Positions 1 through 64,000 of a stretch of DNA of 64,000 nt are shown one piece after another. Source of the stretch: Octopus vulgaris. Taxonomy: Eukaryota. The notes under the pieces are model-generated. The model ran no database searches. It saw only the letters and a list, made by a program, of their open reading frames with translations, and was not told the DNA's origin. The position numbers were made by a program, and so were the translations under genes. The stretch's first letter is position 1, and each line of letters opens with the position of its first letter. The stretch lies in NCBI GenBank assembly GCA_951406725.2, contig OX597816.1:18414001-18478000 (forward strand). Reading direction: 5' to 3'.

Positions 1-789
1 GATGGTGATTATGATGATGGGAAGTGGAATAAATCACTATTATTTGTAGCTGCTTAAAAATATATTTCATCTCCAACTGTGGCAGGCTTTTAAGAATCAT
101 TTTTAAAAAATGTCCTCGCTGTCTCAATCTAGAAAATTTTACATTTGAACAAATAGTGCCATAAGGTCTGTGAATTGTTCCCATAAGATCATAAAGGTGA
201 TTCCATATGACCTGTTCATGAAAGAATATAGTTTGAAGGAATATGGCCTGTTATATATGGAATGTTGTTTTTGCTAGTGATGTTGTTATTGATTTTTTTT
301 TTCGTTTTTTTCCTCATTCTTTAACTTACACAAATATTTACATTTCTTTACATTATACAAATATTTGTATTGAAGCTTAAAGCACTGTCTGTATGTTTGA
401 TATTTTCTTTGTCTGTATTTTTCTTTAGATTTCATTTTGTCTTTTGAAGATAATTTGAGAGTTTGTTTATTTAGATTATTGAATCTACAGCAGCCGCTAC
501 TCTACCTCTTCCTGCTTTTTTTCCTGAGACAGCTATTTTGCGACAATTATAAATATTGCAAATGGCTATTTGCCAACAAAATATGCAACCAGTTAAACTT
601 GCCTCACGCCAAAAGATTCCTCTCCAACATGTAATGGTGTAGGAACTCAGACAATATAAATGTTTCAGTTTAGAAAAGTTGACAAAAACAAACTTTTATC
701 CGTAAGGTAACTCGGTTTAGTATGACCTCTCTCGAATTTTGACAAAGACCTGCCTGCGATTTAACAAGCCATTTCATTAATAATAACAA

Positions 790-815
790 TACTACTACTA
801 CTGCTTCAGCTGCTG

Positions 816-907
<92 letters not shown>

Positions 908-908
908 G

Positions 909-963
<55 letters not shown>

Positions 964-1017
964 TAATGATAATTAGAAGAAGAAGAAAAAGAAAAAGAAG
1001 AAAAAGAAGAAGAAGAA
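790..1017. repeat. Compound microsatellite (TAC)n-(TAA)n-(GAA)n
   Basis: Directly visible trinucleotide tracts; they explain the poly-L/V/Y ORFs. Confidence 0.97.
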
Positions 1018-1079
1018 TACAGACTACTAAAATACGAAATTGTTAGAGTATAGTCTATTAAAAGACATAATTGCAAGAG

Positions 1080-1420
1080 TAGAGACGATTAAAAGATGAA
1101 ATTGCAAGAATGTGGACTATGAAGAGAGTGTCTGCCATTCCAGAAGTTGCAGGGGCACTCGGAGCACTAACACCCAAGTGCGAGAAATATGTCAGGAAAT
1201 CGGAATTGAGATGACCTGTGGACAGCTAAGATTTTGAGATTGGTACTTATTTGTTGAATGTCTCCCACGATAATTAACAACCAGGTACCAAAGCTTATAA
1301 TGTGCGGAAAGAGACTGTGTGAGACCTCCGACTGCAGGTTGCTGTCCGCTCTCACAGAATCTACCAGAGCAAGCAAAATCGAGCGCTCTGAAAATTAAAT
1401 CAACAATAGTAATAATAATG
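1080..1420 (+). mobile_element. 3' fragment of R4/Dong-like RLE non-LTR retrotransposon
   Basis: Translates to RLKDEIARMWTMKRVSAIPEVAGALGALTPKCEKY, matching the RLE C-terminal motif EI.RMW...IP.V.GALG also seen at 35969-36200. It is followed by a putative 3' UTR and a TAA-rich tail. Confidence 0.75.
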
Positions 1421-2015
1421 GTATCCAACCAGTGTTGTAATATCCATGTCAGCTAATAGCAATTTTTAATTATTCATTTATATTTTTGGTTGAGCTCCGT
1501 AAATCTCTCCCAGAGGAAAAAGATCGCAAGAAGATATGTTCTTTCAAACATTTCGAAATATTCATACCTATCATGTCCACGAATCGTTTTTTTTTTTTAA
1601 TTAATTTTAATTAATGTCCCGATAGAAACACTTCCCGAAAAAGCTTCGGTCTTTTCTCCTCCGTACGCTTGACACCACCTACGCGCCCCCTATCCTCTAC
1701 CAGCAGTTACCCCTTCATCAAAGAAACAGCAGATTTGAACGAATCAATCATCTTCTAAGTCCATTAGAATAATGTGCCAGTAATCGTATACGACTAGTGA
1801 GCCAAGCTAACCCCCTGCTCTCTTGACACAGCGATGCAAAACCAATTCACACCCTCTACCACCTCAGAAAATGACTACTCCTTATAGATAGAGCAGCAAA
1901 CCTAGCAGGCTGAACATCACTATTCTATTTTGTAAGTTCACAGAAAATACTCGAAACAATAACGACAACGGCTCCCTCAACATCGCTGTCATTACAATGT
2001 CAGAAACAACCATGA

Positions 2016-2248
2016 TAGCGAGTTGGCAGAATCGTTAGCACGCCGGGCGAAATGCTTAGCAGTATTATGTCTGCCGTTACATTCTGAGTTCAAATTCCGC
2101 CGAGGTCGACTTTGCCTTTCATCCTCTCGGGATCGATTAAGTAAGTACCAGTTACGCACTGGAGTCGATGTAATCGACTTCATCACTTTGTCTGTCCTTG
2201 TTTGCCCCACCTTTGTTTTGACCCTTGTGGGCAATAGATAAATAAGAA
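2016..2248 (+). mobile_element. tRNA-derived SINE family A, monomer
   Basis: A box TGGCAGAATCGTTAG, B box GAGTTCAAATTC, core GTCGACTTTGCCTTTCATCC; flanking near-repeat aa(c/a)catgatagc. Confidence 0.9.
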
Positions 2249-2879
2249 ACAAACATGATAGCAGCAAAAATGAGCATAGAAAGAAAAGTAACACTTACAA
2301 AGCCACTGTGAATACAAGAAATAGCAAAGGAAAATATAACCATAACATTGAGTAGAATAAGAAAGCAATTAGGCCAAAAGAAACTGTATAGTTTACTACA
2401 GTGCTACCACCACAGACAGTAAGAATACAAGCAAATAATATTAATACTAAAAATAATATGCGCTGTGTATGGCATGAGACATCATCCGATTGTAGCGGCT
2501 CGACGTAGGATGCATTGGGTTACCCGTAACCACAACTATCTTCAGGTCATCGTGGGGCATGTAGTAGTCAAATACAAGGTATTTTACAAAAGAATGAATA
2601 AGGATGGAATTGAGATCAGTGTATACGAGGGTAGGCGTGGACTCTCTGAGCTTCGGTTAGCAACCAACCTATTGATGGTGTCACGATAAAAATACTACTG
2701 ATTGCACAATTGCTACCTCGAAATGAGTGATGTCAAAATTAAATAACAACCTCAATTGCCCTAACGAGACCGGAGATGTTACGGTGATGCTGTCACACAC
2801 GTCAGGCAAGGAGTGCCTGATCAATCTCCGGCAAGTCGTCATCAAGCCATTTATCAGGACTAGAATTGAAGTAACATAG

Positions 2880-3125
2880 ATATTGCAAGAATTTGAAATA
2901 TGAAAATTTTAAATATTGTACCTATAATAATTGGTGCATTGGGAACTGGAAACAAAGCTATAGACAAATGGTTGAAGGAAACTGGATTAGAATGTTGTAT
3001 AGAGCTTCTACAGAAAGTTTGCCTCTTATCGACAGGAAAGATTATGAATAGGGTTTTAATCACAGATTGTGGATTACTAAGGTAACAGGTAGTAATCCGC
3101 TGTCCACATAATTTATACCAGGAAT
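2880..3125 (+). mobile_element. 3' fragment of R4/Dong-like RLE retrotransposon
   Basis: ORF 2900..3085 (IVPIIIGALGT...LLQKVCLLSTGKIMNRVL) resembles the RLE C-terminus. Confidence 0.8.
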
Positions 3126-4179
3126 AAGAACGAACTTAAGTCAAGTCAATGATAATAACATAAAGGACGATGACGATTAGAAGATTAATAACCATGATGT
3201 TAATGGTGGTGATTACAAATCTTGCAACAAAGTAATCAATTTTAGAAGAGAAGTTAAATTGATAACAACACAAGTGTTCAACTGGTAATACATTGTTGAC
3301 CCCGAAAATATGAGTGGCAAAGGTGACCTCAGCTAGATTTGAACACGTACCCGGAAGAACCGAAAGAATTGCTTGTAAATATTTTTTCCAAGGGGATAAC
3401 AATTTGGCTAGCATACCAGCTTATTACTTTAAGAGTAATAATGATGAGGACACTGATGATAATGATAAAACAAGATATTCTATAATCTGGCACGGAATCA
3501 TTAATTATATAAGCAAGTATATAAACATTTCTCTTCAGTTTTTGTCGTATTAGCTTAGGGAGACTGAATGATCAAAGATGAGATAAGAAAAGCAAACTTT
3601 GTACTCTAATATTTCAGGGAAATATATTATCTCCTTTACACTTTTGTATAATTTTATTTGGTTCCATCTACAAATTTACAAACTGAGATAATTCAAAAGC
3701 TATGAATTCACTCCCTCTCCCTCCCTCTATCTCTCTCTGTCCCTCTCTCACACAAACTCACACACACACATGCACACATACAGTGCTTCAAAGTTGTGCA
3801 TATTTATATACATGTATGTATGCATGTCTGTCTGTCTGACTGCCTGTCTATCTATGTATCTGTACCCCACGCCCCCACGCACATATGTATATATATGTGT
3901 ATATATAAAACTGTGTTTGCGTATCTATCTATCATATATATATATACACACATACATGTATGTGTGTGTGTGTGTCTGATTGTAAAGGTGGGTGGGTGTG
4001 CTTCGTCTACTGTTTCCGGGAGATTACCGTCCCTGCTAGCATGTGTGTATGAAATTATGTGCTTTGACTGCAGTATTAAAGCGCTACAACTCTTATTTCT
4101 AAAATACCACCACGTGGACTCTATTGAGACTAGTAAGAAACAACTATGAACTTTTTTATTACGCTTAACTTTTAAAAAT

Positions 4180-4227
4180 ATTTTTGATAAGGTTCGTTGT
4201 TTCAAGAAGAACCGAAACTTGTAAAAT
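4180..4227 (+). ncRNA. Minimal type I hammerhead ribozyme motif, U3-A8 variant
   Basis: attt-TTGATAA-ggttc(13-nt loop)gaacc-GAAA-cttg-TA-aaat: stems I and II pair, GUA triplet, about 75 nt upstream of (TA)n at 4303. Confidence 0.6.
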
Positions 4228-4829
4228 CTCTAAGAAAATATGACAATTATAGTTTTCCTTGTTGGTAAAACATTGTACACCGCTACCGCTGACTATATTA
4301 ATGATATATATATATATATATATATATACACATTTATGTACACGCACAAACACGTAAATAATAATTAAAATCTATGTCACTTTTGTACCGATATAAAACT
4401 ATTTACAAGGGATAATGGCCTGTCAGTACGCTACACGTAAATTAAATCTTTTGGCGTTGAGAGAACTAATTGTGACAAGGAAGATCCAGAACTGAATCAC
4501 AAACCATGTCACGTAACAGGATTCGAAGCACGACAAGATAAAACAAAATATCTGTTTGACACAACCAATACCCTATAGACATGCAGCCCACACGAAAATG
4601 AACAAAATCAACAAGCAAGAAATAACACATATTGCCTATAACCAACAACGAAATATTAAATGAAACAGAAATATAAATATACACGATTCCAAGCAAATCA
4701 GATGCTGAATACAAATGCTATACAAGACCACCAAAATACAAAATTATCCTAATCTTTGGATCATACTTAGTGTTTCCGTTAAAAAGGTGCTTGAAACAGA
4801 CAGAAAGCACGATAATAATGATAATATTC

Positions 4830-5160
4830 CTTTCCACTAAAGCCACAAAGCCTTAAATTTCGTGGAAGGGACTGAAAGATTACATTGATCACAGTGTTTC
4901 AGTGGTATTTAATTTATCGACCTCGAAAAGATGAAAGGTTAAGTCCACCTCGGCGAAACTTGAACTCAAAACATAAAGATGGATGAAATGCCGCCAAGCA
5001 TTTTACCCGGCACGCAAACGATTCGGCGAGCTCGCCGCCTTGAATATAAGAATAATGATAATATTGGTTTCAAATTTTGCCACAAGTGCAACAATTATGT
5101 ACTGTGTTTCACTAGTACTTAATTTATCGACCCTGAAAGGATGAAAGGCAAAGTCGACTA
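4830..5160 (-). mobile_element. Decayed SINE family A copies
   Basis: Two copies of the core TTTATCGACC..GAAA.GATGAAAGG and a reverse-complement head near 5020-5040. Confidence 0.75.
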
Positions 5161-5635
5161 TTAATACTATAATTTTATAAATTATGTGTATTATCATACT
5201 TTCGTTTATAGGGAAATTTAGTAAAAGGCAACGAAACGCTTGATACGAATTAAAATCGCTAATATGTGAAGATTCTAAAAATGAATTGGTTAAGGAATAA
5301 TTCTCAATCATATTTGCTTCAATGATATATTGGATTCGTAAAATTGTCCCATTTATTCCCTGGGATTTAGAACCGTTCATAAAATATTTCGACAATACTA
5401 AATAATCAATTTAATTCATCAAATTAACGTTGCCCTGTTCCTATAAAAAAAATCCTAGTTGAAGTGATATATCGTTTGTCATATAAAATATATACCTTGG
5501 TTTTAAGAATTCTCAAAAGAACAATAGTATTCGGATTTTCATAACCTTTATAGGATAAGATCGTTAATTTAAATTAAATAACGATCTTATCAAATAGCCA
5601 GCATGGAAATAAAAACCTTCAAAGGTATTAATTTT

Positions 5636-5871
5636 TATACAAATTATAACTTAGGGCATCTACGAGTTACCACCATGCTGAAAATAACAGCCAGGATCTG
5701 ACTGCAAACCCAGAAATCCGGGATCTGGAATTATCCAGGAATTTTTTACTAGTTTTATTTTGTCTTTTTGTCTTCTCTCCTTGTGCTAAATGAACACTTA
5801 AGGTGGTTATAGAGTCAGATCCTGGCTGGTATTTTCAGCACGGCGTTATCTCGTAGATAACCTAAGTTATA

Positions 5872-5878
<7 letters not shown>
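5636..5878. mobile_element. Inverted-repeat element abutting (TA)n
   Basis: Arms 5636-5703 and 5813-5878 are imperfect reverse complements; (TA)n follows at 5877-5939. Confidence 0.7.
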
Positions 5879-5943
<65 letters not shown>

Positions 5944-6736
5944 TTTATGCCTACATACATACATGTGATGCCGTGGAAGCGTGCCAGTGGAAAGGTAACG
6001 GTTACTGCGCCGAAAAGTTTGACTCCAAATAAAGAAGGTCTAAAAGAAGTTAGATTTTGTGTACGTTACAATGGCGTGTTATGTGAGAGTGGCCTACATC
6101 TCTCCTTCATTAAAACTCCCACCACCTCTGCGACGCCTGCTCTTTTCTTCAACGCTTTTATTGCAAGTATTGCTTCTGCTCTTACCGATACTCTGCTAAT
6201 AAAACTGATACAGTCTCTAATACTAAAGACAGTGTCATTGCTATGGTATGAACTTATCGCCAATCTTTAATATCAACATTCCTAGAAAGGAGCAAAGGAC
6301 ATTTTTCTAATTACTACTGTGACCTAGCAGCCATATAATTGCTTCAGCTTTCTAATGTAATTATTACTTGTTTTCGGTTTTAAAGAGATAAAGCTACAAA
6401 CTGTGTGATTATCGAGTAGGTGCTGGTACTGTGCATAATCATTTAGGCTAAAAGTTCTTGAAGTATTAGAATTTACTATCTTTTTGGAGATGGGGAAACG
6501 ACATCGTTCAGCTTATAGGTACTTTGAACGAAAACTAGATATCAATCCACAAACATTAAATTTTAATTTCACAGAAACGTATTAATATTTAGACTTGGAG
6601 AAGAATCTGATTTCTGTGCGTGAAATATTGTCATTATTAATGTTATATAATTCAGTACTCAGTTTCCGGATTCCATTTTTCTTACTAAATCCTATTTTGT
6701 AAGCAATAGCATCATTTGAGTTCCAAAGGGTAATAT

Positions 6737-6968
6737 CTATTTATTTACTACCCTCAAGGGGCTAAACACAGAGGGCACAAACAAGGACAGACAAACGGAT
6801 TAAGTCGGTTATATTGATCCCAGTGCGTAACTGGTACTTAATTTATCGATCCCGACAGGATAAAAGGCAAATTTGACCTCGGCGGAGTTTGAACTCAGAA
6901 CGTAACGGCAGACGAAATATGGCTACGCATTTCGCCCGGCGTGCTAACGTTTCTGCCAGCTCGCCGCC
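6737..6968 (-). mobile_element. SINE family A monomer with TSD
   Basis: Full head and body; TSD TCCAAAGGGTAATA at about 6722 and 6970. Confidence 0.92.
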
Positions 6969-7689
6969 CTCCAAAGGGTAATACTTAACTGCAAAGTAAC
7001 TGAATAGAATCAACGATTGAATCGGACAAAACAAATTATTCGTATTCGAAAGCACAGCGTTATTTTGAGAGATCTATGATGAGTATATACACGACATCCA
7101 TGTTTGTGTCAACTCAGAGAGCCGCAATCTTTCGTTTCTTATATGATAATTCGGGAATTAACACTAAGTAGCATTCCCTCAATGAAATCTCTTTGAATGT
7201 TAACAGCTTTCCTTTTACGTAATTCAGTTTAATCATAGAAATGGTCCATCAAAGAGGCAATTAAGCTTTGGTGTGGTAGGAAAGCATGATCTGATTCTTA
7301 GAAGTGAATATCTCATATTTTATTTATCCTTCGTATACAACTCGATCTTCAAGTATGCTTTGATTAGCGCTCAAATAGAAAACATTACACACTTAAGACT
7401 ACTTCATTAACATTTCCAAGAAACTTAAATGCATACATTTAAAACATTAAGATAGCTACAGTCAACAAGGTAAAGTATTCGAATGCAAGCTTCCACGCAA
7501 GCCTCTACAATGTAAACTAATGAAGGTGCAGTTTTCTGCATATGCTAATATTAATCACAAATATAAAATGCCGCACTCGCGCATACGTGTGTGTACTTGT
7601 ATGTTTCAGATATATAAAATGTTTATATGTACTAGGGTACTACATAAGCACCTGCTTCGCTAAAAATACAAATCAAGATACTTCTAAGC

Positions 7690-8122
7690 CACAAAGAAAA
7701 CAGAAGGGGGATCTACGCACGACATCTTCATTTAATTCGTCCTTAGTCGAAAGACATCTGTTGTTAATGTCCTGTTGTTTGTATTTGCATTTGTATTTGT
7801 GTACCATTTCTCCGTTTTTTTTCCGTCCTTGTTTTCGTATACATTCACTGCTGTCTTCGATGGAATTTAGTGCTCTTAGCTTAGATTTTCCTTGGAGCTA
7901 GCCAGATTGGGGCGGTCACGAGTATAACCAGCCCAAACTGCAAATCCAATCTGGAACTCAACTGACGAAAGAAAACTCCGAATTATTCATCCTTGTTTTT
8001 TCTTGTCCCTTTTTTGTATCTTCTAATTGTTTGGATGCTTTGTTGTCCCCTCTTTGGTGTCCACTAACTTCCTGGATGTTTTACGTTCTTGTCCAATTTT
8101 TTGTATTCTTTTATATATATAT
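7690..8122 (+). mobile_element. Decayed pLTR-like element ending in (TA)n
   Basis: T-rich body ending at (TA)n; degenerate hammerhead-like CTGACGA...CCGAA at 7962-7985. Confidence 0.35.
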
Positions 8123-8284
8123 AGTGTTAGGTGTGATGTACAAATATTGAATATTCAGAAACAAGGTCGCCAGAATTTCAGAAAATGTATTTTACTTTAT
8201 GCATTAATGTTATCGTTTTGCTCGTTAGTCGAACATGTCAAATACAATTTTGTGAATGTACAAACAGCTTTTATACTTTTATCC

Positions 8285-8500
8285 TTTTATTTCTTTCAGT
8301 CATTTTGACTGTGACCATGCTGGAGCACCGCCTTTAGTCGACCACATCGACTCCAGGACTTATTCTCTGTAAACCCAATACTTATTCTATCGGTCTCTTT
8401 TGCCGAACTGATGAGTTACGGGAACGTAAACACTCTTGCATCAGTTGTCAAGTGATTCTGGAGGGCCAAACACAGACACACAAACATATATACGCACATA
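8285..8500 (-). mobile_element. SINE family B, 3' part
   Basis: CATGCTGGAGCACCGCCTTTAGTCGA... is shared with the full copies at 31515, 44435 and 48410. Confidence 0.85.
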
Positions 8501-9555
8501 CATATATATATATACCAATGCAATACAAAGTCCTCTGTATAACAATGGTTGAATAAAGACAACATGTTTATTGAAAAGTATTAGCTACACAACAGTATGA
8601 ATAAATAATCAATTTTATATTACATAATTATTTTAGTTCTTAAACATCTAACTTGTTAATCTACATATAATAATTTTATATCACTGCTTCTAATAATAAC
8701 AATCACTGATTACCTCTTCTAAAATGTATTTACCTTGTGATGCATTTATAAAGTATCTCTTTCCTGCTAACATGGAAAAAGTAGCATTATGATAGCATGC
8801 AAAATTATTTCTCTGATGTGCATGAATGAAACCGGTTGACTATGTAAGACTTAGTTTCATAAATGTATAAATTCTTAGTATATTTTATATATATATATGT
8901 ACAAATGAATGTGTATTGTCTATGCATTTACATATGTTTGCATGTATGTATATGCAATATGTATATTATTTCATTATATGTCGCCACTTTTACTTTTAGA
9001 AACACTATGAGAAAAGAAAATAGTTCTAACGTGGAAATTTGAATTAGATCAAACCATAAGTAATACGAAGTCCAGTTTCAGTTGAAATAAGCCTCCTTCA
9101 AAAATCCAGAGCAGTCATGAATTCGATTTCTATCCAATACATTTTTTTTTTTACTAAATATTCTACATGCTACAATGTATGTTGTAGTCATCATCATGCG
9201 TGTCTGTGCTCGGAGCACAATGCCAGAACGAAATACGGCTAACGATTCTGGCGGGGTGCCAACTACTCTGGAAGATTACTTTGCATTTCATTTTTACGGA
9301 GTCTATAAAATAACCGACAGTCTAGTACTGGGATCAATGTAATCGATTTTCATTTCCCTCAGAAACTACTGGTACTATGCATGATTTATTCCACCGCCGG
9401 TGCCGGACACTTATGATATTCTTTGAAATTAGAAATTTACTTCTATACAAGATGACTGCTTGGGACTGCAATTTTGCAGCATTCTTTGATTATGGTAATG
9501 TTAAATAGGATATATATATATATATATATTTATATATAATTAATTAATTATTAAT

Positions 9556-9846
9556 TAATATCAGAGTAATAAAGAATTTTTAGAATGTTCTACTTCCAGT
9601 GACCTAGCGTATAAAACATTAGTCAATACACTTTATATTATTCATATAAATACAGTGTACATTTAAACACATAGGAGGTATACGTCATAGGATTCTTATA
9701 AACATTTACCATATAGATGGTAAATGTTATTATTTTTCATTCCCTTCGGAGTTTTACCGTAATAGTGTTTTGGATTTTAGCTGTTCCTTCTCGCATGCAA
9801 GACTTTTTTGACGGATACCTCTTAGGTGTTTAAATGTACACTGTAT
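9556..9846. mobile_element. (TA)n-flanked asymmetric inverted-repeat element
   Basis: Arms ATACAGTGTACATTTAAACAC (about 9650-9688) and the reverse complement (9809-9846); same family as 12364-13130. Confidence 0.75.
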
Positions 9847-9863
9847 ATATATATATATGTATA

Positions 9864-9941
<78 letters not shown>

Positions 9942-10503
9942 TAAATATATACTTATACACATACATATATATATGTATGTATGTATAAGTGTATGCATAT
10001 ATTATGTATATAGTTGTGAATTTCATGATGGATATTTGCATAAACGTCGGTTGCTATATGTGCTGGAGCTGCGTTTCTTTTATTCTTATTTATTTAAAGT
10101 ATATTTTAACTGATAAAATAAGTATGTCTCCTATAATATTGGCATTTCAATGTTAGCTATTTGTAAGTGGAATGAAAATATTGTGTTAAATGTGGACATC
10201 TAAAGTAACATTAAGAAATGCAATTCTAAAACCGAGATCTTGTCCATGACAATTTGTTTTTTCGCAGTCACTTCAGTAGTGATATTTCAGGAAGACACGA
10301 TTTCGTGCAATCAACAAGTAAAGTTCACGTCGAGCAGTTTGCATTCGCCTATTGAAAGAGCTTCTATTTACCATTGAAAAGTTTGTTGCCAGCATGTCTA
10401 AAGTAACACAAAGTATAACATACATGTGTAGCTACACATAACCATCCCTACATCCATCCATATATATATGATATTTGTTGTAAGTACATAAGCATATATA
10501 CAT

Positions 10504-10555
<52 letters not shown>

Positions 10556-11490
10556 AGAGAGAGATCCTTGGAAAGGTAGGTAGATATGATAGAGAAAGAC
10601 ATAAATAGATTGATACAAATGCATGTAGGTATTCATATAAATGTGGATATAAATGTATGAGTATTCGTCTGTGTGTGTGTATTACGTATGTATACCGTAA
10701 TAAGGTGGAAGGGAGAGATATACAAAGAATTATTGATAGATAAGCATGTAGGTAGCCGTATATTGATACGTGTGTACATCATTTCTTTAATAGGTACCGC
10801 ATTGTGAAAGAAACAATAAACTAGGATAAGAAATTACAATACAGAGAAACCAGTGTAATGGCGGATTATTGTTCCTTATTTGAAATAGTTAGAGATTTAT
10901 ATATATAGAGGGACAATACAGAAATACTTATCCACACACATTCAGATATATATTTGAAAGGTTGAAATAAATCTTGATAGCATTAATATCATACGGCATT
11001 CATTGTATCTAGGAATAAATAGCAATATATTCTACTATGTAGCTTTAAAACATTACTGAAATAAAAGTTTGGCAATATATAGGAGACATACTGTGATATG
11101 TATGATATGCATGCTGAATGTTTTGCACACACACACACACACGCATACACACACGCGCGCGCGCATACACACTCACACATTTGTAAAAATATTACCATAT
11201 GATACTCATACAAGTACATGGGTTATGTACAATTATACTCGCACAAACAGACTAACAAAAGGATAGATACACACACACAAATTCATTCATTTATTCATTC
11301 TGTTATACATACCTAACTGCACACACACGCACGCACACATACATATATATACCTATGTATGCAATTATATGTATAATCATATATATATATATATATGTAT
11401 ATATGTACATATGTACATATAATTATATAAATATATATGTATATATATATATACACAAAGATATATATATATATATATACACACACAATG

Positions 11491-11522
<32 letters not shown>

Positions 11523-11591
11523 ATATATATGTATATAGAAGTATCTAAAAAAATATATATATATATACAATCACTCTCACGCACACATACG

Positions 11592-11637
<46 letters not shown>

Positions 11638-12259
11638 AACAAACTCGTAAGAATTTGTGTATGGAAATGTTCATTTGAAAAGAAGTGTAGAGATAAAATA
11701 TAATATATGCGCATGTGTGTGTGTGTGTGTGTGTGTGGGTGTAGTCTTACCTATGCGTATGAATATATAAAATTTTACTACTGAGGAAAAACGAATGAAG
11801 GAGAGCACGAGAGAGAAAAAGAGATGGAGATTTAGTGAAATCTCCCAAAACATTCATTTTTTTGTCATACAACACACAAATATCTATGAATAGTCTCAAT
11901 AAAGAAAAAAGGGAAATTGATACATAAACCGAACTTGAAAAAAATATGAATGTACTTTAATGTGTGAGTAAAAGAATGATATATTGAATACCTATCTATC
12001 TATTTATCTATCTATCTATCCATTTATACAATTGTCTCTCTCACGCTCTCTCTCTATGTCTCCGTCAATTTATCACTCTCGTATTCTTTTTTAGTGTTCA
12101 TTTGCCACTCTATTCCTATATTTTGCATATTCTGGGAGGTATATCTTCCCAGTGTTCAAGACAAAGAGCAACAAATTTGCATCGCATTCTTTATATATTT
12201 GACTGAAATTCCATAGATTTGCGAACGTATCAATTAGTCAATGTATATATACGTGTACG

Positions 12260-12318
<59 letters not shown>

Positions 12319-12363
12319 TGATCATGTTTGTGTGAGAGTGTACGCATATATTTATATATATAT

Positions 12364-13130
12364 ATACAGTGTACATTTCAACACATAATAGGTGACCATC
12401 ATAGGACACCTAGCATGCTAGGTGTCATATGATGGTAATCTCTTATGTGTTTAAATGTACATTGTATTTATATGAATAACTAGCAGCTAAGCCATGTTTC
12501 ACTTGGTCTGTTTGGATGATGTTGCTATGATCGTTTTTGGTTAGGCATAATCTATAACAGCATTTCTCAACCTTATCATTTCGGGTCTCCTGTTTCGATT
12601 TGCGCGTGTTTATGTGAGAGACAAAGTCCTCAAAGCACTCTACTGTCTAAATCCGACAATTCTACCTATTATGTATTTTCAATGAGAAACTGTAACTACA
12701 GATTAAGTTTATTAACCCCACAAAGAAGTGAAAGAAGAAAGACAGCAATAGCGAAAGTTTTGGCTGACTGTCATCCTGTACTCCCCTCGTTGCTAGCGAA
12801 ATGGTATATGCCGGCTGTGTGAGGAACTCGTTTTAATGGCAGAACAAACACGGGAATTCCATTAGAAAAGTTTTAATCCATTTTCTCGCTAACTATGGAG
12901 GCTATGAACTAAAAACACAAGCCGCATTCCAATCTATGCACCCGGCTTCATATGTGTGCCTTTCTTCACGCTAGTCCACGGAGCCGTTCGGCTCTGAACC
13001 TCAAGAAAGAATACAACGATCGCCCATGTCCAACTTATATTATACATATATAATCTGTTGACTTGTTTTCTACATGCTAGGCCACTGGTAGTAAACAATT
13101 CTAAATGTTTTTTCTTATCCTGATATTATA
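12364..13130. mobile_element. Second copy of the 9556 family, interrupted by a Helitron
   Basis: Hairpin 12364-12467 centred on CTAGCATGCTAG; 12460-12479 joined to 13049-13128 aligns to the reverse complement of 9556-9660. Confidence 0.75.
12480..13048 (-). mobile_element. Non-autonomous Helitron
   Basis: Minus-strand 3' end has an imperfect hairpin then CTAG; inserted between A and T without TSD, with the empty site GAATAA|TATAA seen in the paralogue near 9640. Confidence 0.7.
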
Positions 13131-13140
13131 TGTATATATA

Positions 13141-13427
13141 TCACCGTGACCGCCCAGACTATCAGATGTTGCTACACATCGCTGATCACATTGCGGTTCT
13201 CATTGTTTTAGCCTTCAAATGACGCCACCCCACCGGCTAAGCGAGCAGGCCGACAGAAGAACGAGTGAGAGAATTTGTGGCGAAAGAGTACAGCAGGGAT
13301 CGCCACCATCCCCTGCCGGAGCCTCGTAGAGCTCAATAAACACACAAAACACCCAGTCTGGGAATCGAAACCGCGATTATCCGACCGCGAGTCAACTGCC
13401 CTAACCACTGGTCCATTGCGCCTCCAC

Positions 13428-13428
<1 letters not shown>
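13141..13428 (-). mobile_element. tRNA-derived SINE family C (tail type 1)
   Basis: Head GTGGAGGCGCAATGGACCAGTGGTTAGGGCAG...GGTTTCGATTCCC. Confidence 0.88.
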
Positions 13429-13524
<96 letters not shown>

Positions 13525-13712
13525 ATTATATAAAAGGGCTTAGTAAAATAAATTACTTTGCCGCATACTGAACTCATTAGAAATAGCAGCTAAAAAAACT
13601 TTTTTAAAACTATCTCCAATACTTAAAGAAAATCTCTCTCGTATAGTGTTTGCTCAATTCAACTCACGAAAGTATGAGGGTAGAGACATTAAAAAATCAA
13701 ATGCAAAGGTTA

Positions 13713-13769
13713 TTTGAGAACGTACGTTTCAAGATTAGTCAAATCGACACTTCTATCATCAGCTCAGAA
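13713..13769 (-). ncRNA. Hammerhead-like motif, copy 1
   Basis: Reverse complement of 15014-15070. Confidence 0.6.
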
Positions 13770-14269
13770 CTCCCTGGTTTGGATTTGAAAACACTGAAAG
13801 CTGGAGCATACCCTTTCGGCCTGTTATCGCTTCTGAAGATCTGCTCAAAACTAACAGTGTTAGCAAATTCAAATATGCAAACGAAGAATTTCTGCTCTCC
13901 CCCTTCCACCAGCGTGGGTTAAAATCAGCAAACATTATGCTTTTTTTCGGTAAAATCCGAGGCATTTTATAGAGAGAGATGAATTATAATTTCAACAATT
14001 GAGGGTAAAATTAATTAATTAATCAATTTCACCAAGTATTCAGTATACAAAGGGACCATTTAAGGCGAATTCAAATTATTACATTATATAAAAGGGCTTA
14101 GTAAAATAAATTACTTTGCCGCATACTGAACTCATTAGAAATAGCAGCTAAAAAAACTTTTTAAAACTATCTCCAATACTTAAAGAAAATCTCTCTCGTA
14201 TAGTGTTTGCTCAATTCAACTCACGAAAGTATGAGGGTAGAGACATTAAAAAATCAAATGCAAAGGTTA

Positions 14270-14326
14270 TTTGAGAACGTACGTTTCAAGATTAGTCAAA
14301 TCGACACTTCTATCATCAGCTCAGAA
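14270..14326 (-). ncRNA. Hammerhead-like motif, copy 2
   Basis: Reverse complement of 15014-15070. Confidence 0.6.
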
Positions 14327-15013
14327 CTCCCTGGTTTGGATTTGAAAACACTGAAAGCTGGAGCATACCCTTTCGGCCTGTTATCGCTTCTGAAGATCTG
14401 CTCAAAACTAACAGTGTTAGCAAATTCAAATATGCAAACGAAGAATTTCTGCTCTCCCCCTTCCACCAGCGTGGGTTAAAATCAGCAAACATTATGCTTT
14501 TTTTCGGTAAAATCCGAGGCATTTTATAGAGAGAGATGAATTATAATTTCAACAATTGAGGGTAAAATTAATTAATTAATCAATTTCACCAAGTATTCTT
14601 TAAGTATTGGAGATAGTTTTAAAAAGTTTTTTTAGCTGCTATTTCTAATGAGTTCAGTATGCGGCAAAGTAATTTATTTTACTAAGCCCTTTTATATAAT
14701 GTAATAATTTGAATTCGCCTTAAATGGTCCCTTTGTATACTGAATACTTGGTGAAATTGATTAATTAATTAATTTTACCCTCAATTGTTGAAACTATAAT
14801 TCATCTCTCTCTATAAAATGCCTCGGATTTTACCGAAAAAAAGCATAATGTTTGCTGATTTTAACCCACGCTGGTGGAAGGGGGAGAGCAGAAATTCTTC
14901 GTTTGCATATTTGAATTTGCTAACACTGTTAGTTTTGAGCAGATCTTCAGAAGCGATAACAGGCCGAAAGGGTATGCTCCAGCTTTCAGTGTTTTCAAAT
15001 CCAAACCAGGGAG

Positions 15014-15070
15014 TTCTGAGCTGATGATAGAAGTGTCGATTTGACTAATCTTGAAACGTACGTTCTCAAA
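15014..15070 (+). ncRNA. Hammerhead-like motif, copy 3
   Basis: tgag-CTGATGA-taga..gtc/gac..tctt-GAAA-cgtacg-TT-ctca: 4-bp stem I, palindromic stem III, GUU triplet; stem II imperfect. Confidence 0.6.
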
Positions 15071-15356
15071 TAACCTTTGCATTTGATTTTTTAATGTCTC
15101 TACCCTCATACTTTCGTGAGTTGAATTGAGCAAACACTATACGAGAGAGATTTTCTTTAAGTATTGGAGATAGTTTTAAAAAAGTTTTTTTAGCTGCTAT
15201 TTCTAATGAGTTCAGTATGCGGCAAAGTAATTTATTTTACTAAGCCCTTTTATATAATGTAATAATTTGAATTCGCCTTAAATGGTCCCTTTGTATACTG
15301 AATACTTGGTGAAATTGATTAATTAATTAATTTTACCCTCAATTGTTGAAATTATA

Positions 15357-15410
<54 letters not shown>

Positions 15411-15414
<4 letters not shown>

Positions 15415-16064
15415 TTGTTATCGCCATATTAATATGGCATTCTTATAGATATAAGAATAATCGCTCCCGCTTGTCAGCTCCATGAGGCCACCGCCATCAA
15501 GATAGCTATTGATACACGATCTGTATCCATTATAACCTTCGAACAAGGGAGGTCAGCCGCTTCACACTGCCAGTCCGACAGCTACAGACGCGTTTCGGGG
15601 TATTGCCCCTTGTCAATGTAGCGCAGTCAGACCCGCAGGTGTCGCCACTGACGTCTCTGTTCCAAGGTTTCTATTTACCTAGTTTCAGTGGAATACATCC
15701 ACTTGTTTTAAATAATAGAAATATTAAAATTACTAAGTCTCTATAAAAGAGATTACGGCAGCGTTTACTGGAAATTAATTGTTATCGCCATATTAATATG
15801 GCATTCTTATAGATATAAGAATAATCGCTGCCGCTGGTCAGCTCCATGAGGCCACCGCCATCAAGATAGCTAGTTAGCGAAGGTTATAATGGATACAGAT
15901 CGTGTATCAATAGCTATCTTGATGGCAGTGGCCTCATGGAGCTGACCAGCGGCAGCGATTATTCTTATATCTATAAGAATGCCATATTAATATGGCGATA
16001 ACAATTAATTTCCAGTAAACGCTGCCGTAATTTCTTTTATAGAGACTTAGTAATTTCAATATTT
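15411..16064. mobile_element. Tandem plus inverted array of a ~364-bp unit with hammerhead, within (TA)n
   Basis: Unit 15411-15774, partial repeat 15775-15872, and an inverted arm 15878-16064 that crosses the unit junction; (TA)n on both sides. Confidence 0.9.
15581..15622 (-). ncRNA. Minimal type I hammerhead ribozyme motif, U3-A8 variant
   Basis: Sense gctaca-TTGACAA-gggg(caata)cccc-GAAA-cgcg-TC-tgtagc: perfect 6-bp stem I, 4-bp stem II, palindromic stem III, GUC triplet. Confidence 0.85.
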
Positions 16065-16237
16065 ATATATATATATAAATGCATACGAGTATGTATATCA
16101 ACATAAACATTAAAAAAATGTTCATAAACTTCTGCAACGATTATAAATTAGTGAAAACCATACTTGAATGGAGGGACTTAGTTTGGAGAATGGCATCTAG
16201 GTTTATACTAAATCTCTCATTGCATAACTTAGTTCAA

Positions 16238-16478
16238 CTCCAATTATTTGGATATATGAGAATCACAACGCACATACGTATATGTATGTATGTCATTACG
16301 TAGTTTTATTTCAATATTTCTTGCCAAAGCTGGTTTCTAATCTTAAATCCAAGCCTGTATGTATGTATCTCTCTATTTATCTATATACTTAACATTTACG
16401 GAGTATTAATTGAAACAACTGTAAGATATGATGATAAATTTGCTGTTAATAACAAACAACTATTAACTTCCCAATTTC

Positions 16479-16543
<65 letters not shown>

Positions 16544-17611
16544 TGTATAGATATCTATTTTTATATCCATAACTCTATATACATCTGTCTAAATGTCTGT
16601 CTGTCTATCTATCCATATATCTATCTTTATCTATCTAATTTCTTTCCCTTTCTCACAGTCCCTTTCCATTTATATCAATATACCGATCAGTATATGTATA
16701 TATAAAATACGAAAAAGAAAATGGTGATTTGAAACTTAACTGTTTATTATTAACAGCAATTTAATCATCATGCCTTACAGCTGTTTCAATTCATTTTCAG
16801 TAAGTATTAAGTAAATATTAAACTTATATGACCTGAGCATATCTTCAGGGGAAAAGAAACATACCCTTGGATGTGTTACATGTGTTTATGGATTCATTAC
16901 AGAATACTTAATATGGATTCATTATAATGAATCCATAAACACAAAACATGCAAGGGTATATATTTTCCCTCAACTCATAATATAAATTTAATGTATACTG
17001 AACATTTACTGAGTATTAATTGAAACATCTGTACGATATGATGATACATTTGCTGTTAATAATAAACAATTATTAAATTCCAAATCCCCATATATATATA
17101 TATATATGAATGTATAGATATCTATTAATATATCCATAAATCAATATATGTCTGTCTGACTGACTGTCTGTCTGTCTGTCTATCTGTCTATATATATATA
17201 TATATATATGTATGTATATGTATAGACATGCACACAAACATACATATATATAGAGAGAAAACTATATATGTTAGTGTATGTTTATGTGTTTGTATGTGCT
17301 ATATGTATAACTGTTATGTATTTATGAACATTTTCCTCCAAAATATTAATACTATTGCAACGAGTGCACCTCCAATTATTTGGATATATGAGAATCACAA
17401 CGCACATACGTATATGTATGTATGTCATTACGTAGTTTTATTTCAATATTTCTTGCCAATAGCTGGTTTCTAATCTTAAATCCAAGCCTGTATGTATGTA
17501 TCTCTCTATTTATCTATATACTTAACCTTTACGGAGTATTAATTGAAACAACTGTAAGATATGATGATAAATTTGCTGTTAATAACAAACAACTATTAAC
17601 TTCCCAATTTC

Positions 17612-17676
<65 letters not shown>

Positions 17677-18501
17677 TGTATAGATATCTATTTTTATATC
17701 CATAACTCTATATACATCTGTCTAAATGTCTGTCTGTCTATCTATCCATATATCTATCTTTATCTATCTAATTTCTTTCCCTTTCTCACAGTCCCTTTCC
17801 ATTTATATCAATATACCGATCAGTATATGTATATATAAAATACGAAAAAGAAAATGGTGATTTGAAACTTAACTGTTTATTATTAACAGCAATTTAATCA
17901 TCATGCCTTACAGCTGTTTCAATTCATTTTCAGTAAGTATTAAGTAAATATTAAACTTATATGACCTGAGCGTATCTTCATGGGAAAAGAAACATACCCT
18001 TGGATGTGTTACATGTGTTTATGGATTCATTACAGAATACTTAATATGGATTCATTATAATGAATCCATAAACACAAAACATGCAAGGGTATATATTTTC
18101 CCTCAACTCATAATATAAATTTAATGTATACTGAACATTTACTGAGTATTAATTGAAACATCTGTACGATATGATGATACATTTGCTGTTAATAATAAAC
18201 AATTATTAAATTCCAAATCCCCATATATATATATATATATGAATGTATAGATATCTATTAATATATCCATAAATCAATATATGTCTGTCTGACTGACTGT
18301 CTGTCTGTCTGTCTATCTGTCTATATATATATATATATATGTATGTATATGTATAGACATGCACACAAACATACATATATATAGAGAGAAAACTATATAT
18401 GTTAGTGTATGTTTATGTGTTTGTATGTGCTATATGTATAACTGTTATGTATTTATGAACATTTTCCTCCAAAATATTAATACTATTGCAACGAGTGCAC
18501 C
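16238..18501. repeat. Near-perfect tandem duplication of ~1.13 kb
   Basis: 16238-17369 is repeated at 17370-18501 with only a few substitutions and (TA)n length differences. Confidence 0.92.
16723..17088. mobile_element. Decayed palindromic element ending at (TA)n (duplicated at ~17865-18222)
   Basis: Left arm GGTGATTTGAAAC...TATGGATTCATTA mirrors the right arm TAATGAATCCATAAAC...CCAAATCCCC; an extra arm fragment lies at ~16385-16480. Confidence 0.65.
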
Positions 18502-18824
18502 ATAATTCGAAGGATATATTTGTGGAAATGGTTTTTTTTTCTAAAGAAAAAAAAATGAAAGAAAACCTATCCTGTATTTCCGACATATTTTGAGTTTGCT
18601 CTCAACGATTTACGACGAATGTCATTGTAATAAATGCGAGTAAACAGTATACCAATAGCTTTATTTGAATGACAATGTTAATGTATATTCTTCGATAAAT
18701 TCTATTGTTGCATCGATAACAACCCCAGCATATACGAATACACGTACAACAAGCACGAGTATATATTGACATATATTGCCTTGCTTCTCGCTCTATTTCT
18801 CTACCTCATTATCTCTTTGTATAA

Positions 18825-18829
<5 letters not shown>

Positions 18830-18891
<62 letters not shown>

Positions 18892-18898
18892 GATATAT

Positions 18899-18941
<43 letters not shown>

Positions 18942-18997
18942 CATATATATATATATATACATATATATATATGTACATATATATATATATAAATATG

Positions 18998-19032
<35 letters not shown>

Positions 19033-19079
19033 TCACATTTATATATGCATGTATACACACGCACACACACACATATATG

Positions 19080-19126
<47 letters not shown>

Positions 19127-19231
19127 TTACATATATGTGTGTGTGTGCGTGTGTATACATGCATATATAAATGTGAGTATATATATACATATATATATAT
19201 ATATATACATACATATTTATATATATATATA

Positions 19232-19270
<39 letters not shown>
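18830..19270. repeat. (TA)n-rich microsatellite with internal fold-back symmetry
   Basis: ATACTCACATTTATATATGCATGTATACACACGCAC... is mirrored across the (TA)n tract centred near 19100. Confidence 0.85.
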
Positions 19271-19272
<2 letters not shown>

Positions 19273-19394
19273 CTTTTAGCGTCAGGAACTTTTACCGAAA
19301 TTTACATACGTAAAAGTCATATTTACATACCGAAATTTACCGGTAAATATTTGTTGGTTGTCTAAAAAACCACGGAAAGATTATTTACCCCTTT

Positions 19395-19400
<6 letters not shown>
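19271..19400. mobile_element. Short (TA)n-embedded element (family with ~41566-41670 and ~57290-57400)
   Basis: Shared AACTTTT...TACCGA...TATTT(A/C)CATAC(C/A)GAAA and a TTTACCC-type 3' end. Confidence 0.6.
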
Positions 19401-19437
<37 letters not shown>

Positions 19438-19442
19438 TATAT

Positions 19443-19546
<104 letters not shown>

Positions 19547-19740
19547 ATGTATCTGTGCGTGTGAGTGTATTTATGTGCTCAGTCTATATAATATATTTAA
19601 TTGTTTAATTACATATACGCACAAAGATAAACGCAGACATAACACACATATATACACAACACGTAAAAACTCGGGAACTATGGTATATCATTAGATGTTT
19701 AACCACTTTTTATATTTAGGATTACGAACGTTTTACATCT

Positions 19741-20180
19741 GCAGAATCCCCAAGGACATACTCTACGGAGAGCTTGCTAGGGGCACTAGGTTTGTGGGAA
19801 GACCGTTCTTACGATACAAGGATTTCAAAAGAGACATGAGGACATGAGGGCCTGCAACATCAATATTAGCACCTGGGAAGCAGTTGCCAGCAACTGTGGA
19901 GATTGGCGGCGTACCGTAAAAGAGGGAACACAAAGGAGTGACAGAGGGAGAAAGGAGAAATGAAAAGACAAGAAAAGACATCAACAAGAAACCATGACAT
20001 TACAACCAGCCAGGCAAAGTCTGCGCTACATTTGCGCCACCTGCCTGAGGGAGTGTTTGTCCAGGATAGGACTACACAGCCACAGCAGGAGATGTATTAG
20101 GACCTGAAATGTAGAAGCCGGACTAGATTATTTTATGCGCAACTCCATTGTCTCCCGAGACAAAAAAAATGACAACAATT
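19741..20180 (+). mobile_element. RTE-clade LINE 3' fragment
   Basis: RIPKDILYGELARGTRFVGRPFLRYKD...TWEAVASNCGDWRRTVKEG...YICATCLRECLSRIGLHSHSRRC, typical of the RTE C-terminus; frameshifted. Confidence 0.88.
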
Positions 20181-20409
20181 TCGGCATACGAAAATTATTT
20201 TACATGTCTGCACGAATGTGACTGCTACGCATTCAACACTACAGTTGCACATCCACAATCATGCGGGTAAGAAGTCTAGCTCTTCCAGTCAGCACAACAC
20301 GTATTGGATTAATGTGTGATATGATAACCAGATCCACCTTTAGGAGCTTTCTGTAATAGTTATATAATTATTTGACACCTTATACTGAACTACAAATCTG
20401 CATATTCTT

Positions 20410-20790
20410 TCATTCTTTTATTCTTTTACTTGTTTCATTCTTGAAACTGCGGCCAGGCTGGGGTATCACCTTGAAGATTTTTATTCGAATTGATCGACTC
20501 CAGAAGTGATTTTAAAAGTTTGGGACGCATTCTCTCAAACTGTTTTGCCGAATTGCTTAGTTGAGATGGCGTAAACACATCAACGCTGGCTGTCAAATGG
20601 TTTGCAGACAAAACACATAAATGCCTACGCACACATGTATATATATATATATTAAGTTTTCGTCTACCAAATCCACATACAGGTTTGCGATCGGTACCAA
20701 GCTACAGATGAAGACACCTGCCCAAGAGACTGAACCCGAGAGCATCTGTTTGTAAACTATTTTTCCTGCAACAGTAATGCAACTGCGTCA
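20410..20790 (-). mobile_element. Decayed SINE family B
   Basis: CGTCTACCAAATCCAC, GAAGACAC.TGCCCAAG and GACTGAACCCG motifs. Confidence 0.75.
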
Positions 20791-20997
20791 AGAAATACAT
20801 ACATACATATATATGTGAAAAGGCTGAGTTCTATTCCCTCCTTTACTTTGGAGGGTTCGAAAGGGCGATTTATAAAGAAAATTCTTCATATTTCATTGAT
20901 TTTTACGAATATGAGATGTTGAGTCTAGTTGTGTTTTAGTTTATACACAACTATACTCAACAACATTTTTTTAGTATGCTCTTAATTCTTCATAAGG

Positions 20998-21040
<43 letters not shown>

Positions 21041-21112
21041 TTTCCGAATATATTATTTGCTATTTCCTACATTTTATCTTCTGTAATAATAATAATAATA
21101 ATAATATATATA

Positions 21113-21512
21113 TTTCGAATTCATATTGTTATTTAGCCAATAAAAACACACGCACTATATTTGGTGTTATTTTGCTTCAGTGATATTTATTTTTTACATT
21201 AATCTTAATAATTTGAAGTTCTTTCGTCACACTCGTGACCGATCAGTGGTCCTTTGTTTTCTCTCACTTACTTGCTCTCCTACTAACCGTCAGCCATTTT
21301 GTATCAAAATGGCTGACGGTTAGTAAGGAGAGACACAAGTAAGTGAGAAGAAAACAAAGGACCACTGATGCGGTCACAGGAGTGTGACGAAAGAACTTTG
21401 GCCGAAATAAGATTAAGATTAATGTAAAAATAAATATCACTGAAGCAAAATAACACCAAATATATAGTGCGTGTGTTTTATTGGCTAAACTGGCAATATG
21501 ACCATTCCGAAA
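21113..21512. mobile_element. ~400-bp palindromic element with hammerhead-like motif in each arm
   Basis: Arms mirror about 21303. Plus strand 21359-21403 reads ggacca-CTGATGCG-gtcac/gtgac-GAAA-gaac-TT-tggcc, with a mirrored degenerate copy near 21215-21255. Confidence 0.75.
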
Positions 21513-21850
21513 TATAACAATATCTGTTTCAACACACGACTTCACATAAAATATCTTGCACAACAAATATTTAAACGTAATAATAATAATAATTTTCGAT
21601 ATATTCGTCTCGCACTGAGAACAGTCATTTGTAATTAATTTAATTTAATTCAATTAATTTTAATTATTCTACCATGTTATTTACATGTTTTAATATCGCT
21701 GTTTGAAAAGATAGCATACATATATTAAACTTCTTTTCAAATTTAACATCGTGTCTCCATCTTTTAACGATTTGTTGAGTTTCTATGGGGTACCTTTCCA
21801 TAAATTCTTATTACACAATATATTTACACACACACACACACACACATATG

Positions 21851-21906
<56 letters not shown>

Positions 21907-23654
21907 TGCATACGTTTATATATATGTCTATATATATATATATATGTAGACACACACATATATTCATGTATATACGCAAGGCCTGTATCTTAGTGGTTAC
22001 AGTATTCGACTCACGATTGCAAAGTTGTGAGCTCAATTCCTAGCGGTGCGTCGCATCATTGAGCAAAACCCTTTACTTTCCGTTGCTCTAGTCATATAAT
22101 GAGGGAAAAATTACCTCTACATGTACTGAAATGGGGAGAGTTTATCACAGTCTGTATAAAGTTGAATCTGATGTAGAAGTACGTCAAAGGTGTTTGGGGA
22201 ATTGCCGAGCACTTGCTCCTTAATTTCCCTGTCAGGCTTTCTTGTTGATCTGATCAATACATAACCTCCTGTGTGTTTAAAACGTACACTTATTTAACTA
22301 ATCATAAATGCAAAATTGCTTTTGGGTTCAGTCATACTGCATGTCGCTTTTGGCACACGGGGCCAACCGATGGCAGGGAGGGCAGTAATTAGATTACAAA
22401 ACTTGCTCGAATGTTTGCAATAAGGTGGACAGTAATGAAGAACGCCCATGTGTATTTAAATTTGTCAGTCTCCAGCTAGATCAGATGTAGATTTAAAGAT
22501 GTATACTTTGTGCAAATACGGCATGCTATTTGTTCTGACGTTTTTGAAGTTCTGTCATCAACCGCCTTGTATACATGCAATGATATTGACCCGCAAAGGT
22601 TAAAATGCAAAGGTAACCTCGGCCGGAATTGAACTTACCACGCAGTATATTGGAACAAATTCTGCAAAACATTCTGTTCGATGTTTCAGTGACTCTATCA
22701 ATTCGTTAAGTTTCATTTTATAGATTCGGAATAAAATTATTTCGAATGTTTTCTTGAAAATTATTAGCACATTTTTAGTTTTAGTAGGCAAACAAATGAA
22801 ATCCAGTATGTAGTAATATTCCAAAACACACAAGAGAGAAATGGAAGATATTCTTAGAGAGTCCAATGTGTGGAACGTTAAAAATATTTCATACAAAGAC
22901 AGAGGACAAAACAGTGAATGACGAAAAAATGGTGCGAAAACAGGAAGAGAAAAATCAATTATAGAACTGAATCTCTTGAGCGAGATACATTCGGAGTATT
23001 TTTTGCTATTTTATTTCCCAAGACAATGATTTTTACATTTTTATAATTTAAAAATTACTTAAGAAGCAAAATGCAAGTTTTGGAAAATAATTTGTATCAG
23101 TAACACCTAATACAGTATAAAACATATACGCAAGTAAAAATAAATTAGCATTTTTAAGTATTCATTCATCAATTTCTAGGTGAAAAATAAAGGTAGATTA
23201 GGTAACAAATTAATTCTATTCTGCAATAAGTAGAAACATAAAATTTAGTATTCCCCTGGTTAAGTGCAGATTTAGAAAGTAATTAATAATTTGCTTGCGG
23301 CATGAGATAATTTGTAAAGGGAGTTGTCATTTTATGCGATAGCAGAATGTATGAAAAAGTTTTAGTGTGATCACTATTACTATATTATTATTATTTTCTG
23401 TAAATACTTATATATTGGTTTCAAAGTCTGGCACAAGACCTACAAGTCTGTATGTCGGGGAGCCAATTGCATCATCCCAGTGCTCAATTGGTTCCTGTTT
23501 TATCGTCGCTGAAAGATAAAAGGCATAGTCGACCCCGGTCGGAAATTGAACCACGAAATGCTGTAAGGAATTTTTCCCGGCGTTCAAACAAGTCTGTCGT
23601 ATCATTATCTCAATTGTTACTTGTAAATTCATCTATTATCTTTGCTTTTAAAAT

Positions 23655-24252
23655 GAGGCGAGCTGGAAGAAACGTTAGCACGCCGACCGGAATGCGTAGC
23701 TGTATTTCGTTTGTCGTTACGTTCTCAGTTCAAATTCCGCCGAGGTCGAATTTGCCTTTCATCCTTTCGGGGTCGATAAATTAAGTACCATTTACGCACT
23801 GGGGTCGATGTAATCGACTGAATCCCTTTGTCTGTCTTTGTTTGTGTTCTCTGTGTTTATCCCCTTGTGAGTAGTAAAGAAATAGGTATTTCGTCTGCCG
23901 TTACGTTCTGAGTTCAAATTCCGCCGAGGTCGACTTTGTCTTTCATCCTTTCGGGGTCGATAAATTAAGTACATATTACGCACTGGGGGTCGATGTAATC
24001 GACTTAATCCGTTTGTCTGTCCTTGTTTGTGCTCTCTGTGTTTAACCCCTTGTGAGTAGTAAAGAAATAGGTATTTCGTTTGCCGTTACATTCTGAGTTC
24101 AAATTCCACCGAGGTCGACTTTGCCTTTAATCCTTTCGGGGTCTATAAATTAAGTACCATTTACGCACTGGGGTCGATGTACTCGACTTAATCCGTTTGT
24201 CTGTCCTTGTTTGTCCCCTCTGTGTTTAGCCCCTTATGGGTAGTATAGAAAT
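23655..24252 (+). mobile_element. SINE family A trimer
   Basis: One head plus three ~178-bp bodies joined at GAAATAG|GTATTTC; imperfect TSD TATTATCTTT...AAA. Confidence 0.92.
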
Positions 24253-25726
24253 ATATATTATCTTTATTTTCAAACCACGTGTATTTGCCAACAAATTTGT
24301 ATTTTGCTGTGTATCACATTTCGTCATATTATTTCTTCCTCAACATTCTCGGTAATTAAATTGGACATTGGTTGGAAGCTGCACATTCATAAAAGAAAGA
24401 AAACTATTCGCGACGTGCAGTCTTTTGTTTGTTAAGGCCTTTTGTTTATTATAAGTTTAATAGGCATTATTTGGGATAGAAATTATGATTCCGCCTACTG
24501 TTTAGCTACACTTCACATCTCTGTTTGAAATATAACTATGTTTAAGCAGTCAATGATTTTATGGGAGTATTTTTCAGAATGTTATGTTCAATATAAATAC
24601 ATTGCATTGAGAGTGATAATTCAGAGGACAATATTAAATGATCAGAAATTCAAACGAAACTACGTGGAAATAGCAACATATGAATTCAATAGAACATCTG
24701 CATATCCTCCTACACAAATTCATAGAATAAAATTACTTAAAATACCATATATTGTCAACTTACTAAAAATAACGTAAACCATTTATAATGAGTTTATGTA
24801 CTGTTAGCACATACACAGTAATCTAAAGTGAAATAGAAATGATATTTCCACAAATGTACATTCGAAATGACTATAAATTCGAGAATCGTTTAACGTAAAA
24901 TATTTGATTAATACGAGTATGATGTGTCTTAGGCTTTGTTAATCGCTAAATACGCATATATTTCTAGATTTATATTTTTAACACCATTTTCATCAGCGTT
25001 GGCATTTCTCTCTGAAAATCTCATTTAAGTTTAATAGAACAGTATACAATGCACTTTACAAAGAGGAGAATGAATAAATATCAAACTCTCGTCAATAAAT
25101 ACATCACTTGAAATTATGTGATACATAGGATATTATTTATCGAAATCTATTTTGTATGGTAGCATGGTAGCGAAGTAACGAAATATGCTAGATGTACGAG
25201 CAAAACTCAGAATATTTCAGTCACTAAACAGTATTAGCACACAGTAAATACTCAATCGCAACGTTTTGTATTTATTAAGGGTTATCTTTTCCCCAGTGCT
25301 TAGAACATAGTCTTTGCAATGAATCGGCTTATATTTACAAAATTGTAAGATCCGTAGATATATGACTTCAAATTACCAACGATGTATACTTAGAGTTGTT
25401 CGAAGAGTCTCTTATACAGCAGTCCACATATAGTAATTAATATAAGTGTAGGTATTAGGAACTGTAGCTGAGAATAAAGATATTCGAAGAAACCATAAAT
25501 CTTAACTTATAACTAATTGAATTATGCTTATATGAACATCAGAATGAAAAATAATGAAACACAAATCAAAACAGATGTAAAAGAAGACATAACCGAGGGC
25601 AATGAAGAACCGGACGTGTAGGATTTATAGGCAATAAAACACAATGGTTCGCCACCAGTCGGAGTGTAAATCAGTACAATTCTCCCAGGAGGATACATAT
25701 GGCATTATTCGTTACCCGTACTGATA

Positions 25727-26510
25727 TTGGCAGAATCATTAGAACACTGGGCGAAATGCTTAGCAGTATTTCGTCTGTCTTTAGGGCCTGAGTTCAAATT
25801 TCGCCGAGGTCGACTTTGCCTTTCATCCTTTCGGGGTCGATTAAATAAGTACCAGTTACGCACTGGCGTCGATATAATCGACTTAATCTGTCCTTGTTTG
25901 TTCTCTCTGTGTTTAGCCCCTTGTGGGCAGTAAAAAATAGGTATTTCGTCTGTCTTTACGGCCTGAGTTCAAATTTCGCCGAGGTCGACTTTGCTTTTCA
26001 TCCCTTCGCGGTCGCTAAATTACGTACCGGTTGCGTACAGGGGTCGATTTAATCGACTGGCTCCCCACTCCCCCAAAACTTCGGGCCTTGTGCCTAGGTT
26101 AGAAAAGATTATCAGTTACACATAATGCGACGAGCTGGCTGAATCATTAGAACACCAGTCAAAACGCTTAGTGATAATTCATCCATCTTTACGTTCTGAG
26201 TTCAATTTCCGCCGGGGTCGAATTTACATTTCATTTTTTTTTTGGTGGGGAGCGAGAAAATAAGTACCAATAAAGTACTGGAATCGACAACGTAATCGAC
26301 TACCTACCTCCCCGCCAGGAATTTCCGGCTGTTATCTTCTCATAGGGCGGTGAGATTGCAGAATCGTGAGCATTCCGGGTAAAATGCTTAGCAACATTTC
26401 ACTCGTCTTAAGTATTTATTTGAAATTCCACTGAAGTCGGAATTTCGGGTCAATAAAATAAATATCAGTCGAGCACTGGGAGTAATGTCATCGATTCAGC
26501 CCACCCTCAC
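25727..26510 (+). mobile_element. Cluster of SINE family A copies (dimer plus decayed monomers)
   Basis: Repeated head and core motifs; junction AAATAG|GTATTTC at about 25940. Confidence 0.85.
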
Positions 26511-26624
26511 TAAAGAAATAATGAAAACCACTACAGTCATAGGCCCACGGGCATATGGCATAGTGGTTAAGAGCGCGGACTACTATCCCCAAGATTCCGA
26601 GATCGGAACACAAATACACTCACA

Positions 26625-26691
26625 CACAAATACACAGACACACAAATACACAGACACACAAATACACGCACTCACACACACACACACCCAC

Positions 26692-26759
<68 letters not shown>

Positions 26760-26912
26760 ATACGACGGGCTTCTTTTAGCTTCCGTCTACCAAATCCACA
26801 GAGAAGGGTTTGGTTGGCCCGAGGCTATAGTAGAAGACACATACCCAGTGAGACTGAATCCGGAACCGTGTGGTTGGTAAACAAACTGCTTACCACGCAG
26901 CCACTCCTGCGC

Positions 26913-26913
<1 letters not shown>
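26625..26913 (-). mobile_element. SINE family B 5' part, followed by (CTAT)n
   Basis: Head GGCGCAGGAGTGGCTGCGTGGTAAG on the minus strand. Confidence 0.8.
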
Positions 26914-26992
<79 letters not shown>

Positions 26993-27006
26993 TTATCTAT
27001 CTATTT

Positions 27007-27038
<32 letters not shown>

Positions 27039-27770
27039 TTGTCTGTATATCTCTCTATCTTTCTATATCTCTTTCTCTCTATATATATATATATTACTTT
27101 ATATGTTTATGTATGCATCTGTGTATGCATGTATGTGTGAGAGCGTGAGCATTTTTGCATGGATGTATTCTATGTTCTTACGTCTCTCTATACCATATTG
27201 CATCGCCTCTCTAATAACGTTACTCGATATTAGGCCGAACTCTAAACTAAACGATTCCAAAAGCGAACAAACTCATCCACGAATCATATATATGCCACAT
27301 AAAAAACATATTAATAACAATACATATTACTACCGGGATCGGTAAGTCAGACTGTGTGTCTCCCAAAATTGTGTTATCAAGTGCCTATATCAGAAATCAA
27401 TAGAACTATAAATATTGCTTTAATCCATTGCAACTGTGAATGATGACAAAATAACACAAGCGAGAGACTTATAATCCAATACATTCTTAGGCAAGTATCT
27501 ACTGTATGTGGACAGCTACAACTTATACCATTGTATTAAGTATTGGTTCATCGGTAGTTCAAGTCCAGCGCTTTGCATGTTTAAATGCCGTCGACACGAC
27601 TGCTAATAATTCGAATAATAACTTTGTGCATATTAATATGATTATACGGTTTACTGACGCCATGTAATATTGCACATCGAATTTTTTTTTTTTTATGGGA
27701 ACATGCTTCGAAATGCCCCATGATTAGTGAACGTGAAGATAAATATCAGTAATGTCGCGTGTTCATATAT

Positions 27771-28369
27771 ATTTCTTTACTACCCACAAGGGGCTAAACA
27801 TAGAGGGGACAAACAAGGACAGACAAACGGATTAAGTCGATTACATCGACCCCAGTGCGTAACTGGTACTGAATTTATCGACCCCGAAAGGATGAAAGAC
27901 AAAGTCGACCCCGGCAGAATTTGAACTCAGAACGTAACAGCAGACGAAATGCCTATTTCTTTACTACCCACAAGGGGCGAAACACAGAGGGGACAAACAA
28001 GGACAGACAAACGAATTAAGTCGATTATATCAACCCCAGTGCTTAACTGGTACTTAATTAATCGACCCCGAAAGGATGAAAGACAAAGTCGACCTCGGCG
28101 GAATTTGAACTCAGAACGTAACGGCAGACGAAATACCTATTTCTTTACTACCCACAAGGGGCGAAACACAGAGGAGACAAACAAGGACAGACAAACGGAT
28201 TAAGTCGATTACATCGACCCCAGTGCTTAACTGGTACTTAATTTATCGACCCCGAAAGGATGAAAGGCAAAGTCGACCTCGGCGTAATTTGAACCCAGAA
28301 CGAAACGGCAGAGGAAATATGGCTACGCATTTCGCCCGGCGTGCTAACGATTCTGCCAGCTCACCGCCA
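27771..28369 (-). mobile_element. SINE family A trimer with one TSD
   Basis: Three bodies and one head; TSD TGTCGCGT(G/A)TTCATATAT at about 27753 and 28373. Confidence 0.93.
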
Positions 28370-28759
28370 TCGTGTCGCGTATTCATATATCTTAATCTTT
28401 AGCTGCAGACACACATAAACACAGAATGCAATTAAAACGTATGCGTACCCACACGCAGAAACACGTGCACACGCACACAGACGCACATATACACAGAGAC
28501 AGGCAGACAGACAGAGAGATAGACGCATACACACGCACATTTTTATGTTTCACGTTAAATTGCTTTTTTTTCACTCATTGGATTTGACCACCATGGGACC
28601 ACCGCCTCGAAAGGGTTTGATGAACAAATAGACTTCAGTACAAGTAGTTATTCTAAGAGTCTCCTTGAAAGAGCCGCTAACTTACGGAGATGCCAACGAA
28701 CCAAAAGGGATTTTCAAGTGGGAAACAAAAATTCGAAAGCTCACACGCACACCTATGTT

Positions 28760-28820
<61 letters not shown>

Positions 28821-28822
<2 letters not shown>

Positions 28823-29010
28823 GCCATGATGGATCGCTAGCAACTTCACATTCTTTATTTTCTCTCTTTGTTTCTTTCTGTGTTCCTTTCTGTGGAAGAG
28901 CGTCGGCTCGAAACGTTAAAGACTTTTTCACTTCCCGAGCGCTATACTCATACATCTGTTTGTAGTCTACACCACCTATCTTCGTCCTTTTTTTTTGTGA
29001 ATTCTCTCTA
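28821..29010 (+). mobile_element. ~190-bp pLTR-like element with ultra-minimal hammerhead variant
   Basis: 28886-28921 reads cttt-CTGTGGA-agagc(gtcg)gctc-GAAA-cgtt-aaag; homologous end-to-end to 46489-46687; lies next to (TA)n. Confidence 0.7.
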
Positions 29011-29514
29011 AACTTCTTACCACACGGACACGGCTGGATTGATCACGAATGCCATCTACGCCTCAGTTTCTGGCGGAAATGTGATTGTGTTTTCTTGATC
29101 AAAGTAATGTTTGTTTTATGCTTGGGAAAGCAACAGGATTTGTATAAAACTACTGATGTAGTATGCTTAATCAGGTCGTAGGAGAAATATAACGGGTTGC
29201 ACAAAAATGACGCATGTTAGTAGAAGCTGAGAAAAGAACGAAGATTATTAATATGGAACGTTGAAGGTGAGGGTATGGAAATCATTGACGTATGGAATGG
29301 AGAAAGTGCGTAAAAACGAAACTATACCTGAAATAATACCGGGTATCATGAAGTGTGAACTCATACACAGCTGCTGCTCTCCAAATGAGAAACGGATGAA
29401 ATCCATAAGTGGCTGGTTTGCATAGAAGATTTGCATACCAGACACACTCAGAATCTTTTCTATACCAAAAGCAAAACACCGCACAACATACGAACGCATA
29501 CACAAAATCGTATG

Positions 29515-29580
<66 letters not shown>

Positions 29581-29736
29581 CATATACATACATATAGATA
29601 TATACAGATATATACATACATATGGATATAGAAAAATAGATACACACACACACATATATATATATACGTATATGTATTTGAGTTTATATATATGTATATA
29701 TATATATGTATATATGTATATATAAATATGTATTTC

Positions 29737-29769
<33 letters not shown>

Positions 29770-30799
29770 GCGTATGTATATATGTATATATATTCATGTA
29801 TTTATGTCTGTCTGTCTGTCTCTTTCTTTCTCTCCCTCTCTCTATATATATATACTTGGTATATATACATACATTCTTAGTGAGATGTATTATATATCAC
29901 TATGCAAATCAAGTGAGTAGTAAAATCCTAATTTAAGAATTTCCACAATATAAACGACGGCTACTGGGAAGGTTGCCGCGAAACTGTTCGATTATTATGT
30001 CTACGCAAGGACATTATTTTCAAATATTTCAATTTCCTAATGCAATATAAATCTTCAACACGCAAAGGTTAAAGCAATTCACGGAATTGCAAACGAGAAT
30101 GATGTAATCTAAATACCACTATTTCTGTACCAATAAATTTCAAGTATACACATATATAAAACCAGAATAACAACTTACGTGCGTTCCTATTTTAGTTTTA
30201 TGTTTCTTGTAATCTATGCTCTTTTATTTTCCAACAATTCACGTTCTGTGAAATAAATAGATCTTAAACTATAATTATATATTACTTCATTAACGTTGGG
30301 CCCATTACTTTAATTTTTCTTCATTAAATGAAGACATATTTTAAATGCTTATAATGAGCCACAGTCTTTCGAAATTAATCATTGAACTGTTTCTGCGAAG
30401 TTTGAGTACAATGGTTCATGAAACCCCGCAGTTGTCTATGAAGCAATTTTCTCTGTCTCTTTGTCACTAAAGCCGGAAAGGCCCGAGCCTTTACAAATTC
30501 GTGCCAGTGTTAACAGGGACGAATTATAAACAAGGAGAAACAAGCATACATTAAGGTAAGATTTTGGTCAACGTTCGAACAAATTGGCCAATTTACTGCA
30601 TAAGTTTCGTAATTTATCTTATCGAACTCACACATATGAAACGTATTATTTTCCGTTGTTGGAACAGAACACAGATAAAAAAACATCGGAACGATCAATG
30701 AATGGAATTCTCTGTGATGATTCAATAGTTCTTCCAAATGCGTAGCATGAATCTAGTATTCGATTGCAGTATTTTTGTTTTCTGTTGATCATTGCTATT

Positions 30800-30990
30800 T
30801 TATATTCATGTGGTGCTGGATGTTGAGACAGTCATAAAAGAACTCGGAATAAATTAGGGTTGTGGCATTCAGAATGCAAGTATGAAAGAGACGATCAGGA
30901 AAGAGTGTTTACAGTAGAGTTCGAACAGTCCTAGAATCCGAGTAAATGCAAGCTACCAGGTGCTTCATATCAATATAATTCTGTCTGTAG
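30800..30990 (+). mobile_element. Internal fragment of R4/Dong-like element
   Basis: Aligns to the reverse complement of about 34190-34350 (GIQHASMKE..RKECY.RVR). Confidence 0.8.
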
Positions 30991-31022
30991 CTTTTAGAAC
31001 ACAAACGCTTTAACTCGATATA

Positions 31023-31390
31023 TCTTTTCTCTATATATATAGACGGCAAAATGTCTGTGTGTGTGTGTGTCCTTTATACAAATCCACAATTGCTCAGTTA
31101 GAGGGCTCGCACTTTCTATGCTCAGTCCAAACCGTCTAAGGGTGGTCGTGCACATCATTACATTTCCTCAGTCACCCCGCAAAGCCATTAAAAATCAATA
31201 AAAGTGACTTTTTGTGAATTTTCTATCCAAAAACCCAATCAAAATGCCCGAAACTTGATACGCCAATTGAATGCCAGCTAGTTGTGATTGGTAGAAAATT
31301 TGGACAGTACTCGCGTGTATGTCCGCACGCACGTAGCTGTATAAGCATGCACTAGCACTATGACCCGGCGTTGCCGGGTCATAGTGCTAG
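31023..31390 (+). mobile_element. Non-autonomous Helitron
   Basis: A|TC...CTATATATATAG 5' end; 3' hairpin CCCGGC-GTT-GCCGGG followed by CTAG|T. Confidence 0.8.
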
Positions 31391-31514
31391 TTTAAATATA
31401 ATTAATTTTACTTAGGAAGTATATGACCTTGAGAGAAAAATGTCTATGAAATGTAAATTTCTTTGAAAGAAATTCATCTTTGTGCTTCTCGCCACAAGTG
31501 CGAAATCAACATTC

Positions 31515-31912
31515 TCTCTTTTACTTGTTTCAGTCATTTGACTGCGGCCATGCTGGAGCACCACCTTTAGTCGAGCAAATCGACCCCGGGACTTATTCTT
31601 TGTAAGCCCAGTACTTATTCTATCGATCTCTTTTTGCCGAACCCCTAAGTGACGGGGCCGTAAACACACCAGCATCGGTTGTCAAGCAATGCTAGGGGGA
31701 CAAACACAGACACACAAACATACATACACACACATATATATATATACATATATACGACAGGCTTCTTTCAGTTTCCGTCTACCAAATCCACTTACAAGGC
31801 ATTGGTCGGCCCGGGGCTATAGCAGAAGACACTTGCCCAAGATGCCACGCAGTGGGACTGAACCCGGAACCATGAGGTTGGTTACCAAGCTACTTGCCAC
31901 ACAGCTACTCCC
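31515..31912 (-). mobile_element. SINE family B, full length (tRNA head, CORE-like CTTGGGCAAGT)
   Basis: Head GGGAGTAGCTGTGTGGCAAGTAGC...GGTTCAGTCCC, internal (TA/TG)n, tail ...GCAGTCAAATGACTGAAACAAGTAAAAG. Confidence 0.92.
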
Positions 31913-32416
31913 TTGCCATAATCCTTAAAACTTCTTTGTTGATTTAAGCAATATAATGTAACGTACAGAGATACTAAGTCAACGCAGAAATGCAGGAGTT
32001 AATATGCATTGTAATTGGAAACTAAATACACAATTTCATTTATATGCGTTCATCATCAGCTAAATAAATATTTTGTGGCAGGATTTGTGAATGCAAAGAT
32101 ACAGAATAATGTAAGGAATATGTGGGTTGTATTAACTTGTTCATGTAAATTATAAGAGATAAATAATGTAGGAATAGCAGGTGCACTGATAATTAGAAGT
32201 TACCAAATTATAAATAAAGAGCGAATCTATTTTACAAATTGGGATGCGTATGTTCCAATGTTTCTAGTAAATTTATGAATTTCTAACAATTGGATGGGTT
32301 ACATTAATAACTAATTCCTTCATATAAATATACATATATGCGCGTGTGTTCCTGTATGAGTGTGCGTGTATATATATATATACATACATACATACATACA
32401 TACATACATACATACA

Positions 32417-32481
<65 letters not shown>

Positions 32482-32769
32482 GTGCATACATATATATACG
32501 GATACCAACACGTACACACGCGTACGCACACATATTAATGTGTGCGTGTGCACATATGTGTATGTATGTATGTGAGTAGACACATACAGATTAAGACAAA
32601 TATTACAATATAACATATTGGTTGCATTTTCAATTAATAATTGAATGACGATAGAGCAGAATATTAAAAAATGTATAATAATATATGAACACATTCAATT
32701 AGTAATTCAATTAGCAAATTCAAAAACTATCTATATTCATTTCTGCTCTAGGAACAAGGTCCGATTTTT

Positions 32770-33108
32770 TATTGGCGGAGCCAGTCGATTGAGTAGACAA
32801 CAGTTCGAAACTGGTACATATTTTCTCGACCCCGGAAGGATGAAAGGCAAAGTCGACCTCGGCGGAATTTCAACTCAGAATGTAAAGACAGATGGAATAC
32901 CTATTTCTTTACTACACATAAGGGGCTGAACATAGAGGGGATAAACAAGGACAGACAAACGCGTTTAAGTCGATTACATCGACCCCAGTTCGTAACTGGT
33001 ACTTAATTTATCGACCCCAAAAGGATGTCAAGCAAATTCGACCTCGGCGGAATTTCAACTCAGAACGTTTCGCTCGGACTGCTAACGTTTCTTCTAAATT
33101 GCCGCCTC
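32770..33108 (-). mobile_element. SINE family A dimer, decayed
   Basis: Two cores and the junction GAATAC|CTATTTC at about 32900. Confidence 0.82.
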
Positions 33109-33659
33109 AAAACATTCAGTATGTTGTAATATCTATGAATGTTCTCTAATAAATTTTAATTCTATGAATTTTTCCGACAAGGAAGGAACGGGTTTCTAAT
33201 AAAGATACATATTATCTTTAATGCTATGTAGATGACAAGAACTATGTCTCATATTGAACGTTAGAAAAGTCTTGTATATATTTACTGTTCTGCTTACATC
33301 TTGTATTTATAATATGCTTATTATCTGCTTTACGAAGTTGTCACCTAAGCATTTGTTCATATGGCCGAGGGTATGAATAACTGGTGGTATATAAATGCGA
33401 ATGTAAACTCTGGGTGTATAAATTGAAGGTTTCTAATTAATTTTTAGTACTTATCCCCTTTATCTTTGATTTTCGAAGAAGTATCAACATTAGGAGCGCA
33501 GCTGACCTTATACCGGAACATTTTTCCCGTCGATGCCCAAATATTTATCCAAGGAATGCATCCAAACAAACACACCAGATTGTTCATTTACATGTGATAG
33601 GGAAAGAGGGGAAGACAGAGAGAAAATGGGAAAAAATAGAAAAGTAAACAAATACAATA

Positions 33660-35287
33660 AAGGGGTTATGTTTCCGGTCTATATCAGCTTGATTGCTACG
33701 GGCCACATATTCGCCATGCAGAGTTTTTTGTTCCCACTTAGCAAAGGGTTCTCAACCGCATTTTGCTTTCCTATTGATTTCACCTTCTTTGCAACAACAG
33801 TTGCTGGCCTCCCATCATGCTGTTCAACTTAGGTACTATGCATAAACTCGCTTGAAAACTTTTTTGATCTCTTTAATAAAAAATGAAGCTTCTTCTTCTT
33901 ACATCTTTCATGATTTTCAACGAGCTTTAGCATCCAGTCGTTAGATTCTTCAATAATATCTGCCAATCCATTTGTGGTAGTGTTGTAAGAGATTCCAGAT
34001 TGGATCAATCGTCGACCTGCTTGAGCTCTGGGTAGGTAAAGACGATCTGCATCTGCCTTTGAGTGGTGCATCTTATTGCAAGTCAGCAGCTTACAGATTT
34101 TCCTGTCAACCTTCCTTATTTCGCTCAAATTCCAGTTCAACACTTTGAAACTGTAACTAACAACCGGAACTGCTAAGGAATGTTTAGCTAACACCTGGTT
34201 ACGAGCATTTACTCGGATTCTAGGACAGTTCGAACTCTCCTGTAACACTCCTTCCTGATCTTCTCTTTCATACTTGCATGCTGAATGCCAGAACCCTCAT
34301 TAATTCCGAGGTATTTGTAAGTTTGTTCCTGCTCAAATTCTTTTATGACTGTGTCAAAATCCTACACCACTGAATGTGTGGTCTTTAATTTTCTTTTCTG
34401 GAAAGTGGCCTTGTCACATTTATCAAGACCAAATTCCCTCCCAGTATCATCACCGAATGCTTTCACAGTATGTAGTAGTCCTTCAAACTAATTATCTTCT
34501 TTGCCATAGAGTTTTAAGTGATCCATATAAAATGGATTACTCATTTCCTTGTTGAGTTCACTTGCAAGGGGTATTAGAGCTATGCAGAAAATTATAGGTG
34601 AAAGTTAGTTACCTTGGAAAATGCTATTGTTGATATTAATATTTTTTGTAGACAACTCTCTATTAGAGTGCTATAATTGGAGATTCGTATTCCACATTGA
34701 CATGTGCTTGCGGAAACTTGAAATCATACGAGAAATTTTGAAGATATCCAGCGATTTCAAGATCTATGAATGCGGTATGCTGTGGAAGCATTTTTGTAAT
34801 CAATCCATGCAGAACTGAAATTTATGCGTTTGTTGTGACAATTCTCAAGGATCATGCAATTGATAAGAGATGATCTTTGCCTCGTCGGTACCCCATTTTG
34901 TTCAGTGGTGAAAATAAGGTTCCCTTCCATAAAATGGAAGTTAAAATTCTATACGTGGTAGATAGACAAGTTTCGGGACGATAGTTTTGGGGAAATTTTG
35001 TTTTATTATTTTTCTGGAGTAGTTAACCAATCCGGTGTCTTCGTAGAATCTCTCATAATTTCATTGAACTTAGTATTCATGTGCGCAGGGAACCGAGACG
35101 TGCCAGAAATGTGGCACCTTACCATTACCGGGGGATTTCTACTTATAATCCTCCATGAGTGTCATCTTAGGTCTTCTATTTTCATGTCTTCTCATGCTTG
35201 TTCTGTTAAGTTTTGGTAGGATCCATCTGTTCGTCTAATCCATTGTGAGTCTTTTAGTCACTCCAGATATTTTCCAGGAGTTTCAAA
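33660..35287 (-). pseudogene. Decayed R4/Dong-like retrotransposon RT region
   Basis: IFQGN.LSPIIFCIALIPL, YMDHLKLY, TYKYLGINEGSGIQHASMKE, MHHSKADADRLYLPRAQAGR; many stops and frameshifts; (TAT)n at 35288-35311. Confidence 0.9.
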
Positions 35288-35724
35288 TTATTATTATTGT
35301 TATTATTATTTACTTTTAATCTGCATGTTTTTTATAATCTCTTCCCGAGACACACAAAAAGTCCTAGGGCGAGTGACGGATAAGAGATGTTAACGTACGA
35401 CTGAAAGCTTGGTAAGGGGAAGTAGCAAGGGTAGTATTGAAATATATTCATGCAATATAACACAAACTTTTAAATTGATAGTGTTTTTCTGAGGATATAG
35501 GCAGTAATGGTCAGCACAATACTTTTCTCTAAAACATGGTACTCCAGGGATATTATATAGATGTTTCACCCATACATGTCTTATCATACCGTGGGCACTC
35601 ACAATATCAGGAATATTTTTCGCTTTAAAATACATCTTTTGTATTGCAATTTCAAGGACCTTATATATACTTAATTTGCCAAATTCTTTTACACATATTT
35701 TTTTTCACTGGTAACTCTTATATC

Positions 35725-35725
<1 letters not shown>

Positions 35726-35798
<73 letters not shown>
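35726..35798. repeat. (TAT)n/(TAA)n tract at the 3' junction of the Dong-like element
   Basis: Directly visible. Confidence 0.97.
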
Positions 35799-35799
<1 letters not shown>

Positions 35800-38715
35800 G
35801 TTTTTTCCTTCTTTCTTCAAATTTTCTTCCATTTCTTGCCGAGTGTTTTCCATGCACCTAGGGCAGAGAAGCTCATTGTATGCATTCCCAGATTACGCGC
35901 GCAAATTCACTGATAAAATATGTATTTAAAAATTAATAGATAAATAAATTCATGGATGGATGTTATTTTCACAGCGATAGTGCTCTTCTTAGTACATGGG
36001 CCGCTCCAGTTAATACGATTTTTTGCACTTCTTGTTGGGATGGTAAGCCTGGAATCATTTTCAAATAGGTTTCAGTACCTTTTTTTATCATTCCTAGAGA
36101 TCCTACAATCACTGGTACTGTAGTCGCCTTGAGATGCCACATTTTTTCAATTTCTATTAGCAGGTCTTTATATTTACTAATCTTGTCAAATTCTTTCGCC
36201 GCTATATTGTGATCACGGAATACTCATGTCAATTAATAAACACATCATTTTTGTCTGATCTTTTATAATGATATCCGGTTTATTAGCTTTTATAGTCTTG
36301 TCGGTCTGCACGGGGAGGTCCCATAGAACGACACATTTTCTCCCTCAGTCACAGCTTCAGGATGATGTTTATACCATTGGTCAGCGGTTTTGATTTTATA
36401 ATGCCGACATATTGTCCAATGTAAATACTGGCCGACTCTGTCATGTCTTGCTTTATATTCTGCAGGTGCTAAGACTCTACCCTCTGAGATTAGGTAGTCT
36501 GTTTTTTCAATCTCATCGTTACAGATCGGCATTTTGGGTCAGCTCCATTTTTCATCACATTGGCTTGGTAGTTCCGGGTTAATAAACTTTGGTCTTGAGC
36601 AGCTAATATGAAACCTTCACTCTCTGCTTTTAGCCCTGAGCTTCGTAACCATTGGTGCATGTGTTTCTGGTCGACATCAGCTTGTTTGCTACGGGCCACA
36701 TACTTGCCATGGAAAGGTTTCTGTTCCCATCTGCTAGCTAAATTTTCATGTGCTTTTGTCTTTGCAATTAATTTTATTTTCTTTGCAGCTGCAGTTGGCG
36801 CATTTCCTTCAGCCTGCTCAATCTGGTGGGTATCTAAGAGATCAGCGGCGACGTTTTTTCTCTCTTTGAGAATAAAGTGAAGTTTTTTAGGTCTTTCATG
36901 TTTTTCAACAAGTTTTAGCATCCAATCGTTGGTTGCTTCAAGGTATTTGGCCAGTCCAGTTGTGGTGGTTTTGTATGTAAGTTCAAGCTGGATCAAACCT
37001 CGACCTCCCTGAGCTCTGGGAAGGTAAAGGCGATCCACGTCTGCCTTTGGATGGTGCATCTTATTACAAGTCAGTAGCTTGCGGATTTTTCTGTTAATTT
37101 TCATTATTTCACTGGTATTCCAGTTAATCACATTGAAGCTATAAACAACAACTGGTTCTGCTAAAGAATTTATGCCTAAAACCTTATTATATGCATTCAG
37201 CTCAGACTTCAGGCTTGCTCGAACTCTTCTATAACATTCTTTCCTCACCTTCTTTCATGCTTGCATGCTGGATACCAGAGCCTTCATTTATTCCTAGGTA
37301 TTTATAGGTTTGTTCCTGCTCAAATTCCTTTATTACTATTTCGACATCTAATTCGATTGAACTAGACTTTACCAATTTCCCTTTCTTAAAAGTCGCTTTG
37401 GCACACTTCTCCAGGCCAAACTCTATCCCGATATCGTCACTGAATCCTTTCACAGTATGTAATAATCCTTCAAGCTCTTCATCATCTTTGCCATATAGCT
37501 TTAAGTCATCCATATAAAATAGTTGGCTTATTTTCCTGTTGTTAATTTTGTAGCCATATCCTGTTCTATTCAGTTCACTTGAGAGTGGTATTAGTGCTCT
37601 GCAGAAAGTTAGTGGTGAAAGTGAGTCTCCTTGGAAAATTTAACAGTTTATGCTAATGTTTTTTGAGTGCAATACTCCATTAGAATTATATAATTAGAGC
37701 TTCGTGTTCCATAGAGACATATTATACTTTTAAAAATCTGAAATCACAGGAGAATTTTTGAAAATGTCCAGTGATTTCAGAATCCACGGATATGGTATTC
37801 TGTCAAAGGCTTTTTTATAATCAATCCATGAAGAGCTAAGATTTCTGCGCTTGTTATGGCAGTTGTCAAGGATCATGCGATTAATTAGGAGCTGATTTTG
37901 CATCCGTATGAGCCTCGTCTGCATCCTTTTTGTTCAGTAGGAAAGAGGTTATTCTCTTCCATAAACGTATATGTTTTCTCTACTAGAATAGATGTCAAAA
38001 TCTTATAGGTAGTAGATCAACATGTTATAGGCCGATAGTTTTTTGGGTCTTTCGTTTTGTTATTTTTGGGGAGGAGGTAAGTAATACAATTTGCCATCCA
38101 ATGTGGTGTTTTTCCCGTGTCTTTCATAATACTATTAAATAGTATTACTAACATTTTGTGTGCGGACGAGAGTGATGAGAGCCAGAAATTTGGTACTCTA
38201 TCAATACCAGGGGATTTCCATTTGTGAGCCTTCGTTAGTGCTCTCCTTAGATCGGCGATTGAGATGTCTTCCCATACCTGTTCTTGTAGATTTTTGTAGT
38301 CACCTTGGGTGCGTTTGATCTACTCTGCATTTTCATTGTATGGTTTCTCATCACTCCAGATCCCCTTCCAAAAGTTTTCAACTTCTTCCATTAGGGGTGG
38401 ATTTTCAATGGTTATTTTTTCTTTCCCTATTTCCCTGTAAAATGATTTGGCATTGGATTTGAACGTTTTATTTTGTTTGTAGAATTTGATTCTTTTCTCA
38501 AATCTGCGTATTCTCTGATATTTTGCTTGAACTTTTTGTTTAAGTGTTTCCTTCGCTGACATTAGTTCTTCTCTTGTTGAGTGACCAAATATTCTCACAA
38601 TCTTCCTGCCTTTTCTTGATCTTACATCATTTCAAGAGATTAGCTCAGTTAATATCGATAACTCCCTTCACAATAATTGAATTTCAGTTTCAATTCTACT
38701 CCTCCAGGTTGATTT
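35799..38715 (-). mobile_element. 5'-truncated R4/Dong-clade non-LTR retrotransposon (RT, CCHC, PD-(D/E)xK RLE), frameshifted
   Basis: WIDYKKAFD, IFQGDSLSP, YMDDLKLY, LYLPRAQGGRGL, degenerate CCHC, RHDRVGQYLHW, NKPDIII..IDMSIP, KYKDLLIEIEKMW..PVIVGSLG..VLRRALSL* (stop 35969-35971); (TAA)n on both sides. Confidence 0.95.
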
Positions 38716-38832
<117 letters not shown>

Positions 38833-39139
38833 CAGGCTTGTGCATTTACGGAATTTATTGAATTAGGAATAATTATTTTTAACTGGGTGGGATGCATTTA
38901 TGTAAAATTTTCCTCGACCAGGGAAATTTGCATTCACATATGCAGACTTATATGAAATTATATATTGTTGCTATATATTATATTCAATGATATAAATTAC
39001 GTGATTGGCTAGTTATGGTGAAGAATAATATTTTGATTGCACTTTTGTATATTTAATATTATGCATAATACTGTTGGTAGCGAAATGCTGGCGAATTCCA
39101 GATCCTATTTGTGTGATGTGAAGGCATGTTAACGTTCTG

Positions 39140-39179
<40 letters not shown>

Positions 39180-40860
39180 GCATGTAATTGGCTGTTTAAT
39201 TTTGATGGTAAAAATGAAAGAAAATGATTATTTATTTTTGATATCAATATTTCCTTTTAACAATCCTTAAAAAATGATATACAAGAGTTTTTCGTCAATC
39301 TACATAAGACTCTAGAGTTACCTTCAGAATAGTTTTCGGGAAATGCTTGTAAAATGATTACACAAGTAACCTATACGAAGTTATATGGAAATTCCTCCGT
39401 GTTTCAGTTAAATACTTCATTGTGGTGCAAGCACTTGGTTTGCTTCCGGGGCTTAAATATTGCAGGGGATATAATCTTGTCTAGATTAAGCTAAGCTGAA
39501 GCAGATTGGAATTCATATGAAACATGTTAAGAGCTTGCACATTTAATATTATTTTTCCTTCGCAATATAATATTCTTAAACTTTCTAGTCATTGGTAACA
39601 ATGCACAGTGCTATTTCCTCCTCTTTTAAACCACGAGCATAGCATAAATTGCGACAAATAAATTAAACTAAATTCAACGTTCTACGAATTTAGACATATT
39701 TTATGAAGAGAAAATAGTTTAGTTTAAAAAGCATACTTGATTAATTTTTCTGGAACGTTAATTAGTGAGAAACGTTTTACAGTTATCCACAGTTATTAAT
39801 TGAATTTCATTACTTAAACAGATTGGGCGATTTTAAAAGTGTAGTTCAATGGTATAGGTTGTTAAATTCCGAAGACCAAAAGTGGTTTGACGCTTGCGTT
39901 GAATTTTCTCTGACAAATTTTGAAAATCTGATTATGCAGGTGGTTAAATAGAATTTTCAGTTAATCCACTGTAATCTATAAGTTTCTAATTACTGCCGTT
40001 GAGTAGATAACTAAATTTTCAGACAATTTCCACTGAAAGCATGCTGTGAACTGAATCACAAATGGATTTTGAGGTGCTGTTATACTAATAATTCAATATT
40101 ATTATTACTAGTAATGCAAAACAAATTATTTGTGAAGTTCGTTAGTTGTACATAGTTAATTTTCACACAAGATTCTGTATAAAGCAGATGTTTTTTTGAT
40201 ATCCGGGAAGGGAAGGGAATTTTGTAAGAGGAAAACGTTTTCCATTCGGGTTACAGAATTTAATTGAATGTAAATGATTAAACTTCGCAACTTTTTTTAC
40301 ATTTATCTTATTATTTGCATATTCTTGTATTTTAATAATTCCAAAGGTCATGCACTTTAATGCACTATAACCGGTGAATGTCAATTGTCATGTTACTATG
40401 ATATTTCTCTGTTTTTTATGATAGCAGTTTGCCTCCCGCACACAACTGCGGTAAATTTTCGTCTTAAATCAACTTAAAATTAGCGATTTCACGCTAACGA
40501 ACATCGCAAATATATGAAGGGTTAATATGCCGAGAAAGCAGAAAATCAGAACAAATAATATGAATTACCATTTACAAATAATAAAATCACTTACAAAGTC
40601 GGTTTCTTTGAATGCACATTAGTTATGTACACAGCTACAGGGAACTCTAACGTAAAATAGAACAGTACATATAACTTATTAACTAGAAGATTAACTGGAA
40701 GTACACTTATACTTAAATAGGGAGAAAGAAGTAGCACTTTCAGAATTTTTAAGGACTACTAAAATAACATAATTTTAAGAAGCATTTGCTAACCATTAAT
40801 GTAATACCATAACTTGCAATACTAAACGTATATTTTAGACAAGCCATTTAATCATTTATG

Positions 40861-41080
40861 TACAGGGCGCGGTGAACAAACTGTTGTGAAAATTACGCAA
40901 AATCGAAAATAACACTGACACATCATTTTAACAGATATATTTGCCAAAATTACATAAAAATATCATGAAATACTAAAGAGCAAATTTATTCAATAAATTC
41001 GTCACTGATTTCAACCACAGCATTGAGACGACTTCAGAATCGCTTGCAATTCTCTGGGACGGTCTCCTTGTTAATGTTGG
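40861..41080 (-). mobile_element. Tc1/mariner right end with transposase C-terminal remnant
   Basis: TA|CAGGG terminus; minus strand NINKETVPENCKRF*SRLNAVVEISDEFIE* resembles the mariner/Tc1 C-terminal RLxAVVxxxGxxIE motif. Confidence 0.7.
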
Positions 41081-41278
41081 AACTTTGTAATCAAATAATG
41101 GACTGGAACACACACACACACATACACACACAATAACACACATGTGTAGACATATACACAGCTACGTCTGCACGTATACACACATATGTGGCAAGTTTCT
41201 TCAGCTAGAGCTCTAGCAAATTACAGCCATGTGAGTAGAGTTCGTAAACGGAAACTCCAAGAATACCGACGTATATAC

Positions 41279-41345
<67 letters not shown>

Positions 41346-41448
41346 TATGTGTGTGTGTATATGTATGTATGTATATATACATATATACATATGTATATAT
41401 AAAAAATATATATATGTATATATACATATATACATTTATATATATATA

Positions 41449-41493
<45 letters not shown>

Positions 41494-41708
41494 GTATAAA
41501 TATTTAAATAAATAGGGTTAAGCAACTGGTTGCTTAACCCTACTTATATATATATATAGATAAATAACTTTTTGTAAAAGTTCCTACCGATAAGGTTCAT
41601 ATTTCCATACCGAAAGTAGTTTCAGTATGGAAATATAAGGATAAATTAATAATTATTTACCCTTATATTATATGTATAAATATATATACTTACAAATATA
41701 TACATACA

Positions 41709-41766
<58 letters not shown>

Positions 41767-42569
41767 TGTATGTTTCTTTGTTTATATATTTTCCCCCACC
41801 ACCAACATCGCACCCGGTGTTGGAATGTTATGCCTTTGCCATTTCGCGGTTCTACATCAAGTGCAATGGAATAAGTACCAGGTTTGAATATATTTACTGG
41901 GTTCGACTAAAATTCATCAAGAACTTGTTCCAGTATGACCGGAGTGTAATGACGAAAATAATTAAAATGATTAACATATAACAATTAGAAGGTATAATAC
42001 ATAAAAAAAAACACAAACACACCTAACGTAATGAGGCCTTCAATATCATATTGCGCAACATACTAAAAAAGGCCTCGAAATTGAACCAAGTCCTTCTAAC
42101 ACTCCGCTATAAACAACAGAAAAAAAAGAAGAAAACCACTGGAATCTATGAAACAATTACTAACGAAGGCCAAACGTCAAAAGCAGATAATGGAACCAAA
42201 ATTGGAAAATGCAATATATCGACTATCGTTTAAATTTTCATCGCAAAAAACATCAAAGATTGAGTTCAAACAAGGACAAAAATTTGCAAAGAAAACTTTA
42301 ATATTACCAGTGCATCTGAAAATCAATTCTATGCAATAACATGCTGAGAGTGTGGATAGAATTATATTGAATGTGAACAAGCAAATACCTCTTCACAACA
42401 ACGTATGATTCTAAATGGATCGCAAATTGAAACACAAGTATACAGACAAATGAATTTTAGTGAACATTTAGACACATTTTAGTCAAGAAGGAAACAAACT
42501 TTGCAACTTTTCGTATCGGTGATTTTGGCGATAGTAAATCTCAGTTCCAACGTATCAACTAAGAAGTGC

Positions 42570-42890
42570 CCTCCTGTGTGGTACGTAGCTTGCTTACCAA
42601 CCACATGGTTCCGGTTTCAGTCCCACTGCTTGGCAACTTGGGCAAGTGTCTTCTACTATATATATGTGTATGTGTGTGTATGTTTGTGTGTCTGTGTTTG
42701 TCCCCCTAGCATTGCTTGACAGCCGATGCTGGTGTGTTTATGTCCTCGTCACTTAGCGGTTCGGCGAAAAGAGACCGATATAATAAGTACTGGGCTTACA
42801 AAGAATAAGTCCCGGGGTCGAGTTGCTCGATTAAAGGCGGTGCTCTAGCATGGCCGCAGTCAAATGACTGAAACAAGTAAAAGAGTAAAA
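42570..42890 (+). mobile_element. SINE family B with internal deletion
   Basis: Head CTGTGTGGTACGTAGCTTGC, TTGGGCAAGTGTC and the complete tail. Confidence 0.88.
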
Positions 42891-43681
42891 GATATATATC
42901 GTTGTACTGACCAGATTATCGACCGCTGGCCACAATGTGCTTCCTTGATGTGTCTCAGCAATTAAATGATCCCATCATGTTGCAAACATCCCCATTGAAT
43001 GGAACGCCTGTTTATTAAAGCGTTACCCATTTATAGACAAGTTGATCGGAACGTAAAAATCAAGTCTTTTTGCTCAAGAACACAAACCACTTCCTTTCTG
43101 TGAATCGATTCTACGAAGCTGCGATTGTGAATGACGTAGAAAGGGACCCAATAACTAGAAAGAGACCCAGACAATATAGTGTGTATATATGTATGTCTGT
43201 GTAATGTGTGTGTGCGTGTGTGTAATGTGTGTGTGTGTGTGTGGTGTGCATGCATTTGTGTCTGTGTAAGGAGCAAATACTATCATGGAAAACAGTGAGA
43301 CAATGTGTAGTTTTGAAGCTTCGCAGCGACCAGTTTCGTTCTTCTTGCTGAAGTAAAACGGGAAATCGATCGAGGTAAAACAAATTACATTAAACTCTCA
43401 AAATATTTTTCTGTAAGTTAAAATGTTTTTATTTATAGCAATGATGTGGTGCTCTAGTGCATTCCTTTCTGATTGCTACCAGTCTGAAGTGGCGACTAGT
43501 TAATGAAAGTCATAGCAGGTAGCTCAGGTGGTGGAGGAGAAGGAATGTAGCAGCAGGTAGGATTGCCAGTGGCTTCTAGTAGTCTTACATTTTGGTCACT
43601 GGTTCTCAAGCATTTTCTGCCTATGGACCCATTTCAGTCTTATTTTACTCGGATGGACCCCCAAAGCCATTTGATGTATTT

Positions 43682-43840
43682 AGGAGTAGCTGTGTGGTAA
43701 CAAGCTTTGCTTCCCAACCAAATGGTACTGGGTTCAGTCCCACTGGACCTTGGAGAAGCGTCTTCAACTCTAGCCTCCGACCGACCAAAACCTTGTGAGT
43801 GGATTTGGTAGATGGAGGTGAAAGAAGCCCGTTTTATACA

Positions 43841-43911
<71 letters not shown>

Positions 43912-44105
43912 GTATATGTTTATGTTTGTGTGCCTGTGTTTGTCTCCGCACCATCACTTGACAACACATGTTGGTGTGTTTACGTCTCCGTAACTTAGCG
44001 GTTGGACAAAAGACACCGATAGAGTAAGCACTGGTGCTCTGATGCTCTGCTGCTGCAGCATAGCCGCAGACAAAATGACTGATAAAAGCAAAACAATAAA
44101 AGGAT
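43682..44105 (+). mobile_element. SINE family B
   Basis: GGAGTAGCTGTGTGGTAACAAGC head through to the tail. Confidence 0.85.
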
Positions 44106-44434
44106 AAAAAGAATATTATTATCATTAAATATCATTAGGAGTTATATAAAAAAAAATATTTATATATTTTGTGTATTGTAAAAATATAAGCAATTCATTG
44201 TACATAAGTTTTAACAAAATAATCTGATATGGACGCTAAGGGCCATGTGCAATGCGGTTGAGAAACAGGGATCTGCCTAGTAGTGGTAGTTTTGGATTAT
44301 ACCGAGTGTCCATCTACGATGTATCAGTAGTAGTTGTGGTGGTCCCAATAAGGTTTTCATTATTGTTGGCGTTGATTTTTATCTTCTTTTCTCCACAAGT
44401 GGAATTGGTGGGCATTTCCTTACTCTTTTATCTT

Positions 44435-44634
44435 TTTCACTTTTACTTGTTTCAGTCATTTGACTGCGGCCATGCTGGAGCACCGCCTTTAGTCAAGAAA
44501 ATCGACCAGGGACTTATTCTTTGTAAGCCTAGTACTTATTCTATCGGACCCTTTTGCCGATCCGCTAGATTAAGGGGGCGTAAACACACAAGCATCGGTT
44601 GTCAAGTGATGTTGGGGTGACAAACACAGACACA

Positions 44635-44718
<84 letters not shown>

Positions 44719-44890
44719 CATATATACGACGGGCTTCTTTCAGTTTCCGTCTACCAAATCCACTCACAAGGCATTGGTCGGCCCGAGGCTATAGCAGAAG
44801 ACACTTGCCCAAGATGCCACGCAGTGGGACTGAACCCGGAACCATGTGGTTTGTAAGCAAGCTACTTACCACACAGCCACTCCTGTGCCT
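44435..44890 (-). mobile_element. SINE family B, full length
   Basis: Highly similar to 31515-31912. Confidence 0.92.
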
Positions 44891-44929
44891 ATATATGCTT
44901 ATGTTTAAAACAGTTCAAGTATACATTCT

Positions 44930-45098
44930 TTCATTCTTTTATTTGTTTCAGCCATTTGACTACGGTCATGCTGGAGCACCGCCTTTAATCAAGCAAATCA
45001 ATCCCAGGACTTATTCTTTGTAATACTAGTACTTATTATATAGGGATCTTTTGCCGAACTGCTAAGTTACCGGGACGTAAAAACACCAGCAGCGGCAG

Positions 45099-45132
<34 letters not shown>

Positions 45133-45685
45133 CTATCCGAGGGTCTTCTTTCAGTTTCCTTCTAACAAATCCACCTACAAGGCATCGGTCGGCCCGATGT
45201 ATAAGAGAAGACACTTGCCCAACTTGCCACACAATGGAACTGAACCTCGTTAATCGTGGCACTCCGTTGGTTACGACAACGATGGTTCCAGTTGATCCGA
45301 TCAATGGAAGAGCCTTCTCCTGAAATTAACATGGAAGTGGCTGAGTACTCCACAGACACGTGTGCCCTTAACGTAGTTCTCGGGGGAGATTCGGCATGAC
45401 AAACAGTGTGACAAGGCTGGACCTTTGAAATACAGGTACAACAGAAGCAGGAATAACGAGTGAGAGAAAAATGTGGTGAAAGTGTACAGTAGGGTTCGCC
45501 ACCAACCCCTGCCGGAAACTCGTGGAGCTTTAGGTGTTTTTTGCTCAATAAACACTCACAACGCCCGGTCTGGGGATCGAAACCGCGACCTTACGACCGC
45601 AAGTCCGCTAAGCTAACCACTAGACTATTGCGTCTCCACTGTTGTTAGTAAGCAAGCTAGTCACGACACAGTCACTCCTGCGCCT
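44930..45685 (-). mobile_element. SINE family B interrupted by SINE family C
   Basis: Family B sequence breaks near 45255 and resumes near 45641. Confidence 0.85.
45258..45640 (-). mobile_element. SINE family C (tail type 2), nested
   Basis: Head GTGGAGACGCAATAGTCTAGTGGTTAG; tail ending ...GTCGTAACCAACGGAGTGCC. Confidence 0.88.
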
Positions 45686-46488
45686 ATATATAAACACAAA
45701 TGTATGCATATCTTTGTATGTATACACGGTTCATTATAGCTTCATTATCACTTTGAATTAATTCGTTCACATAAACCTCAACGGAAGCTTTACTGCTAAG
45801 ATGATACTGATTGTAATAATGAATCCTTGCCTTCTACACACATATCAATGGTAACCAAAATTATCTTTGGGAAATCTCGAAAGAAAAACAAAATCATTAC
45901 TCGTTCTTTAGAATCCAGTAAAAGCCTTCTCCGAATAGTATTCCACGAATTAAGATTGTCTTCGTATTAAGTAACATTTACACCATTAAATAACATTTAT
46001 CATTTATTTTCAGAATATCATTCACAATAGCTGATGGTGTTCGACTCATGATTCTGAATGACAACTTTGACGAAGACTTCGCAGACATAGAAAATTGCCA
46101 TTAGAATACTTATAAGTCTTCAGTTATGTTAGCGTCCTTACATTTGTTGATAGCACATAGATCAGAAAAGTTATTCGTGTTGAATACAAAAGTGGTGTTC
46201 AAGTTGTGATACAAGTTAAAGAAATTCATTTAAAACCGCTAATATACATTACAGTATCTCCAAATACTTTCAAGGTATTGTATCACCAAAACACAACCAT
46301 TATATTATATTTACACGGCTGTGCGATAAGACGTTTGCTTCCCAAACATACACAGTTCATTCCGACTCCGTGGTACCTTTTGATAAAGTTTTCTGTTATA
46401 GCCTCGGGCCACCAAAGGCTTGTGAGTGGATTTGGACGATGGAAAACGAATGAATCCCGTCGTATTTGAATATAAATATATACATATA

Positions 46489-46687
46489 TAGGGAGAGTTT
46501 ACGAAAAAAAACAAAAGACAAAGACAGGTGGTGTACAAAACAAACAGGTGTATTAATATGATGTTCAGGAATAGAAAAAGTCTTTTACATTTCGAGCCTA
46601 CGCTCTTCTACAGAAAGGGACACAGAAAAAACGAGAGGAACAAGAAGAGAAAAAATGTGTGTAGTGGCTAACGATCTACCATGGCGA
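46489..46687 (-). mobile_element. Second copy of the ~190-bp hammerhead-variant element, inside a SINE B
   Basis: Sense cttt-CTGTAGA-agagc(gtag)gctc-GAAA-tgta-aaag at 46582-46617; SINE B head at about 46315-46465 and tail at about 46720-46930. Confidence 0.7.
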
Positions 46688-46949
46688 CTCATGATATACA
46701 TATGGTATACATGTATATCCATATACATGTGTGTCTTTGTATCTCTGTGACCACCCCACCATCATTGCTTGACAACCGGTGTCGGTGCATTTTCTTCATC
46801 ATAACTAATCGGTCTGGCAAGAAACCTATTAAATAAGTACCAGTCCTAGAAATGAAGTTCTGGGACCGATACATTCGACTAAAAAATCGTCAAATCAGCG
46901 TCAAACATTGTCTGCAGGTTAATGAGAGAAAAAACGGAAAGGCATCCAC

Positions 46950-47031
<82 letters not shown>

Positions 47032-47051
47032 AGCAGTTATCTACCTAGCAG

Positions 47052-47084
<33 letters not shown>

Positions 47085-47385
47085 GAGAAGTTATATATTA
47101 TATTAAGGGGAAAAAGCAAAACCAAGGCAAAATGAATACCTCAAGTCATTTAGAAAAAATTAATTAGGTAAGGGGAATTTGAATTTTTACAACAATTTCT
47201 AGGATAATCCAAGTGATAGTTTAGCATGTCCACGCACAGAAGATTTGGATTTTGGTCGGTATTTCTATGAAGGTACAGATTCTTAGTTAAAATCCCAGGT
47301 AAATTCAGGCGGTATTTCAGCAGTATTTTGAATGAGGTATTCATACTGAAGCGATAGATCGTATGTAAATGTGTATATAGAGCGA

Positions 47386-47743
47386 GAAAGTGAGATAGAC
47401 ATAAATGGGATTTGTGGGTGGGTGTATTTTGGAGAGAGAGAGGAGAAAGGGAGAAAGAGAGAAAGAGGACGAAGAGAAAGATATAAAAATTAGGTCGGGG
47501 TAAAACGGTAAGGATAAAAATAATAATAAAAATAGAATGAAACTAAAGGTAATTAGGGAGATATGTCAACATGGCATCGGGGTGAAAGGTCAAACGTTTC
47601 ACTACTCATTTATCCTTCTGTTATAAACTTCCTTATAAACTGATCCCCGATCTAATTTTTATATCTGTCTCCTCATCCTCTCTTTCTCCTCTCTCTCCAA
47701 TATACACTCACCCACAAAACCCATTTATGCCTATCTTACTTTC
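47386..47743. mobile_element. MITE-like inverted-repeat element
   Basis: Arms about 47386-47500 and 47646-47743 (ATAAATGGGATTTGTGGGTG / CACCCACAAAACCCATTTAT). Confidence 0.7.
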
Positions 47744-47811
47744 CAGACAAAGGACAAAAATACGAACATCGTGAAGAACAGCATGGCCAGCGCCATCTTA
47801 GTCGTCGTCAT

Positions 47812-47897
<86 letters not shown>

Positions 47898-48409
47898 ACT
47901 ACTGCTTTCACTACCACCACCACTACTGCTGCTATCTCTACCAGAAAGGAGTAATCTCTGATTCTCCTTTCTTTCACCATTTTTGTCTAACGACACCTCT
48001 ACGAACAACAGAGTCTCACTTAATTAAATTAGAACAAAAACCATCATGCCACGCCAACCAACAATGTTTCCACTTCAATGAGAATACTACACAAATAAAT
48101 CAACTTAGAAATTGCTCTCAAGACACAGTTATTTCATAATCTACCCACACGTAGAAAACGAATCCCCAAATCTGCCACTTGTCCCTACGTGATACTTTCG
48201 CAAGGGCAAGCCCCGCGAAACACAGTACCGGTTCCAGCGCATATTCTTCGCAATTCTCAGGAGCAAGGCCTTTTTTTTGTGTGTGTGCTGAGACCACGAG
48301 GTGGTCTGAATTACAGGAAATCGTACGTTCCACTCCTTAATGTAAAGTTATTCTATTCATGACTATCCTTTAAAAGTTATTAAAAATGTTAAGCTCTCTC
48401 TTCTCTTTT

Positions 48410-48795
48410 ACTCTCTTTTACTTGTTACAGTCATTTGACTGCGGCCATGCTGGAGCACCGCCTTCTAGTCGAGTAAATCGACCCCAAGTACTTATTATAT
48501 CAGTCTCTTTTGCTGAACCGCTAAGTTACGGGGACGTAAACACACCAGCATCGGTTGTCAAGCAATGGTGGGGGGACAAACACAGACACACAAACATATA
48601 CACACATACATATACACACATACATATATATACATATATACGGCGGGCTACTTCCAGTTTCCGTCTACCAAATTCACTCACAAGGCTTTGGTCGGTCCGA
48701 GGCTATAGTAGAAGACACTTGCCCAAGGTGCCACGCAGTGGGACTGAACCTGGGACCATGTGGTTGGTAGGCAAGCTACTTACCACACAGCCGCT
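48410..48795 (-). mobile_element. SINE family B
   Basis: Similar to 44435-44890. Confidence 0.9.
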
Positions 48796-49474
48796 TGCTT
48801 TTTTCTCACAAATCAGAAGAACCAAATGAATCCTGTGAGAATGAAAGCTGCCTTATGTTGCAATTTAATATCAACAGCACAGACTCCAGGCTACATCAAT
48901 TCTTCAAGAAAAGAACTCCATTTTGGCAATACTAAATCTGTAAATATTAAGAGAAGTATTCTCGCTATAATATGCTATCAATCTTTACTCTTCCTCCAGT
49001 GAACAAATTTCAGTTTAGTGCTCCTTTAAACAACAAGGAGTGCAATTTCAGGGATTTAAAACAATACAAGAGATCTTAGTATCCATTGTCATGCTAAAGA
49101 TTTTATCCAATAATGGAAGATTCCATAACTGGAGTGTTGGATTGCCGAACCGTCACAACAAATCACTTTATTCATTGTGAACCCGACCCAACCGAAATTA
49201 GACCCTTACCCGAAAGTTGAAATCAACAAGGAACTGCATTATCATCATGGTTAGCCACAGCACTAGAATATCTGAGATTAGGTCAGTACACATTAGAAAA
49301 ACATAGACATACGAAATTTAATTTCGGACGTCTACCTCGACTGATCAGAGGCTATGACATTAAAATATATATAATTGAGATATAATTAATTTAACAATAA
49401 TCTTTCGACTTGAACTCCTGACTAATAAAAACAAAGAATTCTCCTGCTCATGAAGAGAGAGAGAAAGAGAGAGA

Positions 49475-49538
<64 letters not shown>

Positions 49539-50264
49539 AATAAAGGAAGGAAAAGTCTGATTGAACTTGACATAGGTTTTTTTTGTCATTGTGTTGTTAT
49601 TAGTACTTTGCAATGCCATAATAAATGATTTAATAATTAGTGCGGCTTCTATGTGTTGCTATTGGTTCATTAGTAGCAGAGCGATATAACATCGAGGATA
49701 TATCTGTTGGCCGAGAAAAATTGTTGAAAATTGACCAGCGTGCACACTTATATGACATTCAATACTTTAAATAATATATATGTGCGTGTGTATGTATATT
49801 GTATTTATAATTATACGTGTGTGAGGGCGTATCTGTGTGTGTGCATATATGTATGTCTGTATGTGTGTGACTGTGTAGTGACCTAAAATTTGATACTGCT
49901 CAACCATTGATTTTTTTTTTATTATTTTCTAATTAGACACACTTTTTTCGAGTTTCATAAATGAGTTTCTTTTCACAAACTTATAACTCTAATTTGATAA
50001 AACGCACTAATGAACGCAATGAAACAATGGCATGGACGAATTTGCACGGCGGAATTTTCGGTCTCAGCAATCAAACAGTAACTAACGTAACTGAGATGAA
50101 GATTTAAAGAAGGGCACTGCAGAGTAAGGAAGAGATCTGGTAGTGTGCACAAAGTTTTTGGCAGGGCAAAGAGGGTTGTCATACGGGAAGTTGTTAAACA
50201 TTCATATTAAACAGTTTGATAGGCTAGACATTATATGGATATGGAACTTTATAGTATAAGAACA

Positions 50265-50495
50265 GGCGGCGAGCTGGCAGAAACGTTAGCACGCCGGGCG
50301 AAATGCTTAGCCGTATTTCGTCTGCGTTACGTTGTGAGTTCAAATTCCGCCGAAGTCGACTTTGCCTTTCATCCTTTCGGGTCGATAAATTAAGTACCAG
50401 TTACACACTGGGGTCGATGTAATCGACTAAATACCTATGTCTGTCCTTGTTTGTCCCCTCTGTGTTTAGCCCCTTGTGGGTAATAAAGATATAAG
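50265..50495 (+). mobile_element. SINE family A monomer with TSD
   Basis: Full head GGCGGCGAGCTGGCAGAAACGTTAGC; TSD ATAAGAACAG. Confidence 0.92.
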
Positions 50496-51119
50496 CATAA
50501 GAACAGTTTTAAAAGATCTTGGATATGAACAAAGAAACCAATAAATTGAAATTAAGTTAAGACCAGAATTTGGACTGAATTTGAAAATTCTACAAGGAAA
50601 ATAAGTTTTGTTTTACAATAATATATTCTAACTAGGACGATAATATATTCTAACTATAGAGCTGGCAGAATCGTCAGCATGCCGGATGAAATTCATACGT
50701 TTATCAATTCATCGGTTTATTTTACTTCCAGCCCAGTAATCTTACTGAAAGCTACTGTCAAGTTGTACCTGTTCGTATTCTATCGAATTAAGACCCAGGT
50801 TTGGCGCAACGCCTTTCAGAAATTGGATTTTAATGCTTTAACACCTTGCATGGATAATATGTTTCTGTATATTATTAAAAAGGCGTTATCTAATCGATTT
50901 TTATTCTGGAATGGATAGGAGAAGGCAATTCCCGTGTATTTGAAGGTATTCTGTGGCATTTAAAGGATTTTCAAAATGATTATCCGAATGCCATTTCCAT
51001 CTTGTTTAACCTTTCCTTGCAAGCTTTCCCGCTCACTTCTACAAATTTAGCTGGGTCGCAAATATATTCGCCTTACAATGACAAGGTAAATATAATCGTT
51101 TTCGTTAGAATATATTATT

Positions 51120-51718
51120 TATTTCTTTATTGTCCCACAAGAGGCTAAACATAGAGGAGGCAAACAAGGACAGGTAAAGGGATTAAGACGATTATATAGA
51201 CACCAGTGCGTGACTTGTACTTATTTAATCGACCCCGAAACGATGAAAAGCAAAGTCGACTTCAGCGGAATTTGAACTCAGAACGTAACGGCAAACGAAA
51301 TACCTATTTCTTTACTACCCAAAAGGGGTTAAACACAGAGGGGACAAAGAAGGAGAGGCAAACGGATTAAGTCGATTATATCGACATCAGTACGTAACTG
51401 GTACTTATTTAATCGACCCCGAAAGGATGAAAGGCAAAGTCGTCCTCGGCGGAATTTGAACTCACAACGTAACTTCGGACGAAATACCTATTTCTTTATT
51501 ACCCACAAGGGGCTAAACACAGAGGGGACAAACAAGGACAGACATAGGTATTAAATCGATTACATCGACCCCAGTACGTAACTGGAACTTATTTAATCGA
51601 CCCCGAAAGGATGAAAGGCAAAGTCGTCCTCGGCGGAATTTGAACTCAGAACGTAACTTCGGACGAAATACCGCTAAGCATTTCGCCCGGCGTCCTAACG
51701 ATTTTGCCAGATCGCCGC
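51120..51718 (-). mobile_element. SINE family A trimer with one TSD
   Basis: Three bodies and one head; TSD GTTAGAATATATTATT at about 51104 and 51723. Confidence 0.93.
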
Positions 51719-52099
51719 TCTAGTTAGAATATATTATTGTTCTAGTTACATTTTATTGACGTCTTCACTGGGACATTCAACCAGTACTCCTTTTTTTTTA
51801 TTATGAGTGACTATGGCGGCTAACATATATATGTATGCATGCATACATGCATGGATGTATGTGTGCATTTATGTATGTATGCATGTATGTATGTCTGTAC
51901 GTCATTATTCAGTTCTATTTCAAGATTACTTGTTAATAGAGAAAGAGCCGTTTTCTAACCAAGATCCAAGGCGCCTTCATTGGAATTTCAACATCAACAA
52001 CAGCGTACTTTTGTTTGCATGTATGTATGTATTTTTTTACTTATATGTGCAGATTTGGATGTTCTGTTTTGTGTATGTGTTCTCCCCCATAGAGTTGCA

Positions 52100-52232
52100 T
52101 ATCTAGGTATCCTCGTATGGTAAACTTGTGGAAAGTTTTACAGGCTTTTACAGTTTCAGTGATGGATAAGATCTTTTGACTACGAATTAGCTTTCTCTTT
52201 CTCGGCTTTGAGAAGCCTAATTTCTCAAGATT
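52100..52232 (-). mobile_element. Possible C-terminal remnant of another RLE non-LTR element
   Basis: NLEKLGFSKPRKRKLIRSQKILSITETVKACKTFHKF loosely resembles RLE-element C-termini. Confidence 0.35.
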
Positions 52233-53063
52233 GGTATTCAATCTATGAGCCTGTTTTGCCGAACTAATAAGTGAAGGTGGCATAAATACAGCAACACCGG
52301 TTGTCAAGAAATATTATGGAGAAACCGATACACACACAGATACGCAGACACTCACATATAGTAAGGGCTCCTTGCAGTTTTCTTCAATCAGATCCACTGT
52401 CAAGGATTCAGACGACCCGGAGCTATAGTAGAAGACACTCGTCCAAGTTGTCACGCAATGGAACTAAATCTAGAACCACACCGCGACTGTTGAACCTATG
52501 TTTTTTATAAAATTCACATCAGTTTTTAAAATTCAAAATTGTTAAGAGTAATTTACTATGTGGCAATAAGAACACATAAATATCATTTACTCGTTTATTT
52601 ATGCAACCCCCCCAAAAAAAAAAAACAAAAAAAAAAACAACATATTAGATATCTAGCGCCCAGTAACAGACAACCACATCAGTTATTGCCGCAGAAAAGA
52701 ACTTAACATATTTCTAATAATATCACCGGATGTAAACAAAACCATGATTGAATAATTGCTGTTAATAAATGTTAAGTTAAAACGCAAACACACAGACACA
52801 CAGACACGCAAACACACATACACACATGCAGGCAGGCACACAGACTTGCAGGCACACACATACGCAGGCACACACAGACAAACATAAAATACATACACAC
52901 ACAGACACGCAAACACACATATATATATATACAAAACACACGCACAAACGTAGGTAACCACACACTCACACACACATGCAGGCACACACACACGAACACA
53001 CGAACACACACGTAGGCACGCACACAGACACACATACAAATACATACATAGACACACACACAC

Positions 53064-53143
<80 letters not shown>

Positions 53144-53620
53144 AAACACACGCAGAAACGCAGGTAAACACACACACACACACACATGCAGGCACACACA
53201 CACACACATACACACACACACAGACGTAGGCACATACACACACACACACACACACAAACACATACACACAGAACACACAAACACACATATAATGGATGCT
53301 ATTCAGCAATTTTCAAATAAAACAAGAGTTAAAATCTAATGTTTCGAAAATAGATAGAAACTAGCTAAATATTTCCTGTAAAATCGCAATTAGAATTGAT
53401 TTTTTTCTGAAAATTACTTTCGCAAATAATCGCATTCTAAATGGTTCCAGTTTTGAATATAGTATTCAAATCATTTCTTGTAATTCCAAATATAAGTTGA
53501 TAACATACTTAAAGCAATGTCTTTTTACGAAGGAAATGAGTTTAATTCATAATACTCTCATGGACACTTACGAAGTCGTATCTACCTTTATTGGCTTCAT
53601 GCAATATGTATGTATGTATA

Positions 53621-53688
<68 letters not shown>

Positions 53689-53812
53689 CACACATATACA
53701 AACACATATATATAGTATATCTTCAACGTTGAGCAGTGATGAGAAATAGACGAACATTAGGTAAGTTAAATATCAGCGTATTCCTTCTGAGATATGCATA
53801 CATACCTACGTA

Positions 53813-53867
<55 letters not shown>

Positions 53868-53925
53868 GTATGTATGTATGTATGTATGTATGCATGTATG
53901 TATGTATGCATGTATGTATATATAT

Positions 53926-54162
53926 AAGGTTGGCTAAAAGTCACCTGAGAGTAAATCAAAACCATTTAATTCCAAGATTTATTTATGTCTAACAACTGAA
54001 TGAATTTAATAAAACCATCTGAATATGAAACATCATGAACTGTCCAAACTGAAGTCCTTGAGCGTCACCATCTTTGAAATTGAGTCAATACAGAATTAGA
54101 ATTACAAAGAGTATTTACGGAATTTTGATTTACTGTGAATTCGGGTGACTTCTGGCCAACTG
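53926..54162. mobile_element. Tc1-type MITE
   Basis: TIRs GTTGGCTAAAAGTCACC..AGTAAATCAAAA and TTTTGATTTACT..GGTGACTTCTGGCCAAC. Confidence 0.7.
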
Positions 54163-54176
54163 TCACTCTCGCTCTC

Positions 54177-54249
<73 letters not shown>

Positions 54250-54251
<2 letters not shown>

Positions 54252-54537
54252 AATTAAGGACTGAACACGAAAAAGTGGACAGTCAACATGCTAGATATAG
54301 ACGTCAAATCGCCATTCTCCACATGTTCTCAGATCAAACCCATGCAATAATGTTCGTTTTGATCTGAGAACATAATCTTTTGTGGAGAATGGCGATTTGA
54401 CGTCTATATCTAGCATGTTGACTGTCCACTTTTTCGTGTTCAGTCCTTAATTGGTATATATAAATATTTAATCTTCGGATTTTTTTAATATGTTAGACCA
54501 CTGGTTTTAATTGATAAATATTGATTTCTACCCTTAA

Positions 54538-54543
<6 letters not shown>
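54250..54543. mobile_element. (TA)n-flanked asymmetric inverted-repeat element
   Basis: Perfect ~70-bp arms 54250-54322 and 54381-54454, inner arms ATGTTCTCAGATCAAA, and a right extension ending TTCTACCCTTAATTAATT(AT)n. Confidence 0.85.
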
Positions 54544-54618
<75 letters not shown>

Positions 54619-54658
54619 CATATAAGACGATTATATATATATATATATATATATATAT

Positions 54659-54860
54659 AGGTACTCCAAACATGAACAAAAGGAAAACACAACAACGCGA
54701 GGACGTGGAACAAATATAGTGTTATTGGACGCTCAGGAAAGGAAAGAATGAAGAAGGATTTAACGTTTCGAGCAGAGCTCTTCGTCAGAACATAGAAAAA
54801 TGAAAGATCTAAGGAGGAGAAAATGGAGAAAGAAAATCGCCAACGATACACACGCGGTCA
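54659..54860 (-). mobile_element. ~200-bp pLTR-like element with ultra-minimal hammerhead
   Basis: Sense tt-CTGACGA-agagc(tct)gctc-GAAA-cgtt-aa at about 54758-54792; the sense 3' end joins (TA)n. Confidence 0.72.
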
Positions 54861-57093
54861 TATATTGTATACGTATATGTATATATGTTTGTGTATGTGT
54901 GTGTGTGTGTGCATATACATGATTATATATGTGTATGCGAAAATGGATGTAACAAAATTGTGATACGTCACCGATATGTATATCACATCTTTTAAGTCAA
55001 AACCCTTGAATCTCAAAATTGTTCACTGTTTAGAGTGACGCTTAATTTGAATCGACAGAACTTAAGAACAAATTCCGTGACTTGTAAGACAGTTTATTTT
55101 GCAGCCGAGTTATTTCATGTTTAAAGCGAATAGGCGAAAATTTAGACAATTGTCCGATTTAGCAAAATGAATACATTTGGTAGACTCAAATGTGTGTAAG
55201 TGTGTGTCGGTGTGTGTGTGTGTCTGTGTTTGTGTCGGTGTTTTTTTATTTCTCCACTGCTTCACTTTGATTTGTTTACATTACCGTAGTTTAGTCATTC
55301 GGCAAAATTTATACAATATAATTAATACCAGATTTAATGAAATATAGCTAATTTTGTTCGACTAAATTCTTCAAGATAGTGCCCCAAAAGGGACGCATTT
55401 CAATTATTTAAGTTAAAATGCGAAATTAGAAAAATTTTATCTTACCAAATGGAATCTTTATCACCTATTACAACGCGTCTATGACTATGCACCTACTAAA
55501 CGTTTGATTCATATAACATCACAGGGCCTTAATAATTCCAGCCTATCACCTGGGATTAGTAAGAAGATGATGGTTCTGTTATGCTTGATTATTATCTGGG
55601 ATGAATATCATTGCTTGAATATTTTTGATAATCAAAAACACGCAATGGGGACTGAAAAGTAACTAACATCCACCTGCGTAAAGAACCGCAGCAGCAACAA
55701 TAACAGCAACAGCAACGATGAAAGCAACTGAAAAATAGCAGCCAATAAATTGAAGATCGTCAGGTATGGCATTATTATTATTATTGAGTGAGAGAGCAGT
55801 GAACGTCATCAAAGTGACACTGGGGTAAAATATGCGAAGCCCAGTATACCCATCATGCCTACCCGTCTGATAAGGGCACACCAAGCACATGCATCACAAC
55901 CGTATGTGCACGACATGGTGATCTCATATCAAGACTCAAAACCATGAGAAACACACACATACACACAGGCACAAACGGACTCACTCACACACACATAGCT
56001 ATATATACGACAGACTTCCTTATAGTTTCTATCTATCAAATTCACTCACAAAGCTTTGGTTGGCCGGCCTGGTGCTATGATATATGACGCTTAACAAATA
56101 CAATCGAATTTAACAACTGTAGCTCCACATGTAAGCAACCTATAACAGAGGCTCTGGAAAAAACAGTGAGCAGAATGAAGTTCAGAGAAAAATAATCTAG
56201 TCTAGTTAATCTAAATCTCAGTTCTTTAGTCGAAGGTATAGCAGATTAGAAACGAAATTTATATCCGGCGCACATTTATCCTTTCTACACCGTTCTGATT
56301 CTTCTAACAAATAACCTATCCCTCTGATTGCAAACATCTATCATTCCTAAATCTACAATATCAGTACAATGTGATCTAATAATCTAAATGTAATACGGCA
56401 TTTTAAAGTGCATGGAATAATTTCTGTCAATTCTGCTGACAAGCTATAACACAAGAAGCACTACCAATGTCACAAGTAACGTTGTTTTATCAATTATTGT
56501 ATATTTCTTGTTTGTTTCTCTGAATAATAGTGATAACAGTAAAGCTATTTATGATAGAGAAAGCTAGGAAAAAAAGGATATTGGTTTCTTTTGATGAAGT
56601 ACAAAGGTCCTAGATTTTATAGCAAGGTTATGAGATATACGTTTGCCAAGAGCACTAATGGAATACTGAAATTTGCATTATTTAGATTGTGTGAAGATAA
56701 GCACTTCACCTGATTGGCAACTGAAAAAAAATAAAAAGAAACCTAAAACAATTTATTTTGGTTTACAGATATCTGCATTACTATTTTTCAATAAAAATAT
56801 ATCACTTTCCCCTTATCACTGCCTGTTGTGACATTCCTAGTGGCAACGTGGCTACAGTGATAAAAAGCTGACAAGATGAAGTATTTGTTAAAAGAATATA
56901 TATGATTAGGCATGGGGCCAATATGTTTGTTTCACAACCCTACGTTTCAGGGGTTCCGCCCTACTTGTGAAATAATTTAGGGACATGACTTCTAGCACAA
57001 TCTTGATCCGACTATTTATTTCTGAATGGAATTTGGCGCACATAGACTGTGTCACAGTCTGTTATGTACATACATACATACATATCCCAATCA

Positions 57094-57178
<85 letters not shown>

Positions 57179-57213
57179 ATATATATATATATATCTGTCT
57201 GTCTCTCTCCTTC

Positions 57214-57293
<80 letters not shown>

Positions 57294-57470
57294 TTTTGAA
57301 AAAAGAGTTCCTACCGATAATGGTTATATTTACATACAGAAATCTACCCGAAAATAATTGTTGTTTTTTTAAAATTAATAATTGCTTTCCCTTATATTAT
57401 TAACAATGGAATGTTTCACTCCCTTATGACAATCCATAGTTCTATTTCTAAGGAACTGTTTTTAAAATTC

Positions 57471-57549
<79 letters not shown>

Positions 57550-59142
57550 TCGCGTCGGTCCCATTCCTCTCTAAGTAGCAGAAACTTAGTATCGGCCGAT
57601 TGCTGGTGCAGTTGACCTTCCCAGAGCTGCCACACCCTGGATATGCCACTTGGATAACTTTGCGAGCACAAGATATGAAGTATTGATTCTGGTGCACATT
57701 GATGCCAAACAATTTATTTTGGTTACAGATATCGATTCATTTTTCAATAAACACCAAAAACGGCTGGTATTTACATTCCTTCAAATGTTAGTAAAATAAC
57801 TAACAAGACGTATGAAGACTTAAGATTCTGCGTTTGCCACAACTTTCGGGGTCGATTAAATTCAAGTACCGAGGTGACTTTGCCATTCAATCCTTTCGGG
57901 GTCGATTATAAGTTAAACGACTGTGTCTGTCTGTTTGTCTACATACATACATATCAATCAGACTATTAGTCATCTACATCTACTGACATCTATCATCTAT
58001 CACATGCACATACCATCATTTCAATACGATATAATAGGAATATTGTCTGTCTTCTCCTGAATTGTCTTCCTCTTGTTTTAACCCCTCTGGACAATAAAGA
58101 AATAGATATAAAAATAAGGAACATATCAGATATATCATTAAAATGTACCTGACAAATGTGGATTGTGTATGGTTGGAATGTCATGCACATCCCATCATTG
58201 TTGAAAGATACGATTTATAGGAATATTGTATGTACTGAATAATCAAAACCTTTTCTTTTTCTTCTATTTCATGATGTAATGGAAACAATACGAGAAATGA
58301 AATGTTAGTGAAATGAAATATTTCCTTCGCATGATTCTCTCGATATATCACATATATTGTACGGCGCAGGAATGAAAATTCTTTTTTATTATTATTATTA
58401 TTCGATCAATTATTGGATATATTATGATTATTATTAATCTAACCCTATTTTCAGAATATATCTAACCACGTATGAGTATGCTTATATAAAAAAAGAACCA
58501 ATCCAGTTTGTTTTCGTATTATAGATAGCCATTTAACGAGGAAAGAAAACTATCGTTTTCGAGTCGTATATCTCATGCGACATATAATATTAGTTTCAGG
58601 GTAGGAATTCTAGATTAATCCAGCGATCATCATCGGAGATGATGTACTAGTTTCCATCCGTAAATGACAAGAGAAACAAATAATTCATATCAATACAATC
58701 ACACTTCTCATGCATTTTCAGTGACATCACTGCACTATGGAAAATGCATTGCTTAAACAAATTCGTGACTTCATGAGCAATGTGAATTGTATTGGGACAA
58801 AAATGCATTTTCGGAAGAAAACATCTCTTCTAAAACGCTAAGTATTTAACCATCGTAAGGTGTCTTGTTGAATAGTGTTGATCCTCAGTGACGTAGAGAT
58901 CGACATGAATACCTCAATCGTTGTCACAGTGAAAACATAATGGGGTGGGGGTGGGGGTGGGTGAATTGCTTCACTTTGTCCAATTCCGTTTCAAAGTATT
59001 TAGCTAAAACAAAATATTATATTCTTATATTTATATATAAATATATGCATTCAATAAATACTATTGTATAGAAACATGATAATAAATTTTGCAAACTAGC
59101 GACGCACTGGCCCAAAAATACTGTATATTCATACATATATAC

Positions 59143-59209
<67 letters not shown>

Positions 59210-59384
59210 GAATATTAGGGAATAAATCCAAATTTACAGGAAAAAATCAGATTTAGGATTAAATCCAATTTTATAGTAAAATATTATATAATATTAATTC
59301 GAGACAAAACCACTATTTTGCAAATCAAACAAGGAAATACTTAATCAATACATAAAAAAATTTTAATATAAAGTAAATAAACCG

Positions 59385-59428
59385 CCACTACAATTGTTTC
59401 ATGTATTCAAATGACATTCGTCAGGTGG
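59385..59428 (-). ncRNA. Minimal type I hammerhead ribozyme motif
   Basis: ccac-CTGACGA-atgtc..tacat-GAAA-caattg-TA-gtgg. Confidence 0.82.
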
Positions 59429-59511
59429 ATTTCCGATCTTCTAATCAGTTTTAATTTATGAAGTCATAAATTAAAACTTCATAAATTAAAACTGATTAGA
59501 AGATCGGAAAT

Positions 59512-59554
59512 CCACCTGACGAATGTCATTTGAAGACATGAAACAATTGTAGTG
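59512..59554 (+). ncRNA. Minimal type I hammerhead ribozyme motif
   Basis: cac-CTGACGA-atgtc(atttgaa)gacat-GAAA-caattg-TA-gtg; palindromic stem III and GUA triplet. Confidence 0.85.
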
Positions 59555-59637
59555 TTTATTTACTTTATATTAAAATTTTTTATGTATTGATTAAGTCTTT
59601 CCTTGTTTGATTTGCAAAATAGTGGTTTTGTCTCGAA

Positions 59638-59676
<39 letters not shown>

Positions 59677-60984
59677 CTGCTCGCTTCAAAGGCTAAAACA
59701 ACAACAAACAATACGTATATATATAGGCTCTGGGATTGAACTTGCACAAAGTAGATGTAGGGGTTTTGAAATCAAAGCTGGACCTCTTCCTGTCGAGAGT
59801 CCCAGATGAACCTACCACACGGCAAGAGGTGCAAAATGAGGGTAGCTATATCAAACTCCAGTCTTCACCAAGTGTCACATATTAGAAGAGGCTCTTAGTA
59901 ATAACAGTGTAGCAAAACGGCGGTACATCAGCATGGCCACAGCTCTGAGCTGAAACTAGAGAGAACAAAATATACATACATACGTGTGTGTTTGTGTATG
60001 TGTGTGCGTGTACATGTATGTAATATATATTCTAAACAAGTTAAAGACCGCCTTTTCATGTTTGTGTTTTAAGCAAATGTCTGCGTTGTTACTGTTAAAT
60101 GATGTGTTATTAAAACCCCCCAAACAGGGTCACATTGTAAATTGCTCAGGCTGCCCCTGTGCATATGGTTAATGCTCCCTTACTGTTCATTTACTTAGTT
60201 AGATTCCTCGTAAAAATTCATTAGTTATAGCTGGCAATAAATTAATTGGAACTATTTCATAGATGGTAATTAAATTTCTATTGATTTGCAAAAACACTGA
60301 TTGATAATCTATCAACTGGACGTTGAATAATAACATCTTCTATTATAAACAGAATAGTTAAACTCAAGGGGCTAATTTAGAGAACTTTTGAGGTAAAGTA
60401 AACGAGCTAAACTTTCGACTGAACCAATAAATACACTGCGGTTATTAGATCGGTCATTCGGTCCACTATTCATTTTACAATCTAATTAAATTGAAGATGG
60501 TATTGTATCGAACAGTTGCTTCAATTATTTCTCTCTTATATTTTTAACAATTTAGTATATAATGATTAATATTCCTATAGTTAATATAATATTCTGTTAT
60601 ATAAAGAAACAATGCTGCCGTGTTTTATGTATCAAACGAAGATATAAAGGAGCTGTATGTTATTGATTCCAACATAAAAGATGCAATTATTTTTGATATT
60701 GCAGTATTTATTTTTTTATGTGGCATATTATTAAACTGGTTGTTCTTTTTGTAACTGAAATTGTTCCCTACATCAGTATATTGTAAATAGCCGCATACAG
60801 TGTAGTGATGAAATATCCATACCGAATCCTTTAGTTCCGTTTGGGAAAATACTAGTAGTAAAATAGTATCGGGTAAAATTTTGTCAAATAGAAACTGCCT
60901 CATGTTTACCTTTTTAAGCAACTCGTATTCACATGTTTTGATATCGAAGCCACAATCATTTCTATGTTGGTAATATGTTATGCA

Positions 60985-61216
60985 AGGTGGAGAGCTGGCA
61001 GAAACGTTAGCACGCCGGGCGAAATGTGTAACCGTATTTCGCCTGCCGTTACGTTCTGAGTTCAAATTCCGCCGAGATCGACTTTGCCTTTCATCCTTTC
61101 GGTATCAATAAATTAAGTACCAGTTATGCACTGGGGTCGATGAAATCGACTTACTCCGTTTGTCTGTCCTTATTTGTCCCCTCTATGTTTAGTCCCTTGT
61201 GGGTATTAAAGAAATA
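60985..61216 (+). mobile_element. SINE family A monomer with 15-bp TSD
   Basis: TSD GGTAATATGTTATGC at 60969-60983 and 61217-61231. Confidence 0.93.
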
Positions 61217-61231
61217 GGTAATATGTTATGC

Positions 61232-61512
61232 GGAGGCACAATAGCCCAGTGGTTAGGGCAGCAGACTAGCGGTCGGAGGATCGCGGTTTCGATCCCAGAT
61301 CAGACATTGTATGTTTTTAAAGAGCGAAAACATCTAAAGCTTCACGAGGCTCCGGCAGGGGGTGGTGGTGACCCCTGTTGTACTCTTTCACTCCAACTAT
61401 TTAATACTCTTCCTTCCTGTTTCTTGAGTAACGCTGCGATGGACTGGCGTCCCGTCCAGCTGGGGGAAACACATACGCTACAGACACTTGGAAACCGGGC
61501 CCATGAGCCTGT
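61232..61512 (+). mobile_element. SINE family C (tail type 3)
   Basis: Head GGAGGCACAATAGCCCAGTGGTTAGGGCAG; tail GCTGCGATGGACTGGCGTCCCGTCCAG. Confidence 0.85.
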
Positions 61513-62119
61513 GAGGATTTTCTCTCAGTCTATCTGTTACAACAGCCTGTTCTTATTCTCGAAAGGCCTTTAACTTCTGTAACCAATTAAAGAAATGCAT
61601 GTAACAAAATAATGAACTCTCGTTTAATGAGTAGATCCTCTTCAGCTTCAATTTTATTTGTCACCTACTCGTCCTTCATATGTATATCGATATTTAATTA
61701 TAAATGCATTTAGCATCAAGGAATTTCGAAAACAAATGTTACTTTGCAATAAGATTGAACCGTAGAGCGCGAGACCAATTTCCTGACCACCCAATCTTGT
61801 GGTCGTGTATATGTGCGTGTGCTTAAATGTGCAGATTTTGTGCGAGTATGTGTGTGCGTTTATGCGTGTTTGTGTTTCTATGTGCGTAGTGTGTGTATGT
61901 GTCTATGTGCGTGTGTCCTCGACTGTCCTCTTACGTATAGATCATAAGCGTGTGAAGAATTCCTGGTTCTTCAGATTATGTCCTCTCCGTCTATGGAATT
62001 GGTTTCAATTGCTTTATGATTATTGTTGACGCATCAGTCGGAAAAAAAAAAAACATTTATCAAAATCAAACATTTATGATCTAGTAAATTTCGATATACT
62101 GTTATGTGACTGTCCGACC

Positions 62120-62879
<760 letters not shown>

Positions 62880-63603
62880 GTTGCTATTTTGTGCGGTTTC
62901 ATTTTGCTTAATTAAGTTTCCCACCATATTTTGTTCACTTCTACCACCTTTTAAATAGATATATTATAAATATCTTTTTAAAGAATAGAAAATGTGTTGA
63001 AACTCTAGTGATTCCCTAGTCAGATGTATCGATTTGCTAATTGGATAAACTAGGCGTGACTTCAATTAGGTAAGTTACACGACTCTGCTTTATCTAAGTT
63101 TTGCTTTATTATTATTATTATTATTATTATTTATTTTTTTTGTTTGAAATTTAGTATTATAATTGTTTATATTTTCTCCCTTATTTATTTATTTTTTTAA
63201 ATCAAGCTGATTATCCATAGAAATTCCACGTTCTCAGTTGCTGGATTCCGCAAATAAAAGTGGTTACTAGAGTGTCTTCTACATAATACAGTTAACTGCC
63301 CCCGGAGACTGACATACGTAAATGTTCGATGCGCAATCTTCTCGAGATCGATATATTCTAGCACATGCTAATTAGCCATGGAACAGAAACACCCAGAGTG
63401 CAGTTTCAGTTATAGATATATATATATCTATGTAACTATTGATTTCTATGTTTTATTTATTCAAATTATTTCTTCTTCGTAGAAATTGTAGAAATGCTGT
63501 TTTCAATAGTGTTATTATATAACGAACATCTACCTATTTCTCTAAGTCTATGTGTCAATCTATGTATCTATCTACCTATCCATCTGAATACAAATATATA
63601 TAC

Positions 63604-63679
<76 letters not shown>

Positions 63680-63688
63680 ATATATATG

Positions 63689-63764
<76 letters not shown>

Positions 63765-64000
63765 AGTGAATGTATGTATGTATATATACACACACATATA
63801 TATACACAAACACATATGTATATATATGCTTATAAATATATACAAACATCTATATAGATATACATGAACAAAATCATCTCGTTTCTGGTTCATGTAATTC
63901 TTTTATATAGCATAATATATAAGTGAATAATATATACGTTGTACATATGTACGACACTTCCCATCGCTTCTCAGTCAAGTATGTTCATTTATGTGTTGTA

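What the first reader, a model, noticed from the sequence alone, without database searches (positions are those of the whole stretch)
13525..15355. 557-bp circularly permuted unit, tandem then inverted, one hammerhead per unit
Seen: two direct copies, then an inverted arm that starts mid-unit and reads through the unit junction twice. The two outer ends fall at different TATA-like positions of the unit (ATTATATAAAAGGG and TATAATTTCAACAATTGAGGG). Copies are nearly identical, so the structure is recent. Inference: read-through of the junction fits reverse transcription of a circular or multimeric RNA, and one ribozyme per unit would cut a transcript into 557-nt monomers as in retrozymes.
Basis: partly seen in the sequence, partly recalled or inferred. 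Interest (0 to 1): 0.8.

Follow-up and report, generated by a model that had tools for sequence, protein, structure and literature searches.

The report
Retrozyme pasted from both DNA ends
This is a young copy of a non-coding 557-base repeat with a predicted self-cutting (hammerhead) RNA motif, sitting in a TA microsatellite as two back-to-back arms, a build that recurs at other copies and was likely written from RNA by a Penelope-type retrotransposon enzyme starting on both sides of one DNA break; this kind of element (retrozyme) is already known in animals.

Summary
The structure is real as described. A 557-nt non-coding unit with a type I hammerhead forms a 1.9-unit arm and a 1.4-unit arm joined 5'-to-5' at three shared bases, with both 3' ends running into (TA)n. 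Both arms pass the predicted cut site without a scar. Public contigs show 7 other 5'-to-5' junctions of this family at scattered points, with no 3'-to-3' junction listed. They also show (TA)n junctions at the same place as the window's left end. So the 3' ends are preferred start sites, not free permutation points. Neither arm nests inside the other, so both broken DNA ends were likely primed. This matches published Penelope-like biochemistry (both strands cut and extended, two start sites). A one-base marker shared by both outer passes argues against two independent reads of one monomer circle; circle versus uncut multimer stays open. Cleavage, circles and the partner enzyme are untested, and this window's own junction was not bridged in other samples. 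Verdict: new member of the animal non-LTR retrozymes with a Penelope-type footprint. The scan has noted the same build on other DNA of this genome, with ~360 and ~490-nt units.

The parts
13431..13520 (.). left (TA)n target tract
13519..13525 (-). 3' end of left arm = inferred start site 1 of reverse transcription (unit position 193-199, counting 1 = first base after the predicted cut)
   Evidence: same site runs into (TA)n in runs X1, X4, X8
13525..14598 (-). left arm, ribozyme sense on minus strand: unit position 235, cut site, full monomer, cut site, position 193 (1.93 units)
13719..14275 (-). the one complete cut-to-cut monomer, 557 nt, 34% GC, longest sense frame 74 aa, highly self-paired
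13715..13766 (-). predicted type I hammerhead, copy 1 (core 13762, cut after 13719)
14272..14323 (-). predicted type I hammerhead, copy 2 (core 14319, cut after 14276)
14596..14598 (.). 5'-to-5' junction of the arms, 3-base microhomology TTC (unit positions 235 and 89)
   Evidence: not bridged in the listed pieces
14596..15356 (+). right arm, ribozyme sense on plus strand: unit position 89, cut site, position 291 (1.36 units)
15017..15068 (+). predicted type I hammerhead, copy 3: 4-bp stem I (extendable), core CUGAUGA, U-U at base of stem II, GAAA, 1-bp stem III with palindromic GUAC loop, GUU cut after 15064
15352..15356 (+). 3' end of right arm = inferred start site 2 (unit position 291; TATA shared with target)
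   Evidence: one diverged contig of run X2 ends near it in (TA)n
15353..15410 (.). right (TA)n target tract, shared with a neighbouring 364-nt element
13600..13605 (-). marker A-run at unit position ~114: A6 here and at 15178-15183 (outer passes), A5 at 14158-14162 and 14621-14625 (inner passes)

Best explanation
This is a non-coding 557-nt repeat with a predicted type I hammerhead, inserted in (TA)n as two 5'-to-5' arms, likely reverse-transcribed by a borrowed Penelope-like enzyme that primed on both ends of one break. Steps: (1) inferred: tandem copies are transcribed; the weak stem III would let ribozymes cut mainly as pairs, giving monomers that could close into circles, with some multimers left uncut. 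(2) inferred from published Penelope biochemistry: the GIY-YIG/RT protein cuts both strands of AT-rich DNA and extends both 3' ends. (3) partly shown: synthesis starts at two preferred RNA sites, about 193-199 and about 291 nt after the cut, one per DNA end; site 1 recurs at other loci, site 2 has one other example. (4) shown in sequence: each arm passes the ribozyme junction intact, so the template was likely a circle or an uncut multimer (roughly even odds). (5) shown at 7 other loci: the 5' ends fall at variable points and are joined head-to-head with 0-5 shared bases or a few added bases. Whether the centre joins two long cDNAs or one cDNA folds back and meets a short one from the other end is open.
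For: Anatomy. No register nests one arm in the other: left spans 235-1307, right 89-848 or 646-1405 in unrolled unit coordinates, so a plain fold-back of one cDNA cannot make it. One search lists 8 joints: 7 are same-strand skips from the antisense to the sense part, i.e. 5'-to-5' inversion junctions at other loci (X1: 2, X8: 5, none in X4 or X2; depth 24-76; ends at 239-257 and 132-177); the eighth is ordinary unit continuity; no 3'-to-3' joint is listed. In 4 of the 7 the short side runs to the start of the reference, past the unit's AT palindrome, so they are not palindrome mis-mappings. All 6 (TA)n loose ends among the 21 rows shown (57 not shown) lie on the ribozyme-sense 3' side. Neighbours 15410-16068 and 59208-59644 share the build. 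Literature: the anole Penelope protein cuts and extends both strands, prefers AT-rich DNA and starts at two internal RNA sites, with uncut RNA as main substrate (PMC11167929); inverted 5'-truncated copies and (TA)n targets (PMC8557442); retrozymes as Penelope derivatives (10.64898/2026.07.22.740005).
Against: No autonomous partner was identified: no genome is held, and the only RT hits among 140 window frames are two RVT_1 fragments at 37232-37933, with no GIY-YIG hit. The window's own junction was not bridged in any listed piece of 4 runs. Rfam finds no hammerhead. The catalytic fold is not the predicted minimum: -6.7 against -10.4 kcal/mol locally and 4.3 kcal/mol above the minimum in the circle; local z is +1.3. 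Only 1 of 9 Xenopus retrozyme dimers cut in vitro. Family variants do not significantly spare the predicted fold (12 breaks of 36 against 14.8 +/- 2.5, P=0.19). The gap between the start sites (92-98 nt) is longer than the 30-40-nt Penelope tail. Junction sides are only 20-24 nt, and one search listed no opposite-strand joint although two X1 junctions fall in its stretch, so the joint tables are incomplete and 7 against 0 is not a clean count.
Confidence: 0.7

Rival explanations
1. Same element and RNA route, but the enzyme is a non-Penelope retrotransposon (a REL-endonuclease HERO/R4-type or L1/Tx1 element) using twin priming.
For: Decayed non-LTR RT fragments lie in the window (my reading of them as R4/HERO-like is recalled, not tested). 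Earlier scan notes report hammerheads in HERO elements of this genome (unchecked). PMC7229834 leaves LINEs open as partners.
Against: No poly(A) or simple tail of its own. The arms overlap over 663 nt, unlike classic L1 twin priming, where the arms come from separate parts of one RNA (recalled; one search shows only the citation). Partial tandem plus inverted 5'-truncated copy is the published Penelope build.
Confidence: 0.12
2. A tandem satellite or earlier insertion was inverted at the DNA level (replication template switch or break repair), without a second priming on RNA.
For: The arms match in register at both A-run passes, as a DNA copy of the left arm would; the centre has a 3-base microhomology.
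Against: The right arm runs 98 nt past the left arm's end in that register, so a second switch is needed. Inversions recur at 7 other loci, all of one polarity, and the 3' ends recur at one site.
Confidence: 0.1
3. The inversion at this locus is an assembly or long-read chimera, although the family is real.
For: This exact junction was not bridged in listed pieces from 4 runs; the arms are nearly identical.
Against: Chimeric fold-backs mirror the sequence at the turn; here there is a 408-nt spacer and staggered ends. Other inversion junctions of the family exist in independent public contigs. A young insertion may be absent from other individuals.
Confidence: 0.05
4. The unit is only the terminal repeat (pLTR) of an autonomous Penelope element, and the tandem arises from repeated template jumps on its RNA rather than from a self-standing retrozyme RNA.
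For: 24 of 57 Xenopus retrozyme families match known elements, nearly all Penelope termini; Penelope hammerheads occur in opposite-strand pairs 100-700 bp apart.
Against: The unit closes on itself with no coding sequence, and the end-to-start joint is present in all 4 runs laid; three passes of the cut site show no scar.
Confidence: 0.03

Closest known systems
Animal non-LTR retrozymes (coral, mussel, axolotl; PMC7229834, parts 2-4 of 6 read; bioRxiv 10.64898/2026.07.22.740005, parts 1-3 of 5 read)
   Same: Tandem non-coding AT-rich units, one type I hammerhead each, self-paired monomer. The U-U at the base of stem II is as in axolotl HHR_Amex2; the 1-bp stem III with palindromic tetraloop is as in HHR_Amex1.
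   Different: 557 nt is above the 150-450 range of PMC7229834 but within the 51-972 range of the preprint. The two weak features sit in one ribozyme. Head-to-head arms in (TA)n with preferred 3' sites are not described in the parts read. Circles and cleavage are untested here.
EN+ Penelope-like elements (Poseidon PAc, PMC11167929, parts 1-2 of 4 read; Naiad and others, PMC8557442, passages; Adineta Penelopes, PMC3846280, passages; PLE hammerheads, PMC4209133, passages)
   Same: Partial tandem plus inverted 5'-truncated copy, head-to-head; (TA)n or AT-rich target; arms end at two different 3' sites (tail); hammerhead with palindromic stem III.
   Different: No RT or GIY-YIG ORF; the tail is 92-98 nt rather than 30-40; no sequence link to an autonomous element could be tested.
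L1 twin priming (Ostertag and Kazazian 2001; recalled, only the citation seen)
   Same: Both target strands prime on RNA and the products join with microhomology, giving an inversion.
   Different: No poly(A), no readable target duplication, and the arms overlap by 663 nt and run through a unit junction.

Membership tests
Animal non-LTR retrozyme | Type I hammerhead in each of at least two consecutive tandem units | tested here: met
   Cores at 14319(-) and 13762(-), 557 nt apart; pattern in 6 of 3000 shuffles; Rfam does not detect it
Animal non-LTR retrozyme | Non-coding | tested here: met
   Longest frames 74 aa sense and 91 aa antisense; no Pfam hit for the 9 frames in the arms
Animal non-LTR retrozyme | GC below 50% and highly self-paired monomer | tested here: met
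   34% GC; z -6.9 linear; z -5.5 circular sense against -3.9 antisense, 30 shuffles each
Animal non-LTR retrozyme | Unit of a few hundred bases | tested here: met
   557 nt: outside 150-450, inside 51-972
Animal non-LTR retrozyme | No LTR, primer-binding site or polypurine tract | not tested
   No LTR-like build is seen; PBS and PPT were not searched
Animal non-LTR retrozyme | Target duplication longer than 4 bp when present | tested here: inconclusive
   Both flanks are (TA)n, so a duplication cannot be read
Animal non-LTR retrozyme | Self-cleavage of the RNA | not testable with these tools
   Folding only: catalytic fold 4.3 kcal/mol above the circle minimum; stem III homodimer -11.6 kcal/mol
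Animal non-LTR retrozyme | Expressed as linear and circular monomers | not testable with these tools
   Only contigs were available, and a circle junction equals the tandem junction
Penelope-like element (autonomous) | RT plus GIY-YIG ORF | tested here: not met
Penelope-like insertion footprint (non-autonomous) | Partial tandem with adjacent inverted 5'-truncated copy, head-to-head | tested here: met
   7 further junctions; definition
Penelope-like insertion footprint (non-autonomous) | (TA)n or AT-rich target | tested here: met
   both flanks; 6 (TA)n loose ends in 4 runs
Penelope-like insertion footprint (non-autonomous) | Two internal start sites giving a 30-40-nt tail | tested here: inconclusive
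   Two sites, 92-98 nt apart; site 1 recurs in 3 runs, site 2 lay outside the stretch and has one diverged example
Penelope-like insertion footprint (non-autonomous) | Sequence similarity to the pLTR of an autonomous Penelope element | not testable with these tools
   no genome held; no repeat library on hand
L1 twin-priming inversion (recalled) | Poly(A) 3' end and non-overlapping arms from one linear RNA | tested here: not met
   no poly(A); 663-nt overlap

The most novel reading that the evidence does not exclude
Animal retrozyme insertions are written in one step by a dimeric Penelope enzyme that primes both ends of a (TA)n break at two fixed sites on the same RNA molecule and runs through the ribozyme junction; single-base markers between passes, such as the A5/A6 run here, let one read from genomes alone whether that RNA was a monomer circle or an uncut multimer, and so explain the tandem/inverted build of Penelope elements generally.
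Probability: 0.35. Interest if true: 0.68.

Novelty: new member of a known kind. Interest (0 to 1): 0.42.

Why it matters
How Penelope elements make their tandem/inverted insertions is named as unresolved in PMC8557442. The enzyme and template that move animal retrozymes are proposed but not shown. A young, high-copy, non-coding family with readable ends is a direct test bed. Its 3' ends predict where a Penelope protein should prime, its 5' junctions show how the centre is closed, and variants between passes can separate circle from multimer. My searches found no paper describing this footprint for retrozymes or a cephalopod retrozyme; most subscription papers are not in the library. The class itself is known and the scan has noted sister families, so this copy adds a replicate and one informative marker, not a new system.

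Tried and rejected
No whole genome is held, so there was no census and no partner search. Rfam: no hammerhead hit; the microRNA hits only reflect the neighbour's long hairpin. A 23-nt exact pattern found 0 matches in metagenome contigs. Earlier scan notes by sequence: 0 look-alikes. Expression: no RNA holder listed. Runs X2 and X3 are RNA only by guess and no silent stretch was laid, so their contigs across the cut site, and their higher share of the window's minority alleles, are not used as evidence. Contig starts at 15048 in X2 and X3 lie 30 nt before a common variant at 15078 and are read as graph breaks, not RNA ends. Summed contig depth (1e4-1e6 in DNA-type runs against 24-76 for single junctions) suggests a large family but is no copy number. 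A rough estimate of 120-670 inverted insertions assumes uniform 5' ends. Covariation test: not significant (36 of the 40 rows shown were used, 4 rows seen essentially only in X2 dropped, 28 rows not shown). Within the hammerhead, DNA-run variants shown fall only at the free core position 7 and in loop II, but only about 1 would be expected at the conserved positions, so this proves little. The neighbour's 2-against-1 variant pattern cannot separate circle from multimer. The idea that A5 is a rare allele was dropped: both alleles occur elsewhere. 'TATA box at each end' was rejected as the reason for the ends: at site 1 the junctions lie a few bases 3' of the TATATA word and run into (TA)n. Supplements of the papers were not read; those of the preprint are closed and may list related families.

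Full report
Setting. The window is animal DNA rich in (TA)n tracts and short repeats. Earlier scan notes call the genome octopus-like (unchecked); I did not determine the species. No whole genome is held.

Observation. There are two direct copies (13525-14082 and 14083-14598, the second 41 nt short) and an inverted arm 14596-15356, all above 99% alike. A pattern scan of the whole window gave 5 type I hammerhead candidates, 3 of them in this insertion. The same pattern occurs in 6 of 3000 shuffled units. Rfam does not see it.

Anatomy in ribozyme sense. I number the unit from the first base after the predicted cut. The left arm (minus strand) starts at 235, passes the cut site, holds one whole 557-nt monomer, passes the cut site again and ends at 193-199 in (TA)n. 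The right arm (plus strand) starts at 89, passes the cut site once and ends at 291 in (TA)n. The 5' ends meet at a shared TTC. The unit is non-coding, 34% GC and strongly self-paired (z -6.9; circular sense -5.5, antisense -3.9).

The ribozyme. It has an intact core, a U-U at the base of stem II and one base pair in stem III under a palindromic loop. Both traits are described separately in axolotl retrozymes, which cut poorly alone and well as dimers (PMC7229834). PMC4209133 notes that such dimers allow cutting in multimers and avoid it in monomer circles. The stem III stretch self-pairs at -11.6 kcal/mol, and the catalytic fold costs 4.3 kcal/mol in the circle. Activity is plausible, not shown; 8 of 9 Xenopus dimers did not cut.

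Other copies. Twenty of 24 listed runs hold part of the unit, under 4 organism labels. Laid on one unit, 4 runs show a diverse family in which the window's copy carries minority alleles, and all 4 show the end-to-start joint. For the second lay I used 14556-14725, where an inversion junction appears as a same-strand skip. Seven such junctions are listed, 2 in X1 and 5 in X8, at depth 24-76, with 5' ends at 239-257 and 132-177; this is the only range the stretch could show. Two share 1 and 5 bases and three have 1-7 added bases. No 3'-to-3' joint is listed. Five (TA)n loose ends in X1, X4 and X8 lie at about 195-199, and one diverged X2 contig ends near 288-291; all six are on the 3' side. The limits: sides are 20-24 nt, the tables are cut, and the window's own junction is not bridged in any listed piece.

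What this means. The (TA)n junctions sit at the ribozyme-sense 3' ends, as target-primed reverse transcription of that strand predicts (inference). The 3' ends are preferred sites and the 5' ends are variable, so 'circular permutation' overstates it. No register places one arm inside the other, so a single cDNA folding back cannot make the whole insertion; both target ends were likely primed. The purified anole Penelope protein does this: it cuts and extends both strands at AT-rich DNA, starts at two internal RNA sites and uses uncut RNA (PMC11167929). Partial tandems with an inverted 5'-truncated copy and (TA)n targets are the published Penelope build, usually head-to-head.

Circle or multimer. 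Scar-free read-through needs one or the other. The A-run at position ~114 is A6 in both outer passes and A5 in both inner passes, and both alleles exist elsewhere. Two independent reads of one monomer circle would need the same slip twice. One event suffices if the template was a multimer with unlike units, or if one cDNA from a circle slipped, folded back at TTC and met a short cDNA from the other end; later conversion between the arms is also possible. It is one homopolymer site, so it narrows the models without deciding, and it sits uneasily with earlier notes that infer two enzymes on one circle.

Neighbours. 15410-16068 is an unrelated 364-nt unit with a U3-A8 hammerhead and the same staggered arms. 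59208-59644 has a hammerhead core on each arm and an 83-nt tail. Of 42 intervals between (TA)n tracts, 13 hold an inverted repeat of 40 nt or more (no control was run, and some are inverted short-repeat pairs).

Comparison and verdict. By every feature testable here it is an animal non-LTR retrozyme. It is not an autonomous Penelope element but carries that group's footprint, in line with the 2026 preprint that derives retrozymes from Penelope termini. My seven literature searches found no paper describing this footprint for retrozymes. The scan has noted it for ~360 and ~490-nt families of this genome but not for this unit. New member of a known kind; interest 0.42.

Noticed in passing
window 15410-16068: Second insertion sharing the right (TA)n tract: unrelated 364-nt unit, hammerhead on the minus strand with U3-A8 core (15616, cut after 15587), arms head-to-head and staggered (unit 266 to 364+364, and 233 to about 364+59), a few extra bases at the centre, fold z -8.
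   Followed up: partly
window 59208-59644: (TA)n-flanked head-to-head pair with a hammerhead core on each arm (59424 minus, 59516 plus), an 83-nt tail on the left arm and a short duplication at the centre.
   Followed up: partly
window 54250-54454, 21109-21516, 12367-12464, 5642-5874, 16722-17090 and its copy 17855-18223: Further inverted repeats next to (TA)n tracts, several with tiny loops that suggest fold-back; my scan found no canonical hammerhead in them.
   Followed up: no
window 16231-18501: Young ~1.13-kb tandem duplication (99.5%) that contains older decayed inverted repeats and (TA)n tracts.
   Followed up: no
window 33669-38299: Two decayed non-LTR retrotransposon copies, about 70% alike, with RVT_1 hits at 37232-37639 and 37733-37933.
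   Followed up: no
unit positions 254-257 (window 14576-14579): 5 of the 7 other inversion junctions end one arm at the apex of the unit's AT hairpin; this is also the edge of the visible range.
   Followed up: no
unit positions 12 and 395: Two 7-of-8 matches to the octamer motif on the sense strand; an snRNA-type promoter in newt satellite 2 is recalled, not checked.
   Followed up: no
run X2: 20 T>C places against 7-8 in the DNA-type runs, which could be A-to-I editing of the antisense strand if the run is RNA; one X4 contig begins matching at 15062, at the predicted cut, with unlike sequence before it.
   Followed up: no
window 23657-24264, 27765-28367, 51109-51718 and others: A ~184-nt repeat family in triple tandem and dispersed copies, 85-94% alike.
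   Followed up: no

Follow-up and report, generated by a model that had tools for sequence, protein, structure and literature searches.

What assembled a 364-bp unit, a piece of its direct repeat and an inverted arm between two runs of (TA)n, beside an unrelated 557-bp unit of the same layout? We followed up this question in the window, that is, the whole stretch of 64,000 nucleotides of Octopus vulgaris DNA analysed here. An earlier note on this DNA had described the unit and proposed that both families use one mechanism, which it left unnamed, at a repeated insertion hotspot. Our results indicate that the element is real, and we think it likely that it is a retrozyme-like non-autonomous element mobilised by a Penelope-like element (PLE). 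The mechanism left unnamed matches published PLE biology.

Layout of the 364-bp element

By self-comparison, the whole element (15410-16064) consists of a unit of 364 bp followed by its partial repeat (99 bp), 5 nt of filler and an inverted arm of 187 bp (Table 1). The layout given in the earlier note, with a unit, a partial direct repeat and an inverted arm crossing the junction, is thus borne out, and its start at 15411 was correct to within 1 nt. Tandem Repeats Finder placed the left (TA)n at 15353-15411, with 29.5 copies and one interruption; the spacer to the 557-bp element is ~53-57 bp, in agreement with the ~55 bp noted before.

Table 1. Features of the 364-bp element and its surroundings (positions in the window)
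Feature	Position	Strand	Basis or remark
557/558-bp hammerhead unit, same layout, tail ~98-102 nt	13529-15356	.	neighbour of the 364-bp element
(TA)n left tract	15353-15409	.	shared with right end of 557-bp element; putative target and primer for left arm
c1, full 364-nt monomer	15410-15773	- (hammerhead-sense)	period from direct repeat
Site A, 3' end of c1	15410	-	putative first RT start
Type I hammerhead, predicted	15572-15633	-	descriptor scans and fold
c2, partial direct repeat	15774-15872	-	last 99 nt of preceding monomer; pseudo-LTR-like partial tandem
5-nt filler at inversion point	15873-15877	.	junction sequence
Inverted arm, last 132 nt of monomer	15878-16009	+ (sense)	no hammerhead; includes 33 nt absent from c2
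9-bp helix, 15949-15957 with 16020-16028	within 15949-16028	+	fold and pair probabilities
55-nt tail, past site A into next monomer	16010-16064	+	ends at site B, putative second RT start
(TA)n right run, ~5 repeats	16065-16075	.	sequence; putative target and primer for right arm

The partial repeat c2 agrees with the monomer c1 at 97/99 positions (2 substitutions). The arm at 15878-16064 is the reverse complement of unit positions 1-132 plus 310-364; its first segment is identical to c1 at 129/132 positions, and its tail matches c1 15719-15773 with 2 substitutions. Copies within the element carry 5 substitutions and no indels in 473 copy-nt (a denominator summed by hand), and two alleles are common to c2 and the inverted arm and differ from c1. 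Tandem content is ~1.27 units with one hammerhead, and unit positions 133-309 are present once at the locus. No second copy of the unit was found by BLASTN in the 64-kb window, where the other matches were short internal palindromes or chance matches of <=46 nt. At the inversion point, the filler and its flanks may form a 4-bp fold-back, as in end joining with templated insertion.

Palindromes and long (TA)n tracts break easily and pose difficulties for assembly, and a local DNA accident or an assembly artefact has to be weighed, in which slippage and fold-back template switching at a cruciform-prone (TA)n, or a chimeric read, produced the repeats. The two alleles common to c2 and the arm would fit such an origin, as would the near-identical 1133-bp tandem duplication that begins 170 bp downstream; assembly problems have also been noted for PLEs by Craig et al. 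(PMC8557442). However, the arms differ by those 5 substitutions without indels, and the locus offers a contiguous forward template for only 154/187 arm bases, leaving 33/187 without one. Moreover, slippage accounts for neither the hammerhead, nor the fold, nor the same asymmetry in unrelated elements described below, and we regard this origin as very improbable.

Hammerhead motif, fold and coding content of the unit

The predicted hammerhead consists of a 6-bp helix I with a distal stem, a 4-bp helix II, GAAA, a self-complementary helix III and a GUC site. Located on the minus strand, it is read in the direction of the left (TA)n, which agrees with the outward direction claimed before. Cleavage is predicted after 15587 (GUC), 177 nt from site A, and the helix III duplex has an energy of -7.5 kcal/mol. 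Loop II, as we take it, resembles canonical tertiary-contact loops. The core UUGACAA at 15616-15610 is the U3-A8 covariant of C3-G8, which is natural and active in hammerheads (PMC3088659) and also occurs in PLE hammerheads of Schistosoma (PMC4209133).

A relaxed descriptor, tuned after the motifs had been seen, gave six matches when both strands of the window were scanned: the 557-bp element has three, the 364-bp element has one, and two lie at 59208-59641. The background mean was 0.18 matches per window in 60 block-shuffled windows; the 557-bp motif was caught once one unpaired base beside helix II was permitted. All six matches face outward and lie within three TA-flanked foldbacks. Dinucleotide shuffles of the element matched in 4/5000 cases, and in 0/5000 with the observed stem lengths. 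Two of the four candidates of the first scan (4184 and 50581) had been dropped because they had no palindromic helix III. Rfam at gathering score returned 0 matches over the 64-kb window, thus no hammerhead, and by E-value 15 matches over 13400-16200, with 0 hammerheads; the miRNA models at the top of the E-value matches were rejected, since they reflect the foldback hairpin.

Inverted repeats with TA flanks may also suggest a MITE or foldback type of DNA transposon that duplicated its TA target. Against it stand a 55-nt asymmetry between the ends, a direct repeat inside the element at the 364-bp period and a ribozyme motif that is strand-specific, and we find this origin scarcely credible.

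Folding sets the unit apart from its background. The linear sense monomer has an MFE of -137.6 kcal/mol, compared with -91.2 +/- 4.8 for 100 shuffles (z -9.6), and the circular sense monomer -135, compared with -86.5 +/- 6.1 for 60 shuffles (z -8.0 and -8.3). The predicted circle is stable and highly self-paired, with the hammerhead at the tip of the rod and free to fold. The antisense strand also folds strongly (z -6.8). Among background windows the median z was 0.0, and 1/58 reached -6.5; this strongly folding window (8 shuffles) lies near 37501-37864, at the upstream edge of a LINE remnant.

With a GC content of 43%, the unit has a longest stop-to-stop frame of 77 codons and no ORF. Pfam matched 0/8 frames of the unit, and frame translation together with Pfam found no RT or GIY-YIG ORF in the 364-bp element. 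For the 77-codon frame, one protein-database search returned no relative; three matches from a second search, to a copper monooxygenase-like protein, a DUF7507 repeat protein and a low-complexity repeat, were all repetitive and were rejected, their scores being sums of short matches. No PLE ORF was recognised in the window among 46 ORFs of >=110 aa read by eye, three of which were LINE-like and scanned with Pfam. No tRNA genes were found. On the minus strand, 33669-35026 and 36490-38080 hold two decayed LINE-type RT remnants, 71% alike and with a Pfam RVT_1 match; named relatives of one LINE fragment, 48-57% identical to it, come from cnidarians and a shrimp, which points to an animal host. 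A SINE-like family with an internal period of 184-185 bp is found at 23702-24253, 27770-28319 and 51120-51672 and in many dispersed partial copies, and presumably resembles octopus SINEs.

Footprint of a probable PLE-type insertion

According to Craig et al. (PMC8557442), PLE insertions combine a partial tandem with a 5'-truncated copy that lies inverted next to it, and one end carries a tail of 30-40 bp; Naiads target (TA)n, where target-site duplications are hidden, and a microsatellite bias is mentioned for Neptune. The same picture is repeated in PMC8969392. Frangieh et al. (PMC11167929) reported that a Poseidon protein cuts AT-rich DNA on both strands and extends each of them, that its RT starts at two internal RNA sites whose interval corresponds to the tail, and that its template is mainly RNA uncut by its hammerhead.

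The PLE-type features present at our locus are a pseudo-LTR partial tandem (99 bp, at the 364-bp period), a 5'-truncated copy lying inverted beside it and a one-sided tail, which at 55 nt is PLE-like in kind and longer than the published range. Both ends of the element abut TA runs, for which the background chance of a gap of <=5 nt is 1.4% per end, and any target-site duplication would be masked by (TA)n. Since the antisense strand of each arm begins at a TA flank, both RNA 3' ends point outward. Moreover, the left arm of 463 nt crosses the cleavage site, and hence its template, if the element is RNA-derived, was an uncleaved multimer or a circle.

An RNA might instead have been inserted by a LINE enzyme through twin priming, which also yields inverted 5' parts, and LINE RT remnants do occur in the window. 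However, the element has no poly(A) end, and both arms duplicate the same RNA region, one arm overrunning the 3' end of the other by 55-98 nt in five unrelated foldbacks. The tail, in addition, is called unique to PLEs by Frangieh et al. (PMC11167929). We therefore consider insertion by a LINE enzyme highly unlikely and continue with a PLE enzyme.

The 557-bp neighbour and other foldbacks

The neighbouring element carries three hammerheads, and its inverted arm contains a whole unit. The two units share no visible similarity, as had been noted: 52 and 69 of 300 shuffles under scheme 1, and 17 and 85 of 300 under scheme 2, reach the observed scores. Homology among the 364-bp, 557-bp and 59-kb elements was likewise rejected, with nothing convincing in 12 comparisons (best 6/300 shuffles).

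The identical architecture claimed for the two units holds in part. Their layout is the same, and in both a type I hammerhead whose helix III is self-complementary lies 177-190 nt upstream of the first end. However, the 364-bp element has ~1.27 units and one hammerhead, with none in its inverted arm, and a right TA run of only ~5. The hammerheads also differ in type: that of the 364-bp unit has U3-A8, a 4-bp helix II and GUC, that of the 557-bp unit a CUGAUGA core, a helix II that is long and irregular, and GUU as its site. The middle junction has a 5-nt filler in the former versus a 3-nt overlap in the latter. The proposal of one mechanism gains support, because the PLE footprint, outward 3' ends, the position of the type I hammerhead and a tail-pairing helix (0/300 shuffles each) are found in both.

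Copies within the 557-bp element differ by 1 substitution in 1829 (again summed by hand) and one homopolymer indel. Compared with 5/473 in the 364-bp element, this gives a Fisher P of 0.002, or 0.005 when the homopolymer indel is counted. Unless the templates differed in heterogeneity, this contrast indicates two insertion events with the 364-bp element being older. Thus, as judged from these substitutions, the two elements are probably separate insertions, the 557-bp element being the younger, and the divergence contrast disfavours co-insertion of both in one event. In the 557-bp element, a homopolymer (at 13600 and the equivalent sites) has one base more in the outer pair of copies than in the inner pair; this pattern, which has a 1-in-3 chance of arising anyway, faintly suggests that both arms copied one heterogeneous linear multimer.

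The neighbour also bears on another possible origin, in which an autonomous full-length PLE inserted, here or at the source, and lost its ORF by internal deletion, so that the 364-bp unit is a one-off product. Every footprint feature would also be expected of an autonomous PLE, unit positions 133-309 occur only once at the locus, and Li et al. (10.64898/2026.07.22.740005) derive retrozymes from PLE terminal repeats. On the other hand, an ORF remnant was absent in the 8 frames scanned, the whole monomer folds as one unit (z -8), and the neighbour repeats its short unit in both arms, which indicates that short templates are mobilised in this genome. We judge such a deletion to be unlikely, and prefer a non-autonomous element that was short when it inserted.

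As for the hotspot, our data do not support it beyond a general preference for (TA)n. Nine foldbacks were taken from the self-BLAST list (spacers < ~410 nt; a duplicate of the 16.7-kb foldback and SINE-SINE pairs were left out), and 8/9 have an arm <=8 nt from an AT microsatellite, compared with 1.4% for a random position to lie <=5 nt from one. The chance that two insertions share one of 35 TA tracts is 0.08-0.12 for three hammerhead-bearing elements and 0.26-0.59 for 5-7 foldbacks. A general target preference therefore suffices, and a hotspot is unnecessary.

Several of these foldbacks deserve a description of their own. At 59208-59641, a third TA-flanked foldback has a minimal type I hammerhead in both arms, outward-facing, and a tail of ~87 nt in the left arm; it is unrelated in sequence to the 364-bp and 557-bp elements and has no partial tandem. 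At 54250-54540 and 21109-21577, one arm abuts an AT microsatellite and the other is followed by ~86 nt and ~61 nt, respectively, up to the next microsatellite, which resembles a PLE-like tail. More decayed foldbacks with one arm abutting (TA)n lie at 5642-5874, 12367-12464 and 16723-17089. A degenerate-core scan of 7 regions found no hammerhead in the foldbacks at 5.6k, 12.4k, 16.4-17.1k, 21.3k and 54.3k. The 1133-bp tandem duplication (16231-18501; 3 substitutions, 5 gap columns) includes the old 16.7-kb foldback and is either a recent duplication or an assembly artefact.

A helix pairing the tail near sites A and B

In the predicted fold, the 9-bp helix of the right arm pairs the tail back upstream, so that site A lies in a loop that is AU-rich and unpaired; site B is preceded by a hairpin. 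Its energy is -17.0 kcal/mol, compared with -6.6 +/- 2.0 for shuffled tails, none of which (0/300) reaches it. The 557-bp unit has the same arrangement with a different sequence. In a test devised after the first fold was seen, and with the strand polarity of the 21-kb and 54-kb elements assumed from the tail, the best helix was reached by 0/300 shuffled tails for the 364-bp, 0/300 for the 557-bp, 1/300 for the 54-kb, 63/300 for the 21-kb and 204/300 for the 59-kb element. The helix is thus present in 3/5 elements tested and absent in 2/5.

Proposed route of insertion

Taken together, it seems quite probable that the locus arose from a non-autonomous retrozyme-like RNA that was reverse-transcribed by a PLE enzyme from both target strands, with two offset starts and an uncleaved multimer or circle as template. 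A source locus of head-to-tail units would be transcribed, and the hammerhead, probably as a dimer via the palindromic helix III, could cut the transcript to monomers, which may circularise. A PLE endonuclease (an RT/GIY-YIG protein acting in trans) would then nick both strands of the (TA)n; this step is modelled on PAc biochemistry, and the TA flanks are seen at the locus. The 3' end of the top strand would prime cDNA at site A and that of the bottom strand at site B, 55 nt further 3' on the RNA. Two different outer ends with outward polarity are present in the layout, and we infer the priming from them. The left cDNA would have run for 463 nt, more than one monomer, through the cleavage site, and the right cDNA would have ended after 187 nt. 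The two truncated cDNAs would finally have been joined end to end, head to head, by a repair that left the 5-nt filler seen at the junction. Later, the 557-bp element would have entered the left TA flank by the same route. A 364-bp copy with one hammerhead could not release a monomer alone.

Several results weigh against this route: the window holds a single copy of the family, no PLE ORF was recognised among those read, Rfam gave no hammerhead and our descriptor was tuned to the motifs, the tail exceeds the published length, the tail-pairing helix is missing from 2/5 elements, and the antisense strand folds well too. One further observation counts against an RNA region copied twice, which predicts that the inverted arm equals c1, namely the two alleles that the arm shares with c2. 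Copying the region twice hence requires either that c1 mutated twice afterwards or that the hairpin underwent internal conversion. In accordance with the former, one of the two alleles private to c1 breaks the 9-bp helix, which suggests a later mutation in c1.

Implications

Each architectural part of the locus has already been published for PLEs, and there is no new mechanism here. What may be new is evidence at the level of an insertion linking retrozymes to PLEs, and the tail-pairing helix common to both units. The retrozyme-PLE link has so far been drawn from shared hammerheads, co-occurrence and pseudo-LTR homology (PMC7229834; 10.64898/2026.07.22.740005), and the preprint itself states that evidence on the life cycle is limited (10.64898/2026.07.22.740005). 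The terms 'tail' and 'target site' have 0 occurrences in its main text. No retrozyme-sized unit with a PLE tail and inversion appeared in the titles and abstract openings searched, a scope outside which lie most subscription journals, Repbase and supplements.

An ORF-less unit of retrozyme size with the PLE-specific tail and inversion provides evidence of the kind that has been lacking, and its footprint lends itself to a genome-wide count. Extending from this locus, we tentatively propose two things jointly, and regard them as possible rather than probable: that animal non-LTR retrozymes spread by PLE target-primed reverse transcription (TPRT) from two internal starts, beyond local tandem amplification alone, and that a signal for the PLE enzyme, independent of sequence, is common to unrelated passenger RNAs. 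Such a signal might be the tail-pairing helix that leaves site A in an AU-rich loop, followed by a hairpin before site B, as predicted for the 364-bp, 557-bp and 54-kb elements. The 364-bp unit would also be a small natural template for the in vitro PLE system, and, if our reading is true, a 364-nt natural substrate with which to probe template choice by PLEs and the use of circle versus multimer.

Comparison with known systems

Penelope elements and hammerheads have been annotated in a squid (PMC6962438). Compared with PLEs as described in PMC8557442 and PMC11167929, the 364-bp element shares the partial tandem, the inverted truncated copy and the one-sided tail; it likewise sits in an AT microsatellite, has its hammerhead near the 3' end and would have been copied through the hammerhead site. 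Unlike them, it has no RT or GIY-YIG ORF, its period is 364 bp and not kilobases, its tail is 55 nt versus 30-40, and its hammerhead has canonical helix sizes versus the minimal PLE form. Naiads, as described in PMC8557442, lack canonical hammerheads, unlike the 364-bp unit. Non-autonomous Chlamys PLEs such as MRC1 (Craig et al. 2021, PMC8557442) are similar in their pseudo-LTRs and head-to-tail insertion via a PLE partner, whose 3' end these non-autonomous elements resemble; in the same description, Chlamys PLEs differ in being green algal, mostly without hammerheads, and inserted at (CA)n or (C)n targets.

For the ribozyme, the minimal hammerhead of the Schistosoma PLE Cercyon (Cervera and de la Pena 2014, PMC4209133) shares the U3-A8 core and palindromic helix III with our unit. 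However, in the PLE minimal hammerheads of that description helix II is long, helix I is short and position 9 is followed by an additional base. The 364-bp unit has none of these features; the 557-bp unit looks closer to the minimal form. The same source describes paired opposite-strand hammerheads 100-700 bp apart (PMC4209133), and the 557-bp and 59.2-kb elements are likewise paired.

Metazoan non-LTR retrozymes have a non-coding monomer of 150-450 bp (350-390 bp in mussel), GC <50% and strong self-pairing (Cervera and de la Pena 2020, PMC7229834), traits also given in PMC7761336. Li et al. (10.64898/2026.07.22.740005) argued that the retrozymes of animals derive from PLEs and are non-autonomous, basing this on co-occurrence and pseudo-LTR homology. 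The 364-bp unit resembles non-LTR retrozymes in its size, GC content, non-coding monomer, self-pairing, head-to-tail repeat and proposed PLE mobiliser, and also in its type I hammerhead with a 6-bp helix I, 4-bp helix II and short palindromic helix III. It differs in that 1.27 units with one hammerhead do not make an array, and in its U3-A8 core; unlike the descriptions of retrozymes in PMC7229834 and 10.64898/2026.07.22.740005, our element has an inverted copy with a tail in (TA)n. An active retrozyme locus is defined by Li et al. as >=2 consecutive units, each with a hammerhead, compared with the one hammerhead and 1.27 units found here. Since one defining feature of each class fails, we file the locus neither as an active retrozyme locus nor as an autonomous PLE; it works like the daughter insertion of a retrozyme.
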